From Fibrobacteria bacterium (GTDB taxonomy: Bacteria; Fibrobacterota; Fibrobacteria; UBA11236), in assembly GCA_043732185.1 (NCBI GenBank), contig JAYTHY010000087.1, positions 1 through 64,000 on the forward strand: DNA of 64,000 nucleotides, given 5' to 3'. The position numbers and the translations under genes are program-made. The notes beneath the pieces are model-generated. The model did not search any database and had not been told where the DNA came from. It saw only the letters and a program-made list of their open reading frames with translations. Within the stretch, counting starts at the first letter, position 1. Every line of letters starts with the position of its first letter. Shown here in pieces: positions 1-64,000 of this stretch.

Positions 1-1
1 A

Positions 2-868
2 ACCGCCACCACAAAAGTCTTGCAATTGCTGGAGACCATGGCCAAGGAGGATAAGGAGAAATACGCCAAGTTCTGGAAGGAATTTGGAAATGTTCTCAAA
101 GAAGGCTTCCATATGAATTGGGAGAATCTGGAGGAACTGAAACGCCTTATCCGCTTCCAGGCCAGCAAGTCCCTGGAAGGGGAATTCGTGGGCTTGGAAG
201 ACTATGTCGTCCGCATGAAACCGGAACAGAAAGACATTTATTTCATCTCCGGTGAAAGCCGGCAAGCGGTCGAGCACAGCCCGCATCTTGAAGTATTCAA
301 AGACAAGGATATTGAAGTGCTGTATCTGGTCGACCCCATTGACGAATGGGTGGTGCAAAGCCTGGGAGAATTCTCCGGAAAGAAACTGGTCAATGTCACC
401 AAGGGAGATCTCGATCTTGGCGATTTGACCAAGGAAGAAAAAAAGGATCAGAAACAAGCCAAGGGCAAGTACAAGAAATTCATGAAGGATTTCGAAGAAA
501 AAATGGGTGAATTCCTTAAAGAAGTCCGCGTAACTTCGCGTCTCAAGGAAAGCCCCTGCTGCCTGGTGGCTGATGAACAGGACATGGGTGCCAATATGGA
601 GCGCATCCTAAAAATGGCGAATCAGAAGGTGACACCGGGCAAGCGCATTCTGGAAATCAATCCCGATCATCCCATCTCGCAACGCCTGGTGGACATGTTT
701 GAAGCGGATGGGAACAATCCAAAACTCAAGGACTGGTACCAATTGCTTGTGGATCAAGCTTTGTTGGCGGAAGGCTCCGAGATCAAGGACCCGGCTGCCT
801 ATGTTTCCAAGGTGAACGGATTTTTAGCCGAAGTGCTCACTCATAGTGCGCCAGAAAAAGGCGCATAG
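2..868 (+). CDS. htpG: Molecular chaperone HtpG (Hsp90), C-terminal part; 5' end lies outside the window
   Basis: Motifs FWKEFGNVLKEG, YVVRMKPEQKDIYF, SPHLE, DPIDEW, SRLKESPCCLV, ILEINPDHP; frame is open from the window edge. Confidence 0.97.
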   Translation, partial: TATTKVLQLLETMAKEDKEKYAKFWKEFGNVLKEGFHMNWENLEELKRLIRFQASKSLEGEFVGLEDYVVRMKPEQKDIYFISGESRQAVEHSPHLEVFKDKDIEVLYLVDPIDEWVVQSLGEFSGKKLVNVTKGDLDLGDLTKEEKKDQKQAKGKYKKFMKDFEEKMGEFLKEVRVTSRLKESPCCLVADEQDMGANMERILKMANQKVTPGKRILEINPDHPISQRLVDMFEADGNNPKLKDWYQLLVDQALLAEGSEIKDPAAYVSKVNGFLAEVLTHSAPEKGA

Positions 869-1897
869 CTGAAAATCGCCGTCCTCGGAAGCGCGGGCCA
901 TTGGCGGCTGGCAACGGATGGCCTAAGCCCTGGACGCAAAGGGCTGGAGTGGATCGTCGCCCCCGTGGACGGCTCCAGCCACGGCCACAAGGCAGGTACA
1001 GGTCCAGTAGAGGACATGGCTCCGGTTTTGCAAGCCTTGACGGAGGCAGGCCAACCGGTGCAACTCATGACCGATTGGCTGGCCGTTCTGGACCGGGAAA
1101 AACCGGATCTCGCCATCGTAAATCCGCCGTTTTACCTTTTGGGCACCGTGGTGAAGGCCTGCTTGCTGCGGGACATTCCTGTTTTTGCTGAAAAGCCCAT
1201 AGCCATTGACCGGCAAGAGATTTTCGACATTGCCCAATTGACGCAGCAGCCTTCAGGACCCAAACTGATGGCTATGTTAACTATGCGCTATGAGCCTGCC
1301 TTTATAGCCGGGCAGCGGCATGTAGCTGCAGGACACATAGGCAAGCCGGTACTTCTCACCGCACAAAAGTCCTATCCCTTGCTGGGCTGGAACGGCAAGC
1401 CACGGGAAGTCTTTTATCATCGGCGGGCGACATATGGTGGAACCATACCCTGGATCGGTATCCATGTTATCGACCAGTTCCACTGGTTCTCGGCATCCCG
1501 ATGCACGGAAATCCGCGCCATGCACACTACCTTGGGCAATCAAAACCATGGGGAAATGGAAATCGCCGCCAGCCTGGAATGCAAATTGGCCAACGGCTGC
1601 CTTGCCAGCGCCACTCTCGATTTCCTGCGACAAGCCAAGTCTGGCCCCTGGGGGGACGATCGCTTACGGGTGGTCGGAGACCGGGGTATTCTGGAAATCC
1701 AGGCGGGCCGAGCTTTCGTTACGGATGGGACAGGCGAGCCCGTGAAACTGGAATTGGAGCCCGCTCCTTCCATGTTCGCAGCCTTTCTGGATTGGATAAC
1801 TGCGGGCACGCCCATGCTCTTGTCCACGGAAGACTGCCTGGCAGCGGCAGAAGCGGCCTTATTAGCCCGAGACGCGGCAGATGAAAACCAGGTCTAG
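869..1897 (+). CDS. Gfo/Idh/MocA-family NAD(P)-dependent oxidoreductase
   Basis: Has the AEKP motif and a GIHVID segment. The Rossmann N-terminus (LKIAVLGSAGHW) lies upstream of the track start at 965, so the real start is probably CTG at 869. Confidence 0.85.
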   Translation: MKIAVLGSAGHWRLATDGLSPGRKGLEWIVAPVDGSSHGHKAGTGPVEDMAPVLQALTEAGQPVQLMTDWLAVLDREKPDLAIVNPPFYLLGTVVKACLLRDIPVFAEKPIAIDRQEIFDIAQLTQQPSGPKLMAMLTMRYEPAFIAGQRHVAAGHIGKPVLLTAQKSYPLLGWNGKPREVFYHRRATYGGTIPWIGIHVIDQFHWFSASRCTEIRAMHTTLGNQNHGEMEIAASLECKLANGCLASATLDFLRQAKSGPWGDDRLRVVGDRGILEIQAGRAFVTDGTGEPVKLELEPAPSMFAAFLDWITAGTPMLLSTEDCLAAAEAALLARDAADENQV

Positions 1898-1930
1898 TTT
1901 ACAGTTAGCTGAGTTGTTGTTTCTATTCCC

Positions 1931-2908
1931 ATGATGATTACTGAACTGCCTCCGGCTTGGACCGGACTGATACTGGCCACGGCCGCTTTGGTGCTCTGGT
2001 CCCTGTCCCCATTCTTTTTTACTGCCATGGGTAGAAAGGTGGGGCCTTTCGCGACCAACCTTCTGCGCCTCGTTTTGGCCACGGTAATTTTAGCCGCGGT
2101 TATGGGGATACGTTATGCGGTTGGTGATGCTTTCAGCAAGCCAGGTGTGATAAGTTGTTTATGGCTCAGCGCCTCAGGCATTATCGGACTCGTAGTCGGG
2201 GATTTCTTTCTCTACCGGGCCCTGACAACCGAAGGCCCGGAAAAGACCAGTCAAATCCAGACTTTGGCTCCAGCCGCAACGGCCATCATGGCGTGGATAT
2301 TTCTGCACGAAATCCTGTCCACTCCGCAAATGGCTGGAATGGGGCTAATCCTGGCGGGTGTTTCACTCGCGACCTGGGAAGTGGCAAGGAAGCTTAAATC
2401 CCAGACAGGCGTTGCCAATGCCGGTGCATTACCGGGCAGACAAAATGTGGGCAAATTGAGTGGTGCACTGATGAGCGGTCCAATGGCGGCTATTTGGTCC
2501 GCCCTCTTTCAAGCTCTGGGCACGGTTCTGGCTCGCGAGGCTTTTTTGAACCAACCCGATTTGGATCCTGTGCTCGCCACCGCGATTCGTATCACCAGTG
2601 CCACCGTGGTCATTTGGATTTTTGCCAGAACCCAGGGCCCGCTGGCAACTGTCTTAACCGGCTGCCGGGCCCCGACTATAATTAAGCTGCTATTGGCAGG
2701 AACGTTAGCCGGACCCGTATTGGGTATGATCTGTTATATATCCGCTCTAAAATATGCGCCTGCTGGTGTCGTGACCACCATCACCTTTATGAATCCCCTG
2801 ATTATCATACCTTTGGGAGCATGGCATTATGGCACCCGCATCGGAATCCTGGCCATTCTCGGAACGGCCCTATCCCTAGCAGGAGTACTCCTGTTGGGCT
2901 TTGGGTAG
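1931..2908 (+). CDS. DMT/EamA-family transporter
   Basis: About 10 hydrophobic segments in two repeats; GLVVGDFFLYRAL, LAP..TAIMAWIFLHE. Confidence 0.88.
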   Translation: MMITELPPAWTGLILATAALVLWSLSPFFFTAMGRKVGPFATNLLRLVLATVILAAVMGIRYAVGDAFSKPGVISCLWLSASGIIGLVVGDFFLYRALTTEGPEKTSQIQTLAPAATAIMAWIFLHEILSTPQMAGMGLILAGVSLATWEVARKLKSQTGVANAGALPGRQNVGKLSGALMSGPMAAIWSALFQALGTVLAREAFLNQPDLDPVLATAIRITSATVVIWIFARTQGPLATVLTGCRAPTIIKLLLAGTLAGPVLGMICYISALKYAPAGVVTTITFMNPLIIIPLGAWHYGTRIGILAILGTALSLAGVLLLGFG

Positions 2909-2921
2909 CGCTAGAGAATTT

Positions 2922-4796
2922 ATGCAGGTAGCCGAATCCCGTCTTTCCGAAGCTACTTTGCTCAGCGCCTTAAGTCGCACTTTCGGGTACTCTTCTTTCC
3001 GACCGCATCAGCGGGAAATCGTAGAAAGCATTCTGGCCGGTCGTGATGTGCTCGGCATCATGCCTACCGGGGGCGGAAAATCCCTCTGCTATCAACTGCC
3101 CGCGAAAATGGCGGCTGGAACCGCCGTCGTGATCAGTCCACTCATTTCCCTAATGAAGGATCAGGTGGATTCCGCGCGCGAAAATAACATGGCGGCCGCT
3201 TTTCTGAATAGCTCCCTTTCCAATGCTCAGGCCGCGGGCGTGTACCGCAAGCTTGAAGCCGGTGCTTTGGACCTCTTGTACATTTCTCCCGAACGCTTCG
3301 CGATCCCATCCTTTCTGGCCACTTTAAAAGCTGCCAAAATATCCTTCTTCGCCGTGGATGAAGCCCATTGCCTTTCGGAATGGGGCCATGATTTTCGACC
3401 CGATTATCTATCGTTGGGACACATCCGGCGGCATTTTCCAAAGGCTCCCATCGCAGCTTTTACAGCCACGGCCACATCTTTGGTACAGCGCGACATTTTC
3501 ACCAAGCTCACCTTACGCAATCCCCTGCAAGTGCGCGCATCCTTCAACCGCCCAAACCTGTACTATGCGGTGGAGCCCAAGGTTGAGGTCAAGGCGCAAA
3601 TCCTGGACTTTCTCAAAAGGCATCCCAACGAGCCCGGCATCGTCTACCGTACCACCCGGGACGCGGTGGAAAAAACCGCCGCTTTCTTGAATTCCAAAGG
3701 CATTGATGCGCGTCCGTATCATGCAGGCCTGACTGCGCAAGAGCGCGCCGACAACCAGGATGCATTCAGCAAGGATGAAGTTCAAATCGTCGTGGCCACC
3801 ATCGCTTTCGGCATGGGAATCGACAAGAGTAATGTTCGCTTTGTCATTCATGCTGATTTGTCCAAAAATATCGAAGGCTACTATCAAGAAACCGGACGTG
3901 CTGGACGCGATGGGGATCCGGCGACATGCCTACTGTACTTTGGAGGTGGAGACATCCCCAAGCTCCGCCATTTCATGGATCAAATCCAAGGCGATGAGGA
4001 ACGGGCACTCGCTATCGACAAACTCAACTTGATGGCGGCCTTCGCCTCTCGAAACCTCTGCCGCCGCAAACAATTGCTGGCGTACTTTGAAGAAACCTTT
4101 CCGGAAGAGAACTGTGGAAACTGCGATATCTGCCTAGGCAAAGCCTCCACGATCGATGCGACTCGCGAGGCGCAAATGGTGCTCTCAGCCATGGTCCGAA
4201 CAGGAGAACGCTTTGGAGCAGGACATATCATTGATGTGCTCCTAGGCGCGGATACGCAGAAAATCCGGGATCTCGGCCATGCTTCCCTTAAAACCTATGC
4301 AGTAGGCAAACATCGCGACAAGGGTTTTTGGAGGGCCTTGATAGGTGAGATGCTGGGCCGAAGCTTGCTGGCTTTGGATGCCGGACCCTATCCCGTGCTC
4401 AAAGTAACGGAAGCGTGCCTTCCCATTCTCCACGGCCAGGAAACCTTCCAGGTACTACAAGTAGAACAGAAGAAAACCGGTGTTTCCAAGACCTTAGGCA
4501 AAGGCGGATTGCGTACTGCTGGGACGTCCCATTCCGAAAACAGCCCTATGAATGCCTCCGAAAGCGGCGATGCGGATTTGTTCGAGCGGCTTAGGACTTT
4601 CCGGAAAACCTTGGCTCAGAGTCAAGGTGTCCCCCCTTATATGGTATTCTCAGATAAAACCCTACATGAAATGTGCCGTAACCGGCCTGTTACGCTAACC
4701 AGCTTCCGGGAAATTTCCGGCGTGGGTGATGCCAAGCTGGAAAAATACGGTGCAGACTTTACCCGGGAAATCCGGATTTACTTGGATTCCCTTTGA
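2922..4796 (+). CDS. recQ: ATP-dependent DNA helicase RecQ
   Basis: MPTGGGKSLCYQLP, DEAHC, WGHDFRPDY, ATIAFGMGIDK, QETGRAGRDG, Zn-binding cysteines, RQC and HRDC domains. Start is ATG 2922 or TTG 2901. Confidence 0.97.
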   Translation: MQVAESRLSEATLLSALSRTFGYSSFRPHQREIVESILAGRDVLGIMPTGGGKSLCYQLPAKMAAGTAVVISPLISLMKDQVDSARENNMAAAFLNSSLSNAQAAGVYRKLEAGALDLLYISPERFAIPSFLATLKAAKISFFAVDEAHCLSEWGHDFRPDYLSLGHIRRHFPKAPIAAFTATATSLVQRDIFTKLTLRNPLQVRASFNRPNLYYAVEPKVEVKAQILDFLKRHPNEPGIVYRTTRDAVEKTAAFLNSKGIDARPYHAGLTAQERADNQDAFSKDEVQIVVATIAFGMGIDKSNVRFVIHADLSKNIEGYYQETGRAGRDGDPATCLLYFGGGDIPKLRHFMDQIQGDEERALAIDKLNLMAAFASRNLCRRKQLLAYFEETFPEENCGNCDICLGKASTIDATREAQMVLSAMVRTGERFGAGHIIDVLLGADTQKIRDLGHASLKTYAVGKHRDKGFWRALIGEMLGRSLLALDAGPYPVLKVTEACLPILHGQETFQVLQVEQKKTGVSKTLGKGGLRTAGTSHSENSPMNASESGDADLFERLRTFRKTLAQSQGVPPYMVFSDKTLHEMCRNRPVTLTSFREISGVGDAKLEKYGADFTREIRIYLDSL

Positions 4797-4842
4797 GGAC
4801 CTCATGCAAATTCAAGAAAAACCCCGATGGATTTGACACTGT

Positions 4843-4865
4843 CCTAAGCGTATGCCTAAGCGTAT
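4843..4865. repeat. Short tandem duplication CCTAAGCGTAT x2 with 12-bp period
   Basis: cctaagcgtat-g-cctaagcgtat lies immediately downstream of the pyrE stop. Confidence 0.7.
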
Positions 4866-4867
4866 AG

Positions 4868-5581
4868 CTAAACCGCTCCATAGGCTTTTGAATAGGCTTG
4901 CATGCGATTCAAAAGACCTGGGTCTAAGGTTAGGAATCGATCACCCCGACCAGACTCCAAATAACCGAGGATGTCTGTCAGATTCACGATAGCCGTCGTT
5001 TGAAGTCCGAATTCTTCCCTGATTTCTCTAAGCGCCGGGCGATCTCCCTGGCCGCGTTCCATGCGATCCACGGACACAGCCAATCCGATTACCTGCACAC
5101 CCGGTAAGGCCAGTAAAGGCAGGCTTTCGCGCACGGATGTGCCCGCCGTGGTCACGTCTTCAATGATAACCACCCGGCATAGAGGGCCACTGGTGGACAA
5201 GCCTTTATATCCAAAGCCAACCAGAGTCCCACCCTCACCATGATCCTTGAGCTCTTTGCGATTGAAAGTGTAGGAGACGTCGCGACCATACAGGGAATGC
5301 ATGGCGATAGCCGTAGTCACGGCCAGAGGAATCCCCTTGTAAGCGGGTCCGAAAAGATTATCGACGCCTTTGCCAAAAGCAGAGTCAATAGCCCGAGCAT
5401 AAAATTCTCCTAACCTCTGGATCTGTGAGGCTTTCACATACGCTCCGGTATTGATAAAATAGGGAGTTTGTCGCCCGCTTTTGGTGGTGAAATTCCCGAA
5501 ACGCAAGGCCCCGGCGGACAGCATAAACTCAATGAATTCTTCCTTTAACTCTTCCTTTAACGCTTCCTTTAACTTTTCCAT
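4868..5581 (-). CDS. pyrE: Orotate phosphoribosyltransferase
   Basis: FTTKSGRQTPYFIN, LFGPAYKGIPL, NRKELKDHGEGG, PRPP loop IIEDVTTAGTS. Confidence 0.96.
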   Translation of the reverse strand: MEKLKEALKEELKEEFIEFMLSAGALRFGNFTTKSGRQTPYFINTGAYVKASQIQRLGEFYARAIDSAFGKGVDNLFGPAYKGIPLAVTTAIAMHSLYGRDVSYTFNRKELKDHGEGGTLVGFGYKGLSTSGPLCRVVIIEDVTTAGTSVRESLPLLALPGVQVIGLAVSVDRMERGQGDRPALREIREEFGLQTTAIVNLTDILGYLESGRGDRFLTLDPGLLNRMQAYSKAYGAV

Positions 5582-5750
5582 TCACTTTCCACGGTTAGCG
5601 TGCACCCTTTGCAGGGCAGGTCCTATATCCGACCAGCCCCACAACCATAGGCAAGATAGCAACCCCCACTTAAAGGTACACGCGTCTCCAACAGCAGACT
5701 TTACTTTCTTTTTTCTAGTCAAGGATTTGACCAGGGTGTAGAATAAAAAT

Positions 5751-6128
5751 ATGCCCGTAATGGATGTCACTCTGGGAGATCTCAACTACACCTTAGGTGT
5801 AGGAGAAAACAATGTTTTTCTCCGCTTAGCAGGTAATTTATGCGGTGGCAACGCCGCAAAAGTAACTCAGATTTTTCAGCGAACCATTACCCACGTTCGC
5901 GGCAAACTTTTCTTAAGTCTACAAGGCTGTTATACCATTGATTCCCAAGCCCTGGCGGCCTTGGCCGTCCATCATAAGAACCTGAGCGATAGATGCAGGG
6001 AAATGGTTCTCGTGGACGTGCCGACCCAAATCTTACAAGCATTGGTCATCGGTCAAGTGGCGTCGCTCTTTGAAATCTTCCCCTCTTTGGCAGAAGCAGA
6101 AAAAAAGTACGGCAATGCCGTTAATTAA
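5751..6128 (+). CDS. STAS-domain protein (anti-sigma factor antagonist-like)
   Basis: 125 aa; LRLAGNL, YTIDSQAL, LFEIFPSLAEA. Confidence 0.8.
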   Translation: MPVMDVTLGDLNYTLGVGENNVFLRLAGNLCGGNAAKVTQIFQRTITHVRGKLFLSLQGCYTIDSQALAALAVHHKNLSDRCREMVLVDVPTQILQALVIGQVASLFEIFPSLAEAEKKYGNAVN

Positions 6129-6256
6129 TTACTCTCTCAGCTGATCTCAGCCCACACCACGCACATTCAGCCTTCCTTTCCTAAAAATTCAGGCCTATCA
6201 CGTGATGTCCAAATCGATTTCTTGTATTTTGCCCTCTTTTCTTGGGAGAATAGACC

Positions 6257-8143
6257 ATGCCCGTTTCTTATTCCGAACCCGCAGGTGCAACCAGCGGCAA
6301 TGCTTTGCTGAAAAGTCTCAATCGCGACTTTATGCAATTGCACTTTGCCAAGGAAGATGCCTTTTGGAAGGAGAAGATGGGACTCATGGTAAAGGTCCCG
6401 GGGGATTTTGAAAAAAAGGAAATCCTTTTACAATCCTTTATTTCCAATCCCAAGTACTTGCCTTCTTTACGCAGTCAATTGGAAAGACAGGACCTCTCTC
6501 CCCTGGATCGCACTGGAATGCAAGGCTGGCTTCGCTTCTTCGAAATCAATGCCATAGAAAATCCAGATGCCAAGGCCCTGGCCGATCAAATTATTGAAAT
6601 GGAAGGCCGTCTGCAAGCAAAGCGTGGAAGCATGCAGCTCGGGTACAAAAATCCAGTCAACGGCGAGTTTATTCCTGCCAGTTCCATAAAGCTCGGCTTA
6701 TTAATGCGCACTGCACAATCCGAAGATTTGCGAAAGGCCGCGCACCAAGGTTTACAAACCATTGAACACGAAGTCTTGAACAGCGGGTTTCTGGACATCG
6801 TTCGCGAGCGCAACCGCCTGGGCCGGATGCTGGGTTATGAAGATTATTATGACTACAAAGTTTCCCGCAACGAGGGTTTTTCCAAACGCGTCTTGTTCGA
6901 TATTCTCAAGGACTTGGAGAGCCGCACGCGCGATGCTTGTAAATCCTCTTTGGACCAATTGGTGAAACGCGTTGGTCCTGCCGCCAGGGATGGTTGGAAC
7001 TTTCTTTTCTTTACGGCGGGTGATGTCACTGCGCAAATGGATCCTTATTTCGGTTTCACCCAGGCCCTGGGACGGTGGGGCCGCTCCTTCACTGCTTTGG
7101 GGATCCGTTACCGCGGCGCGACTCTCACCTTGGATCTCCTCGACCGCAAGGGGAAGTACGAAAACGGATTCATGCACGGGCCCATCCCAGGATTCATCAA
7201 CAATGGACAGTATCAGCCAGCACGAATAAACTTTACCGCCAACGCCATTCCCGGTCAACTCGGCAGCGGGCACCGGGCCACGGAAACCCTTTTCCATGAA
7301 GGCGGACACGCCGCTCATTTCAGCAATATCCTGATGCCGGCACCCTGTTTCGCCCAGGAATACGCCCCAACTTCCGTCGCCTTTGCCGAAACGCAGAGCA
7401 TGTTCCTGGACAGTTTAATAGAGACTCCGGATTGGTTGATGCGCTATGCCCACAACGATCAAAATGAAGCCATGCCGCTTGAATTGATCCGCCAGAACAT
7501 CGCCAAAAAGCATCCCTTCAAAGCCTTCGGGATTAGAGCCATGCTCACCGTCTGTTTTGCCGAAAAGGCTATTTATGAAATGTCCGATGCCGCGTTGACT
7601 CCCGAAAACGTTTTAAAAACCCTGCGCGAAATTGAAAGTGAACTTCAATTTCTGAACTCAGGCACCAGGCCGGTTTTAAGCGTGCCCCATTTGCTTTCCG
7701 GCGAATCATCTGCCTATTATCACGGCTATGTATTGGCGGAAATGGCCGTCCATCAAACGCGCCAATTTTTTATGGGTCGAGATGGAGTCTTGGTAGACAA
7801 TCCTTCCGTGGGTCGAGATTTGGCCGAGCATTACTGGAAACCAGGAAATTCCAAAACCTTTTTGGAAATGATCCAAGGACTCACAGGTAAGCCCTTTGGT
7901 GCCGAAGCTACAGTGGAAATGGTCGCTAAACCTTTAGCGGAAGCACTTGCAGAGGCCCAATCTGTTTCGCAATCTCAAAACGGAAATGGAAATAAAGCCA
8001 AACCTTCCACGGTACCGAAGGTGGATCTCGACGCCGTTCTTCGCATCGTACACGGCGATGAAATCATTGCCTCCAATGAAAATGGCGGAACCTTTGAAGA
8101 GGTCGAAAAATCATTCACAGCCTTTATGGCCGAGCGGGAATGA
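6257..8143 (+). CDS. M3-family metallopeptidase (oligopeptidase)
   Basis: HExxH motif LFHEGGH, downstream AETQSMFL, DLLDRKGKYENGF, YYHGYVLAEM. Confidence 0.9.
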   Translation: MPVSYSEPAGATSGNALLKSLNRDFMQLHFAKEDAFWKEKMGLMVKVPGDFEKKEILLQSFISNPKYLPSLRSQLERQDLSPLDRTGMQGWLRFFEINAIENPDAKALADQIIEMEGRLQAKRGSMQLGYKNPVNGEFIPASSIKLGLLMRTAQSEDLRKAAHQGLQTIEHEVLNSGFLDIVRERNRLGRMLGYEDYYDYKVSRNEGFSKRVLFDILKDLESRTRDACKSSLDQLVKRVGPAARDGWNFLFFTAGDVTAQMDPYFGFTQALGRWGRSFTALGIRYRGATLTLDLLDRKGKYENGFMHGPIPGFINNGQYQPARINFTANAIPGQLGSGHRATETLFHEGGHAAHFSNILMPAPCFAQEYAPTSVAFAETQSMFLDSLIETPDWLMRYAHNDQNEAMPLELIRQNIAKKHPFKAFGIRAMLTVCFAEKAIYEMSDAALTPENVLKTLREIESELQFLNSGTRPVLSVPHLLSGESSAYYHGYVLAEMAVHQTRQFFMGRDGVLVDNPSVGRDLAEHYWKPGNSKTFLEMIQGLTGKPFGAEATVEMVAKPLAEALAEAQSVSQSQNGNGNKAKPSTVPKVDLDAVLRIVHGDEIIASNENGGTFEEVEKSFTAFMAERE

Positions 8144-9038
8144 GGTAATACTCCCCAATCACAATTTGGTCGTCCTTCTCATCTAAATTAAGGCCACAGG
8201 CTACACCTATTACACCCGTACACGGGTCGAAATGCAAAACGCGACATTCCGAGAGAATACGCTCCGGCACCTTACAAGGCGCTGGGCAAGACGCACTATC
8301 TCGAACCAGGGTTTCGCCCAACGGCAGCGTAACCACTGAATCGCGATTCAACCATTTTATCCGACTTTCAAATTCCCCGTCGGTATTTTGCGTCTCCATA
8401 TCCAACATGTCCGGACGAGGCAAGTCGGCAAGCGTCTCCGATTCTTCTGTTGAAAAAATTGCACGCTCTTTCGTCAATGCCACTCTGAGAATAGACCAGT
8501 GTACGAACCCTTCTTTGGTTCGCTGCCTGCCGATATCGGCGCAAACAAAAAACCGTTGTGCGCAGGTTCCCAAAGAGGCCCAGGATTCACAGTGACCGGA
8601 ATCCGGCTCTCGCATGGGTCCGCCCAATTTATCCAGATTGTAATAGGCGCCTTTTCGGGTACGCAAATCCACATTGGACCAAAGCGAATCCGAAGCGCTG
8701 CCCAAGCTGCGACCCGCTATGGACAAGGCCTGTCGACTGACCTGCAAGGCCGAATCCTTTTCCCCTAAATTCTGCAGACATAATCCCAAGTCAATACGGG
8801 TCCTGGCGTCCAAGGTATCCAGCTGGGTAATTTCCTTATAAATATCGCAGGCTTGAACATACTTTTTCTGCCGGTAATACGTATTGGCCTTTTCCTTCAT
8901 GGCCAATACCTTTTTGGCAAGTGGCAATGCAGAAGCGAGCGAGGCGAATAAAAATGGGAACAGCAGACTGCCAAGACCTAAAATTTTGCCGAAAATACAA
9001 TTTGGAAAAAGAAACCGTGTTCGATAAATTCGCATCAT
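8124..9038 (-). CDS. Exported TPR-containing hypothetical protein with a Cys-rich C-terminus
   Basis: Signal-like N-terminus ending ASA; TPR-like helices (KANTYYRQKKYVQA...DLGLCLQNLGEKDSA). Confidence 0.65.
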   Translation of the reverse strand: MMRIYRTRFLFPNCIFGKILGLGSLLFPFLFASLASALPLAKKVLAMKEKANTYYRQKKYVQACDIYKEITQLDTLDARTRIDLGLCLQNLGEKDSALQVSRQALSIAGRSLGSASDSLWSNVDLRTRKGAYYNLDKLGGPMREPDSGHCESWASLGTCAQRFFVCADIGRQRTKEGFVHWSILRVALTKERAIFSTEESETLADLPRPDMLDMETQNTDGEFESRIKWLNRDSVVTLPLGETLVRDSASCPAPCKVPERILSECRVLHFDPCTGVIGVACGLNLDEKDDQIVIGEYYLIPARP

Positions 9039-9221
9039 GCTCCAAAAAACGCTCAGGATGAAATTTTAACTCCTCGCGATTGAGGCCAACCACCTTTTTC
9101 CCAGCCTGGATGTGGTAAAACCAAGTTGAAGGTAAAATTGCCGAGAAATGGGCTAAATTCTAATGTTAAACTTGACCAGCAGTTGCTGTTTGGACAGTAT
9201 CCCACTAGCCGCGGAGTATAG

Positions 9222-11468
9222 ATGCAAGGCCTTGATATTAAAGCGATCTACGGAGGTTTGGAAGCTAAGCATTCACATGCCCGCAAAACTTTAGGCAAGG
9301 CCTTAACCCTGGCTGAAAAAATTATCTGGTCGCATCTCCACGATTCCGCGCAACCAAAAATGGAGCGAGGAAAATCGTTCGCCAATCTGAAACCCGATCG
9401 CGTTGCCATGCAAGACGCTACCGCGCAAATGGCCATCCTGCAATTCATGCAAGCGCAAAAAGCCAAAGTCGCGGTTCCAACCACCGTGCATTGCGATCAT
9501 CTCATCATCGCTCGCGACGGAGCCACTAAAGATGTGGACTTGGCCAATCATGAAAACAAGGAAGTTTTTGATTTCCTAAGTTCCGCCGCCCGAAAATATG
9601 GAATGGGTTTTTGGAAACCCGGCTCCGGCATCATCCATCAGGTGGTGCTGGAAAATTATGCCTTTCCAGGTGGAATGATGATTGGCACCGACTCGCATAC
9701 TCCCAACGCCGGAGGCCTAGGAATGATGGCGGTAGGTGTCGGCGGTTCCGATGCCGTAGACGTCATGGTCGGCATGCCTTGGGAAGTTCTCTATCCAAAA
9801 GTCACAGGAATCAAGTTGACTGGAAAACTAAATGGGTGGACTTCCGGCAAGGACATCATTCTCAAGCTACTGGAAATCCTCACGGTCAAAGGCGGCACCA
9901 ACAAGGTTATCGAATATTTCGGTGAAGGTGTGGAAAGCCTTTCCTGCACGGCTCAGGCGACTGTCACCAATATGGGTGCGGAACTGGGTGCGACCTGTTC
10001 GCTGTTCCCCTATCATGCCTCCATGGGCGCTTATTTAAGGGCCACGCGCCGCGCTGACATAGCGGATTTGGCCGATCAATTTAAAGACTACCTCAATCCG
10101 GATCCGGAAGTGCTCGCCAACCCATCTGCCTACTATGACGAGGTCATTGAAATCAATCTCGACACACTCGAGCCGTATGTGGTAGGTCCGCATACTCCGG
10201 ATAAGGCTCGTCCTATTTCAAAATTCAAAGAGGAAATTGCCAAGGAAAAATATCCCGAAGTGCTCTCCGCTGCTCTTATTGGTTCTTGCACCAATTCTTC
10301 TTATGAGGACGTGGGACGCGCCGCGCATGTTGCCCGCCAGGCTCTCGCACATGGCGTAAAAGCCGTCTCCCAATTTTTTGTAAGCCCCGGTTCCGAGCAA
10401 GTTTTTGATACCACCCAGCGCGATGGCTATTTGGAGTCCCTGGATAAGCTAGGTGCTGTGGTCATGGCCAATGCCTGTGGACCTTGCATTGGACAATGGC
10501 AGCGAAAAGACCTGGCCAATGGCGTTCCCAATTCCATCATCACCTCTTTCAATCGAAATTTCCGGGGCCGCAATGACAGCAATAATGCTACCCTGGCTTT
10601 TATCGCATCTCCAGAACTGGTGACAGCCATGGCCTTGGCTGGGACTATCCATTTCAACCCACTCACCGATTCCCTAAAAGGCGCGGATGGTGTTGCTTAT
10701 AAATTGACGCCTCCCATGGCCGATTCGTTGCCAGCCAAAGGCTTCGCTTTCAATGACGGGGGCTTTATTGCCCCTGCTCAAGATGGTACTGCGGTAAAAG
10801 TCGAAGTTGCCGCCGACAGTGGCAGGCTTCAGCTGCTGGAACCCTTTGGAAAATGGGACGGCAAGGATATTACGGATGCGCTGGTATTGGCCAAAGCCCA
10901 AGGAAAATGCACTACCGACCATATATCACCTGCCGGCAAATGGCTCAAGTTCCGGGGCCATTTGGATAAAATATCGGACAACATGTTGCTCGGTGCGACC
11001 AATATATTTGGTGGGACGATCGGCACCGGAAAAAACATTCTGACGGGAGAATCGGGAAAAACCTATTCCCAAATCGCCCGCGAGTATAAAGCCAAAGGAA
11101 AGTCTTGGGTGGTATTCGGCGAGGAAAACTACGGTGAAGGTTCGTCGCGGGAACATGCCGCCATGTCGCCGCGCTTTCTTGGGGCCCGGGCCGTTATTGC
11201 CAAAAGCATGGCGCGCATCCATGAAACCAACCTAAAGAAGCAGGGACTCTTGCCTTTAAAATTTGCCAACCCATCCGATTTTGATCTGGTGCGCGAAGAG
11301 GACTTGGTGAGCATTTCCGGCTTAGCCACCTTTGCTCCCGGGCTAAACCTGCGTGTTACCCTTAAGCACTCGGATGGCAGTACGCATACCTTTGAAGTTG
11401 TGCATACGTTCAATCAAGAGCAGATAGCCTGGTTTAAGGCTGGTAGTGCGCTGAATCTTATGAGTTGA
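9222..11468 (+). CDS. Aconitate hydratase (mitochondrial-like type)
   Basis: DRVAMQDATAQMA, HCDH, GTDSHT, IGSCTNSSYED, CGPCIG, TTDHISPAG, NYGEGSSREHAA. Confidence 0.97.
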   Translation: MQGLDIKAIYGGLEAKHSHARKTLGKALTLAEKIIWSHLHDSAQPKMERGKSFANLKPDRVAMQDATAQMAILQFMQAQKAKVAVPTTVHCDHLIIARDGATKDVDLANHENKEVFDFLSSAARKYGMGFWKPGSGIIHQVVLENYAFPGGMMIGTDSHTPNAGGLGMMAVGVGGSDAVDVMVGMPWEVLYPKVTGIKLTGKLNGWTSGKDIILKLLEILTVKGGTNKVIEYFGEGVESLSCTAQATVTNMGAELGATCSLFPYHASMGAYLRATRRADIADLADQFKDYLNPDPEVLANPSAYYDEVIEINLDTLEPYVVGPHTPDKARPISKFKEEIAKEKYPEVLSAALIGSCTNSSYEDVGRAAHVARQALAHGVKAVSQFFVSPGSEQVFDTTQRDGYLESLDKLGAVVMANACGPCIGQWQRKDLANGVPNSIITSFNRNFRGRNDSNNATLAFIASPELVTAMALAGTIHFNPLTDSLKGADGVAYKLTPPMADSLPAKGFAFNDGGFIAPAQDGTAVKVEVAADSGRLQLLEPFGKWDGKDITDALVLAKAQGKCTTDHISPAGKWLKFRGHLDKISDNMLLGATNIFGGTIGTGKNILTGESGKTYSQIAREYKAKGKSWVVFGEENYGEGSSREHAAMSPRFLGARAVIAKSMARIHETNLKKQGLLPLKFANPSDFDLVREEDLVSISGLATFAPGLNLRVTLKHSDGSTHTFEVVHTFNQEQIAWFKAGSALNLMS

Positions 11469-11480
11469 AGTAAAGGCGGT

Positions 11481-12383
11481 GTGCTTTTGGAAAATACCCT
11501 TAAGCTGGTCCGGTACCTCATTGTATTTTCTTCGCTTGCATTTGCACAGTTTGATTTGACCGTTCCAGGCGCAAACATTAAAGTGGCCATTGTTACCGGT
11601 GGACATTGGTACGATACGACCACATTTGCCTCTATGTTTACCGAATATCCGGATATTCAAGATACGATACTCAACGTGCCAGATGATGGAAGCGTTTTCG
11701 ACAACATTGAAAATTTTCCTTATGATGCCATCGTCCTTTTTAATTTCCAGCAAAACCTAACCCAATCACAAAAAGCCAATTTTCTAGCCCTATTGGATCG
11801 TGGCATAGGCATAATGGTCTTTCATCATGCGTTGGGAAATTACAATGCCTGGGGCACGTATGATACCTTGGCGGGCGCAAAATATTACGTGTCCAATTTC
11901 GTGTCAGGCGGCGTGGCGCATAAAGCCAGCACATATATGGAAGGGATGCACATTTCCGTTGACGTAGTAGATACTGCCGATCCAATTTTAAAAGGCGTTT
12001 CCCGGAATTTCACCGTATATGACGAATGTTATAAAGGGATGAGCTTTACGCCTCCTTCTCATTTACTGCTTCAAACTTCAAATTTAAATTCCGACGGACC
12101 TTTAGCCTGGACTCGGCAAGTGAGGAAAAGCCGGGTTTTTACTTTGCAACTCGGGCACGGAATGGTGTCCAACTCCATTTACCTCAATTCTGATTTCCGA
12201 AAAGTTTTTTTCCAGGGTTTGCGTTGGGTCGCCCACGGGAATCTGGCTGCTATCCAATCCCCCCAATCAAAAAAATATTTTATTCTCTCCCCTGTCTTTC
12301 CTTCCAGATCTCGCAATTTATTTCTGCTAAATGGGGAATCCATATTCCAGTTAAATGGGAAGCAAGTCTTTAGAATGCATTGA
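11481..12383 (+). CDS. Secreted ThuA-like domain protein
   Basis: Signal peptide ending AFA; IVTGGH, YDAIVLFN, DECY, LAWTR...RVFTLQLGH; basic C-terminal tail. Confidence 0.8.
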   Translation: MLLENTLKLVRYLIVFSSLAFAQFDLTVPGANIKVAIVTGGHWYDTTTFASMFTEYPDIQDTILNVPDDGSVFDNIENFPYDAIVLFNFQQNLTQSQKANFLALLDRGIGIMVFHHALGNYNAWGTYDTLAGAKYYVSNFVSGGVAHKASTYMEGMHISVDVVDTADPILKGVSRNFTVYDECYKGMSFTPPSHLLLQTSNLNSDGPLAWTRQVRKSRVFTLQLGHGMVSNSIYLNSDFRKVFFQGLRWVAHGNLAAIQSPQSKKYFILSPVFPSRSRNLFLLNGESIFQLNGKQVFRMH

Positions 12384-12552
12384 AAGCTTCCCGAATAAAG
12401 TTTTGCAATTTTGGCAAAATCAGTCGTTGGTACCACCAAACCTTTTTACTTGCCGCAGTATCCATTGTTCCGTTGGATGCTCCAATTCATTGGATGATAC
12501 AATTTGATATTCGGATGATGCATGTCACCTTGGGTATAGAGGGAGGGAAACG

Positions 12553-13656
12553 ATGATTGCTATTCCAAAGCGGATTGGAATTTTGACTGGGGGTGGCGAT
12601 TGTCCGGGATTGAATGCCGTGATTCGCGCCGTGGTTAAAAGCGCGGAAATGCATGGCATCGAGACGGTTGGAATATTAGATGGATATTTCGGTTTGATCA
12701 AAAATCTGACCAAGCCGCTAATGGTGGATCAGGTGAGCGGCATTCAAGTACTGGGAGGAACAATTCTCGGATCATCGAATAAGGACGACCCCTTTCATTT
12801 TGTGGAATTAAGTGAAAAAGGTCTCCCGCAAACCAGTGACCAAAGTGGCCAAGCCATTCAGACCTGCAAAACGCATGGCCTGGAGGCACTGATTGTTTTG
12901 GGTGGGGACGGCACCATGACCGTTGCAGACAAACTGGCAGCCAAAGGACTTAAGGTCATAGGGGTGCCAAAGACCATCGACAATGACCTCATGGGCACCT
13001 ACACGACATTTGGTTTTGATACGGCGGTAGGCATTGCCTCTGAGTCGATTGACCGCTTGCATACTACGGCAGCCTCCCATGGTCGCATCATCGTCGTTGA
13101 AGTTATGGGTCGCAGCGCAGGATGGATAGCTCTGGCCAGCGGAGTTGCCTCCGGTGCCCACGCGATTCTGATACCGGAAATTCCTTTTGAACTGGAACAT
13201 CTGGCAGCCGTTGTCCGAAGCCGAAAGGTCAGGGGCAGGCGCTCCACTATTATCGTAGTCGGGGAAGGAGCCAAACCGCGCGGCGGCGAAGTGGTGGTCA
13301 GTCGCATTGTCGAAAATTCACCTGAAGCCATTAGGCTGGGCGGAATTGGCAAGGTGGTGGCCGATGGCTTGGAAACCCTTACGGGCATCGAAGCGCGCGC
13401 CGTTGTACTTGGCCACGTGGTTCGAGGCGGATCGCCTTCTGCGCATGACCGGAATCTCGCGACTCGGCTGGGTATCAAAGCCGTGGACATGGTTTTGCAA
13501 GGCGAGTTTGGTCGAATGGCGGCTGTTGCCCAAGGTGGTTTGTCATCCGTACCGCTTTCCGAAGTCGGCGGTAAAGTTCGATTTATTCCCTCAGATGATT
13601 CTTTGTTGCAGGCCGCCAGAAAATTGGGAATTTCATTTGGAGATGCTGCATATTGA
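12553..13656 (+). CDS. pfkA: 6-phosphofructokinase (group III type)
   Basis: TGGGDCPGLNAVIR, GGDGT, PKTIDNDL, EVMGR, LGHVVRGG. Confidence 0.93.
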   Translation: MIAIPKRIGILTGGGDCPGLNAVIRAVVKSAEMHGIETVGILDGYFGLIKNLTKPLMVDQVSGIQVLGGTILGSSNKDDPFHFVELSEKGLPQTSDQSGQAIQTCKTHGLEALIVLGGDGTMTVADKLAAKGLKVIGVPKTIDNDLMGTYTTFGFDTAVGIASESIDRLHTTAASHGRIIVVEVMGRSAGWIALASGVASGAHAILIPEIPFELEHLAAVVRSRKVRGRRSTIIVVGEGAKPRGGEVVVSRIVENSPEAIRLGGIGKVVADGLETLTGIEARAVVLGHVVRGGSPSAHDRNLATRLGIKAVDMVLQGEFGRMAAVAQGGLSSVPLSEVGGKVRFIPSDDSLLQAARKLGISFGDAAY

Positions 13657-13719
13657 GGATGCTTATAGCCAAGAAAGGCACTTCTTGGCAGCAGTAGGCA
13701 GTAATTTTAAAGCATCACT

Positions 13720-15117
13720 TTACAATTTAGACGGTAGGCGTTTTCCATCCGGTGCGAAAAAGCGACCATTTGAGAACCGGTTCATTTTTGCATCTGATCG
13801 AATAACTAGCTGATTGGAAGAATGTAAGCCATTGGTACGTTTTAGGGCCGGTGACAGCGATATGGTAACAGGTTTAGTTAACGCGCGATACAAGATGTGA
13901 GCAATGGTATCCTGGCCTGCCGCATTGGGATGCACTCCGTCAGCGACCAAGGATTGCAGTGCCAAAAATGGTGTGTAGACATCTATGACGGGCAAACCTA
14001 ATTGCGTGGCAACCTTTCGAACCGAAGGCACCACGGAATCCCGGATGATGTTTCCATTTATGCCACTAAAGGGCCAAACGCCCCCTACCTGCCAAGCTGG
14101 CATAGGCAGGCAAGACCAGATAGCAGGTTTGGGTGCGATGTGGGTTGCAAAAGTATCGATCAACGCTTTTGAATCGATCATGAATCTGTCATTGCTCCAA
14201 TACTGCGCGCGGGAATCATTGGTACCGAGTTTGATGGTAATGATACTCGGTTGAAATGCAAATATTTTAGGAATCATTCCATTGGTCCAATACGGGTAGG
14301 GTCCCGACTTCTGCATATAAGCGCCACTGACACCATAATTGTTCACATAAAAATTTCGGCCCAAGAGCATGTTCAATTTGGTCGCATACGCATCTTTCGC
14401 AACAGCGCCACCGACAGAGCCAACATATTGAGTAATGCTGTTGCCCACGCAAGCAACACGAGTAGACTTGGCCATGAAGGAACGGTAAATTATCGAAGCA
14501 ATGGAATCGGCTCCGGCATCATTGGGATGCACACCATCTGGAAACAAGCTGGGAAGTGATTTCAATGGATTGTATACGTCGATAATATTTAATCCTTTGG
14601 CTGCTGCCACTTGATTGAGCGCGGGAATAATACCCACTCGTAATATCGAATCCCGTATTCCATACCCATTTGGAAAAATCGGTACAGGTAGAACCAGAAA
14701 GATTTTTGGGTGTGTTGCAATGCTGGATAAAGTATCGATCAATGCTGACAAGTCCGCCGCAAAGTTGGCACCATACTGCCAGTTTTGAGGCTTGGTATCA
14801 TTTGTACCCAGTTTGATGGTTATGATATCCGGTTTAAAAGCGAACACCTCTGCAAGTTTACCTTTGGTCCAATAAGGCAGATCCCCTTTTTTAAGCAAGG
14901 TTGTGGCACTGACTCCATCATTTTCAATTAAGAAAGCTGGTCCTAGCTTAGAGCCCAATCGACTTGGGTACGAAGTAGCGGCGCCCACGCCGGCAGTAAT
15001 GCTATTGCCGATGCAGGCCCATTTAATGGGATTGGCAGGTTGGGCCTGGGTTAAACTCCAACCTAGCGCAAGACTTAAACAAAGACATTCCTTGAGTTTT
15101 TGCATGTTTTTCCACAT
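13720..15117 (-). CDS. Secreted tandem SGNH/GDSL esterase with two domains
   Basis: Two copies of ACxGNSIT, GVS, ITIKLGTND and DGVHPN; signal peptide present. Confidence 0.9.
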   Translation of the reverse strand: MWKNMQKLKECLCLSLALGWSLTQAQPANPIKWACIGNSITAGVGAATSYPSRLGSKLGPAFLIENDGVSATTLLKKGDLPYWTKGKLAEVFAFKPDIITIKLGTNDTKPQNWQYGANFAADLSALIDTLSSIATHPKIFLVLPVPIFPNGYGIRDSILRVGIIPALNQVAAAKGLNIIDVYNPLKSLPSLFPDGVHPNDAGADSIASIIYRSFMAKSTRVACVGNSITQYVGSVGGAVAKDAYATKLNMLLGRNFYVNNYGVSGAYMQKSGPYPYWTNGMIPKIFAFQPSIITIKLGTNDSRAQYWSNDRFMIDSKALIDTFATHIAPKPAIWSCLPMPAWQVGGVWPFSGINGNIIRDSVVPSVRKVATQLGLPVIDVYTPFLALQSLVADGVHPNAAGQDTIAHILYRALTKPVTISLSPALKRTNGLHSSNQLVIRSDAKMNRFSNGRFFAPDGKRLPSKL

Positions 15118-15224
15118 AATTTAGGTGTTCCGAGACTGGTTTATAGAAAGGTAATTCCAAGACAATAATCTGAGTCGGCATTTGTAACCCAAAGTTCCAA
15201 ATTTTAACCGGCCAACAGCTGAAA

Positions 15225-16646
15225 ATGATAAGCAATCGAATTAAATCGCCTTACCTTCACCCTATGTCTCATATCAATACTAGGATTCTGATTCTTTTGA
15301 TTGGCTCCTTTTTTCCAAATAGTGTTCATTCTCAGCGGGTGGACACCTTAATTTTTAACGGCCCTTCTGCCAATCGAATCGACTTAACCCAAATGGGAGA
15401 TGGTTGGGTCACGGCCTTGGACGCTCCAGCCATGATTCCAAAGTTGGATAGTCAAATTAAGACCTTTTTTTCCCTACCTGAATATCAACGATACGCAAAG
15501 TTTTTCAACGTCTATCGGGTTGAACACTTTCGATCCGGGCCACCTTCCGGAACTGATTGGGAAACAAATGCAAATGCCAATTACTACGTGAAATTCATAA
15601 ACACGTATGTACCAGCAACAGATGTGCGCTTTGTGGTTTCCCGAGAAGGGCACGGGCATGATAAAATCCTTGACGGTACCAATACCGGTAATTGGAGCGA
15701 TCGAGTGATAGCAGCACCGGCCCTAGATCCGGATATGATAGCCGAGCACCTTTTTGGACATGCCTGGCATAGGCTTGGAGACATTTACGATGGAACGAAT
15801 AGTAGTGATTTCTGGATAAATAAAACCAACGATCCACTTAGCAAAAAATGGGAACGGTGGCTGGGTTTTGTGGAACCCTATAATCATTTAAGAGTCGGAA
15901 TCTATCCAATTGTAAACAGCACCGCATACCGGGAATTAAATTCCACGAGGACTTTGATGGCCGACATTTGGGACTATAAGACGATGCCAATAGTGCACAC
16001 GCCGGTTGAAAGAGAAAAGGTGGTACATGATTTCTATGCTTTGGTGCGCCCATTGGACAATTACACTGCAAATGCTATTCCATTAGTGAACCCAACGCAA
16101 ATTGAAGTCAAAACCGTGGACCCAGCTGTAATCCAGGTAGATTGGTACGTGGACGATAAACTAGTGGCTAAGGATGGCGGAGCGATCTTAAATCCCATCA
16201 AGTATGGAAGTATTCTTGGGCAACATGCCGTGCGTGCCCACGCCTTTGACCGCATACTGAACTATACCAATTCGGATCGTCTTCGGGGAAAATCAGACTC
16301 CCTGGACTGGGTCAGAGATGATTTTTTGGATTTGCAACAAGATGTTTCCTGGGCTGTAAACATTACCAAAGTGGTTTCTTTGGAGCCAAGAAATATTATG
16401 GGACCGTTGTTCCGTCATTTCGATGAAACCGCCATAGTACTTTATTTTCCCAATGCTGGAAATTATGCCGTGGACCTATTCAGTATGCATGGAGAAAAAA
16501 TTTCCGAACTGGGATCTGGCTATGCTAAGGATAGCCAAGTCACCCTGCACTGGGACGGTCTAAACTATCGTACTCAAATAGTGTTCATTCGGGTGCGTCT
16601 GGAAAATCACACGACATGGCACAAGTGGATTGGCAGAGATCATTAA
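15225..16646 (+). CDS. Secreted M64 (IgA peptidase)-like protein with a degenerate active site and a C-terminal sorting-like domain
   Basis: NGPSANRIDL..MGDGW, Y.RY..FFNVYRV, KWERWLG; the Zn motif reads HLFGH...LGDIY. Confidence 0.75.
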   Translation: MISNRIKSPYLHPMSHINTRILILLIGSFFPNSVHSQRVDTLIFNGPSANRIDLTQMGDGWVTALDAPAMIPKLDSQIKTFFSLPEYQRYAKFFNVYRVEHFRSGPPSGTDWETNANANYYVKFINTYVPATDVRFVVSREGHGHDKILDGTNTGNWSDRVIAAPALDPDMIAEHLFGHAWHRLGDIYDGTNSSDFWINKTNDPLSKKWERWLGFVEPYNHLRVGIYPIVNSTAYRELNSTRTLMADIWDYKTMPIVHTPVEREKVVHDFYALVRPLDNYTANAIPLVNPTQIEVKTVDPAVIQVDWYVDDKLVAKDGGAILNPIKYGSILGQHAVRAHAFDRILNYTNSDRLRGKSDSLDWVRDDFLDLQQDVSWAVNITKVVSLEPRNIMGPLFRHFDETAIVLYFPNAGNYAVDLFSMHGEKISELGSGYAKDSQVTLHWDGLNYRTQIVFIRVRLENHTTWHKWIGRDH

Positions 16647-16688
16647 CTCGTCCAAGCCTTTCAAGTTACGTTAAATCCAAAATAAATT

Positions 16689-16715
16689 TAAGATTCCAAA
16701 AACAATTACCGATAC
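16689..16715 (+). promoter_or_regulatory. Putative sigma-28 (FliA)-type promoter
   Basis: TAAG-N15-ACCGATAC against the consensus TAAA-N15-GCCGATAA; 45 nt upstream of ATG 16761, which has an AAGGAG RBS. Confidence 0.55.
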
Positions 16716-16760
16716 GACTTTTGGGGGGCGCTGCATGAGTTCCCCATTTCAAGGAGTAAC

Positions 16761-17441
16761 ATGGAAAGCATTTCCATTCAGTCCTATTCTGCGCAATTGC
16801 GCATTTATTCAGGTTCAACGGATCCTCCGAAACCTAAATTGTCTGATCCTTCAAGTGGAACTTCATCCAATACTGCAAGTCGTTCATCCGATTTGCAAAA
16901 CCAGGATGGTGATTCGTTCACGATGAGTCTGGAGGCTAGAATAATCCAGATTTCCATGACGCGTTCCGATGACGGCGCGCAGATTTCCGGCAAAGGGATA
17001 GGCCGGACGCAGGGAACGGATTCCCATGAGAACGAATCGCAATCAGGTGGAGTGTTCGGTTCTGGATTGGTTAAAGCCCTTATGCAAGCCTTAGGAGGAT
17101 TCCTCGGGAATGACGGGGCCAGCGCCACTGACAAGACTGCGGCAGTCGAATCGGATAGCATTCCAGAACATGAGCATCACACCCACCCTCGCAAAAGTCC
17201 TATGGGTAATCCAGAAGACGTGGCCAGTAAGGTGCTTCAGCATCTACAGCTGGAGCATGCGGAAAGGGGCGGTTCCTTGCAAACGTTTGTGGATGGTATT
17301 CAAAAGCGGATGGAGAATCGACGAAATGACCGAAACAGCAAGGCGGACGCGTCTGGCAGTTTTAGATCTCAGGTTGATTCACTGATTACGTCCGGTTTAA
17401 CCGCCTGGGCGCAAACAGGAGGTCTCTCCCAGCAATCCTGA
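16761..17441 (+). CDS. Hypothetical Ser/Gly-rich protein
   Basis: Strong RBS; 226-aa ORF fills the gap; DSFTMSLEAR segment. Confidence 0.7.
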   Translation: MESISIQSYSAQLRIYSGSTDPPKPKLSDPSSGTSSNTASRSSDLQNQDGDSFTMSLEARIIQISMTRSDDGAQISGKGIGRTQGTDSHENESQSGGVFGSGLVKALMQALGGFLGNDGASATDKTAAVESDSIPEHEHHTHPRKSPMGNPEDVASKVLQHLQLEHAERGGSLQTFVDGIQKRMENRRNDRNSKADASGSFRSQVDSLITSGLTAWAQTGGLSQQS

Positions 17442-17536
17442 ATTGTATCCCTAAAATGTATTTCGATTTTTGGGGCACGGAGGCCCATAATGAAAGGCAA
17501 GGACGCCTTTTCTCCCAAACTTCAAAGTCCCCTAGA

Positions 17537-18346
17537 CTATTCCGTAATGTTCAAGGTATTGAATGATTTATAAAATGATGCGACAAGGGTCGCATACAGT
17601 GCCACATTATGATTGCTGTCGATTAGGGCAAATTTCAATCCATTCTTATCCACTACGGTTTCGATTGTCGAGAAGTCCACATTTGCAATCCACTTATTCG
17701 GAAAAAATTCGATTTGACAATTGTATGCCTTATCCTTGTACCATCCCAGCATTGCAGATTTTGAATAAGTCATGTGAATTTCATTAGCTGTTGGTAAGGA
17801 AAATAGAAAATTAGTATTCATATTTTTTGACCCAGAAGTTGATTTCAAATTTCCGCCATCCGCAAAGATTCCCTTTATATAACCGATATCAGAAAAGGCT
17901 GTAAAATCCATGGTTGCCGGATTCAGCGCTCTATGTTCATCGACCTTGAATTCCAAATTGATATTTTCCGGGACCTGTGCGCCTAATTTTTCCACTTTTA
18001 GATTGGCGCTTTTATCGGTACCTGTAAAATCTACGGGATCACTTATGGAATCTTCCGCCCATAGCAGTTTTTGAACCGTCGTTTGTGTGACGCTATCTTT
18101 CAGCGTATACGAAGCTTCATGCACTAGCATTTTAAAATGCTGAATTATAATCGAATCGTTATTAGATATAGTCGCCGCATACTTTCCCATTCCCAGGATT
18201 ACCGGATTTTCAGAATAGTCTATTTTGAATTCCGTACGCAGCAGCCTCTCGTCTTCCGCATTGCCGATTTCCGTGAAACACCCATTTGAAAAAAATAAAA
18301 TTCCGGTCAAAACCAAGAGAAGGAATGGACGCACCATGCAGCTCAT
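17537..18346 (-). CDS. Hypothetical lipoprotein coupled to the TIGR02147 gene
   Basis: Hydrophobic leader ending SNGC; ATGA overlap with the upstream gene. Confidence 0.7.
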   Translation of the reverse strand: MSCMVRPFLLLVLTGILFFSNGCFTEIGNAEDERLLRTEFKIDYSENPVILGMGKYAATISNNDSIIIQHFKMLVHEASYTLKDSVTQTTVQKLLWAEDSISDPVDFTGTDKSANLKVEKLGAQVPENINLEFKVDEHRALNPATMDFTAFSDIGYIKGIFADGGNLKSTSGSKNMNTNFLFSLPTANEIHMTYSKSAMLGWYKDKAYNCQIEFFPNKWIANVDFSTIETVVDKNGLKFALIDSNHNVALYATLVASFYKSFNTLNITE

Positions 18347-19191
18347 TTTGTTCTCCCTTTGCTAAGGGGAAAAAGTTGAATATTAACCTGGACGATTCTT
18401 TCGCCGTCACCATCCGATGCCGCAAAATTACGCAGCTCTTTTCGCATGAGTTGAATTTGCTTCTTTAAATTGGGCAATTCAGATTCCTTAATGGCGAAAC
18501 ATACCGACGAAATATCGCGCTCTTTACCCGGCACTTCATCCTGCGCCCAGCCTGCCAGTTTGAGCATTTGGGCGTGGTAATTCTTAACCAGAAAAGACTT
18601 AATCTCATCATCGGTTGTAATATCCGGTTCTGCGGGCTTGTAGCCGTTGGCAGTTTTCTTAATCACACCGGATGCTAGGAGCATTGATAAAGCTTCCTCG
18701 ACTTCGTAGGGTTCAACCCGTGGCAGCAATTGACTTGAAATCCAGGCTGGACTATTCCGAAAGCCCTTTAAATTGAGCATTTCTCGAATCACGATATTAT
18801 ACCACTTTCGAAAAATCTGGAGTTGCGATACCTCCAATTTTTGGAAGGTCGATTTCGAGGTAGATTGTACCAGTTTCTGGTAATAGAAATTCTTCTCTTC
18901 CAAAGTAAGTGCTTGATTGAAAAACACCAGGTTTTCAAAATATTGCGTGCGCTCTTTATCTAAATCAAGTGCGTCTGACAATTTTACCAAAGTTTTTTTA
19001 CTGAGATTTCGCTTGCCTTCCATCAAAAATTTTAGCAAACCATGGCTTGGGAATTTTGCCTTTTTAGCGAAGAAGCGCAGGGAAAATTTTGGATTCGCCT
19101 GCTTCTGAGCCTGGTAATAGTCCTGTAAATATTGCCGGTAGTTCGAATAGTTGAGAAGATCCGGCAACTTGATGGTGCTCTTCATGGACAT
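18343..19191 (-). CDS. TIGR02147-family protein (N-terminal HTH, DUF4423-like C-terminus)
   Basis: YRQYLQDYY..K..NPKFSLRFFAKKA, GKRNLS, YFENLVFFNQA, WYNIVIRE, ERDISS, VQVNIQLFPLS. Confidence 0.92.
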   Translation of the reverse strand: MSMKSTIKLPDLLNYSNYRQYLQDYYQAQKQANPKFSLRFFAKKAKFPSHGLLKFLMEGKRNLSKKTLVKLSDALDLDKERTQYFENLVFFNQALTLEEKNFYYQKLVQSTSKSTFQKLEVSQLQIFRKWYNIVIREMLNLKGFRNSPAWISSQLLPRVEPYEVEEALSMLLASGVIKKTANGYKPAEPDITTDDEIKSFLVKNYHAQMLKLAGWAQDEVPGKERDISSVCFAIKESELPNLKKQIQLMRKELRNFAASDGDGERIVQVNIQLFPLSKGRTK

Positions 19192-19354
19192 AAAAAGTAA
19201 CCTCGATTATAGCCAATGCCTGGACTTTTTATGGCGTCTTGTACACAAAAGAGTACAGAACATGTCCAATGCGAATCCTCAAGTTACATGCCTTCATTAA
19301 CTTATCAAAATGCGGACGAATGCAAAACAGACCAATCCTAGAAATTTTGATGAA

Positions 19355-20122
19355 ATGGGAATTATCAAGATTAGCTACCTGGCCATATTGGGTTGCCTAG
19401 TCCTAGCCGGCTGCGAGATTGCGCCTAAATTGACCACCCAATCGGATTTATTGACAGGATCCGGCTCAACGCCGGCTTCTCAAAAGGGACCGAGTTGCAA
19501 TAGCTGCCACAGCTATCCACTGCATGATGTGAATCACAATTACCATTTAATGTCCGCCAACGTCAATCGAAACAACTTAGGCCAGCCGGAGCTGAATGCT
19601 GTCACTACTTGCATGGATTGTCATTTCAATTCCATTCGTCACTTCTCATATGTCCACTCCGATACCACTTGGATGGATTCGAATGGAGTGGAACTAACCG
19701 GACATGCTCATGCGAGCGATAAGATTATGAAAACGGTCAGCTACCCAAGATGGCGTCCTCTACCCTATGCAACTATGGATACCACGAGAAAGGAAGCCTT
19801 GGCAACGGAAATAGACTCCTTGGTGTTTCGTCAAGCGCGCATGGGCGAAATGGTTGAATGGATGACATCCTGGGCACATAACAATGGAGTCGTCGATGTT
19901 GCCTTTGCACCCAATGATATCACGAAACCGGAATTTTTGGTTTCAGCCTACCGCCCAAAAGATTTATCCTGTTCAACCGTTACCTGTCATAATCAGCGTG
20001 ATCCCGGCTATCGCTGGATGTCACCCAGACTTGGACTGAGCAATTGCCCGTCACTAGATGGTCATGATCCTACTTGTCCTGGTGAAGTAGGGCCACCCGT
20101 TTCCCCATCGGTAGCCCCATGA
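19355..20122 (+). CDS. Lipoprotein multiheme c-type cytochrome (CxxCH/CxxxxCH family)
   Basis: Lipobox LAGC; CNSCH, CMDCH, HNNGVVDVAF...CSTVTCH. An alternative start is at 19310. Confidence 0.8.
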   Translation: MGIIKISYLAILGCLVLAGCEIAPKLTTQSDLLTGSGSTPASQKGPSCNSCHSYPLHDVNHNYHLMSANVNRNNLGQPELNAVTTCMDCHFNSIRHFSYVHSDTTWMDSNGVELTGHAHASDKIMKTVSYPRWRPLPYATMDTTRKEALATEIDSLVFRQARMGEMVEWMTSWAHNNGVVDVAFAPNDITKPEFLVSAYRPKDLSCSTVTCHNQRDPGYRWMSPRLGLSNCPSLDGHDPTCPGEVGPPVSPSVAP

Positions 20123-20349
20123 ATAAAATGAATCGGGACAGCATATTTATCTGCTTCATAATTTTGGTAACCTTGGCGTTACTGAGCGGATGCGCCTTTG
20201 TTCCCCAGGCCAATCGCGAATTCTTAAGCGACCCTATCATGCAGCGGCATGATGACAATTTGGAAAGTGCCCTGGAAGGCCATGACATGCCACGTCGTGA
20301 GGGATCTGTGGGCGGCAGTTCCGGTTCAGGTGGCGGTTGCGGATGTTAA
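20119..20349 (+). CDS. DUF4266-family small lipoprotein
   Basis: Lipobox LSGC; REFLSDPIM; C-terminus REGSVGGSSGSGGGCGC. Confidence 0.92.
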   Translation: MNKMNRDSIFICFIILVTLALLSGCAFVPQANREFLSDPIMQRHDDNLESALEGHDMPRREGSVGGSSGSGGGCGC

Positions 20350-21530
20350 GTAATTACACGGCAAACCGCGCTCTGACGTGGATTGTTATTTGTTGCGGGC
20401 TCCTGCAGGCCGAATCGGGAAGCACTTTGGAAATAAAACATGAATATTTCTGGGACCGAAATAGAGTCTGGAACCATACACCTGGTTTCGCCTTGAAAAA
20501 AGCCTTGTCCAGAAGTTGGAGCCTTGGTTGGGAACAGGAATTGGACATTGTCAGCGGAGCTTCCCGGAGGCTAGGTGCGGACAAGGTTGGCCTATTTGGA
20601 AATCGCGAAGTGGATGCTATTTCCAATGCATCCAAAGTGGAGGTCCGGCATTCCGAAAATCCTTCTCTAACTTATTCTCATAAAGGGGTGGCAATAGACG
20701 CCTCATACTATATCAGCAGGGAAAATGATTATTTCTCCCAATCACCCGCTGGTTCCATCGCGTGGGATTTCAACGATCGGAACACTACGGTAGGCGTGAA
20801 CTATGCTGAATTTTTTGACAGGTTTATACCCAAAGGCGCATACGCTGGGTTGGGAGGCAGAAAACGCATCACCAGTATGGGTGCAACGGTTGCGCAGTCC
20901 ATTACCTCCTTAACCTTGGTGGGACTAACGGCGACCTGGATACAAAGCCATGGCTTTCTAGGTCACCCCTACAATCCTCCCGTGGATGTTACCGGCACCA
21001 TGCTTTTGGAAAAAGTTCCCGATACCAAACAGGCTGGCGCATTATCAGGACAAATCGTTCAGGGATATCATTTAGGTGATCGACTAGGATCCATTAACTT
21101 AGATGCCCGAAGGTATCAAGATGATTGGGGAATGAAATCCTCGACCATTGATTTCAAATTGAGCCAGTATTTTACGGAAACCTCTTTTATCCGTTTTCGG
21201 CTTAGGTATTACAACCAATCCGGTTCCGCTTTTGCCAAGCCCATCTATACCGGTCAGGAAACGTATCGAACGGGGGATATCCGATACTATCCGTTTACAT
21301 CCTGGCTTGGAGGTGTAAAAATCTCATCCGTTTTTCCTGACAGCTGGGGAGAATCCCTTTTTCTCCCGGATCGCTGGGATATCAAATATGATCAAACTTT
21401 TCGAGATACGCGCGGGGATCCCGTAGGCACTGGCGCTGGAGTCCCTAGAAGTATTACCTATCAACTCTATGCACCTGAAGATGCATATATGCAGGGCGTG
21501 TTTATGTTTGGCCTGTCTTTCAATTTATAA
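20337..21530 (+). CDS. DUF3570-family outer-membrane beta-barrel protein
   Basis: DIVSGAS and DAISNAS motifs, SRENDYFS, DFNDRNTT, GFLGHPY, RYQDDWG, RLRYYNQS; follows DUF4266. Confidence 0.88.
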   Translation: MRMLSNYTANRALTWIVICCGLLQAESGSTLEIKHEYFWDRNRVWNHTPGFALKKALSRSWSLGWEQELDIVSGASRRLGADKVGLFGNREVDAISNASKVEVRHSENPSLTYSHKGVAIDASYYISRENDYFSQSPAGSIAWDFNDRNTTVGVNYAEFFDRFIPKGAYAGLGGRKRITSMGATVAQSITSLTLVGLTATWIQSHGFLGHPYNPPVDVTGTMLLEKVPDTKQAGALSGQIVQGYHLGDRLGSINLDARRYQDDWGMKSSTIDFKLSQYFTETSFIRFRLRYYNQSGSAFAKPIYTGQETYRTGDIRYYPFTSWLGGVKISSVFPDSWGESLFLPDRWDIKYDQTFRDTRGDPVGTGAGVPRSITYQLYAPEDAYMQGVFMFGLSFNL

Positions 21531-21542
21531 AGGAGAACCAAT

Positions 21543-22220
21543 ATGAATATTTCGATGCCACATACGCTCGCTAAAACCGCCGCGCTATTTTGCATGGCCG
21601 CTTCATTTCAAGTACATGCCGCCAAGTTCACCAGACTGCCTGAATTCACTTTGCAGGATGTCGATGGAAAGGCTTGGAGCAGTTCCGAATTAAATGGAAA
21701 GGCATGTGTGGTAGATTTTTGGGCGACATGGTGCAATACCTGTAAGGAAACCATTCCCAAGCTTGCCGAGTTGAGCAGCAAATACAAGGACCAGGGACTT
21801 GTTGTTGTCGGTATCAGTGTTGACAAAGGCTCTTCCGAAAAAATCGGCAAGGCCGCGAAAAAACTTGGCATCAACTACCTGGTTTTACTCGATAAAGAAA
21901 ATTCCCTCAGTAAATCCTTTGGCTTCACGGGCATTCCTTCTCTATATGTTTTTGACGGCCACGGAAATTTGAAAACGGCGATGCCGGGATACGATCCCGA
22001 TCAAGAAAAACAGTTGACCGTGGCTACGGATCAGGCCCTAGCGGAACAAGTCGCGGAAACCGATAAGGCCAAGGTAATGGAGAAGGACAAGGAAAAAGAG
22101 AAAGAAAACGCCCGGCTGGAAGAATTAGCCTTGGCCTCAAAGGCTCAGGAAGGCTCTAACAAAGTGTCACATAGCCACGATGTTAAAACCAAAAAGACCA
22201 AAAAGAAGGCGGGAACATGA
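21543..22220 (+). CDS. TlpA-family thiol:disulfide reductase with a charged C-terminal tail
   Basis: VDFWATWCNTC, VVGISVD, cis-Pro loop GIPS; signal peptide. Confidence 0.92.
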   Translation: MNISMPHTLAKTAALFCMAASFQVHAAKFTRLPEFTLQDVDGKAWSSSELNGKACVVDFWATWCNTCKETIPKLAELSSKYKDQGLVVVGISVDKGSSEKIGKAAKKLGINYLVLLDKENSLSKSFGFTGIPSLYVFDGHGNLKTAMPGYDPDQEKQLTVATDQALAEQVAETDKAKVMEKDKEKEKENARLEELALASKAQEGSNKVSHSHDVKTKKTKKKAGT

Positions 22221-22915
22221 TTAGCAGTCAAAATTTAACCACAGCACTTTCAACTGGGTCCCTTGGGGCAATAGTGTTGTGCTTTCTGGCAGGAGTTGGT
22301 TCCAGCTTTACCCCATGTATTTACCCATTGATTCCCGTGACGATAAGCATTCTGGGTACTCGAAATGCCGAATCGAAATTTCGTGGGTTCTTACTCACCT
22401 TGTTTTATGTCGGTGGAATTGCCACAACCTATGCAGCCCTGGGAATGGTAGCGGCTTTCACCGGATCTCTATTTGGTTCCCTAAGTTCTAATTCATGGGT
22501 GCTCCTGGGCGTGGCCGCAGTTGTCATGGCCCTTGCGCTCAATATGCTCGACGTTTTCCAAATCAATTTCGCGCGACTCACGATGGGTGGCAACGGCCAG
22601 CATAAGCAAGGGTTGTTTTCAAATTTTATTTATGGTTTAACATTCGGACTTGTGGCCTCACCCTGTACAGCACCTCCTCTAGCTGTGATACTCGCATGGG
22701 TAGGCTCTACCCACAATGTAATCATGGGTCCTCTACTCCTTTTTGTTTTTGCGCTGGGAATGGGTTCCATTCTGATCATGATTGGCACCTTCTCCTCCTT
22801 TCTCACCCGACTTCCCCGTTCCGGCATGTGGATGGTCTACATCAAAAAAATCATGGGTTACATGATGGTTTTAATGTCAGGGTACTTCGTATTCCAAGCC
22901 GGCGTTCAATGGTAA
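22217..22915 (+). CDS. ccdA: CcdA/DsbD transmembrane electron transporter
   Basis: SSFTPCIYPLIP, ASPCTAP, LPRSGMWM; about 6 TM segments. Confidence 0.9.
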   Translation: MISSQNLTTALSTGSLGAIVLCFLAGVGSSFTPCIYPLIPVTISILGTRNAESKFRGFLLTLFYVGGIATTYAALGMVAAFTGSLFGSLSSNSWVLLGVAAVVMALALNMLDVFQINFARLTMGGNGQHKQGLFSNFIYGLTFGLVASPCTAPPLAVILAWVGSTHNVIMGPLLLFVFALGMGSILIMIGTFSSFLTRLPRSGMWMVYIKKIMGYMMVLMSGYFVFQAGVQW

Positions 22916-22940
22916 AACCATCAATTAAATGGAGTCAAAA

Positions 22941-23729
22941 ATGAACAGAAAAATTATTTCAACGGCCACGGCAATTCTGATCGCTTTCCTCTGCATAACA
23001 CGTAATAACGTAGTCGCCCGTCCCGATGCGGTCTCCGCAGCCAGCCTAACAGTTACGGTCACCAGCGTGACCGCTACCACCGCTGTCATCACTTATTCAA
23101 AAGACAAATATGATTACGGCACCCGAACGCTTTGTTATGATCCCGCTCCTGCTGTTGCCAAAAACAATTGCACAGTTAAAAATGCAGCAGGAAATCAAGG
23201 AACATTCACCATTTCCGGATTGTCATCCGGCATCGTCTACAATTTCAACATCCAAGCCATTGATACCCAAGGTGGTGAGAAGCCTTATGCCACTGCTGGA
23301 TCCTTTACAACCTTGACTTCGACGGTTATTTCTCCGGCTAGTATTTCTACCCAACCCAGCAATCAAACAGTCAAAGTCGGCTCAGCGGCGACATTTAGCG
23401 TAATTGCGGCAGGCACGCCAACGTTAACCTATCAGTGGCGCAAAGGCGGAGTAAACATCACTGGCGCCACTTTGGCCAGCTATACCACTCCGGCTACGGT
23501 AATTGGAGACAATGGCGGTTTGTATTCTGTCGTGATTAATAACGGGGCCATGCTTCCTGTTACAAGCGCGAATGCTACTTTGACTGTACAACCCGTTACC
23601 CAAATAGCATCCTATGCCCAAAAGCTGCGCGGTTCTCATTCGCTCCACGGCGAAGTCTATGACCTACGGGGCCGACCGATTCTTAAAAAAGGCACCCAAA
23701 CAAGTTCTTCCGTTCGACCCATTAAATAG
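22941..23729 (+). CDS. Secreted FN3-like plus Ig-domain protein with an N-terminal DAVSAAS motif
   Basis: Signal peptide; ISGLSSGIVYNFNIQA; ISTQPSNQTV..G..ATFSV...TLTYQWRK...DNGGLYSVVI; tail YDLRGR. An alternative start is at 22929. Confidence 0.8.
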   Translation: MNRKIISTATAILIAFLCITRNNVVARPDAVSAASLTVTVTSVTATTAVITYSKDKYDYGTRTLCYDPAPAVAKNNCTVKNAAGNQGTFTISGLSSGIVYNFNIQAIDTQGGEKPYATAGSFTTLTSTVISPASISTQPSNQTVKVGSAATFSVIAAGTPTLTYQWRKGGVNITGATLASYTTPATVIGDNGGLYSVVINNGAMLPVTSANATLTVQPVTQIASYAQKLRGSHSLHGEVYDLRGRPILKKGTQTSSSVRPIK

Positions 23730-23835
23730 TATTGGCCCAATCCTCGTCCTGATTCTCTCCCTGTCGCAGTTCCAGGGGAGAATCCTACATTTTTTTCCTA
23801 TAATAGAATCCAGAATGCCTTGCAAGGAAGTTAAA

Positions 23836-24882
23836 ATGCCATTCCGATTCGTAGCCCCTTTTTTGGCCTTGTTTTTTGTCAACTGTCAGGATACGGCAAG
23901 AACGCACAACTGGTTTGCCATGGATACGAACATGGCTGTCTCACTTTTCGGATCCACTCCAGTTTCCGATGACAGCGTCTTTTACCGTCTGGAAGCGGAA
24001 ACAGAACGATTAAACCTTTTATTTAGTGATTTCTCATCTCGTTCCGCTTTATCAGAAATAAAGGGTCACATCGGTGATACTGTAACGGTTCATCCGGAAA
24101 TATATCAAGTTCTAAAAATCGCTCTAGATGTAGGCGAAGCCACTCACGGTTCCTTTGATATCACCCTGCATGACTTGAAATGGATGTGGGGCCTCGGAAG
24201 TGGTCAAACCGGTCATGTACCAGATTCGACCAGCCTAGATTCCCTTCTGAAGGATAACCCCACCTATCATTCGCTGTGGGAGACGCCCAACCATAGGCCA
24301 CCGCTGACCTTACTTTCAGGCAATCGAGCCGTGCTGCATCGCGAAAATACCCAAATTGATTTAGGCGCTATCGCCAAAGGTTTTATAGTGGATAAGCTGC
24401 ATGCATTGCTCGATTCCCTTGGTTGCCCCAACCATATTCTGCAAGCCGGAGGAGAGATTCGGCTCGGCGGAAAAAAAAAGTCCGGCACCTGGAGCATCGG
24501 CATACGACATCCCCGCGCAGCAGATTCCTTGAGCGGGCTGATTGCGAGCATCACCCCAAAAGCAATTTCCACATCCGGTGACTATGAACGGTTTTTCGAA
24601 TCAGGGGGAATACGCTATCACCACATCTTTGATCCCCGAACTGGTAAACCCGCACCAAAATATTGTGGCGTGACTGTTGTTACGGATTCAAGTGTTTGGG
24701 CCGATGCCATGTCCACTTCGCTTTTTATCCTTGGTCCGGAAAAAGGCATGCCCGTAGCACGACAATATCATGCGGCCGCTGTTTGGTTTGAGGCGCGACC
24801 AACTGGATTATGTGCCATCCCCATGCCGGAAATTTTTCCCATACTTAACCTACAGGGAATGTCTAACTGTAGCTCCCGATAA
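23836..24882 (+). CDS. apbE: FAD:protein FMN transferase ApbE
   Basis: FAMDT, GSFDIT, IDLGAIAKG, AGGEI, STSGDYERFF, YHHIFDPRTG, ADAMST; RBS before ATG 23836. Confidence 0.95.
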   Translation: MPFRFVAPFLALFFVNCQDTARTHNWFAMDTNMAVSLFGSTPVSDDSVFYRLEAETERLNLLFSDFSSRSALSEIKGHIGDTVTVHPEIYQVLKIALDVGEATHGSFDITLHDLKWMWGLGSGQTGHVPDSTSLDSLLKDNPTYHSLWETPNHRPPLTLLSGNRAVLHRENTQIDLGAIAKGFIVDKLHALLDSLGCPNHILQAGGEIRLGGKKKSGTWSIGIRHPRAADSLSGLIASITPKAISTSGDYERFFESGGIRYHHIFDPRTGKPAPKYCGVTVVTDSSVWADAMSTSLFILGPEKGMPVARQYHAAAVWFEARPTGLCAIPMPEIFPILNLQGMSNCSSR

Positions 24883-24890
24883 GGCCTGTA

Positions 24891-25283
24891 TTGCAACCTC
24901 GCACATTTTTTCGCCCATTCGACGTTCTTGTTATCCTATTAGTAATCGGTTCCGGCGCATGGGCCATGCTGACTTTTCGTTATACTGAAGGCAGCCGAGC
25001 TGTGGTTTACATCGCCAATAAAAAATTCGCCTGGTACCCTTTGGCAGGAGAGACAAGACGCATTTCCATCCCAACGCAAATAGGAATGGTGTGGCTAGAA
25101 ATCGGATCGGGCACTGCTCGCGTAGTGAGCTCACCCTGTCCAAATAAACTCTGCGTTAAAACCGGAGTTGTCCGCCACAGTCATGAAGAAATCGTTTGTC
25201 TGCCGGCCAAGCTGCTGCTCACTCTGGAGGGCCCAGATGGACCCGGGCACATGAAAGCCGGAGCCGATGCCATCACCTATTAA
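24891..25283 (+). CDS. NusG domain II (DUF1312)-containing membrane-anchored protein, EetA-like
   Basis: N-terminal TM; SPCPNKLCVKTG...IVCLP. Confidence 0.9.
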   Translation: MQPRTFFRPFDVLVILLVIGSGAWAMLTFRYTEGSRAVVYIANKKFAWYPLAGETRRISIPTQIGMVWLEIGSGTARVVSSPCPNKLCVKTGVVRHSHEEIVCLPAKLLLTLEGPDGPGHMKAGADAITY

Positions 25284-26373
25284 GAAATTAAATCTCAACG
25301 CGGTCAAGCCACAGGCTTTTGCTTTGGCACTATTGATAGCCACCAGTCTACAAATCATGGAAAACCTGGTGCCGCGCATTCCATTGTTTCCTTGGATGCG
25401 AATTGGGCTTTCCTATGTCATCATTCTCCCTTTTCTCCTTGAGTACGGTGCGGCCCCCGCCTTTACACTTCTCCTGGCCCGTAATCTAATCGCTGTCCTT
25501 TATGGAGGCCAACCCTTTTCAACCTTCCTGATTGGGACAGGAGCCGGTGCCCTGGCACTGTTGGGCCTGGGGCCAATGATTCGTTGGCTCACCCATCAGC
25601 GATTTCTGGGCGTTCTCGGTGCGAGTGTTCTTTTAGCCACAGCTTTTAATTTGGCGCAATTGGCATTGGTCAAATGGCTGCTCATTCGCCATGCAGGTTT
25701 CTATTTCATGATTGGACCCATGTTGGCTTGGTCGCTTTTTTCTGGAGGGCTCGTGGCCGCGTTGGTCCATTATTCCGAATCCGATTTAACGCGCATGTTC
25801 ACGATAAGCGATAGTGGGCCCCAAACTCAACCCGTGAGTCCATCCACGATTTCAAAACAGCCTTTCAACAACTTGCACTTTTGCTTTGGTTTAGTGGCCC
25901 TGGCTGGATTACTACTTGGCAATTTATTTTGGATTCAAATTCCCGCACTGATTATTCTCATCTGGTTCTCACCCGATCGAGGCAAACGACTGGTAGCGGC
26001 TTGGCCTTTTTTCTTCTACATCGCCTATCTGCACTTGTTCCATACCCCTGGGAAGTTCTTTTTTAGAGATTGGGTAACCTATGAAGGACTGTCCCAATTT
26101 GGCGTCAACTCCTTACGGCTCGCCAATACCATTTTACTCGGCAGGATGCTGTCTCAAAAGTTTCCCTGGAAACTGGCCAGAAACTCCAAATCCCCGTACT
26201 TGCAGGGATTCCTCATGTCGTTGCCACTACTAACCAATATGTTTGAATCAAGTATGGAATTTGGCAGGGTGATTGGCAAACAGTTCTTAAAGGGTCAACG
26301 AAAGGGTTTGCTCACACCAGCCTTTGAGGCGTGGCGAACCAAAATGGAAGCTGGGACCAAAGATGCCCTTTAA
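25267..26373 (+). CDS. Gx transporter (HepS component I-like, EetB-like) with an EcfT-like C-terminal extension
   Basis: LQIMENLVPRIPLFPWMRIGLS, ATAFNLAQL; C-terminal LHLFHTPG...VTYEGL......LRL. Confidence 0.8.
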   Translation: MPSPIKKLNLNAVKPQAFALALLIATSLQIMENLVPRIPLFPWMRIGLSYVIILPFLLEYGAAPAFTLLLARNLIAVLYGGQPFSTFLIGTGAGALALLGLGPMIRWLTHQRFLGVLGASVLLATAFNLAQLALVKWLLIRHAGFYFMIGPMLAWSLFSGGLVAALVHYSESDLTRMFTISDSGPQTQPVSPSTISKQPFNNLHFCFGLVALAGLLLGNLFWIQIPALIILIWFSPDRGKRLVAAWPFFFYIAYLHLFHTPGKFFFRDWVTYEGLSQFGVNSLRLANTILLGRMLSQKFPWKLARNSKSPYLQGFLMSLPLLTNMFESSMEFGRVIGKQFLKGQRKGLLTPAFEAWRTKMEAGTKDAL

Positions 26374-26387
26374 ATGATGCGTAGCTT

Positions 26388-27707
26388 TTAAAAAAAGTAG
26401 GCGACTTTGCTGGACCAATACCATTCACTGGGCTTGAAAAGTACGGCTTCCATGGCAGGTGGATTATTGTCTCCGTAGCCTTTGAAAATGCCGGGACGGA
26501 AATGATCGCTGGCAGCTTGGATGCTTATTTTAACATGCTTTTGAAACACCTTAGACCCATATAATGACCATTTAAAATTATCTTCGGAATAGTTGGTGTC
26601 CAACTTCCCGATAGGAAATGGTGTAGGTGCACCGTAATGGTTATAACCAGATAAATCGTCTTTGAATTTTGCAGTATACCTCTCAAACTCAAAAGAGAGC
26701 CGATCCAAAACCTTGAAAGTAGGCAAGTTAATGCCAACCATAATTGGCATCCTATTTGAGTAATTTCCGTAAAGAGCCCTGTATGGTAAACCATTGTTCA
26801 ATCCAAGAATGGCTACTTCTCCATAGATTTTTAAATCCTCTGGGCCAAGTAATTCCAAATGCCCGAAAAGTGCCTTAAGGTCAATGGAGGCATTGGCCAT
26901 GACTTTAGTCCCTTTAAAGGAAATCCGAGTTGTATCGTCCACTACTGGTAATGTATCGATATAAATATTATTGGTATCAGATGTTATCTTGTTATCGATT
27001 GGAATCATGTGATAAAAATTGACCCCAGCTCCAATTCGAAAGAACCTACCAAAAGTATAGCTCGTAACATATGCTGGAGAAATGTCCCAGTAGGGATAAT
27101 ATTCTGTTTCAAAGGCAAACAGCATATCGTTTTCAAAGCCACCTGTTTGGTGGTGAAATTGAAAACCTAAAGTATTGGCAACGGGCAGCACGTATTTCGT
27201 TTCAAAACCGGATAGCACATATCCTGGATAGACCGGCCCGCGCAATAAGTATAGGCCCAAATTTTGGGCATCAGGATTATAATCATAGGCGAATAACCCA
27301 GCACGAACGGAAAATTTGGTTTCGCCTTCATCCAAAACTCTGTAGTTGAAATTAGCGTTGGAGACATAAGGTGACACATCGACAGGAGCATATCCCCCCT
27401 CTCCATAATTTGCGGACAAAGAATGCCCGGCAACAGCACCAATGCCAGCCTCGATTCTAAGTTTTTCGGAAGGATTAATTGCAAAAGAGAACTGGGCTCC
27501 TGAGGAAATGAGCGGCTTCCAATCTAACCGTTTCCCTTGCGTCGTATCACTGCTTTTTACAATTGAAGCATACTGCATCCAGCCTGCTGCATGAAATGTT
27601 TTGTTCGAAAAATCGACAGCATGTACTGACGTAGCGACCATTGCTATTGCACTTATCCCTTTGACGCCATTAATGCGAAGGATTTTCAAAAATGTGCAAA
27701 GACTCAT
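26388..27707 (-). CDS. Putative outer-membrane beta-barrel protein, paralog 3
   Basis: Signal peptide; YNPDAQNLGLYLLRGPVYPG; ends KVAYFF. Confidence 0.75.
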   Translation of the reverse strand: MSLCTFLKILRINGVKGISAIAMVATSVHAVDFSNKTFHAAGWMQYASIVKSSDTTQGKRLDWKPLISSGAQFSFAINPSEKLRIEAGIGAVAGHSLSANYGEGGYAPVDVSPYVSNANFNYRVLDEGETKFSVRAGLFAYDYNPDAQNLGLYLLRGPVYPGYVLSGFETKYVLPVANTLGFQFHHQTGGFENDMLFAFETEYYPYWDISPAYVTSYTFGRFFRIGAGVNFYHMIPIDNKITSDTNNIYIDTLPVVDDTTRISFKGTKVMANASIDLKALFGHLELLGPEDLKIYGEVAILGLNNGLPYRALYGNYSNRMPIMVGINLPTFKVLDRLSFEFERYTAKFKDDLSGYNHYGAPTPFPIGKLDTNYSEDNFKWSLYGSKVFQKHVKISIQAASDHFRPGIFKGYGDNNPPAMEAVLFKPSEWYWSSKVAYFF

Positions 27708-27725
27708 TGATGCCTTCCTGAAGTC

Positions 27726-29063
27726 CTAGAAAAAATACGCAAGTTTAGTAGTCCAATACCAATCTTCAGGCGTTCGCATCGCCTCGATTCCTGCGTCCTG
27801 ATCGTGGTTTCCGCCTAAACGCAGGTGATCGTTTGCGACCTGGGTAGATAATGCCAGGTTTCCAAGCAAAACCTTTGAAACATTCACCGACCATTTCCAA
27901 TCGTCTCGTTTAGTATTGATTCGAGGATCGTCCACAACTGAGACCCAAGATCCGTTTCGAGCAGCTAAATTATCACCTGAAAGTTTGTTGGCATAATATT
28001 CGATTTCTATTGAAGAAGTCAGGAAATTAAAACCAGGAAGGTTGACTCCGAACATAATAGGCATGCGGCGTAGGATCTTGTTATACAACTTGGCATAGTT
28101 ATGCACGCCAATAATTCCAACTTCACTGTAGATTACCAAATCATCTTTTCCAAAAAGGCTTATTGCGTTTGAAAAAAATGCTTTTGGATCCAATCTTAAG
28201 CGCGCGATGGCTTTAACGCCGCCCAAGGAACCGAGAATTGTATCGATAACTACCCCAGAAGTATCCTTGACGACAATAAAACACGGATTTTCTTGCCCTC
28301 CGTTGGCATACGGGCCGAGGAAGTTCGCGTTACAATCCTTGCCAGGTGAGGTAAGTTTCTTATTCATAGGAATCAAACGGCTGAAATTAATGCCAGCACT
28401 GAGATCAAATCCTTTAAAGGTCGAAATTGTCATGACATCTGCAACAGAAATATCGTAAATTGGCTTCTCATCCATTTCGGCATTGGCAATTAAATCATTT
28501 TGCCAGGATCCTGCTTTCAATTTCCCAATCATTCCAAAAATATTTCCGGAACCAGAAACCAAGGTACCTGGATAAACATACCCGTGTAATAGATATGATC
28601 CCAGATTCTTGGCATCCGGATTGTAAGTGTAGCCCATGGAACCAAAACTGAATTGTAAGCCACTCCCAGCTGCATAGCCGCCCGAAGAGTAAGTCAAACG
28701 GGCTTCTGATACAAATGGGACCCAAAAGGGATACCATTTATTAGCCTGCCCCGGAGCGCCTCTGGCCAAATGGACCATTATGGTTCCTATACCTAAACCG
28801 CCGTCCCAATTATCATCAATCACAGCTTTAGAGGTTAGAACTGCACCTGAATTTCCAAGCCAATTATTTTCATAATCGTTGCCGTTACCGGGCAGTGAAA
28901 AACTATTCTCCACCCGTCCTAATTGAAGCCACCCTGCTCCATGGTATTCCAATTTTAATTCCTGAGTCATTGCGCCATTCGAAATCGCACTCATCAAGAA
29001 TACCCAAACTAAAACCTGCGTCAATGGCGACCTCGTTGCCCATGCATTCGGATGGCGACTCAA
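27726..29063 (-). CDS. Putative outer-membrane beta-barrel protein, paralog 2
   Basis: YNPDAKNLGSYLLHGYVYPG; ends KLAYFF. TTG at 29063 overlaps the upstream stop; track start is 29096. Confidence 0.75.
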   Translation of the reverse strand: MSRHPNAWATRSPLTQVLVWVFLMSAISNGAMTQELKLEYHGAGWLQLGRVENSFSLPGNGNDYENNWLGNSGAVLTSKAVIDDNWDGGLGIGTIMVHLARGAPGQANKWYPFWVPFVSEARLTYSSGGYAAGSGLQFSFGSMGYTYNPDAKNLGSYLLHGYVYPGTLVSGSGNIFGMIGKLKAGSWQNDLIANAEMDEKPIYDISVADVMTISTFKGFDLSAGINFSRLIPMNKKLTSPGKDCNANFLGPYANGGQENPCFIVVKDTSGVVIDTILGSLGGVKAIARLRLDPKAFFSNAISLFGKDDLVIYSEVGIIGVHNYAKLYNKILRRMPIMFGVNLPGFNFLTSSIEIEYYANKLSGDNLAARNGSWVSVVDDPRINTKRDDWKWSVNVSKVLLGNLALSTQVANDHLRLGGNHDQDAGIEAMRTPEDWYWTTKLAYFF

Positions 29064-30577
29064 AAGAAATACCCCATTCGAATTAAGAAATACCAATCTT
29101 TGGGGGAAGCAAAAGCTTCTTGAGTTCCACCTTCAGCCTTTATTAATCCTGTCGCCACTGGCTTAGGCCTATAATGATCGTTTGCTAACTGACCAGAAAT
29201 CCTGATATGATTGCTGATGACTTTTTCGGCGAGCACGGACCATTTGATATTATCCAAGGTTTGATTTTCCTTGTCTAGCGCCGTACCTTTGACACGAACA
29301 GTATCTGCCTTTGCAGGATCGATTGGATCAGGTTTGATCCAGAAGCCAGTAAGAGTATCGATGCCATAATCCGCATAGCCAACCGGTTTTGGCGAGGGAA
29401 TGGGATGGTTTTGAATTGTCCAACCTGCTACCGTATTATTGTTTCCAACGCGGGCGAGATCGCTGCGATACAAAGCACCATAATATTCAACTTCAAGGGA
29501 AAGATGAGTCAACCAACCGCCCGTAGGAAAATTGAATCCCAACATCAGGGGGATGCGCTGTGAAATATCAGCATATGCTTTCCCATAATTTTTTAAGCCA
29601 ATCACACCAACTTCCCCGTATAACTTTAGGTCATCTGGATTTGATAATTGTTTCCCTAGTGCCTTTTGAAGGTCCAATCCGAACATCCCCATCAGCTTGG
29701 TGCCTTGGTGCGTGAAAAAAACCGTGTCAGTGGAACCCGGTGTCGTTTCAACATATCGACTCTTTTTGAATCCCAATTCCGCATCACTGAAATATTTTCC
29801 GGGTGTTTCCAATTTTGATTTATAGGCAAGTAACCGATAAAAATTTACACCGGCTCCAATTTCAAGTGGGCCTGCCTGAATTTTTGCGATATAGGCAAGA
29901 CTCCAATCCAATGTCGGAGGAATTTCTCGTTCACTATTCAAAATCAAATCATGTGAAATGGCACCAATTTTTTGATGCAGGTTCAATCCTAAAATCGTAC
30001 TTTTTGTCGTATCAACTGCAAAGTCCTGGTATCCACTCATCAGAATGCCTGGGTAAACGGGTCCACGCAGCAAATACAAGCCCAGGTTTTTGACATCAGC
30101 ATTGTATTTATAAGGAAAACTGCCAAGGGTTATGCTTAGCGAAGGTGCAACTTTCTCTCCAAGAAAATAAGTTAATCGGGATTGAGTAAGGAAATTCTGG
30201 AAAAGTGAAATAGCCATCAGTTGTTGGGAGCCATTCCCAAGCGAATGGTTTATTTTCTGCACTCCAAAGCCGACCGCACCCACCAGGTTTTCCGAAAGAT
30301 CAGCCTCAACTGTAAACTGAGCGCCCATACTCTGAAGAGTATTACCATTTAAATTGAGAACATTGTTTGGGGCTGCACCTCTTATCAGCGTATCAGTCAT
30401 ATGCATGATTCGACCGCCATCAAACCACGCCTGACCGTGGATTTGAAAGGCTGGCGCCAATTCCGAGTAGGAAAAGGAAGCCAACAATCCAAGGGCTATT
30501 CCGCCTAGCGCAAGGGGTTGCATTGCCAAAAATATTTTTTGTGACATAAATTTTTTGACTTGCTTCATCTGAATCAC
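29060..30577 (-). CDS. Putative outer-membrane beta-barrel protein, paralog 1
   Basis: YNADVKNLGLYLLRGPVYPG; ends RMGYFF. Confidence 0.75.
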   Translation of the reverse strand: MIQMKQVKKFMSQKIFLAMQPLALGGIALGLLASFSYSELAPAFQIHGQAWFDGGRIMHMTDTLIRGAAPNNVLNLNGNTLQSMGAQFTVEADLSENLVGAVGFGVQKINHSLGNGSQQLMAISLFQNFLTQSRLTYFLGEKVAPSLSITLGSFPYKYNADVKNLGLYLLRGPVYPGILMSGYQDFAVDTTKSTILGLNLHQKIGAISHDLILNSEREIPPTLDWSLAYIAKIQAGPLEIGAGVNFYRLLAYKSKLETPGKYFSDAELGFKKSRYVETTPGSTDTVFFTHQGTKLMGMFGLDLQKALGKQLSNPDDLKLYGEVGVIGLKNYGKAYADISQRIPLMLGFNFPTGGWLTHLSLEVEYYGALYRSDLARVGNNNTVAGWTIQNHPIPSPKPVGYADYGIDTLTGFWIKPDPIDPAKADTVRVKGTALDKENQTLDNIKWSVLAEKVISNHIRISGQLANDHYRPKPVATGLIKAEGGTQEAFASPKDWYFLIRMGYFF

Positions 30578-30627
30578 AATAAATTCAAGTTTAGTAACTG
30601 GATTATTTATTTAAAGGGATGGACAGA

Positions 30628-30656
30628 CAGGGTAGCTAAAAATAATTAGCCCCCTG
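30628..30656 (-). terminator. Intergenic stem-loop between the DUF1080 gene and the OMP genes
   Basis: Minus strand reads CAGGGGGCTAA-ttattt-TTAGCTACCCTG; the U-tract is weak, so it may instead stabilise mRNA. Confidence 0.4.
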
Positions 30657-30672
30657 AATATCTTGCCGTGTT

Positions 30673-31902
30673 CTAGTCTCGCTTAATTCTAAGAGTTTCA
30701 ATCCCATTTATACTTTTGATTTGAATCGAAAGCCAGCCGTGTGCTTGGGTTTTAAAGGCGTGATTAATCCTGCCAGCCGAGCCAGAGAATCTTTCCAAGG
30801 TTTTTCCATTCAAGTCCTGGATTATTAATTCGAAATTACTTTCGATAGTTCCTACCAGAGATGTTGGTGTGGCGAAAAGATTGATGGAGGACTTAATCCT
30901 TTTAATTGCAGTGGTTGCAGGCTTCAATACATTACCCTTATCATCCATTGGGCGCCATTTAATAGCCTTATACCATGATCCCTTCATTCCAGTAAAACGC
31001 TGTCCTTGATGTACTTGGAAACCAATATACCCTGGCGGTGTAGGATAATTCAGAGTCGTATCTTTGATAATGGGGACCCAAACCGTTGCACCAACCTTAC
31101 GAAACCAGGAGTTCATATGAATATTTCCGGCACCAGCCACAGAACCTCCGTAAAACTGAACTCTCATTTGGTTCCAGCCATTCACATCCCATAGCCGCAG
31201 ATAGTCCGCTTGTACACAGCCAGTAAGTGCACAGCCATAACTAGCCGGGTTATATTTTGCAGTCGTTGCCGTCCATGATGACCAGGCGGGTTTTCCGCCA
31301 ATAGATATGTTATTCTCATTTCCATTGTAATCAAATGGCCTATCATCTCGGCCAGTTGGGGAATTATATCCAGCCTCGCCCCATGATCCACCGACTGAGC
31401 CACCCCCCAAATAATCCAATACTGTCTGAAAACACACTCCAGTTGCCGTCGTTCGATTAAACAGGCCTCCATCGTTGCCAAAGTCTGGCCAAAAATCAAA
31501 TACGATTTCATAATTGTTAAATATTTTGTTCGTCATAAGAATCCCACCTACCCCATTTCGAACGCCACTCACTGTACCATCGGTGGAATGTTGGCCACTG
31601 TAAATTGCAGGTACGCCTGCATCCGATCCGATTCGGAAAGCGGCGCCCTTGACCCGATCTCCAGACGAATGGTCTGTCAGGCAGCTCTGCCACCAACCCT
31701 TTAGAGTGCCGTCAAACAAGGAAAAATATCCGGAATCATCCGGTACGGAAACCACAGTATCTTTGAGCATATTGCCGGTAGGTTCCGGAGCACAAGGGGC
31801 GTCTCCGGTAGTGGGTGCGGGCAGAGGCTGTGCCCATGGTAAACTCACCAATAGCAACCCAGCTAGCATTAAAGTTTTCCCAACCTTTTTACTCAAAATC
31901 AT
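30673..31902 (-). CDS. Secreted DUF1080 (3-keto-disaccharide hydrolase-like) protein with a C-terminal sorting-like domain
   Basis: GYFSLFDGTLKGW, GGILMTNKIFNNYEI, NDGGLF, GWNQMRV, GYIGFQVH; tail IQDLNGK. Confidence 0.82.
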   Translation of the reverse strand: MILSKKVGKTLMLAGLLLVSLPWAQPLPAPTTGDAPCAPEPTGNMLKDTVVSVPDDSGYFSLFDGTLKGWWQSCLTDHSSGDRVKGAAFRIGSDAGVPAIYSGQHSTDGTVSGVRNGVGGILMTNKIFNNYEIVFDFWPDFGNDGGLFNRTTATGVCFQTVLDYLGGGSVGGSWGEAGYNSPTGRDDRPFDYNGNENNISIGGKPAWSSWTATTAKYNPASYGCALTGCVQADYLRLWDVNGWNQMRVQFYGGSVAGAGNIHMNSWFRKVGATVWVPIIKDTTLNYPTPPGYIGFQVHQGQRFTGMKGSWYKAIKWRPMDDKGNVLKPATTAIKRIKSSINLFATPTSLVGTIESNFELIIQDLNGKTLERFSGSAGRINHAFKTQAHGWLSIQIKSINGIETLRIKRD

Positions 31903-32340
31903 CTTTTGCTCCTGTATATTGCCAGATTTCTAATATCATAAAGATCGTCGCCAATTTATTATGGCGTTACATTGGTAAACTAACTCCGAGTAAAGTCAAA
32001 TGCAACCGATCTTAACAGTACGATTGGGTGGAGCAGCCTTATCCGATTACTTTTTGGCACAATTAAAATTTCGTTTGCCATAAAGATAACCGAATATACT
32101 TGCCCTTTGCTTACTTTAATCAGTATAAACGGTGGCATTTTTGGTATTTATTCACCCTATATTTAGGAGCAGTCCAGGAGGTTCCATTGGTATATGCCGC
32201 AATAAATCTTACTTGCTTGCCAAAATATCGAAATGTGCAGCCTCAATAAATCCGAAGTTTTCTCGATTGCGGTAAACAAAATACTTTGAATACCCCCTTG
32301 CTCTACCCCAAGAAGCTGGAAATGCTACCTTAAAACGTCT

Positions 32341-33213
32341 ATGTATTCCAATCCATTGAATCAGGAACAAAGCAACCATCCGCGATCCCTTGCCGAATTT
32401 CAATATGCCTATCCGGTAGTCTCAAGACGGTCTGGAGGGATTTCCATCGGCGTCAATCTCAATATTGACAAAGCCTGTAATTTTGATTGCCCCTATTGCC
32501 AAGTGGATCGAACAATTCCTAGGGAACAGGTAACCATTTCCGTAAATGCTATCCAAGTGGAACTCGAAAAATTGTTGGACTTTTTCGATGGTCAAGGTGT
32601 CTTCCGTATGCCTCGTTTTTCTCCCCTTGCAGATAAGGATAAACTGTTGCGTGACATCGCCATTAGTGGTGATGGCGAACCAACCATGATTCCTGCGTTT
32701 GCCGAGGTTTGTTCCATGTTAGCCCGATTGCAAGCAAGTCGTGTCAATCTAGACTTCAAACTCATCCTGATCACAAATTCGACCCTACTGGATAGAAAGG
32801 CCGTGCTCGAGGGAATTGGCCACCTGATGACCAAAAACGGGGAAGTTTGGGCCAAACTCGATGCAGGTACGGAGGAATGGTACCAGAAAATAAATGTGTC
32901 CCGCGTCCGCTTAGACCAAATCGAAAGCAATTTGATTGGGCTTGGAAAATCGCATCCTTATAAAATTCAAACCCTGTTTTGCGCGCTATCCGGTGTGGTC
33001 CCTTCTAGGGAGGAAGTGGATGCTTATTTGAATAGACTCCAACGTATTCAAGCAGCCGGTAGCGACATCCAGGAAGTACAACTCCATACCTTAGCCAGAA
33101 AACCAGCCCAGGCTTCCTGTACACCGGTTAGCGAAGAGTTTCTAAACTCCCTAAAAATCCAGATTGAATCCCAATTTGGAATCCCGGCAAAAATGTATGG
33201 AGTGGAGGCCTAA
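32341..33213 (+). CDS. Radical SAM protein (TYW1-like bacterial family)
   Basis: YPVVSRRSGGISIGVNL, CNFDCPYC, SGDGEPT, LITNS, WAKLDAG. Confidence 0.9.
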   Translation: MYSNPLNQEQSNHPRSLAEFQYAYPVVSRRSGGISIGVNLNIDKACNFDCPYCQVDRTIPREQVTISVNAIQVELEKLLDFFDGQGVFRMPRFSPLADKDKLLRDIAISGDGEPTMIPAFAEVCSMLARLQASRVNLDFKLILITNSTLLDRKAVLEGIGHLMTKNGEVWAKLDAGTEEWYQKINVSRVRLDQIESNLIGLGKSHPYKIQTLFCALSGVVPSREEVDAYLNRLQRIQAAGSDIQEVQLHTLARKPAQASCTPVSEEFLNSLKIQIESQFGIPAKMYGVEA

Positions 33214-33528
33214 ATGCCCTTAACTTTTATCCTTTTACAATGCGTGAATTTTGCCTTGGCAGGAGCCTCTTCGTGGCTGCACTTTCGGAATCCATTGCTT
33301 TGGGATGATCAAGCCATTATCATTTCCATTTGCGCAGGTACTCTTAGTGCAAGCCTTACGGCCATTCTACTCGGTATTTCTTTAGTCTTTGGGGAAGAGA
33401 CAAAATGGGGAGCCAATATGCTCAACCTGTTCTTAACTCTAACCTTTGGGGGGTGGCAGGGATATTTACTTTTCATGCTAAGCCGGGACATGGGTATTTT
33501 CAATCTCATCAAAGCACGCCTTGGTTAA
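33214..33528 (+). CDS. Small membrane protein
   Basis: Three hydrophobic segments; abuts both neighbours. Confidence 0.65.
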   Translation: MPLTFILLQCVNFALAGASSWLHFRNPLLWDDQAIIISICAGTLSASLTAILLGISLVFGEETKWGANMLNLFLTLTFGGWQGYLLFMLSRDMGIFNLIKARLG

Positions 33529-34258
33529 TCTCCTTATGGAAAAGCCCTTTGAAGAGAGTTGGTTTTTTGCCGACGTAAACTCTGTCGGTGACCGATTTAG
33601 GCTACCCTTAGCAGAATCCCTGCATATCCGGAAAGTTCTGCGCATTCAGCCGGGCCGCATGGTAGTTGCCAGCAATGGTAAAGGTGGCGCGTTCCTGTGT
33701 GAAACGTTACCGACAAAAAGCGGCGAACTCGAACTTGTCGCGGCCGAATGCATCGAAATGGAAGTACCCCCACCCAAATTGAATATGGTCTTAAGTCTAT
33801 TGAAGGGGAAAGATTTGGAGGAGCCTATTGATGGCATCTGCCAATTGAATATTCGAGCCGTTCACCTAGTGTCGACGGACCATTCCCAGGAATTCAAAGG
33901 CCAGAATTACGATCGACTGGTGGAAAGGCTCCGGGCCAAATCCCTCGTTGCCTTAAAACAATCTAAAAAAGCTTGGCTCACGGAAATTCACGCACCTATT
34001 TCCTTACCTGAATGGCGAAATCATTTCAAATCTATGCCATTGATTTTGTCTCATCCTGGGAAAGATCGTTTACCGGTACATTTGGATGAAGAATATGCTG
34101 TACTGATTGGACCTGAAGGCGGTTTTTCGAGCGGAGAAATCAGCCAACTTGAAAAGGAAAGTGCCTATACGATAAGTCTAGGTGAAACCCGCATTAGAGG
34201 TACACATGCTCCGCTGCTTGTATGCGGAAAGCTATTAGGGCTTGATCTATTACGTTGA
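33521..34258 (+). CDS. rsmE: 16S rRNA m3U1498 methyltransferase RsmE
   Basis: HIRKVLR, LIGPEGGFS, SLGETRIR. Confidence 0.9.
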   Translation: MVNLLMEKPFEESWFFADVNSVGDRFRLPLAESLHIRKVLRIQPGRMVVASNGKGGAFLCETLPTKSGELELVAAECIEMEVPPPKLNMVLSLLKGKDLEEPIDGICQLNIRAVHLVSTDHSQEFKGQNYDRLVERLRAKSLVALKQSKKAWLTEIHAPISLPEWRNHFKSMPLILSHPGKDRLPVHLDEEYAVLIGPEGGFSSGEISQLEKESAYTISLGETRIRGTHAPLLVCGKLLGLDLLR

Positions 34259-34318
34259 GGCTTGAATCAGAATGGGTTACCCTTGCAGGAACCAGAGCTA
34301 CCTGTATCTTTCACGATA

Positions 34319-34999
34319 TCATTGCACGCCGTGCAGAGCTTGGTTTCCCGGGCTATCCGCTAAAATGAAATAGGCACCAACGCCAACGGCAACCGCCACG
34401 GCCGTGCCCCCCACCCAGTAAAAAGCGTGATTTGAACTGGGCTCTGGACGCACGTGCGGATCCTGATGTCCACTAGTTGCGTTATCCCCTTTTGAACTGG
34501 ATTGAGAATTTCCGGCCACATGAGATTGTGCCCGGTCCAATTTACCCCGCGTCTCTTCATATTCATCTTGGATGTTTTTGAAAATCATGTAAATCATGTC
34601 GCTTGCATACATGTCCAGAATTCTGGCGGTTGGCTCCACGGCCAGAAGTTGGTGCATAAAATATTTGCCCTTTTCGCGGGTTTCGTATTTGGCTGCGTAC
34701 ATGACTCCGAGATGCTTGAAAATGAAGACGCTGTCATGATGTGTATATGCCGGTTTCGCTTTGAGTCCGGTTTCCAGGATTTCAATGGCTTGATCAAAAT
34801 CGCCATCCATATACAGTTTTCGAACGAGCGTGGTATCCAGAAGCGGGGCTGGCTCCTTGTTTTGGGCATTGAAAACAACGGTTTGCACGGGCACAGGTTT
34901 TGCCTTGGACTGCCCAATAGAGGGCAAGCAAATGGCCATGATAATCCAGTAAAAACCAACTGATTGGAAACAAGAAAATTTCAACACACTATCCTCCAA
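34319..34999 (-). CDS. Hypothetical exported protein with TPR-like helices and a C-terminal hydrophobic anchor
   Basis: LYMDGDFDQAIEILE; C-terminal YWVGGTAVAVAVGVGAYFIL. Confidence 0.65.
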   Translation of the reverse strand: MEDSVLKFSCFQSVGFYWIIMAICLPSIGQSKAKPVPVQTVVFNAQNKEPAPLLDTTLVRKLYMDGDFDQAIEILETGLKAKPAYTHHDSVFIFKHLGVMYAAKYETREKGKYFMHQLLAVEPTARILDMYASDMIYMIFKNIQDEYEETRGKLDRAQSHVAGNSQSSSKGDNATSGHQDPHVRPEPSSNHAFYWVGGTAVAVAVGVGAYFILADSPGNQALHGVQ

Positions 35000-35160
35000 A
35001 TTTCGTTTCTTAGCGCGATTGACCTATAAAGTAATCTATATCGTTCACTCCAGGTTTGATGGCCATCACATTCCAGCGTAAAATTTTGCAGGATTTCTTG
35101 GGAAACCTAAAAAAGTGTCAATAAAAGCGACACTGGGACGGTTCGCGACCTGGAAACGCC

Positions 35161-36165
35161 TTAAAAACGGCGTGTTTTGAAGAAATAGAACGGTCCGCCT
35201 AGTAGGGAGGCCAGAAGAATGCAGATATGCACGAGCGCAATGATTTCGCTCCCACCCTGCAGGACTCCTACGTTTCGGTAGATCATTTCACCGGCAGCCT
35301 CCCCTACTCCAACACCGGATGGTGCAATGGGCAAGCCGTTGATCATAGTCATGGTGGGCACCACAAAGCCATGCACTAACCAAGGGATGGTAAGGCCTAA
35401 AGTGCGTGCGAAAAGAATGTACATGAGGATCAGCCCTGCATCGACAATACATCCAATTCCCAGAACCAGTAACAACCCTTTAGGTCTGAGCCGAAATATC
35501 AGCAGTGATTTGGCGAATGATTGGATAAACCTTCCGCCGGGAAGTTTTCCAAGAGCCCGGTGTTCTAAAAAACGACTCGAATAGGGAGAGAGGAAAAAGG
35601 CAATGGCCAATGTGAACAATAGGAATACGCCGGCATAGAACACGCTGTTGATGCGCAGCGCGGTTGAATCCTTCCAAAGTGAATAATTGAGTCCCGTCAT
35701 AATCATGCCCATGCATAAAAGTCCGTAGGTTCCAACCAGTCGGTCCATAGCGATAGAGGTCAATGCCAATGAGGCTTCTCCATCTTTGTGATCCTGGAAT
35801 AAATAGTATCCCTTGATGACATCCCCTCCGTTTCCACCTGGAATGAGGGTATTAAAAAAAAGGCCGATCATTTGCAGGGTCAGGCATCGCCAAGCCGACA
35901 CCTTGAGGCCGGCGTTGAGCAGGATCAGGTACCAACGCAACCAACCCGCTAAAACAACGGGTATCAAATAGGTGACTAAGCCGAAAAAGCATAACCATGG
36001 ATGGGTGATTATTGCATGGGAAACCAGGACCGGATCCAGTGCGCCGGAACGAATCATGGCCCAGATCACTGCGCCGCCTAATGCAAATTTTAAAAGGTGC
36101 TGAACTAGTGGCGGAATTTTAAATCGACTTGGGGCGACAACCGTCTTGCTGGTTTCCATCGACAC
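35161..36165 (-). CDS. Lysylphosphatidylglycerol synthase TM / flippase-like (UPF0104) protein, paralog 2
   Basis: LRW, IGLFFNTLIPGGNGGDVIKGY, DRLVG, PIAPSGVGVGE. Confidence 0.88.
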   Translation of the reverse strand: MSMETSKTVVAPSRFKIPPLVQHLLKFALGGAVIWAMIRSGALDPVLVSHAIITHPWLCFFGLVTYLIPVVLAGWLRWYLILLNAGLKVSAWRCLTLQMIGLFFNTLIPGGNGGDVIKGYYLFQDHKDGEASLALTSIAMDRLVGTYGLLCMGMIMTGLNYSLWKDSTALRINSVFYAGVFLLFTLAIAFFLSPYSSRFLEHRALGKLPGGRFIQSFAKSLLIFRLRPKGLLLVLGIGCIVDAGLILMYILFARTLGLTIPWLVHGFVVPTMTMINGLPIAPSGVGVGEAAGEMIYRNVGVLQGGSEIIALVHICILLASLLGGPFYFFKTRRF

Positions 36166-36179
36166 TGCATTATAGCTTT

Positions 36180-37250
36180 TTAATCACTAGCGGGAGACGG
36201 GTCGCCAATGGCGTTAGGGGTTGGAAGCGGGGTTAGAACCGGTAATGGGACTGGGGTTCGGTACAAGAAATAAAATGGGGCACCGATGAGGGAAACCATC
36301 ATAATGCAAATGTGCACCAAGGCCATCACTTCACTGCCCCCTTGCGCAACACCCAGGCTGCGATAGATCACTTCTCCCGCCGCTTCTCCCACGCCTAGCC
36401 CAGAAGGTGAAATGGGTATACCATTGATCATCGTCAATGTTGGAACTACAAAGCCATGCACAAAGAGCGGCAGCTTCAGCTCCAAGGCCAACGCAGAAAA
36501 ATAATAGAGTAGGATAAGTCCGCAGTCTACGATGATGCCCAATCCCAGCGCCAGGATCAAGCCCGTCGGACGTTGCCGATAGAGCAGCAGAGATGCAAAA
36601 AGAGATTTCAGAAACCGGCCCCCAGGTAGGCGGAATAGCGCCGGGTGCCTTAAGAAGCGGTGGGATAAAGGCGAAAAAAAGAACGCGATGGCGGCGGTGA
36701 AAACAAAATAGACTCCTGCATAAAAGAGACTGTTGAGCCTTAAGGATCCGGAGTCTTTCCAAAGAGGGTAATTGAGGAATGTCATCGCCATCGCCACAGT
36801 GAGTAGTGCATAGAGTCCAATTAGGCGGTCCATGGCAATTGAGGTTAGAGCCAAAGCCTTATCCTTGTCTTCATGTTCTTTGTAGAGATAATACCCTTTG
36901 ATCAAATCCCCACCCGTTCCACCGGGAATTAGGCTATTGAAAAAAATCCCCATCATAGACAGACTGAAAATTCGAAATGTCGAAGCTTTCAGCCCCGCCA
37001 AGCGTATCAGCAGCAGCCAGCGCAGCCAAGCCGGTATCACTACCAGAAGGATATAGGTGAGCAGGGCCAAGACACACAGTCCCGCATGACCCAGCAAGGC
37101 TTGCTTTACCAAGGCCGGATCCAGGGCTCCAGAATGCACCAAGAACCAAATCGCCACAAAGCCCAAGGCAAATTTCAGCAGGTTTTTAACCGCAGCGGGT
37201 ACTTGGAATCGGCCCTTCATATTCACTGAGGTGCTTTCACTGTAATTCAA
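36180..37250 (-). CDS. Lysylphosphatidylglycerol synthase TM / flippase-like (UPF0104) protein, paralog 1
   Basis: LRW, GIFFNSLIPGGTGGDLIKGY, DRLIG, PISPSGLGVGE. Confidence 0.88.
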   Translation of the reverse strand: MNYSESTSVNMKGRFQVPAAVKNLLKFALGFVAIWFLVHSGALDPALVKQALLGHAGLCVLALLTYILLVVIPAWLRWLLLIRLAGLKASTFRIFSLSMMGIFFNSLIPGGTGGDLIKGYYLYKEHEDKDKALALTSIAMDRLIGLYALLTVAMAMTFLNYPLWKDSGSLRLNSLFYAGVYFVFTAAIAFFFSPLSHRFLRHPALFRLPGGRFLKSLFASLLLYRQRPTGLILALGLGIIVDCGLILLYYFSALALELKLPLFVHGFVVPTLTMINGIPISPSGLGVGEAAGEVIYRSLGVAQGGSEVMALVHICIMMVSLIGAPFYFLYRTPVPLPVLTPLPTPNAIGDPSPASD

Positions 37251-37894
37251 GTAAACAAGGACGTCTGTCGCATGGCTTTTCCGTTAAAACTCAACCTGTG
37301 AAAGGCTGTGAGCCCATGGTCACGAATAGCTTTACGGTGGGCTTCTGTTGGGTAGCCTTTATGACCGGCAAAACCGTATTCCGGGTGCAACACATCCAGC
37401 TCCACCATTTGTCTGTCGCGAACCACTTTGGCCAGAATTGACGCGGCCGCAATCGAAGCCGATCGGCCGTCGCCCTTGATCAAAGTACGCTGAGGCCAAG
37501 TGATATCGGGGATACGTTGATTGCCGTCTACTAGCAACAAGCCGGGTGGCCTTCCCATAGCATCCAAGGCGCGGCGCATGGCAAGGAGCGACGCTACCAG
37601 AATATTGTATCGGTCGATTTCCACCGGTGAGCATTCTCCAATTCCAAAAGCCACGGCCCGAGACTGAATGTCCAAGAACAGTGCTTCTCGGCGTGTGGCG
37701 CTCAGTTTTTTGGAATCGTTTAACCCTAGTATGGGCGGACCCTTGAAGTCCAGAATGACGCAAGCCGCCACCACATTTCCAGCTAAAGGACCACGACCCA
37801 CTTCATCCACTCCACACAACTGTGGAAACTCTTCCAGCAAATCGACATCGAATTCCCAAAGCACGCGGCCGGATTTATCGGCCATCGCCTGCAT
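37247..37894 (-). CDS. rnhB: Ribonuclease HII
   Basis: GVDEVGRGPLAG, LNDSKKLS, VDG, SIAAASILAKV, HKGY. Confidence 0.96.
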   Translation of the reverse strand: MQAMADKSGRVLWEFDVDLLEEFPQLCGVDEVGRGPLAGNVVAACVILDFKGPPILGLNDSKKLSATRREALFLDIQSRAVAFGIGECSPVEIDRYNILVASLLAMRRALDAMGRPPGLLLVDGNQRIPDITWPQRTLIKGDGRSASIAAASILAKVVRDRQMVELDVLHPEYGFAGHKGYPTEAHRKAIRDHGLTAFHRLSFNGKAMRQTSLFT

Positions 37895-38549
37895 CCATGC
37901 GCGTCCGGAACCTGGTCAAGTCTACGGCATGGGCCGGATTCTCACTGGATGTTGAGATGATTTCTTGATTGGCGAAACCACCGATAACCTGCCAATAATA
38001 CCTGTGCTCACAAAGGAGGACACGGGCGGCCAGCTCATCCGGCGTGCAGCCCAAAGGGACCGGTACTACGCGCTGCAGGACGATTTGTCCTTCATCATAC
38101 GCATCATTAACCATATGAATAGTGATGCCCGAAAATTGGGCCCCTCTGGCTATCACTCCCGCGTGAACCTTTGACCCATAAAAACCTTCCCCACCAAAGG
38201 CCGGGAGCAATGCCGGATGAATATTGAGTATCCGATTTTTGAGTTCCGCCAATAAGGCGGTTGGCACTTTTTTCATATACCCGGCCAAAACCAAAAGGTC
38301 GATGGCATGGCTTCGGACAAGTTGTATCATCCGCGCCGTGGCGCTATCCTCACTGCCTTCAGTGACTCCGCTGACATGATAAACATGCGCACCATAGGCT
38401 TTGGCTTTTTCCAAAGCTCCAGACTTGCTGTTATTGGAAAGAACGAAACCGATTTCAACCGGCAGTTCGCCACTGCGGATTCGGTCTAGGATCGATTGGA
38501 GGTTGGATCCTCCGCCGGAGGCGAAAACGCCTATGCGGAAAGGGGCCAC
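37875..38549 (-). CDS. purN: Phosphoribosylglycinamide formyltransferase
   Basis: ASGGGSNLQ, LAGYM, NIHPALLP, YDEGQIV. Confidence 0.96.
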   Translation of the reverse strand: MAPFRIGVFASGGGSNLQSILDRIRSGELPVEIGFVLSNNSKSGALEKAKAYGAHVYHVSGVTEGSEDSATARMIQLVRSHAIDLLVLAGYMKKVPTALLAELKNRILNIHPALLPAFGGEGFYGSKVHAGVIARGAQFSGITIHMVNDAYDEGQIVLQRVVPVPLGCTPDELAARVLLCEHRYYWQVIGGFANQEIISTSSENPAHAVDLTRFRTRMDAGDGR

Positions 38550-38556
38550 GACAGAG

Positions 38557-40173
38557 TCAGACTTTTACCGACGCTGCGGTTTTTTCGGAGGCAGCCGTTG
38601 CCAGTGATTCATTGACTTCCGCTTCCCGCAACGTTTCTTGCAGGGAATGGGAATGCGACGACTGGGCCTTGGGTTTAGAATAGCCGCTGGAGGCCTGTGG
38701 GGCGCCGTGCCGCTTGAAAAGGTGTTTGACCAAAGTACCCGCTCCACGGAAAACGCGGTACCTTTCACGGCTATTAGTTAAGGCCATGACGGCCTGCGTG
38801 AAAATATAAGCAGGGCGTAGATAGAACTCGCGGCGAGCCCGGTCGCAAAAGTCGACCAAATCCTGAGATGTGAGCCCCTTACGGATAACGGTGGTGTTGT
38901 GCTGCCCGTCCTTATCCAACCATTCATCATAATCCTGGCTAGCGAGTTCACCACGGGATTTGGCCTCATCATATGCAGTCGTTCCAGGATAGGCCATGAT
39001 GGGATAAAACTGGGCCGTATTGGGATTAAGCATTTTGGCCATTTCAAGGGTGCCTTGCAGCGTATCCTTAGTATCACCCAAGTTACCCACCATAAAGCAG
39101 CCATGGATAAGAATACCGGCTTTGTTGGCCGATTCCATGAATTTTTCCGACATGCCTTTGGCCAGGCCCTTCTTCACATTCTTCAGCACTTCCATAGAAC
39201 TGGATTCAAAGCCGACGCAAAGCTCTCGGCAACCGGCCTTCTTCATGACGTCCAGAACTTCAAACTTCACATCGGCCCGCGCATTGGCGGACCAGGTGAT
39301 TTTGAGCCCGCGGTTGATGACCTCCTGACACAGTTCAGCGGTTCGTGTCGGATGGGCCGTAAAAGTGTCGTCTTCAAAGAAAATCTCGCCTAGATCAGGA
39401 AAATTTGCTTTGATGAACGCCATTTCGTCCACCACGTCCGTGATGCTGCGCTTGCGATAGGTGTGTCCAGTCAAGGTTTGCGGAATGACGCAGTACGTGC
39501 AGCGGAACGGACACCCGCGCCCGGAAAGGATCACAATGAGTGGGTTAATATTGGCGCCGTAGAAATAACGCTTATAACAGGAGAACAAATGCTTATGATA
39601 GACCTTGCTGACCCAAGGTAAGGTATCCAAATCCTCGATTTTGGGGCGTTCAGGATTTCGCACCATCTCTTCGCCATCGCGCCAGGAAATGCCCAAAACT
39701 TTACGAGCATGATCGGGACCGTCTCCACGCAGATGACGTACTAGTTCACGCGCAGTATAGTCGGCTTCACCGGAGATCACAAAATCTACGGCCATTTCCC
39801 GCTCTAGAATTTCCAAAGGCTCGGCGGTGGCATGGGTTCCCATCAATGAAATTTGACAGGTATATCCCTCTTTAAGGGCGGCCTCTTTAATAGCCTTGCC
39901 CACGCGCATATCGTTGTTAATGGATGGTGTCGAGGTGTTGAGCACAGCAAATTCGGGTTTGAACTCGCGGATTTTGGCTAGGGTGGCTTCCAAATCCAAA
40001 TCCATCGCTGGAGAATCAATAACTTGAATTTCATTCCCGTCTGCTTCCACGCAGCCCGCTGCATAGGCCATGAACATGGGCCAATAAAGCGTGCTGGATT
40101 TGGTGACGCAGGGACTTCTAGATTCTCTGGAAAACATAGGGAAATAAGGAGGATTCAAGAACAGGACCTTCAT
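38557..40173 (-). CDS. Cobalamin-binding-domain radical SAM protein (HpnJ/BchE-like)
   Basis: N-terminal B12-binding-like domain (GTHAT, GEAD); GRGCPFRCTYC, FEDDTF, GFES, YPGT. Confidence 0.9.
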   Translation of the reverse strand: MKVLFLNPPYFPMFSRESRSPCVTKSSTLYWPMFMAYAAGCVEADGNEIQVIDSPAMDLDLEATLAKIREFKPEFAVLNTSTPSINNDMRVGKAIKEAALKEGYTCQISLMGTHATAEPLEILEREMAVDFVISGEADYTARELVRHLRGDGPDHARKVLGISWRDGEEMVRNPERPKIEDLDTLPWVSKVYHKHLFSCYKRYFYGANINPLIVILSGRGCPFRCTYCVIPQTLTGHTYRKRSITDVVDEMAFIKANFPDLGEIFFEDDTFTAHPTRTAELCQEVINRGLKITWSANARADVKFEVLDVMKKAGCRELCVGFESSSMEVLKNVKKGLAKGMSEKFMESANKAGILIHGCFMVGNLGDTKDTLQGTLEMAKMLNPNTAQFYPIMAYPGTTAYDEAKSRGELASQDYDEWLDKDGQHNTTVIRKGLTSQDLVDFCDRARREFYLRPAYIFTQAVMALTNSRERYRVFRGAGTLVKHLFKRHGAPQASSGYSKPKAQSSHSHSLQETLREAEVNESLATAASEKTAASVKV

Positions 40174-40298
40174 TGCAGAGCCTCCGATTTACGCTTTTCG
40201 CTTGATTTTTAAAAATCGCACCGATTCCGGCGAATCGATTTCGAGTGGCAAAGTACCTAGATACCTTAACAAAATCAAATATACGTCCAGGCTCGAAT

Positions 40299-41627
40299 TT
40301 AGCGTGCGCGAAATCTCTGAATCTCTGATTTATCGAAGATTCCCAGGTCCGTTTCAACTTCGAATTTTGCGAAATTTGAACCACATTCCAAACGAATCCT
40401 ATCAACCCCGGCAAACAATAGATGAATGCCCGTGTAAAAGCTGGAATGGAAGTCTCGTTCCATTAGCGCTTCATGGTTCCAAAGGCTGGCGGATTCCATA
40501 CCCAGCACCCCCTGCAATCCATAGAAGGCGCTCCAGCGCCACAGCCGAATCACCCTTTTGGCGATTAGATCGGTGCGGTTTTCCAGGGTGAGGAGCATTT
40601 CACTCTTCCCTTGATAGGCATCATGAGCAAAGCCGCGCAAGGTATTGATTCCACCCACATGAAATAAATCGTACCGCCCAAAGGTGCCGTCCAGATTTCC
40701 AGTTCGGTACTGGTACAAACTGGATATTTGCAAAGTGTTCCTATGCAGCCATGTGAGATAAACACGCGAATCGGAAAGCCATTCGGTATAGTCCGCAGGA
40801 CCGCCGAGCCAGCCTCCATTTTGGGTCAGGCGCAGCTCCTGATACAGTCCATGTCGCGCATCATGATGCCGATCGCGACTGTCCCATAAAAAGCCTCCCC
40901 CTAGCCTCGGTACCAAATCACCTTTTGAATTGAGCAACACGCGGTCTTTTGCCGCTCCTCGCGTTTGTAGGTAGAAGGCTTCGCCTGCATAAAGAAGATG
41001 AATGGCTCCGCCCAGATGATGTACCAAGTCCAGTTTTGCCCGCCAAGAATCTTCGTGGAAATCCTCGAATCCATTAAAGCTGTTCACTCGTAATAGGGCT
41101 AGGTCATATTCAATCGGCAACCCTGCCAATTGCCTGGCACTCAGGGAAGCCTGTGCTTCTGTGGTACCGCCAAAACGGCTAATGAATTCTGCTCGGATAC
41201 CCTGACCCAGAAAATTTAAGGAAGCTAAAGCCGGTCCCAAACTCAGTCCATCCTGTTCGGTTTTAGCTATGGCTATAAACGGAATATAGGGTGGCAGTTC
41301 CCGAAAGGTGTACGTCAGGGACACGGAGCTATCGGAAATACTTTGCTTCAGTTCCACATCCGCGAAAATATCCAGATCAAGCAGTCTTTCCCGCTCCTCT
41401 TCCCACTTGGCGCAGCGGAATGGGGAACCCACTTGGTTGCCGAGTTCCCGCAATATCAGGGCGTGTGATGTAGTATGGATGCCTTTAAAATCCACATCGC
41501 GCACAGGCATGGATTCCGCTTCCTGGCACGCAGCGGCTACCCTAGGCTCGGCACATAGAACCATTGAGGCACAAAGTGAGATGGCCAAGGCGAGGAAATG
41601 AGTTTGAAAAAAATTTCCTCTGCGCAT
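40299..41627 (-). CDS. Omp85 (BamA/TamA-like) surface antigen with one POTRA domain
   Basis: DVDFKG..T....ILREL, LLDLDIF, NFLGQG, loop-6 motif GGINTLRGF. Confidence 0.8.
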   Translation of the reverse strand: MRRGNFFQTHFLALAISLCASMVLCAEPRVAAACQEAESMPVRDVDFKGIHTTSHALILRELGNQVGSPFRCAKWEEERERLLDLDIFADVELKQSISDSSVSLTYTFRELPPYIPFIAIAKTEQDGLSLGPALASLNFLGQGIRAEFISRFGGTTEAQASLSARQLAGLPIEYDLALLRVNSFNGFEDFHEDSWRAKLDLVHHLGGAIHLLYAGEAFYLQTRGAAKDRVLLNSKGDLVPRLGGGFLWDSRDRHHDARHGLYQELRLTQNGGWLGGPADYTEWLSDSRVYLTWLHRNTLQISSLYQYRTGNLDGTFGRYDLFHVGGINTLRGFAHDAYQGKSEMLLTLENRTDLIAKRVIRLWRWSAFYGLQGVLGMESASLWNHEALMERDFHSSFYTGIHLLFAGVDRIRLECGSNFAKFEVETDLGIFDKSEIQRFRAR

Positions 41628-41644
41628 GGCCGATAATCGCTACA

Positions 41645-42823
41645 TCAAGTCTTGAACTTGGTCCACTTCTTTGTGCTCTTGTTGCTCTCCAATGCCGTTT
41701 CAATAAAACACATGCCGCGTAAACCTTCGTTGACACTGGGAAAATCCAGAGCCAACTTGTCGGGCTTGGTTCCCAGAATATGAGCGGCAACGGTATCGGT
41801 AAAGTTCAGATAAACATTGGCGAAGGCTTCCAAAAAGGCTTCGGGATGACCAAAGGGTAGCCTGGAAGCGCGGGCTGCTGCTGGGCTTTTTTGACCGATG
41901 TAATCATTGCCGCGACGCCAAACTTGTACGGGTGCATTTATATTCTTGACGTGCAGGTAATTGGGATGTTCCTGATGCCATTCCAAACTTCCCTTGTCGC
42001 CATATACCCAAATGGCCAGGCCATTCTCCTCGCCGATGGAAATTTGGCTGGCGTACAACACGCCCTTTGCGCCATTTTCAAACTTGAGCAGAAGGTTGCA
42101 GTCATCATCCAGTTGTCGACCCGGTACAAAAATATTGAGGTCCGCGCACATATGCGTTGCCTTAAGCCCCGTTATGTATTCAGCCAAATTCTCGGCATGC
42201 GTGCCGATGTCACCCACGCAACCGGCTCCGCCGCTTTGCTTAGGATCTGTGCGCCATGCTGCCTGCATGCTTCCGGTTTTTTCCAATGCCGTGGCCAACC
42301 AGCCCTGCGGATAGATGGCGACGACCTTGCGTACTTTTCCAATGTCGCCTTGGCTGACCATATCACGCGCCAGCTTCACCATGGGATAGCCCGTGTAGTT
42401 GTGGTTTAGGCAGAACACCAGGCCTGATTTTTTGACCAGTTTCTGAAGCTCCTTGGCGTCTTTGACACTGGTGGTCATTGGCTTTTCGCAATGCACGTGA
42501 AATCCGGCTTTGATGAAATCCCGAGCAATGGGAAAGTGCCAGTTGTTGGGTGTGGTGATAACGACGAAATCGATGCGTTCCCCTTCGGGGAGTTTTTTCT
42601 CGTTCGCGATCATTTCCTTATAATCGGAATAGACACGCTTGGGATCCATTTTAAGACTTGCGCCCATTTGATGGGAACGCTCCGGATTGATATCAAAAGA
42701 ACCGGCCACCAATTCGATTCGACCATCGAGTCCAGCTGCCTTGCGATGGACATTGCCTATGAATGCGCCAGGGCCGCCCCCGACCATTCCCATTTTCAGT
42801 TTTCTGTTAAGTTTGTCGTACAT
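41645..42823 (-). CDS. Gfo/Idh/MocA-family oxidoreductase
   Basis: GMVGGGPGAFIG, TPNNWH, CEKP, GDIGTH, GHPEAF. Confidence 0.92.
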   Translation of the reverse strand: MYDKLNRKLKMGMVGGGPGAFIGNVHRKAAGLDGRIELVAGSFDINPERSHQMGASLKMDPKRVYSDYKEMIANEKKLPEGERIDFVVITTPNNWHFPIARDFIKAGFHVHCEKPMTTSVKDAKELQKLVKKSGLVFCLNHNYTGYPMVKLARDMVSQGDIGKVRKVVAIYPQGWLATALEKTGSMQAAWRTDPKQSGGAGCVGDIGTHAENLAEYITGLKATHMCADLNIFVPGRQLDDDCNLLLKFENGAKGVLYASQISIGEENGLAIWVYGDKGSLEWHQEHPNYLHVKNINAPVQVWRRGNDYIGQKSPAAARASRLPFGHPEAFLEAFANVYLNFTDTVAAHILGTKPDKLALDFPSVNEGLRGMCFIETALESNKSTKKWTKFKT

Positions 42824-42917
42824 GATTCTCTCCGGAGTGGGTTAAAAGCGAAGGTTAATGGGCCGTCTTTTCAAATCAAGGTAAAAACTTACTCATTTAT
42901 TTGGTTCGATCAATAGT

Positions 42918-44339
42918 CTAAACATTCAGCCATTCCGTATGGAAAGATCCTGGCTTATCCACACGCTCATAGGTATGCGCGCCAAAATAATCGCGCTGCG
43001 CTTGCAACAGATTGGCTGGCAGGCTGGCTGTTCGATACTGATCATAATAGGCCAAGGCAGAACTAAAGGCCGGAATAGCGATACCGTTTTTAGATGCCTC
43101 AGATACAGCCAGACGCCAATTGGCCTGACCCTTGCGTATCACATCGGTAAAGTACGGGGCCAGAATTAAATTAGCCAGGCCCGGTTCGGTGTCAAAAGCC
43201 TGCTTGATTTCTTCCAAGAACTGGGCCCGAATAATGCAGCCACCACGCCAGAGCATGGCTATCTGACCGTATTTGAGATCCCAGTTGTATTCTTTCGCGG
43301 CTCCGCGTAAAAGCTGGTAACCCTGTGCATACGACATGATTTTGGAAGCGTACAAGGCATCATGGATAGCAGGTAGGAATGTGGCTTTATCCAGATTGAA
43401 AGTTAAGTCCGGCCCGGGAAGCTTGGCAGATGCCGCCACGCGTTCCTCTTTCATGGAGCTGAGGCTTCTTGCCACCACCGCCTCCATCATGGTAGGAATG
43501 GGAATGCCCAAGTCCATGGCGTTCTGGGAAGTCCATTTACCGGTGCCTTTTTGTCCCGCGCGGTCGAGAATAATATCGACGATATATTTTCCGGTTTCCG
43601 AATCTTTTTTGGTCAGGATATCGCGTGTGATTTCAATCAGATAGGAATTCAGCGGACCCTTATACCATTCAGCGAATACGTCTCCGATTTCCGGTGCCGT
43701 CATTTTAAGGAGCACCTTCATCATGAAATAGGCTTCACAAATCAGCTGCATGTCCCCGTACTCAATCCCGTTGTGGATCATTTTGACATAATGCCCAGCG
43801 CCGTCAGCGCCCACCCATTCACAGCACGGAATGTCATTGTTGGGGCCCACCTTGGCGGCTATGGCTTGGAAAATAGGTTTGAGATCCGGCCATGCTGAAG
43901 TCGAACCACCGGGCATGATGGATGGGCCTTTCAAAGCCCCCTCTTCCCCACCGGAGACGCCAACGCCAAGGAAACGCAACCCTTTTTGTTCTAACGCTTT
44001 GGTTCGACGCACGGAGTCGGGGAAATAAGAATTGCCACCGTCGATGAGAATGTCGCCTTTATCCAACAAGGGTACAAGCTGATCGATTAAATCGTCCACA
44101 GCCTTTCCTGCCTTGACCATCATCATGATTTTTCGAGGCGATTTGAGCGACGTCACCAACTCTTGAAGCGAATGCGCGCCAATTAACTTTTTGCCTTTTC
44201 CCCGTCCTTGCACAAGCTCATCCACCTTGGCAACCGTGCGATTGAATACCGCCACGGTATAGCCACGGCTTTCCATGTTTAGGACCAGGTTTTCTCCCAT
44301 TACTGCCAGGCCGATAAGGCCGATATCCGCTTGCGCCAT
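42918..44339 (-). CDS. gndA: 6-phosphogluconate dehydrogenase, NADP-dependent, decarboxylating
   Basis: GLAVMG, DGGN, SGGEEGA, KMIHNGIEY, QKGTGKW, QAQRDYFGAHTY. Confidence 0.97.
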   Translation of the reverse strand: MAQADIGLIGLAVMGENLVLNMESRGYTVAVFNRTVAKVDELVQGRGKGKKLIGAHSLQELVTSLKSPRKIMMMVKAGKAVDDLIDQLVPLLDKGDILIDGGNSYFPDSVRRTKALEQKGLRFLGVGVSGGEEGALKGPSIMPGGSTSAWPDLKPIFQAIAAKVGPNNDIPCCEWVGADGAGHYVKMIHNGIEYGDMQLICEAYFMMKVLLKMTAPEIGDVFAEWYKGPLNSYLIEITRDILTKKDSETGKYIVDIILDRAGQKGTGKWTSQNAMDLGIPIPTMMEAVVARSLSSMKEERVAASAKLPGPDLTFNLDKATFLPAIHDALYASKIMSYAQGYQLLRGAAKEYNWDLKYGQIAMLWRGGCIIRAQFLEEIKQAFDTEPGLANLILAPYFTDVIRKGQANWRLAVSEASKNGIAIPAFSSALAYYDQYRTASLPANLLQAQRDYFGAHTYERVDKPGSFHTEWLNV

Positions 44340-44462
44340 AATTGTCTGATGCTCCTCTACATAAAGAAAATAGCCGCGCCTTGGGCGCGAAGGTAAGCTC
44401 CTAAAGTTACATAAGTTACCGGACCGTGGAACTGCTAATTCCGACTTTGTAATTTATCCACC

Positions 44463-46055
44463 ATGATTGCAAATTCGACGAAAGGAACGCGTACCATGAA
44501 AGCCCATCGCACTGTACCCGCTTTTTTATTCTTAGGATTGCTCACGGGAGCGCTATCTGGAACCCCGGCTTTTTGCAAGGACTCCAAAGAGGAGGCTAGG
44601 CCCAAACGAGGCAGCATTGACCTGGGAAAGGGCAAACCCGCCCAAAGTGATCAGGCCAAAATTGATTTGCTCAACGGCGTTTTCACAAAGGTAGTGGAAG
44701 CCGTCGCCCCAAGTGTAGTCAGTGTAAATACTGAAAAAAAATGGTCAGAAAAAGAGAGACAGTTCAACCATCCCTTCTTTGAATTCTTCGGCCAACCCCA
44801 ACAGCCTGGAGGACCCGAAGACAATTCTCCCAAACGCAACATTCCTTTAGGTGGCGGTTCCGGATTTATCGTTTCCAAGCTGGGCTATGTTTTTACCAAT
44901 GCACATGTGGTTGAAGGTGCAGACATTATCAAGGTTAGCCTTCTCAACAAAAAAACTTACATCGCTAAAGTTGTCGGTGTGGACAAGAAAGCCGATGTAG
45001 CTGTTCTAAAAATCCAGGCTAAACCCGAGGATCTGCCCGTGATCGCTTTTGGTGATTCCAAAAAGGTTTCCACCGGTGAATGGGTGATGGCTATTGGCAA
45101 TCCATTCGCATTACAAAATACGGTTACAGCCGGAATCATTTCCGCAAAAGGTCGGCGCGACCAAGTACAACAAGGCGATGCGTACCAGGACTTTATTCAA
45201 ACCGATGCGGCCGTAAATCCTGGCAATTCCGGTGGGCCGCTGGTTAACCTCAAGGGTGAAGTGGTTGGCATCAATTCAAGCATCTATACGCGAACCGGTG
45301 GATATATGGGTGTGAGCTTTGCCATTCCTATCAACATGGCCGTAAAAGTTGCGGAAGATCTGATTTATGAAGGTAAAGTGACTCGCGGATACTTGGGCAT
45401 AGGCATCGACAATGTTTCCGAAAATCTGGCGGATGCTTTAGGATTGCCGAATACACAAGGCTGTCTGGTGCGTGAGGTGATTAAGAATGGTCCAGCCGCC
45501 AAAGGGGGACTCAAGGAAGGGGACATCATCCTAACGGTCAACAATGCCGGAGTACAGGACGCGGCCGATCTCCGCAACCTGGTTGCCGATCTCAAGCCCA
45601 ACGAAAAATACAATTTCGATATCCTAAGAGACGGCAAACGCACCTCGATTGGAATAAAGATTGGCGCCAAACCGGAAGAAAATGAAGCATCCGGTGACGA
45701 CGCCATTTCCTCGCCTGAACCGGAAGAAGAAGGGGGAAGTTACTTCTCCAAAAAACTTGGCATTCATTTTGGAACGTTAGATAAGGATGCGAGAGTCAAA
45801 TATTCCATCCCCGATGATCAATCAGGATTGGTCATAACAGGAATCGCCGATGGTTCAAATGCCGCGGAGAATAGTCTGGTAGAAGGGATGGTTCTATCCA
45901 ACTACAAGCGTCAATCGGATGGAGGGTTTATAAAAGTGGAAGATCCCAAGAAGCTGCTGAATGTTTTGAAGTCCTTGAAGAACGGGGAGAAAATCGCGTT
46001 CAAAGTGTATTTCAAAGGCCGCACGGATTTCATTGCGCTGCAGGCTGAGGAGTAG
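44463..46055 (+). CDS. degP: DegP/DegQ (HtrA) serine protease with PDZ domains
   Basis: TNAHVV, DVAVL, IQTDAAVNPGNSGG, RGYLGI; signal peptide. Confidence 0.92.
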   Translation: MIANSTKGTRTMKAHRTVPAFLFLGLLTGALSGTPAFCKDSKEEARPKRGSIDLGKGKPAQSDQAKIDLLNGVFTKVVEAVAPSVVSVNTEKKWSEKERQFNHPFFEFFGQPQQPGGPEDNSPKRNIPLGGGSGFIVSKLGYVFTNAHVVEGADIIKVSLLNKKTYIAKVVGVDKKADVAVLKIQAKPEDLPVIAFGDSKKVSTGEWVMAIGNPFALQNTVTAGIISAKGRRDQVQQGDAYQDFIQTDAAVNPGNSGGPLVNLKGEVVGINSSIYTRTGGYMGVSFAIPINMAVKVAEDLIYEGKVTRGYLGIGIDNVSENLADALGLPNTQGCLVREVIKNGPAAKGGLKEGDIILTVNNAGVQDAADLRNLVADLKPNEKYNFDILRDGKRTSIGIKIGAKPEENEASGDDAISSPEPEEEGGSYFSKKLGIHFGTLDKDARVKYSIPDDQSGLVITGIADGSNAAENSLVEGMVLSNYKRQSDGGFIKVEDPKKLLNVLKSLKNGEKIAFKVYFKGRTDFIALQAEE

Positions 46056-46066
46056 GGAATCCCTGT

Positions 46067-46291
46067 CCTGGGCTTGGGGCTGGCTCTCCGGGACGATGAC
46101 TGCGGCGGGTCGGCGCGGGTTCGCTGTGGTCTGGTTGGACGAGCGGCTGGTCGATGCTCTGGGGATTCTGCTCACGGCCCGCTTGGGTTGGTTGGTTTGG
46201 GTCTTGTGATTTGCGGGCGTGAGCCCAGGCCGCGCGTCCCCGCCTTGGCCGCCTTCGTCAAATGCCCCGGAGAACCAGCCCCAAGCCCAGG
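46067..46291. repeat. Long imperfect palindrome with 26-bp terminal inverted repeats (25/26 match)
   Basis: 46067-46092 cctgggcttggggctggctctccggg pairs with 46266-46291 cccggagaaccagccccaagcccagg; inner hairpin ctcacggcccgc/gcgggcgtgag at 46171-46223. Confidence 0.8.
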
Positions 46292-46348
46292 GGAGCGAGG
46301 TTCACTTGGTGCGGTGGCGTTGGGGACGAGGGATTTGGGAGTGGGAAT

Positions 46349-46468
46349 GGGATGAAGGCGGGGATGAAGGCGAAGAGCGCGCGGAAGAACGCGCAAGAGA
46401 ATGCGTAGGACGGCAGGGAGATTTTGAAGAGAACGTGCAGGGAAATTTTGAGGAGAATGTGCAGGGAG
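46349..46468. repeat. Purine-rich tandem repeats with 12- and 24-bp periods
   Basis: gggatgaaggcg x2, three degenerate 12-mers, then gcagggaRattttgaRgagaaYgt x2 plus a partial copy. Confidence 0.75.
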
Positions 46469-46657
46469 TGGGGTATTTGCATTCACGATGTCATTCACTT
46501 TCAGTGCATAGTGAATACCACTTTTCGAGAACGTTTTTGTACTTCATTTGCAAATGCAAAAATGGGTGCGGTTGCTTCCATTAATGCATTTATGTCTCAT
46601 TTGGAACTTAAAAATTTCAATTGTTTTCAAATGAATTAGGTATCGGTGTAGAATAAA

Positions 46658-48340
46658 TCACCTTTCATGCAGTGATATGGAAACCCCCAGGCTCCAATTC
46701 GGGTTCCAACCCGGCGCGTAAAATCCATTCTGCCCATATTGCACATTGAACCTTAATCGAGTTCCTAAAATGGGGTAGGGCGGTCCAAAAACGAGGAAAG
46801 TATGCAAAGCATCCTGCGGGTATTCTTTGCTCGACTGAGTGAAAAAATTCTGGTAGCCTCCTCCCAGGAAGAAATCGGAATTAGGATGGCTTATTAAGGG
46901 AAACGTCAAGAGCATTTCGACATCCTGTTTTCCAGGTGAGTACTCCCCATAGCCGACTTGGAAGTTCAACAATAGAAATACCATATCTGCCGACAGGATA
47001 TGGCGGCGTGGGCCTGAACTGACACCTGACAAGAATCCGATTCTTCGCATCCATAGAAAAGATCCCCATGGATAATACCAGGACAGGCTTGCTTCCAGCT
47101 TCGAGATTGCAGTGAAGCTGGAATCCTCTCCTGATAAACCCATCGCGAATCGATGCCAGGAATCGGTTTTCCCACTCCACGGCGCAGCATCGAGAAAAAA
47201 CCGGTTCGCTTGCGAATGGTTCAGCGACTGAGCGAAATGCGCACTGACTTTGGCTGGATGTTCATTTGGAGTTGAATACCAAAGATTGGTTCCCGGCATC
47301 AGTAGCGTTGGATAATCCAAATGGGAAATCCTTCGTTGAGATACACGGTTGTCTTTCACCCAGGACGTCGTATCCAAGATCCCTTGAAACCTGGCTTGCA
47401 GTGAATCCTTTGGCCCATTGGCCTGTCCATTATCGACTAAACGAATCCAAGTATCGAGAACATCAAGCAAACCTTTTGCTACGCTAGGGGTAGCTTGGGT
47501 CAGCATATCTTCGGCGTGGGTATGAGTGTTTAGAATGACCAGTGTAATAGGTTGATTCGAATCCGCGGATTCGAAAAGTCGGACGGAGTGGTTGGATTTA
47601 ATAAGCCAATCCGCGGAACCATGTACCAGGAGAATAGGCACTTTGATGGCGGGTATCTGATCATATGGACTGCGTTTATTCACAAAAAGTGCTTTAGGCA
47701 ACCCCACGAAAATCATGTAAAATATCCTGGCGAGACTGGATCGCCCAACCGCAAGACGCGCAGAGATATCGCCCGCTAAAGGATGAAGGACGTCTCCGGA
47801 CATCAATGCGTTTATATCCCCCACCCGAGTTGGCGGAGCTACGGCCATGACGGTCACGAGCGAATCCTGAGCTCCATTTAAGGCGGCGAATCGTAGAACC
47901 GTTTTTGCCCCGATTGAAAATCCCAAGGCAAAAATCCGGCCATGGCTTTTTAAGTTCAGGGCGTGGACCAAATCCAGCAAGTCCTGGCTCTCTTGTTCGC
48001 CCCAAGCGAACGCGCGGCCATGATAATCCGAATGCCCGCCGTGTTGGGGAGGGTTCATGGTCAGGACTGACATGCCAAGGTCCAGGAAGTGTTTTTGAAG
48101 CAGGGTGAATTCCGGGCTGCAATTATGCTGGGTGAAACCAGGTACCATGACAATTACCGGAGTCCTTGGGCCAAGGTCCCGGAATTCATAATGGATTTCA
48201 TTCAGGCTTTTTATTTCATCGAGGCATTCGGCAATGGACGAGGAGGGATAGATGGCTACTATCAGCAAGACAGTCATCCAACGAAAGAGGCAATAACGGG
48301 CTGTCACATGGGGAAATCTAGGCAAAAAAGGAAGTTTCAT
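46658..48340 (-). CDS. Secreted alpha/beta hydrolase fused to a putative beta-barrel domain
   Basis: PGF, GFSIG nucleophile elbow, HGSADW, HTHAE; alternating aromatic strands at the C-terminus. Track start is 48400. Confidence 0.8.
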   Translation of the reverse strand: MKLPFLPRFPHVTARYCLFRWMTVLLIVAIYPSSSIAECLDEIKSLNEIHYEFRDLGPRTPVIVMVPGFTQHNCSPEFTLLQKHFLDLGMSVLTMNPPQHGGHSDYHGRAFAWGEQESQDLLDLVHALNLKSHGRIFALGFSIGAKTVLRFAALNGAQDSLVTVMAVAPPTRVGDINALMSGDVLHPLAGDISARLAVGRSSLARIFYMIFVGLPKALFVNKRSPYDQIPAIKVPILLVHGSADWLIKSNHSVRLFESADSNQPITLVILNTHTHAEDMLTQATPSVAKGLLDVLDTWIRLVDNGQANGPKDSLQARFQGILDTTSWVKDNRVSQRRISHLDYPTLLMPGTNLWYSTPNEHPAKVSAHFAQSLNHSQANRFFLDAAPWSGKTDSWHRFAMGLSGEDSSFTAISKLEASLSWYYPWGSFLWMRRIGFLSGVSSGPRRHILSADMVFLLLNFQVGYGEYSPGKQDVEMLLTFPLISHPNSDFFLGGGYQNFFTQSSKEYPQDALHTFLVFGPPYPILGTRLRFNVQYGQNGFYAPGWNPNWSLGVSISLHER

Positions 48341-48517
48341 CTTATTCTCACTAAAGGTCAAAAACGATATTTGATTTTCTTGCAATGCCGAGGTTACCAA
48401 ACTAATTTGGCGCGCGTCAAATACGGATTGAATTTACCTAACTGAAATTTCAAAGTCCAATAACCAACCAGTCCAAGGTTTTCCTAGGACTGCTATTAAG
48501 CAAGGAGCGGGATATCA

Positions 48518-49945
48518 ATGAAATTGACATTCGCAGGAGTTCTCATTCGGTCTTTATTCCTGGTCCCGTGTATTGTGGGAACAATTACTGCCGAGCAGTC
48601 GGTTCAGGTTAGTCCTACTAATGCAAACGTTGTGCCGGCAGTGACTACGGTGCATGAAAAGAGTACGATAGATTCCTTGCAGATAAAAGAGAAACAGAAA
48701 GCCGATTCCGAAGAAGTGAAACGGATAAAAGATTCCGTCGAAGCCAAACAGAAAGCCGATTCCCTAGAAGCGAAACGTAAAGCAGATTCCGTAGAAACCG
48801 TATTAAAATATGCGGCAGCTGCGGGCATGGACTGCGAAGCGCCAGAATTTTCCTTCAAAAGATTGACGCCGCGCACTTTCATTTTGTTTGCTAAATCCAA
48901 AAATCCGGTCACATTCAATGTAAATATCTATGCTTTGGGCGAAGATACGGGGGCAACCCGATTCATTTCGGATTCAGCCAGGGTCAAGTTAATCACCGTG
49001 GGCCGTATCTCCGCCTTACCGGAACCAGGATATGCTACCGACGTTTATTTCCAAAGTCTTGACCCCGTGTTTCAAAAGGGTGGGATGGTGCGAGTTACTT
49101 ACGATTCCGCCAATGCCGGCGTATGCACGGAAAAGCTGCATGGGTACCAAATAGTCACTGTGGTTCCAGAACACCAGATCGATTTTAATGTGGGTCGGCT
49201 CTATAATCTAGAGCAAGGGGGCCGCTGGGATGCTTCCGGTGAATTCGGAGTTCAAGGGCTTTCCCATTGGAATACCTGGTTTGCCGGACTTTTTGAATTC
49301 CATTTCGCGCAAATAGGGAAAATCGATTCCGCTTTGGATACAGGTGCCGTGGCGACAAAAATATCCAATCCTTTCTTGAGCCAGGCCGGTTCGCTTTCTT
49401 TGGATATGTCCCTGGAAATTTCACCGACGCTGTTTTTCGAAAAATGGGGTGGTGGCAAATATTGGATGTATCCCCAATTCTTTGACGTGGGCGTTGGATT
49501 CAGGTCTCCTCCAGGAGATTTGGATATGACCAATTTGCGTCCAAGAGTCTTCGGAGGTATCGGGGTGAGGGTAGATGATTATAATATCAATGGATCCAAA
49601 TTGAATACGTTGAGCACCTCGGGTTGCGTAAGGGCTTTGCTTGCGGCTGATGGATTTTATAAATGGCAAGATCTCGATCCGAACCAGAAACCAGTTGACC
49701 ATGACGAGTACCTCCGATTCGTATTGGAAGGCGAACTGGAAATTCCCGGCATTGGTAGCAAAGATTTGAAGCCATGCATACGTGGTTTTATGGATACCCC
49801 CTTTCATTCCTTACATTCCTTCTTCCTCGATCGGCATCCCTACGCTTCGAACGGTATTTCCAAATCAAGCCCTTCCCGGGTGGGTATCAGCCTGTTACTC
49901 CACGTGCAAATGGAGGCCCTGGAAACTCTTTTCTCCGCGCACTAA
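48518..49945 (+). CDS. Hypothetical exported protein with KADS repeats and a putative beta-rich C-terminal domain
   Basis: AAGGAG RBS; signal peptide; 9-aa repeats; C-terminus resembles that of the downstream lipase. Confidence 0.7.
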   Translation: MKLTFAGVLIRSLFLVPCIVGTITAEQSVQVSPTNANVVPAVTTVHEKSTIDSLQIKEKQKADSEEVKRIKDSVEAKQKADSLEAKRKADSVETVLKYAAAAGMDCEAPEFSFKRLTPRTFILFAKSKNPVTFNVNIYALGEDTGATRFISDSARVKLITVGRISALPEPGYATDVYFQSLDPVFQKGGMVRVTYDSANAGVCTEKLHGYQIVTVVPEHQIDFNVGRLYNLEQGGRWDASGEFGVQGLSHWNTWFAGLFEFHFAQIGKIDSALDTGAVATKISNPFLSQAGSLSLDMSLEISPTLFFEKWGGGKYWMYPQFFDVGVGFRSPPGDLDMTNLRPRVFGGIGVRVDDYNINGSKLNTLSTSGCVRALLAADGFYKWQDLDPNQKPVDHDEYLRFVLEGELEIPGIGSKDLKPCIRGFMDTPFHSLHSFFLDRHPYASNGISKSSPSRVGISLLLHVQMEALETLFSAH

Positions 49946-49952
49946 AAACGCC

Positions 49953-51968
49953 ATGCTTCAATTCACCCTTAAGCTGAATTCGGCAGATCTATTGATTGCC
50001 GTTCTTGTGCTTCTATCAGGGGCCTCGGGCGCCGAGGCTTGCGATTTCAAGTATAATGCGGGCTCCTGCAATGTCGATTATAAGTTATTGGCGGAAGCCT
50101 CCTTCCGCTGCGCTTTGGTTTACGATGACACCGCCATTATCAGAAAAGCCTTTCCTGGCGAGCGGATCTATCTTGATTCCATTCAATATTTAACGGATTT
50201 TCCGGCGCACGAAAGTCGCATGTTTTTCTTGGAGACGGATACGGTAAATAAAATTCAATGGGTGGTTTTTCGCGGTACCAACGCGCTTCGTGATTGGCTG
50301 GTGGACGGGGATGAAGAGATGGTGGATGACCCAGTTCTCGGAATAAAGGTCCACAGGGGTTTCCACGCTGTCACGGAAAGACTTTTTTCGAAGATCGAAT
50401 CGGCTTTGAAAAAAGATTCCACTTTGGGTATCAAAAAGATTTACGTTACCGGACACAGTCTGGGCGGCGCCATGGCCGTACTTACGGCCGCATATATCCG
50501 TAAAAACCATCCCGATTTCCACTATACCCAGTGCATAACCTTTGGGCAACCTAAGGTGACGAATGGACCTGGATTAAAAAAGTTGATGGACTTGGGAATA
50601 AACCTAATCCGAGTGGTCAATAACAACGATCCCGTGGCCGTGGTACCTCCCGCGGACGGATTCCAAATTTATGAAACCGGGCGTGATCTCCTGGATCCTA
50701 AGAAACGTCATTACCGGGTGGGTCCACCTTATTGCAACGGCTTAATTACATGTTTCATAAAGGCGTCTATTCGGTCGTTGTTCAACAGCGATTCCTCCTT
50801 TCATTATTTCCACCTCGGCTACGCACTGCATTTGGACGGGAACGGAAATCCAGCTTGCCATGCAGACGAATCTCCGAATGATTGGAAAAACGTAAATATC
50901 ATCTGGAGTGGCGCAGATCATCACATGCCCGTTTACGACTCTTTGATATGCAGATTGGCCGACACTCTTATCAGACATCATAACCTTGTCGCCCTTCCCG
51001 TAGACACAAGCATACCTCCGCCGGAACTGCTGCCCCTGGCCCGCGACCGGTTCCTGCTAAGTGAAAATAATACGCTGCAGGGACGTTACCAGGTGCAACT
51101 GCAAACCTTGACATTCGATTCCGCGGGAGGACGTAAGACGCTGGTTGGCGGCTTAGAAATCAATGATCAGATCGGTTCGGGAAAAAAAGTGGACATCCCA
51201 ACTTCGGAGTGGGTGGGCGACAATGGCTATATGAAATTGAGCTGGAATCGATTGGCCGATTCAGCTTTTGGGGTGGAAAGGCGGGGGGCGCTCCTGGTGC
51301 AGCCTAGGCCCAGCCACCGGCTGCAATTTTGGACTGGAACAAATCTGGTACTGAAATACTCTTGGAGCGAGTTATGGGATTTAAGGCCGGATTTCGCCCT
51401 CATCGCAGATAGCCGCTGGCTAAGCCGATTGGCGGGATCTGTGCAAGTTCGCTTCCTATCCTTTCACGAAGACAATGATTTGCACAAGATTTTTTTCCCA
51501 TTGGCTGCGGATGCCAATCCCTTTTTGCACGGTCAGATACTGCGATCCGAATTCTTCTTCGATTGGTTGTGGCTGCCTTGGCGTTTTACGCCTGGATTCA
51601 CGAGTGGATTCGGATATTCGTCCACACCGCAAGGTGCGCCAGGCATGGTAGAGCTGCGACCGAAATACTTCTTCGGGCTGGCTTCCCCCCGGATTCTTTT
51701 CCCAGAGGAATGGTTTTATTATCGGTTGACTTTTTCCTATGACAGGCTCTGGGAACCTGAAGGCGCTCAATCGAATTTCACACCCTTTAGGTGGGACACT
51801 TCATTGCAGCTCAACCTGTCTCCAACCTGGCTTATCTATCCCAGCCTCAGATTGGATGCGAGCTTACCCTGGTCGGTTTCCTTTTACAAGAATGCTGCTG
51901 AAATAAGGGTTACATTACTTTTTGGATTGGATATGAACGCAGTTGCGCAGGTATTCAGTGCCAGATGA
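49953..51968 (+). CDS. Secreted class 3 lipase with a beta-rich C-terminal domain
   Basis: VVFRGT, VHRGF, TGHSLGGA, TFGQPKV, RVVNNNDPV..VP, DHHM..Y; ATG 49953 begins a signal peptide. Confidence 0.88.
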   Translation: MLQFTLKLNSADLLIAVLVLLSGASGAEACDFKYNAGSCNVDYKLLAEASFRCALVYDDTAIIRKAFPGERIYLDSIQYLTDFPAHESRMFFLETDTVNKIQWVVFRGTNALRDWLVDGDEEMVDDPVLGIKVHRGFHAVTERLFSKIESALKKDSTLGIKKIYVTGHSLGGAMAVLTAAYIRKNHPDFHYTQCITFGQPKVTNGPGLKKLMDLGINLIRVVNNNDPVAVVPPADGFQIYETGRDLLDPKKRHYRVGPPYCNGLITCFIKASIRSLFNSDSSFHYFHLGYALHLDGNGNPACHADESPNDWKNVNIIWSGADHHMPVYDSLICRLADTLIRHHNLVALPVDTSIPPPELLPLARDRFLLSENNTLQGRYQVQLQTLTFDSAGGRKTLVGGLEINDQIGSGKKVDIPTSEWVGDNGYMKLSWNRLADSAFGVERRGALLVQPRPSHRLQFWTGTNLVLKYSWSELWDLRPDFALIADSRWLSRLAGSVQVRFLSFHEDNDLHKIFFPLAADANPFLHGQILRSEFFFDWLWLPWRFTPGFTSGFGYSSTPQGAPGMVELRPKYFFGLASPRILFPEEWFYYRLTFSYDRLWEPEGAQSNFTPFRWDTSLQLNLSPTWLIYPSLRLDASLPWSVSFYKNAAEIRVTLLFGLDMNAVAQVFSAR

Positions 51969-52037
51969 AATCCTTTGCATTTTTTATCCTTCGCAATTTG
52001 TACGCCGGTGATTCCCTTGTCAAAGAATCTCCCAAAT

Positions 52038-54482
52038 CTATAGCAGCAACCTTCCCTCGAATCCGAACATAATGAAGAGTCCCATGCCTTTGGTTACCAC
52101 GGGTCGCAAGTCCCCTTCGTAGTTGGCACGGGTCCAGCCGCGGCGGCGGCGGTTGTCTCCGCCTAGCCAGGTGAATGCGGCGCTATTGGCATCCGCGAAG
52201 ATGTTATCGGCTTCGAAGAAGAAGCGCATGCAGTCCAGCGGTCTCCAGTGGCTTTTCAAATCGAGATTGATGCGTACGTCCGTGCGTTGACGGGAGACTG
52301 TGGGAAAATCTCGACTGGGTTGGATGGTTCTCTGCAAGGTGGTTTGGTTTTTGCTTAAATCGTACAGCCCGTCGTATTCATATAGCGGCGCGCCGTTGTT
52401 GACTCCGTAGGTTAGGATAAAACTGAGAAGGGAATCACGGCGGGGCACAACGCGCAAATTGGAAACTAAATCCAAGGTTCGATTGGCTTCCCAGGGTAAA
52501 TAAGCGTCGTTTTTTAAATGGTATTCGCCCTGAACTACAGAGGCGTTTACATTTATACCGAAATGATGACTTGGTAGCCACATAGCGGTGACATTGCCAC
52601 CATTAGCATAGGCGAAATCGGATACTTGGGTTTCGGCATAATTCCAGTAGACCTCTGGCGCAGGCAGCCGCGGGTCTTTATAAACTCTACTGTACAGGCT
52701 GGCTGTAAACCGCATTGCATCTGTATGGGTCGCTTCGACTCCAATTTTCCCTTCGGCACTTGATGTTGCAAAGGCATCCAGGTGATTGTGTGAATTGGGT
52801 TCCAATGCCGTATTCTGGCGGATTGCGGCTTCTGCGTAGACTGTGGCATCTTTCCAGACAGGTCGCGAATAGCGTACCGTGGCCAGTGGGGCTGGCGGTT
52901 TTAAGCCAGCGTCTGTGCCTTTAAACGCATCCTGATAGATGAAAGCTGCGCCGACAGCTGCATCCAGGGTTTGTTTTCCGGAAAGCTGCCACTGCAGCCG
53001 ATAGAGTCCAGTAGTTAAAGCATAGTCCTGTGCCAAATCTACTGGGGGATTTGCGGTGAGCCTTATATCCGTAAAGGTCCGATTTTCCTGAAGGTATTCC
53101 AGATCCAGTCCATAGCCCATTGAAGCACCCCAAAATTTTTCGTTCGCGTTCCACTGGAAGGAAGAATTAATCTGTACATCCTGAGCATCGGCATTGCCAA
53201 TCAGATTTTGCACGATGTTTCCATCCACAGGATACCAAGGAGGGCTGGTCGAAGCATTATAAGAAGTAGCCAGGGTATCCCGAAATGTTTCCTCGCGATT
53301 TTTTCGGAGCAATCCGAATGCATAGGTAAGGTCCCCCGTTTCATGCGGAGTCAAAGCCTCATATGCGTACATCACTCCATCCTGCGTGCCTTTAACAATT
53401 GTTTGCGCATCAGTGGCAGTCAATGATTTGGAAACATCCTGATTCACCTCGTATGTATCATCCAGGCCCATCACACTGTGCCGCGCATAGGCGCCGGTGG
53501 AGTCTCGATAAAAAGTTCCGACATAGGTATCCATGGTTCGGAATTTAAAGGCGTCCTTCAAATCTTTACAAGTCATTGTCGAATCACAGGGTTTGCCTTG
53601 ATTCTTAAGTCGGGAATCTTTGGAGTCTGTGAAGAATTTTTGACCGAGATTGGCAAGAAAGGTAGGCTCAAGGTAGCGGCCGCTCAGCAGAAAAGTGCGT
53701 CCACCCCAGTATCCGGTCATGTTGAGTTCCCGGTTTACGGTGCCGAAAACAATGTCACCGGTAATATTGTTGGGGTCGCCGTCTTTGAGATCATACACGA
53801 GCGCGGAAGCATTGCCTTGATTGAGCGGGCCTTTGGCAAGGTTGTCGGAAACGGTGATGGATTTGAGCAGGCGTGGATTGAGAACGCTTTGATTGCCGGG
53901 AAACCCGATATCCAAATGGCGCAGACTTGGAATACGGCTCTGTCCCAAATAGTGCGTGACATCATTGGTGCGCGAGCCCCATACGGAAATATCATTTGTG
54001 AATTCATTCATCCCGGAAACGCCGGGGAGTTGCCGCAGATGGTCATTGAGATCGATGCGCATACCTTGCATCAATTCCAGTTCTTCCATAGTCTTGGCGA
54101 GACCAAGCTGTTTGACTTGTGCTTGTGCAGTGGTGTCCACCTCGTTGAGCTCGAGAACGTCGCTTTCCATCGTCACTTCAATATCGATGAGTTCGGATAA
54201 ATCAGCCAAGTCAAGATCCAAGGTTTTATAGGTGTGTCGCTTAAAGGAAAGTACGGCACTGCGGCTATTCACCGTCACGGCGAATCTACCGTTGGATTGG
54301 GAGTGCCCGAGCACCTTGCCGCTGCTCATGGAAATTTCCACCTGACCGATGGGCTGCCCTTTTTCTTCGTTGAGCACCAAGCCAACCACTTCGTAGGTCT
54401 GGGAAAAAACTGGGGCGCGCGCAAAAATGCATAGGACCAATACCGCCAGGGAGAAAATCCGTTTTATCACCGTAAAGTCCAA
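52038..54482 (-). CDS. TonB-dependent receptor-like outer-membrane protein with an N-terminal carboxypeptidase-regulatory-like domain
   Basis: G.V...KGQPI....I, SNGRF, plug-like LRQLPGV...ISVWGS, barrel strands, ADNIF. Confidence 0.75.
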   Translation of the reverse strand: MDFTVIKRIFSLAVLVLCIFARAPVFSQTYEVVGLVLNEEKGQPIGQVEISMSSGKVLGHSQSNGRFAVTVNSRSAVLSFKRHTYKTLDLDLADLSELIDIEVTMESDVLELNEVDTTAQAQVKQLGLAKTMEELELMQGMRIDLNDHLRQLPGVSGMNEFTNDISVWGSRTNDVTHYLGQSRIPSLRHLDIGFPGNQSVLNPRLLKSITVSDNLAKGPLNQGNASALVYDLKDGDPNNITGDIVFGTVNRELNMTGYWGGRTFLLSGRYLEPTFLANLGQKFFTDSKDSRLKNQGKPCDSTMTCKDLKDAFKFRTMDTYVGTFYRDSTGAYARHSVMGLDDTYEVNQDVSKSLTATDAQTIVKGTQDGVMYAYEALTPHETGDLTYAFGLLRKNREETFRDTLATSYNASTSPPWYPVDGNIVQNLIGNADAQDVQINSSFQWNANEKFWGASMGYGLDLEYLQENRTFTDIRLTANPPVDLAQDYALTTGLYRLQWQLSGKQTLDAAVGAAFIYQDAFKGTDAGLKPPAPLATVRYSRPVWKDATVYAEAAIRQNTALEPNSHNHLDAFATSSAEGKIGVEATHTDAMRFTASLYSRVYKDPRLPAPEVYWNYAETQVSDFAYANGGNVTAMWLPSHHFGINVNASVVQGEYHLKNDAYLPWEANRTLDLVSNLRVVPRRDSLLSFILTYGVNNGAPLYEYDGLYDLSKNQTTLQRTIQPSRDFPTVSRQRTDVRINLDLKSHWRPLDCMRFFFEADNIFADANSAAFTWLGGDNRRRRGWTRANYEGDLRPVVTKGMGLFIMFGFEGRLLL

Positions 54483-54608
54483 TCGTCCCCCTTAGGCCAT
54501 TCTGCTGTAAAACCCATATAAACTACTATTGTTGACAGTCCATGAATAGCCTCACGCTTTATTTGAAGCCCTTTCCTTTCTAGATTTGGCCCCGGAGGAT
54601 TACACAAA

Positions 54609-55886
54609 ATGCTGGACCCACGTTTATACCGCGAAGAAGTCGATAAAATCAGGTTGGGATTGGAACGACGTGGGGCCAAAATCGATCTCGACCTGATGGT
54701 CAATTTGGACATCGAGAAGCGCAAGTTTAATCAACAACTCGACCAACTCAAGTCCGAGCGCAATGCAGCCTCGGAGAAAATCGCTCAGATGAAGCGAACC
54801 GGCCAGGACTCCCAGGTTGAAATCGAAAAGACCCGTTCCTTGGGCGATGCGATCAAAGCCATACAAGACAAGTTCGATGCATTGGAAGTTCAGTTTCGCG
54901 ACTTGGCCCTGGTGGTTCCCAATCTCCCCCATGCCTCGGTGCCAGATGGACGGTCCGCCGCTGACAATAAAGTGGTGCTGGAATGGGGACAAAAATTTTC
55001 CGGTCCAAAACCCAAAAATCACTTGGAAGTAGGCAAGGAATTGGGCCTGTTCGATTTTGAACGGGGCGCAAAAATTTCCGGGAGCGGCTTCCCAATCTAT
55101 ACCGGCCTAGGGGCTCGTTTGGAACGCTCCATGCTCAACTTTTTTCTCGACTTCCACACCACTTATCATGGTTTTACGGAAATATCCCCGCCTGTGTTGG
55201 TCAATCGAGCGGCCATGATCGGAACGGGCCAGCTGCCAAAATTCGAAGAAGACATGTACCATGTGACGGCCGACGATTTATACTTAGTTCCAACCGCGGA
55301 AGTGCCGGTTACCAATATGCATGCCAATGAAATGTTAGATGCCTCGACCTTGCCTATCAAATACACAGCATATACAGCCTGCTTTCGGCGCGAAGCAGGT
55401 TCTTGGGGCAAGGAAACGCGTGGCTTTTTACGCCTGCACCAATTCGACAAAGTGGAAATGGTGATGTTTACCGATCCAGCCAAGTCTTATGAAGCCCATG
55501 AACATATCCGTGCTTGCTCGGAAGCCTTACTCCAAAAGTTGGGTCTGCATTATCGTGTCCTTGAATTGTGTACGGGTGACTTGGGTTTTGGAGCTGCCAA
55601 ATGCTATGACCTTGAGGTTTGGGCGCCCTCGGAAGAGCGCTGGTTGGAAGTGTCCTCAATTTCCAATTTCGAGGATTTCCAAGCCCGACGGGCTGGCATC
55701 CGCACCAAAATCGATGGTCGTGCGCAATTTGTCCATACGTTGAATGGTTCTGGCTTGGCAACACCGCGGGTTTTGGTGGCGTTGTTGGAGACCTATCAAA
55801 CCGCTGACGGCGGATTGCGCATCCCGGAAGTTTTGCAGCCTTACATGGGCGGACTGACTGAAATTGTAAAGAAGAAAAAAGGTTAG
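54609..55886 (+). CDS. serS: Serine--tRNA ligase
   Basis: MLDP, PNLPH, LVPTAEVP, CFRREAG, HQFDKVE, YDLEVW, HTLNGSGLA. Confidence 0.98.
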   Translation: MLDPRLYREEVDKIRLGLERRGAKIDLDLMVNLDIEKRKFNQQLDQLKSERNAASEKIAQMKRTGQDSQVEIEKTRSLGDAIKAIQDKFDALEVQFRDLALVVPNLPHASVPDGRSAADNKVVLEWGQKFSGPKPKNHLEVGKELGLFDFERGAKISGSGFPIYTGLGARLERSMLNFFLDFHTTYHGFTEISPPVLVNRAAMIGTGQLPKFEEDMYHVTADDLYLVPTAEVPVTNMHANEMLDASTLPIKYTAYTACFRREAGSWGKETRGFLRLHQFDKVEMVMFTDPAKSYEAHEHIRACSEALLQKLGLHYRVLELCTGDLGFGAAKCYDLEVWAPSEERWLEVSSISNFEDFQARRAGIRTKIDGRAQFVHTLNGSGLATPRVLVALLETYQTADGGLRIPEVLQPYMGGLTEIVKKKKG

Positions 55887-55905
55887 GACAGGACGAGGCT
55901 ATCTA

Positions 55906-57237
55906 TTGGCTGCCAATAAATCCTTCGCCACCGGCGCCTTGAAAATATTTCAAGTGCGCCGATTCAATGGGTGGCTAACCACTCTCTCGTTAGCCAACAT
56001 CAAATATGTCATGTTTGTCAGCGCGCTGGTACTCCTGGCTTGTTTCACGATTCTCAATCAAATATTCATAAGCAGCTTAAAAGGCCAAGCGCTGCAGATC
56101 AATGACAAAGAGGCTCGGCTTTATGCGGTGGCCATTGCCGAACAGTTGAACCGGGATGAAATCAACGTCATCTTTAATGAAATCGTCCGCAAATCCCAGG
56201 TCCCCATGGTGATTACCGATAACCAGAATATCCCCATCAATTGGAACAATATCAGTTACAAGTTTTGGAGTAAAGGCAAGGGTAAAATCGCCCAAGTCGC
56301 CTTCAACTTTTTGACAAAACCGGAGCAGGAATTCATGCTAAGGCTGGTCACGAAAATGGATCGAAAGAACAAACCATTGGAACTGGAAGCAGAAGGCCAC
56401 ACTTTTGGTTACCTGCATTATGGTGAGTTTGGTTTGGTGAATATTTTAGCATGGATGCCCATCGCGGAATTCGTGCTCATCTTTCTTTTCGGATTCATGG
56501 GGTATTTCGGTATTACCATTATCCGCTCCAACGAACAGAGCCTGCTATGGGTAGGACTCGCAAAGGAAACAGCGCATCAATTGGGGACGCCCATTTCATC
56601 TTTGCTGGGCTGGATCGACTTTCTAAAAATGAAGCTGGAAGGCACTCCGGATTCTGAAAAAAATTTGCGGCTATTAGGGGAGATGGAAAGCGACATCACC
56701 CGCCTCAACCGTGTAGCCACCCGATTCTCGCAAATTGGTTCCACTCCTGAGCTCAAAAAGCAAAACCTGAATGATATTATAAAGTTCACGTCCCACTACT
56801 TTCAATCACGCCTACCGCATCTGGGAAAAAAAATTGTCATTGAAATGCATCTCGACGAATTACCGGAAATATGGGTTAACCGGGAGTTAATGGGTTGGGT
56901 CATCGAAAACCTTATCCGCAATGCCGTGGATTCGATTGAGGTGGAAGCGGGCGTCATTTCCATTACCACCCGGTACGTGGCAGATGAAGAAAACGTCCAT
57001 ATTTCGGTAACAGACAACGGCAAAGGCATTCCCCGGGATCACATCAAACATATTTTCAACCCCGGATTCACCACCAAAAAACGGGGGTGGGGACTGGGCT
57101 TGTCCCTGGCCAGGCGAATTGTTAATGAATACCACAATGGAAAAATCTATGTTGAGAAAAGCCAGAGGGACATTGGCACCCAATTCGAAATCGTATTGCC
57201 ATTGGCGGCAGAAGGATATCCAAGGAAAAAATCATGA
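55906..57237 (+). CDS. Membrane sensor histidine kinase
   Basis: Two TM segments; H-box KETAHQLGTP, N-box ENLIRNA, DNGKG, GWGLGL. Confidence 0.93.
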   Translation: MAANKSFATGALKIFQVRRFNGWLTTLSLANIKYVMFVSALVLLACFTILNQIFISSLKGQALQINDKEARLYAVAIAEQLNRDEINVIFNEIVRKSQVPMVITDNQNIPINWNNISYKFWSKGKGKIAQVAFNFLTKPEQEFMLRLVTKMDRKNKPLELEAEGHTFGYLHYGEFGLVNILAWMPIAEFVLIFLFGFMGYFGITIIRSNEQSLLWVGLAKETAHQLGTPISSLLGWIDFLKMKLEGTPDSEKNLRLLGEMESDITRLNRVATRFSQIGSTPELKKQNLNDIIKFTSHYFQSRLPHLGKKIVIEMHLDELPEIWVNRELMGWVIENLIRNAVDSIEVEAGVISITTRYVADEENVHISVTDNGKGIPRDHIKHIFNPGFTTKKRGWGLGLSLARRIVNEYHNGKIYVEKSQRDIGTQFEIVLPLAAEGYPRKKS

Positions 57238-58802
57238 CAAGTAATGGCAAGCGGCTGCTTTGGGTGGATGATGAAATTGAATTCCTCCGCGCGCATATCA
57301 TGTTCATGGAAGAGCATGGCTATGAAGTTGAAAAGGCCACCAATGGTGACGATGCCGTGGCGATGATCAAAAGCAAAGCCTACGACCTTGTCCTCCTTGA
57401 TGAACAGATGGCCGGCAAAGACGGACTCAGCACTCTTGAAGAAATCAAGGAATACGACAGCAGTATACCCGTGGTCATGGTTACCAAAAGCGAAGAAGAG
57501 CGCTTGATGGAAGCTGCCCTTGGCCGCAATATAAACGGCTACCTCACCAAACCCGTTAATCCATCGCAAATTCTTTCCGTCTGCAAGACCATATTGCATT
57601 CCCGGGCCATACGCAGCAATCATATCACCTCTTCCTACGTGCGGGAACTGGCGGAAAACAAATCGAACCTTATGACCAACCTTCAGCCCTCTAAATGGGA
57701 GAAGATTTATTTTTCCCTTTCCAAATGGGACAATGACTTGGCGATGGTTTCCGATCCTGGCCTGGAAGAAACCCACCAAGGTCAGAAAAAAGAAGTCGCC
57801 AAAAAGTTTATCGCCTATGTCGAAGACCACTACGTTTCCTGGTTCGGAAAAAAAGGTGGCAACCCCAATCTTTGTACGCAAACTTTGAAGCGAAAGGTTA
57901 TTCCCATTCTCAAGCGTGGTGATAAAGCCTGCCTTTTGGTAATGGCCGGATTTCGCATGGACCAATGGCTTGCCTTGCAGCCTTTGTTGGAAACCTATTT
58001 CAAAGTTGAAAATGCCATGTCCTGGTCAATGCTCCCCAGTGAGAAAACCAACTGCCGCGTAGCCCTTTTTTCCGGGCAGAGCCCGCGTGAGGTAAGCCTC
58101 AACCAACCCCAGCTTTGGAAACAAATGCAGGAGGAGGAACAAAAGACCCCATTTGAACGGGAGCTTCTTAAAATCAATCTCCGTATCAACGGCGCGGATG
58201 TAGAAGATCCGAAAATCGTCCATTTGCGTGGTCCAGAAGACAGCCAGAAATTAGCCGATGAGATTGACAACTACTCAGACGACAAACTCATCACCGTCGT
58301 CGTAGAATTTTTCGACATGCTCAATCAGCTTCGGCTGGAGAGCCCGTTGATGAAAGAAATTGTGGCGGACGAAAAGGGTTTTCGCGAACTTGCCAAAGTC
58401 TGGTTCAAATCATCCAAACTGTTTGAAATCCTTAAAATGTTTTCCGCGCGCAATCGCCATGTCGTGCTTACCAGCGATCACGGCACTGTTTTAGTAGATA
58501 CCCCAGCCGAAGTATTTTGCCAGGAAGAGAAAACGCCCAACCCCAGAGTAAAGATTGGGCGCGATATTTCCTGCGATGAACGGCATGCTATATTTGTCGA
58601 GACTCCAGTGCAATACGGACTTCCCGGTGAAGTGGGCGAATTGGCCTATGCCATTGCCAAGGACCATTACTATTTCGTCTACCCCAACAAATTCCAGTAC
58701 TTTGTAACGCAGTTCAAGGGTCAAATGGTTGGAGGCGGTCTGTCCATTGAAGAATTGCTGGTGCCTCTCGTTACTCTGTCGCCCAAGCCGGAGACCTTGT
58801 AG
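57234..58802 (+). CDS. porX: PorX-family response regulator (receiver plus PglZ-like domain)
   Basis: LWVDDEI, LLDEQM, TKSEEE, KPVNP, FRMDQW, TSDHG, YPN, SIEELLVP. Confidence 0.88.
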   Translation: MTSNGKRLLWVDDEIEFLRAHIMFMEEHGYEVEKATNGDDAVAMIKSKAYDLVLLDEQMAGKDGLSTLEEIKEYDSSIPVVMVTKSEEERLMEAALGRNINGYLTKPVNPSQILSVCKTILHSRAIRSNHITSSYVRELAENKSNLMTNLQPSKWEKIYFSLSKWDNDLAMVSDPGLEETHQGQKKEVAKKFIAYVEDHYVSWFGKKGGNPNLCTQTLKRKVIPILKRGDKACLLVMAGFRMDQWLALQPLLETYFKVENAMSWSMLPSEKTNCRVALFSGQSPREVSLNQPQLWKQMQEEEQKTPFERELLKINLRINGADVEDPKIVHLRGPEDSQKLADEIDNYSDDKLITVVVEFFDMLNQLRLESPLMKEIVADEKGFRELAKVWFKSSKLFEILKMFSARNRHVVLTSDHGTVLVDTPAEVFCQEEKTPNPRVKIGRDISCDERHAIFVETPVQYGLPGEVGELAYAIAKDHYYFVYPNKFQYFVTQFKGQMVGGGLSIEELLVPLVTLSPKPETL

Positions 58803-58803
58803 A

Positions 58804-59223
58804 CTGGGTATCGAAGAAATAATTTCCAACTCGGAAGCCGAGACTTTGGAATGGGCCATAACCTTTAGCCGACAACTCGTACCCGGCGACACAGTTGGCC
58901 TTGTCGGAAATTTAGGCGCAGGTAAAACTGTTATCTGTCGTGGAATCGCAACCGCGCTGGGCTTTACCGGAAATGTCCATTCCCCTTCTTATGCTTTAGT
59001 GCATGAATACCCCTGCAACATTCCAATCTTCCATATGGACCTGTACAGACTTTCACAACAATCGGATTGGGAGGAAATCGGACTCGACCATTATATTGAA
59101 TCGCAAGGAATTTGTCTGATAGAATGGCCCGAACGACTTCCAGGGTTTATCCAGCTAACTTACCGTATTGAAATAGCGGCGGTGGACGAGACGCGACGAA
59201 AAATCCGTATTATAAATCCATGA
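58804..59223 (+). CDS. tsaE: tRNA threonylcarbamoyladenosine biosynthesis ATPase TsaE
   Basis: GNLGAGKT, SPSY, HMDLYRL, IEWPE. Start is uncertain: CTG 58804, or track start 58729. Confidence 0.93.
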   Translation: MGIEEIISNSEAETLEWAITFSRQLVPGDTVGLVGNLGAGKTVICRGIATALGFTGNVHSPSYALVHEYPCNIPIFHMDLYRLSQQSDWEEIGLDHYIESQGICLIEWPERLPGFIQLTYRIEIAAVDETRRKIRIINP

Positions 59224-59241
59224 AGCCTAAAGAATAAATCT

Positions 59242-59673
59242 TCAAAATGTTTTGGATTTAACGGAATCCAACCAAAGGCTGTCTTCCAACGACAGAAGCT
59301 CTGGAAAAGGCAGGCTACCCAGATCCTGATTGATTCCCGTGGAATCACCTGCCGCGACCTTGGCTTTACACTTCTGGACTATTGCTGCTTGCATCTCGCG
59401 GATGTTTTCAACAGTATCGAGACGAGCATAGATGGTGCTATCATCGGCGGTAGTCAGGTATTGGGCGGATTTTAGGTCTTCATATACTTTTGCGGCCGCT
59501 TTAAGGTTTCTGGCTTTAAAGAGCACTTCTGCGTGTTGAAAACGGCTTAAGGAAGACCGTTTCTGATATTGATAGAACGCGGTAAAACCACCCACCACGG
59601 CGACAATTCCAATGCCCACAACCCAATCCCAGAAAGCGGATTGTTTGGTTTCCTCTTTTTCCAAAAAGCTCAT
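59242..59673 (-). CDS. Hypothetical membrane-anchored protein
   Basis: Single N-terminal TM followed by TPR-like helices. Confidence 0.65.
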   Translation of the reverse strand: MSFLEKEETKQSAFWDWVVGIGIVAVVGGFTAFYQYQKRSSLSRFQHAEVLFKARNLKAAAKVYEDLKSAQYLTTADDSTIYARLDTVENIREMQAAIVQKCKAKVAAGDSTGINQDLGSLPFPELLSLEDSLWLDSVKSKTF

Positions 59674-59728
59674 GCCGGGTCCCTTTCCCCTGCTTCTTCC
59701 CTAGTACGGGAAAACTCAGATCAACCCG

Positions 59729-60403
59729 TTAAAATAGTAAAAGGCGCCGCTGCCATCGTTTGAGTCGGGGATTTCGCCAGGACGTGAAGAATCGATACCC
59801 CAGAGAAACCCATGGGAAAGTAAATACTGTGCTGCCTGCAAAAACCAGGGCCTGTAAACCGGTGAAACCACCCGTGAGGCTTAATTTTATAGAACCTGGC
59901 TTTTCATTGAATGCATATTCTATCGGACAGGATAAGGGTGAGAACAATACCGAAAGTGAAGACCATACGGCCGCGATTTTGCCCAGGGAAAGCACATCCT
60001 CCATGCCAATATGCAGGAACTTCAATTGGAGATGCAGTAGTCGAAAGGTGCGACTCCCGGTTTTAGCGAGGTAACTTAATAGTATCCTCCACACTTTGGT
60101 ATCCAAGGCGAACTTTAAAAGCACCAGTCGTAAATGTTTTCGAAAAGATTTGACTCGAACTTGCCAACTTTCCGGCACTCCCACAAATCCGCTTTGCGAG
60201 ACGAGTGAATTTGGCATGCCTGTGGAAACTAGCTTGGCCTTTGCTGGTAACGAGAACGCCCAATGGATCCAATAAAACGAAACCCCAGCCGTAAAGACAA
60301 AACCCATTGGCGAACGATAGGCCATTGTCATTTTGAATTTAAGCGCATGCGCAAAAAAACAGCATGCAACAAAGAGGGCCAGGGCGAGGTAAACCCAAGT
60401 CAT
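59729..60403 (-). CDS. Hypothetical membrane protein
   Basis: Co-oriented and closely spaced after mlaC; hydrophobic termini. Confidence 0.6.
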   Translation of the reverse strand: MTWVYLALALFVACCFFAHALKFKMTMAYRSPMGFVFTAGVSFYWIHWAFSLPAKAKLVSTGMPNSLVSQSGFVGVPESWQVRVKSFRKHLRLVLLKFALDTKVWRILLSYLAKTGSRTFRLLHLQLKFLHIGMEDVLSLGKIAAVWSSLSVLFSPLSCPIEYAFNEKPGSIKLSLTGGFTGLQALVFAGSTVFTFPWVSLGYRFFTSWRNPRLKRWQRRLLLF

Positions 60404-60412
60404 AGCAACGCT

Positions 60413-61144
60413 TCAGGGCTTGGGAGCAGTAGGCTTTTTAGTCACCGTGGCAGCCTTGGGTGATGTGACACCTTTTTCCGACTTGGCCTTCATATTGTCG
60501 GCTGGTTTGCCTTCAGAAGCACCGGCGCCCTTTTTTTCAAGTTTGGCAATTAAGCCATTCATGTCGGAGGTTTGCAGGATTTTACGAAATTGCTCCCCGT
60601 AATTCCGAGAGGTGCTTAAGTCATCGATGACGAGGTCCCAAGCCTTCCAGGTGCTGTCATTAGACTGTAACTTATAAGTTACGATGGACTCGGTGCCTTT
60701 GGAGAAAACATGGCTGGTAACGTTGGCCTTGCCGGGTTGCAATTCGGGAGCGTCGTAAGTGGTGGAGTCGCTTTGATACACTTCAAGCTTTTTGACCGAT
60801 GCATTTTCGACCATGCTCTTAAAGGATTTTACAAAACGGGATTGCTGATCCGGCGTCATGGTTTTCCAGATTTCGGGGCCCAACGCGCGTTTGCCCAATT
60901 CCTCGAAATCAAATATTCCATTAATGAGAACCTTCAGACGATCGGTTTTTTTGGCCGACTCCTTGTCACGGAGCATTTTTTGCAATTCCGCATCTTTTTT
61001 CTTGATGATGGCAACGGGATCACCGGGAGCCGCAGAGGTTAACGCCACAAAAGCGAATCCGGTAAGTGTCATCAGAATTTTATATCTCGAACCGAACATG
61101 CAAACACTCCTTCTAAAAAAACCGGCCTTCGGCCCGTTTCCCAT
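60413..61144 (-). CDS. mlaC: MlaC/Ttg2D-family phospholipid-binding protein
   Basis: FDFEELGKRALG..W, WKAWDLVIDDLS..RNYGEQF; the real start is probably somewhat downstream. Confidence 0.85.
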   Translation of the reverse strand: MGNGPKAGFFRRSVCMFGSRYKILMTLTGFAFVALTSAAPGDPVAIIKKKDAELQKMLRDKESAKKTDRLKVLINGIFDFEELGKRALGPEIWKTMTPDQQSRFVKSFKSMVENASVKKLEVYQSDSTTYDAPELQPGKANVTSHVFSKGTESIVTYKLQSNDSTWKAWDLVIDDLSTSRNYGEQFRKILQTSDMNGLIAKLEKKGAGASEGKPADNMKAKSEKGVTSPKAATVTKKPTAPKP

Positions 61145-62655
61145 TATTTATGCATCACCTTGGATTGCAAACTATTAATATAGTCCGACAGAGTCCAACC
61201 CACGGATTTGATGACTTTGGCAACGGCCATGTTGTAATTCAAAATGGACTCGAAATAGTCCTTTTTGGCGGACAAAACCGATCGATATGGGCCGAGCAAA
61301 TCCTTGGCTGACCCGGGGTCGAGATCGTATTTCATAGCAGCAGCCTTGAGCCACGCTTCCGCAGCGCGCAAGGATTTTTGACTTTCCGTTACATTGTTAC
61401 GAAGATTGAGCATCTGAATGTATTCGTCCTGCATTTTAAGCAAAAGACCACGGGCCGCATAGGTTTCCGTTCGCTCCAGTTGGGTGAGTTCTATTCTTTC
61501 CTTGCGCACTTTTTCATAGCGCTGCCAGAAGTTGAGATTGAGACGGATACCCAGGCCCCCGACTGCGGTGATCTGATTTAAAGGATCGCGGGCAAAAGGA
61601 TTGCTACCACCTGATTGCCTATCCGTGGACCAAGCTTTGGTGTAATTGAAATTGCCGAATAAAAAGATATCCGGACCCATTTCACCCTTGGCCACGCGCA
61701 CCAGTTCTCGCCGGGCCGCAAGTCCATTGGTGAGACGTTTAAGGTCTGGATGATTGAGCAAAGTCAGCATTTTAAGGGTGTCCAGGGAAGGAAAAACTTC
61801 CGGTCGTAAAGTCAGAATGGTGTCCTTGGTCGCTACATGCCCAGAGTCGGAAATCTGGAGGATAAAGGTCATGCCAAGGCTTGCCCGCGCCATTCCTAGA
61901 GCCGCTTCGCCCTTGGCTTTTTCCAATGTAAACCGCCCGGCTTTTAATTCCAAAAGATCTGTCTGCTTTATGCTTTCGTCCCCATCGTCGAGCATCTGCT
62001 CCATTTTTCTTTGCGCTTTATCCAATTCATGGGAGGCTTCTTTTAGCACAGCGAGCATCGTGCTCGCATAAACACTGCTGTAATACAATTTCTGCGCCTC
62101 TTCGGAGACGTCCATCCGTTCCTTCTGAAACTCGGCTTCTGAAACCTGAATTTGAGCGTAGGAGGCCCGGTGACCGGCACGATACCTGGACATATTTAGA
62201 GGTTGTACGGCGGAAACTTCGATGCCGAAGAATGGGCCCCAATCCCCAAAGTCATAGTCTTTTTGGTACTGGCTGACGTAATGTTCGGTTCCGTCTGTTC
62301 CCAGAAAATGCAGGCTGGTGGTATCGAGAACATACCGCAGTCCAGGGGCCGGACCAACACCGGTTTGCACCATGAACTTGGGCAAAAGGCTGGACATTTC
62401 GAGCTCATGCATACTCTGCTGGGCCTTTTCGATATTCAGTTTTTTCTCTTCGAGTATGGGATTGATTTCCTGCGCGCGGCGTTCCATGGCGATACAATCG
62501 AGGAACAGGGGACTGGAAAATAAGGAATCCTGAATTTCCGATTTAACAACTGAGAGCCCGGCTTCCGCATTGACCGGGAATTGGGCGAGAGCAATGAATG
62601 CAATAAATACCATTGCAATAAGGGCGGAAACACGATAGTTAACGGTCATACACAT
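61144..62655 (-). CDS. TolC-family outer-membrane protein
   Basis: QEINP, LLPKF, VQPL, AQKLYY, HPDL, two-fold OEP repeat pattern. Confidence 0.82.
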   Translation of the reverse strand: MCMTVNYRVSALIAMVFIAFIALAQFPVNAEAGLSVVKSEIQDSLFSSPLFLDCIAMERRAQEINPILEEKKLNIEKAQQSMHELEMSSLLPKFMVQTGVGPAPGLRYVLDTTSLHFLGTDGTEHYVSQYQKDYDFGDWGPFFGIEVSAVQPLNMSRYRAGHRASYAQIQVSEAEFQKERMDVSEEAQKLYYSSVYASTMLAVLKEASHELDKAQRKMEQMLDDGDESIKQTDLLELKAGRFTLEKAKGEAALGMARASLGMTFILQISDSGHVATKDTILTLRPEVFPSLDTLKMLTLLNHPDLKRLTNGLAARRELVRVAKGEMGPDIFLFGNFNYTKAWSTDRQSGGSNPFARDPLNQITAVGGLGIRLNLNFWQRYEKVRKERIELTQLERTETYAARGLLLKMQDEYIQMLNLRNNVTESQKSLRAAEAWLKAAAMKYDLDPGSAKDLLGPYRSVLSAKKDYFESILNYNMAVAKVIKSVGWTLSDYINSLQSKVMHK

Positions 62656-62871
62656 TTTTTTCTTGAGCCAGGCAAGCCTGTATTTTCATTATTAGTTCGA
62701 ATCTGGTGACTATTTTGTATAAAATAATGGTTAGAAACGATGATTTTCGAATCTGGGACACTTTCGCCTCATTCGACCTCAAACCCTGTCGAAGGTTTTT
62801 CCCCCGGCAGCATCAGAAAATTATAATTATAACGCAGGTAGCGAGCCTTTGGGAGATGACCGGTAGGAAAT

Positions 62872-63939
62872 GTGAACACAAAAGAGATTGAACTGCCCTC
62901 TGAAATTTCCCCGGAATGGATTTCCAAGGGGAATGGCGACTTGCTTGCTGCCTCAAACGGACAGACCGTTAGGCTGAACTGTGGCCATCTTAAGCGGTTG
63001 GATTCCCTATCTTTAGCCTGGTTCGTACGCCTGCAAAGCAACCTGGAAAAATCGGGTGGCCAACTTGTTCTCGCCAACCTTTCAGAAGAGTTGCGCGGGG
63101 AATTGGCAAAGGTTTCCATGCCGGTACCAAGCCACCCGGAAGTTTTGCAGCGACTCAGATTAACTGAACAGGTTGGGGACGCTGCCTACAAACTCCTCGA
63201 ACAGATCAGGGACACGTTAGTCCTACTGTCCGAATCTCTTTACTGGTCTACGCTGGCAATTTTCCGGCCCAAAACGTTGCAACGGTCGGATATTGTCAAT
63301 CAGCTGGTTCGATTAGGCAGCAGCGCCTTACCCATTACTTTACTGCTTTCAGGATTGATTGGTTTCACCCTAGCTTTACAATCCGGCATCCAATTGCAAA
63401 AATTTGGCGCCACCATATTTCTGGCCAGTGGCATTGGTATCAGCATGGTTACGGAAATTGGTCCCGTTATGACAGCCGTCATAATGGCCGGTCGTTCTGG
63501 AAGTTCCATCACCGCCGAAATTTCCACCATGGTGGTGCAAGAGGAAGTAGGGGCCCTGCATGCCATGGCCATCAATCCCATCCACTATCTGGTCTTGCCA
63601 CGGTTCTGGGCCATGAGCCTGGCCATGCCGCTGCTAACGGTCTGCGCTTCCCTGGCAGGCATCTTCGCTGGACTTGCGGTGGGCATGCTCTTTTTCCGCC
63701 TGTCCCCGATAGCTTTCTTGTCGGAACTGAAGGGCGCGATAACCCTAAATATTATAGGACAAGCCTTAATCAAATCGCTAACATTTTCCTGGATCATCAC
63801 TTTGGTAGCCATAAATCGTGGGCTAAACGTGCGCGGGGGAGCGGATGCTGTGGGCAAAGCCACCACTTCCTGCGTGGTCACATGCATTTTTTCCATTATA
63901 CTTGCAGACGCCATTTTTTCTTTCATCTTTTACTATTAA
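62872..63939 (+). CDS. mlaE: MlaE-family ABC permease with an N-terminal STAS domain
   Basis: RLDSLSLA (STAS); EIGPVMTAVIMAGRSGS, YLVLPR, GGADAVGKATT. Confidence 0.93.
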   Translation: MNTKEIELPSEISPEWISKGNGDLLAASNGQTVRLNCGHLKRLDSLSLAWFVRLQSNLEKSGGQLVLANLSEELRGELAKVSMPVPSHPEVLQRLRLTEQVGDAAYKLLEQIRDTLVLLSESLYWSTLAIFRPKTLQRSDIVNQLVRLGSSALPITLLLSGLIGFTLALQSGIQLQKFGATIFLASGIGISMVTEIGPVMTAVIMAGRSGSSITAEISTMVVQEEVGALHAMAINPIHYLVLPRFWAMSLAMPLLTVCASLAGIFAGLAVGMLFFRLSPIAFLSELKGAITLNIIGQALIKSLTFSWIITLVAINRGLNVRGGADAVGKATTSCVVTCIFSIILADAIFSFIFYY

Positions 63940-63952
63940 GCATGAGGATAAC

Positions 63953-64000
63953 ATGATGGCAAATCCGCAAGGCGATGCAGAACCCAAGCTCAAGGTGGAA
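63953..64000 (+). CDS. Start of a probable MlaF ABC ATPase, truncated by the window edge
   Basis: GAGG RBS; MMANPQGDAEPKLKVE directly after mlaE. The identity is inferred from position only. Confidence 0.45.
   Translation, partial: MMANPQGDAEPKLKVE

Follow-up and report, generated by a model that had tools for sequence, protein, structure and literature searches.

The nine genes at positions 19310-26373 of the window (the whole 64,000-nt stretch of Fibrobacteria DNA analysed here) raise the question of whether they form a hybrid, in which a Gram-positive electron pathway of flavin-based extracellular electron transfer (EET) has been merged with the DUF3570 module of diderm bacteria, as the original prediction held, or a single envelope redox system, and of what such a system might do. 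All nine ORFs lie on the + strand and are spaced, in gene order, by -4, -13, 12, -4, 13, 106, 8 and -17 nt, so the co-orientation and tight spacing first described were borne out apart from the single wide gap upstream of apbE. The family assignments also held, with eight genes exceeding Pfam cut-offs (Table 1) and only the matches of the cytochrome gene lying below them. The complete set is clustered in 8 of 48 Fibrobacterota loci, including genomes from another family within the class, and because of this recurrence the clustering is not attributable to chance. The 106-nt gap contains a hairpin, T run and TATAAT that possibly mark a boundary between redox genes and flavin-supply genes; the folding z-score of the hairpin (-0.69) is not significant, it is missing from the terminator scan list, and promoter and terminator counts are no different from those of shuffled sequence. 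The apbE gene most likely starts at 23836, where it is preceded by an AAGGAAG ribosome site, rather than at 23614.

Table 1. Positions in the window of the genes and sequence elements of the block
Feature	Position	Strand	Remarks
Lipid-anchored triheme c-type cytochrome, TIGR01904-like	19310..20122	+	putative heme binding
Heme motifs	CxxCH 19496-19510, CxxCH 19610-19624, CX4CH 19970-19990	+	three further invariant His
DUF4266 lipoprotein	20119..20349	+	PF14086, 47.9 bits; Gly-rich tail ending CGC (20338-20346)
DUF3570, predicted 16-strand outer-membrane barrel	20337..21530	+	PF12094, 102 bits
DUF3570 ApbE motifs	DIVSGAS 20544-20564, DAISNAS 20613-20633	+	on beta3-beta4 loop
TlpA/ResA-like periplasmic thioredoxin	21543..22220	+	PF00578/PF08534 (AhpC-TSA/Redoxin), 83 bits; WCNTC; lineage-specific charged tail
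CcdA (DsbD_TM)	22217..22915	+	PF02683, 152 bits; Cys34 and Cys150
Secreted Fn3 (+Ig) protein	22929..23729	+	Ig_3, 32 bits; short D-x-x-G-R tail; candidate new ApbE substrate
Flavinylation-like motif DAVSAAS	23025-23045	+	at predicted mature N-terminus
Hairpin, then T run and TATAAT	23751..23784	+	inverted repeat I9; in 106-nt gap before apbE
ApbE FMN transferase	23836..24882	+	PF02424, 232 bits; single match in source genome (G000)
EetA: NusG_II domain, N-terminal membrane anchor	24891..25283	+	PF07009, 76 bits
EetB-EcfT fusion, putative FAD exporter	25267..26373	+	PF07456, 63 bits; S-component residues 10-180, EcfT-like residues 196-368

The core of the block, CcdA-TlpA-DUF4266-DUF3570-ApbE, is already known as the DsbD system, defined as DsbD, ApbE, DUF3570, thioredoxin and DUF4266 (PMC8238504), and shares with it the DsbD_TM and thioredoxin-like proteins, the C-terminal CXC of DUF4266, a DUF3570 with one canonical and one divergent motif, ApbE and the clustering of the genes, with those for PF02683 and PF02424 lying two genes apart in the block. 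The recognised diderm cluster had initially been listed without CcdA, which needs amending since CcdA already belongs to the published system (PMC8238504). The block is thus the Fibrobacterota form of a known, mechanistically unsolved envelope redox system, enlarged by a lipocytochrome with three heme motifs, an Fn3 protein that may be an ApbE substrate, and eetA/eetB-T. What is new here is the barrel and plug prediction (neither is described in the part of PMC8238504 considered), the cytochrome partner in Fibrobacterota, the Fn3 motif family and the EetB-EcfT-like fusion. In agreement with the initial impression, the full combination was not found in the literature searched, which did not extend to the neighbour-listing supplement 1 of PMC8238504; PF07009, PF07456 and "Fibrobacter" had no match in three small supplements of that paper, and DUF3570, PF12094, DUF4266 and PF14086 had none in the searched portion of Data Set S1 of PMC9973259. 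Taken together, the parts of the block suggest a testable electron route across the outer membrane.

The centre of this route would be the DUF3570 barrel. Its AF2 model (pLDDT 83.7) has 16 strands, the odd ones leading into long loops (29, 22, 25 and 23 residues) and the even ones into short turns, and both ApbE motifs fall within the 29-residue loop. Site 1 is canonical; site 2 is without the canonical Gly, which at least 90% of 25 homologs carry. Flavinylation of the family at two sites has been shown for the Chlorobium luteolum protein only (PMC8238504). GGGCGC is invariant in 23/23 DUF4266 proteins, and the complex prediction for DUF4266 and DUF3570, an analysis proposed from the outset, scored 0.71 against 0.28 for the best control, with 116 of 157 solved complexes attaining the mark set for this score and 2 of 215 mismatched pairs doing so. 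At least 52% of the contacts agree between runs, with a partner pLDDT of at least 54, and they involve 13 of the 16 strands, nearly all through alternating residues and mostly on the polar face. DUF4266 is therefore predicted to dock in the barrel lumen as a plug, with both FMN motifs on an outer loop. That the CGC tail meets this loop is something we infer, because neither has confident model structure: the tail lies outside the confident contacts, and loop pLDDT falls below 50 at residues 53-74.

The cytochrome that the original prediction added to the module is present, although its heme motifs had to be corrected to two CxxCH and one CX4CH. Its lipobox Cys, six heme Cys and six His are invariant in 22/22 homologs. 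The protein itself scores 16.7 bits against TIGR01904, below the cut-off of 27, and that model matches all 22 homologs at E<=0.1 (best 5e-08). No solved structural relative was found, and Atlas look-ups returned only cytochrome c7/CX4CH and Fn3 leads with scores of 0.90 or less. In the survey of DUF3570 neighbourhoods that had been suggested at the start, the cytochrome accompanies DUF3570 in 41 of 48 Fibrobacterota loci as against 0 of 30 loci from other phyla, and in genomes outside the class it is found in 10 of 11 loci, with 4-6 CxxCH. In porin-cytochrome conduits such as MtrCAB and Geobacter Pcc, an outer-membrane barrel is combined with a multiheme cytochrome, and the block shares with them the adjacency of the genes for a barrel and a lipid-anchored multiheme cytochrome. 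It differs in having 16 strands, predicted covalent FMN sites, three putative hemes only, a proposed thiol input and, as predicted lumen content, a cysteine-tipped lipoprotein in place of a heme wire.

The gene first read as encoding a secreted Ig protein does have an Ig_3 match, but the conserved part is the N-terminal DAVSAAS plus an Fn3 domain, and the flavinylation motif had been missed; the Ig domain is missing in 7 aligned homologs, one of them ended by a contig edge. Using a profile of the Fn3 domain built without the motif, a relaxed form was found to precede the domain in 28 of 29 matches (canonical in 12 of 29) and in 16 of 17 held-out members, the background being 12 of 4166 ORFs. 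DAVSAAS agrees with D-x-x-[ST]-G-A-[ST] at six of seven positions, lacking the canonical Gly; a Gly-to-Ala change keeps about 50% flavinylation and terminal tags perform best (PMC12052999), and [ST]AAS occurs in 9 of 36 motifs at the DUF3570 family's own sites. On these sequence grounds the Fn3 protein is probably flavinylated by ApbE. DUF2271, a proven ApbE substrate (PMC8238504), adjoins the cassette in G242, G197, G233 and G092 and was not found in the source genome; the Fn3 protein probably fills the slot it holds in other Fibrobacterota. With DUF2271 (PMC8238504) and the Flavin-tags (PMC12052999) it shares secretion and a short site close to the D-x-x-[ST]-G-A-[ST] type, its terminal tag on an Fn3 domain being a natural counterpart of the engineered Flavin-tag. 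As to whether the Fn3 protein could be type A cargo of a type IX secretion system (T9SS), the source genome encodes SprA and 52 matches to the C-terminal sorting domain TIGR04183, but that model matches 0 of 11 Fn3 proteins, which carry only a short D-x-x-G-[RK] tail. Searching the whole library with the Fn3 profile was uninformative, as it retrieved generic proteins with multiple Fn3 domains, and the word "fibronectin" is not present in PMC11334425.

The DUF3570 proteins would be major ApbE clients, because the source genome has one ApbE and no RnfD/NqrB (PF03116), the latter result having led us to drop Rnf/Nqr as a client. Flavin for ApbE would be supplied by EetA and EetB, a FAD-export pair (PMC9973259). 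The Gx transporter of the original prediction was correctly recognised as a PF07456 protein, but a putative second domain went unnoticed: the protein has 368 residues, and PF07456 covers only residues 24-168. In VIA-align comparisons its model showed an ECF S-component fold, matching RibU (Z 11.4, rmsd 3.5, 165 aligned), while the tail aligned with the folate-ECF chain 5d3m_D (Z 8.7, rmsd 3.3, 105 aligned) and the CbiMQO chain 5x41_Q (Z 6.8, rmsd 7.1, 158 aligned); Foldseek gave no match at E<=0.001. PF02361 was detected in 0/26 and 0/28 members, with hhalign probabilities of 0.5 and 6.2. Structural support with a weak sequence signal thus points to a putative fusion of EetB to a shortened EcfT-like domain. 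No separate PF02361 gene was found in the source genome, whose 66 ABC matches score at best 183 bits against the ECF ATPase cut-off of 315 and whose 36 ABC ORFs lack the ECF Q-loop motif. Across 61 genomes, with 34 candidates scored per genome, none had an ECF ATPase over the cut-off, which a divergent ATPase could escape. The Listeria monocytogenes EetA/EetB/FmnA(+EcfA/A') exporter (PMC9973259) shares the PF07456 S-component, the NusG_II partner and the adjacency to apbE, but differs from the block, where the T part is shortened and undetected by PF02361 and no ECF ATPase passed the cut-off; that paper names EetB-EcfT fusions and lists a 384-aa EetB for one Fibrobacterota genome.

The reading we prefer, with a probability of roughly 0.5, is a relay of low flux that carries electrons from thiols through flavins to heme across the outer membrane and brings its own cofactor supply. 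FAD would be exported by EetA and EetB-EcfT, as the known families suggest, and ApbE would place FMN on DUF3570 at two sites, presumably in the periplasm prior to membrane insertion of the barrel, and probably also on the Fn3 protein. DUF4266 would thread the lumen from the periplasmic side, its flexible GG..GGGCGC tail being able to reach the FMN loop where the barrel opens to the outside. Reduction would pass from cytoplasmic thioredoxin through CcdA and TlpA (the latter matching ResA/TlpA models below cut-off) to the CGC of DUF4266, then as two electrons to the FMN pair, and from there as single electrons to the lipocytochrome with its three hemes and to the Fn3 protein carrying its FMN tag. 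The path from CcdA through TlpA and the CGC to an FMN barrel, already envisaged in the original prediction, thus stands as a plausible reading, although its direction, its electron acceptor and all flavinylation of the block proteins are inferred. The output would be low-flux reducing power at the cell surface, used most likely in metal (iron) reduction and uptake or in the upkeep of surface enzymes, not in respiration. LPMO re-reduction was considered as a role and dropped, PF03067 not being found in the source genome. Against the relay, the model does not explain how TlpA, in the periplasm, would get to a CGC lying at the outer end once the barrel is plugged. A stronger formulation, which we put forward only tentatively, is that of a new class of trans-outer-membrane conduit, in which the swinging Cys arm of a lipoprotein, passing through a barrel, feeds covalent flavins on the cell surface; in Fibrobacterota its electrons would end up on a triheme cytochrome at the surface and on an Fn3 shuttle that is exported with a flavin tag, with FAD delivered by an ATPase-free ECF S-T fusion.

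Several other explanations have to be weighed. CcdA and TlpA might serve maturation only, holding the CGC and the cysteines of the apocytochrome in the reduced state for heme attachment of the CcsBA type, while electrons run from the respiratory chain through a periplasm-facing cytochrome to the barrel flavins of a flavin-bridged porin-cytochrome conduit. A CcsBA-type synthase needs a CcdA/ResA pair, and the source genome encodes such a synthase; in the cassette of G092, ccdA is followed immediately by resB and ccsA, ccsA adjoins the cassette of G208, and those of G242 and G197 border on a multiheme cluster (4, 4, 9 and 11 CxxCH). Moreover, cytochrome-DUF4266-DUF3570 is the unit most often kept, and in 20 of 47 cases the gene immediately downstream of DUF3570 is not TlpA, which also weighs against the relay, although TlpA may act in trans. 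This explanation nevertheless appears rather unlikely to us: TlpA tracks DUF4266/DUF3570 independently of the cytochrome, because in other phyla it occurs in 21 of 30 loci and the cytochrome in none, DUF4266 is predicted to occupy the lumen, a barrel of 16 strands offers little room for a heme wire, and CcdA is one of two DsbD_TM proteins in the source genome, the second of which could do the maturation. Electrons might also flow inward, from external thiols through CGC, FMN and heme to oxygen or the respiratory chain, as in a redox sensor or a thiol oxidase at the cell surface, analogous to the Erv-type flavin-cysteine relay. A flexible Cys pair, a flavin and a c-type heme fit either direction, the source genome carries heme-copper oxidase genes, and the Fn3 domain has a Cys pair conserved among nearer homologs; even so, we regard this as improbable, since CcdA/DsbD proteins carry electrons outward (PMC8238504), CcdA belongs to the main locus itself in 21 of the 48 cases, and the Erv2 CGC analogy is not stated in the paper checked for it.

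A channel whose barrel conducts a solute or a metal, with the CGC as its binding site and the flavins and hemes as local reductants for its uptake, would agree with the closest folds of the DUF3570 model, the export barrels PelB, BcsC and PgaA (Z about 20), and with the VIT1 iron transporter noted in 25 published clusters (PMC8238504). These fold matches are, however, at 8-12% identity and common to many 16-strand barrels, DUF4266 is predicted to block the lumen and no metal transporter is among the nine genes, making this very improbable. The hybrid itself is largely refuted as originally worded. It was founded on the occurrence of eetA/eetB in the Listeria EET locus (PMC9973259), and in 12 of the 48 loci the pair is indeed a neighbour of the DUF3570 block. 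Yet EetB exports FAD, and eetA deletion has no EET phenotype. Ndh2 and DmkA/B are electron carriers of the flavin-based EET locus; none of the nine genes matches a known EET carrier family, that of FMN-bind PplA included. The EetA/EetB pair is present in 98 of 201 Fibrobacterota genomes, nusG-II is the immediate neighbour of eetB in 30 of 30 loci examined, the pair often lies apart from DUF3570, and eetB and DUF3570 are on different contigs in all 10 out-of-class genomes holding both, these being fragmented assemblies; apbE-nusG-II-gx also occurs in a gammaproteobacterium (L179). With EetA/EetB resident, often separate and found in L179 as well, the block is one redox system plus cofactor supply, and the pair is not an imported Gram-positive electron path.

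In conclusion, the DUF3570 system has been without a mechanism since its description in 2021, and the plug model together with the heme partner provides specific and cheap tests for it. If the relay is true, a thiol-fed, flavin-based crossing of the outer membrane would exist besides the heme-wire kind, and the Fn3 family would constitute a new natural class of ApbE substrates whose terminal tag escapes the strict motif. A phylum-wide EetB-T fusion without a detectable ECF ATPase bears both on how FAD is delivered to ApbE in diderms and on the need of ECF export for ATP.

Nine ORFs fill the block on the forward strand, spaced by -4 to 13 nt apart from two overlaps of -13 and -17 nt and a 106-nt gap preceding apbE. 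Eight of the nine genes passed Pfam cut-offs on an HMM check and the first, a cytochrome gene, was recognised by two CxxCH motifs, one CX4CH motif and its lipobox Cys, which bears out the families named in the original prediction. The window's genome (G000) has a completeness score of 100%, and the nearest DUF3570 relatives of the window's protein carry the title Fibrobacteria. Five of the nine genes, including that for CcdA, belong to the 'DsbD system', given in PMC8238504 as PF02683, ApbE, DUF3570, a thioredoxin-like protein and DUF4266; the same text reports two demonstrated flavinylation sites in Chlorobium DUF3570 and leaves the function of the system open. In a search of freely accessible literature we found no description of the nine-gene combination, the plug or an Fn3 ApbE substrate; supplement 1 of PMC8238504 and Data Set S1 of PMC9973259 may list such neighbours, and the words 'fibronectin' and 'DsbD' are absent from the accessible portion of PMC11334425.

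Features of the window (contig C87 of G000), of its genome and of loci from relatives
Location	Strand	Description
C87:18343-19191	-	TIGR02147/DUF4423 gene, divergent from the block
C87:19310-26373	+	Nine-gene block
C87:26388-30577	-	Three tandem genes, 439-505 aa, each with a YFF end
C26:1732-2388		Third cytochrome homolog, stand-alone
C74:133209-137359		Third DUF3570 type, one motif (also L236, L237, L239, L240), preceded by TlpA and a ~745-aa lipoprotein with two CxxCH
C129:12596-15258		Second cassette, cytochrome-DUF4266-DUF3570-TlpA, without ccdA or apbE
C135:6309-9956		Separate FMN_bind gene with canonical DGISGAT; neighbours encode uncharacterised membrane and secreted proteins
L042:13254-16103 (G023)	-	949-aa cytochrome with Ig-like domains and three CxxCH; gene convergent with gx
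L045:10321-10935 (G008)		Cytochrome of paralogous cassette, broken into two ORFs
L231:7154-15722 (G242)		Cassette DUF2271-cytochrome-DUF4266-DUF3570-TlpA and the multiheme cluster convergent with it (also L232, G197)

Conservation was scored with local profiles in 48 Fibrobacterota DUF3570 loci, only 20 of which had room on both sides, and which include non-independent kin, several of them sharing a genome with another locus. DUF4266 was found in 44 and the cytochrome in 41, followed by CcdA (21), Fn3 (20), nusG-II and gx (12 each) and apbE (10), the complete set being present in 8; TlpA lies directly downstream of 27 of 47 DUF3570 genes. These tallies take in one unpublished genome (G011) as a single row, on which the conclusions do not depend. 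The cytochrome occurs in 10 of 11 loci outside the class, there with 4-6 CxxCH, and none of the 30 loci of other phyla matched the cytochrome, Fn3, nusG-II or gx profiles, which were trained on Fibrobacteria and may overlook distant forms. All of 22 cytochrome homologs keep the lipobox Cys together with six further Cys and six His, a pattern that would fit three bis-His hemes. In G242 and G197 the cassette converges on a multiheme cluster whose members have 4, 4, 9 and 11 CxxCH (one of them is a cytochrome b561 fusion) and on a gene for a 410-aa barrel-like protein. Among the loci of the third DUF3570 type, the L237 homolog matches HZS_alpha (hydrazine synthase alpha middle domain). In many relatives a TIGR02147/DUF4423 homolog, possibly a regulator, borders the cassette, with the same orientation as the cassette in family f4; G000 has 24 paralogs of this gene.

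The DUF3570 model has 16 strands, its nearest folds being PelB, BcsC and PgaA (Z ~20). Loops after odd strands measure 4, 29, 3, 10, 22, 4, 25 and 23 residues and those after even strands 4, 2, 4, 3, 2, 5 and 13; because long loops follow odd strands and short ones even strands, standard barrel topology puts the 29-residue loop, a low-confidence part of the model that holds both flavinylation motifs, on the outside. Some DUF3570 proteins (L051, L233, L129, L133) carry three motif copies in this loop. The predicted complex with DUF4266 scored 0.71 against 0.28 for the best control, the score mark being reached in 116 of 157 solved complexes versus 2 of 215 mismatched pairs; separate runs shared no fewer than 52% of contacts, and the partner pLDDT was 54 or higher. 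The existence of other lipoprotein-plugged barrels may help this score; we know of no solved complex of the two families. DUF4266 contacts 13 of the 16 strands, mostly through alternating polar-face residues, strands 9 and 16 fitting less well. Its chain appears to run outward through the barrel, since residues 40-41 meet strands 10-12 at their periplasmic ends, whereas the contacts of residues 48-52 lie further along, on strands 1-3 and 16; the CGC tail was left unplaced. The three tandem proteins downstream, without a match in Pfam or NCBIfam, are likely paralogous outer-membrane barrels.

The Fn3 protein is a candidate ApbE substrate. A profile built without the motif picked out 29 distinct proteins in 30 loci taken from 32 matches, and the relaxed motif D-x-x-[ST]-[GAS]-[AGS]-[ST] directly follows the signal peptide in 28 of the 29 (canonical in 12), some bias persisting as these loci were originally found by a motif-containing profile. 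The motif is present in 16 of 17 held-out family members, against a background of 12 in 4166 ORFs. Ala occupies the Gly position in 9 of 36 DUF3570 motifs from 20 further loci of the phylum; the motif is given in PMC10722498 and 10.1101/2023.03.04.531086, and according to PMC12052999 this exchange gives ~50% flavinylation and termini label best. In a longer Fn3 subfamily (L252, L254, L256, L266) cysteines flank the motif (C-DxxTGAS-C) and the gene comes after a cytochrome gene even where DUF3570 is elsewhere, and DUF2271 with a canonical motif adjoins the cassette in G242, G197, G233 and G092. Surface-sorted proteins beside DUF4266/DUF3570/TlpA are described for a few species in 10.1101/2023.06.07.544157, and Fibrobacterota as possible T9SS carriers in PMC11285876. 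G000 encodes SprA and many T9SS tails; surface export of the Fn3 protein stays putative because its short tail has no TIGR04183 match.

The structure model of the Gx protein, a putative EetB-T fusion (pLDDT 83.7), resembles S-components over residues 10-180 (RibU, Z 11.4, rmsd 3.5, 165 aligned), and resembles chains which we take to be the T components of their complexes over residues 196-300 (folate-ECF 5d3m_D, Z 8.7, rmsd 3.3, 105 aligned) and 196-368 (CbiMQO 5x41_Q, Z 6.8, rmsd 7.1), these Z scores being modest for helical bundles. Foldseek returned no match for the model. The tail is homologous phylum-wide (probability 96.7); comparison of profiles with CbiQ gave a weak result. G000 has no PF02361 gene, and no ECF ATPase exceeded the cut-off there or in 61 genomes (34 candidates scored in each), the five top-scoring candidates adjoining cbiQ genes.

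What computation establishes, namely gene identities, motifs, conservation, predicted folds and the predicted plug, we read mainly as an outward thiol-flavin-heme relay, at a probability of about one half. From the known families, EetA/EetB would export FAD, ApbE would transfer FMN and electrons would flow outward through CcdA; they may then pass from the DUF4266 CGC to FMN on DUF3570 and from FMN to heme, with a presumed surface location and acceptor. A CcsBA-type gene in G000 and resB/ccsA within the G092 cassette speak for a conduit in which CcdA and TlpA are maturation factors, a reading we hold as a tentative alternative; inward use of the system is unlikely, and a transport role more so.

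Least probable is the hybrid as originally worded, a diderm DUF3570 module into which a Gram-positive EET module had merged, which sits poorly with the distribution of the nusG-II/gx (eetA/eetB) pair. PF07456 matches occur in 98 of 201 Fibrobacterota genomes, with few exceptions one per genome and in frames of ~330-500 aa, and nusG-II adjoins the PF07456 gene in all 30 loci of the best-scoring 30 matches. Within the class the pair is often distant from DUF3570, and in the 10 genomes outside it that have both, eetB and DUF3570 lie on separate contigs of fragmented assemblies; one of 30 other-phylum genomes with DUF3570 has eetB (L179, order apbE-nusG-II-short gx). G000 has a single ApbE and no RnfD/NqrB match, and its 2.2 million ORF residues contain three copies of the strict motif, two of them within DUF3570 proteins; the FMN_bind protein on C135 is likely another ApbE client. 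Given this frequency, the constant nusG-II adjacency and the frequent separation from DUF3570, eetA/eetB is a resident cofactor supply of Fibrobacterota, and the simple reading of the block is that supply genes are clustered with their main client.
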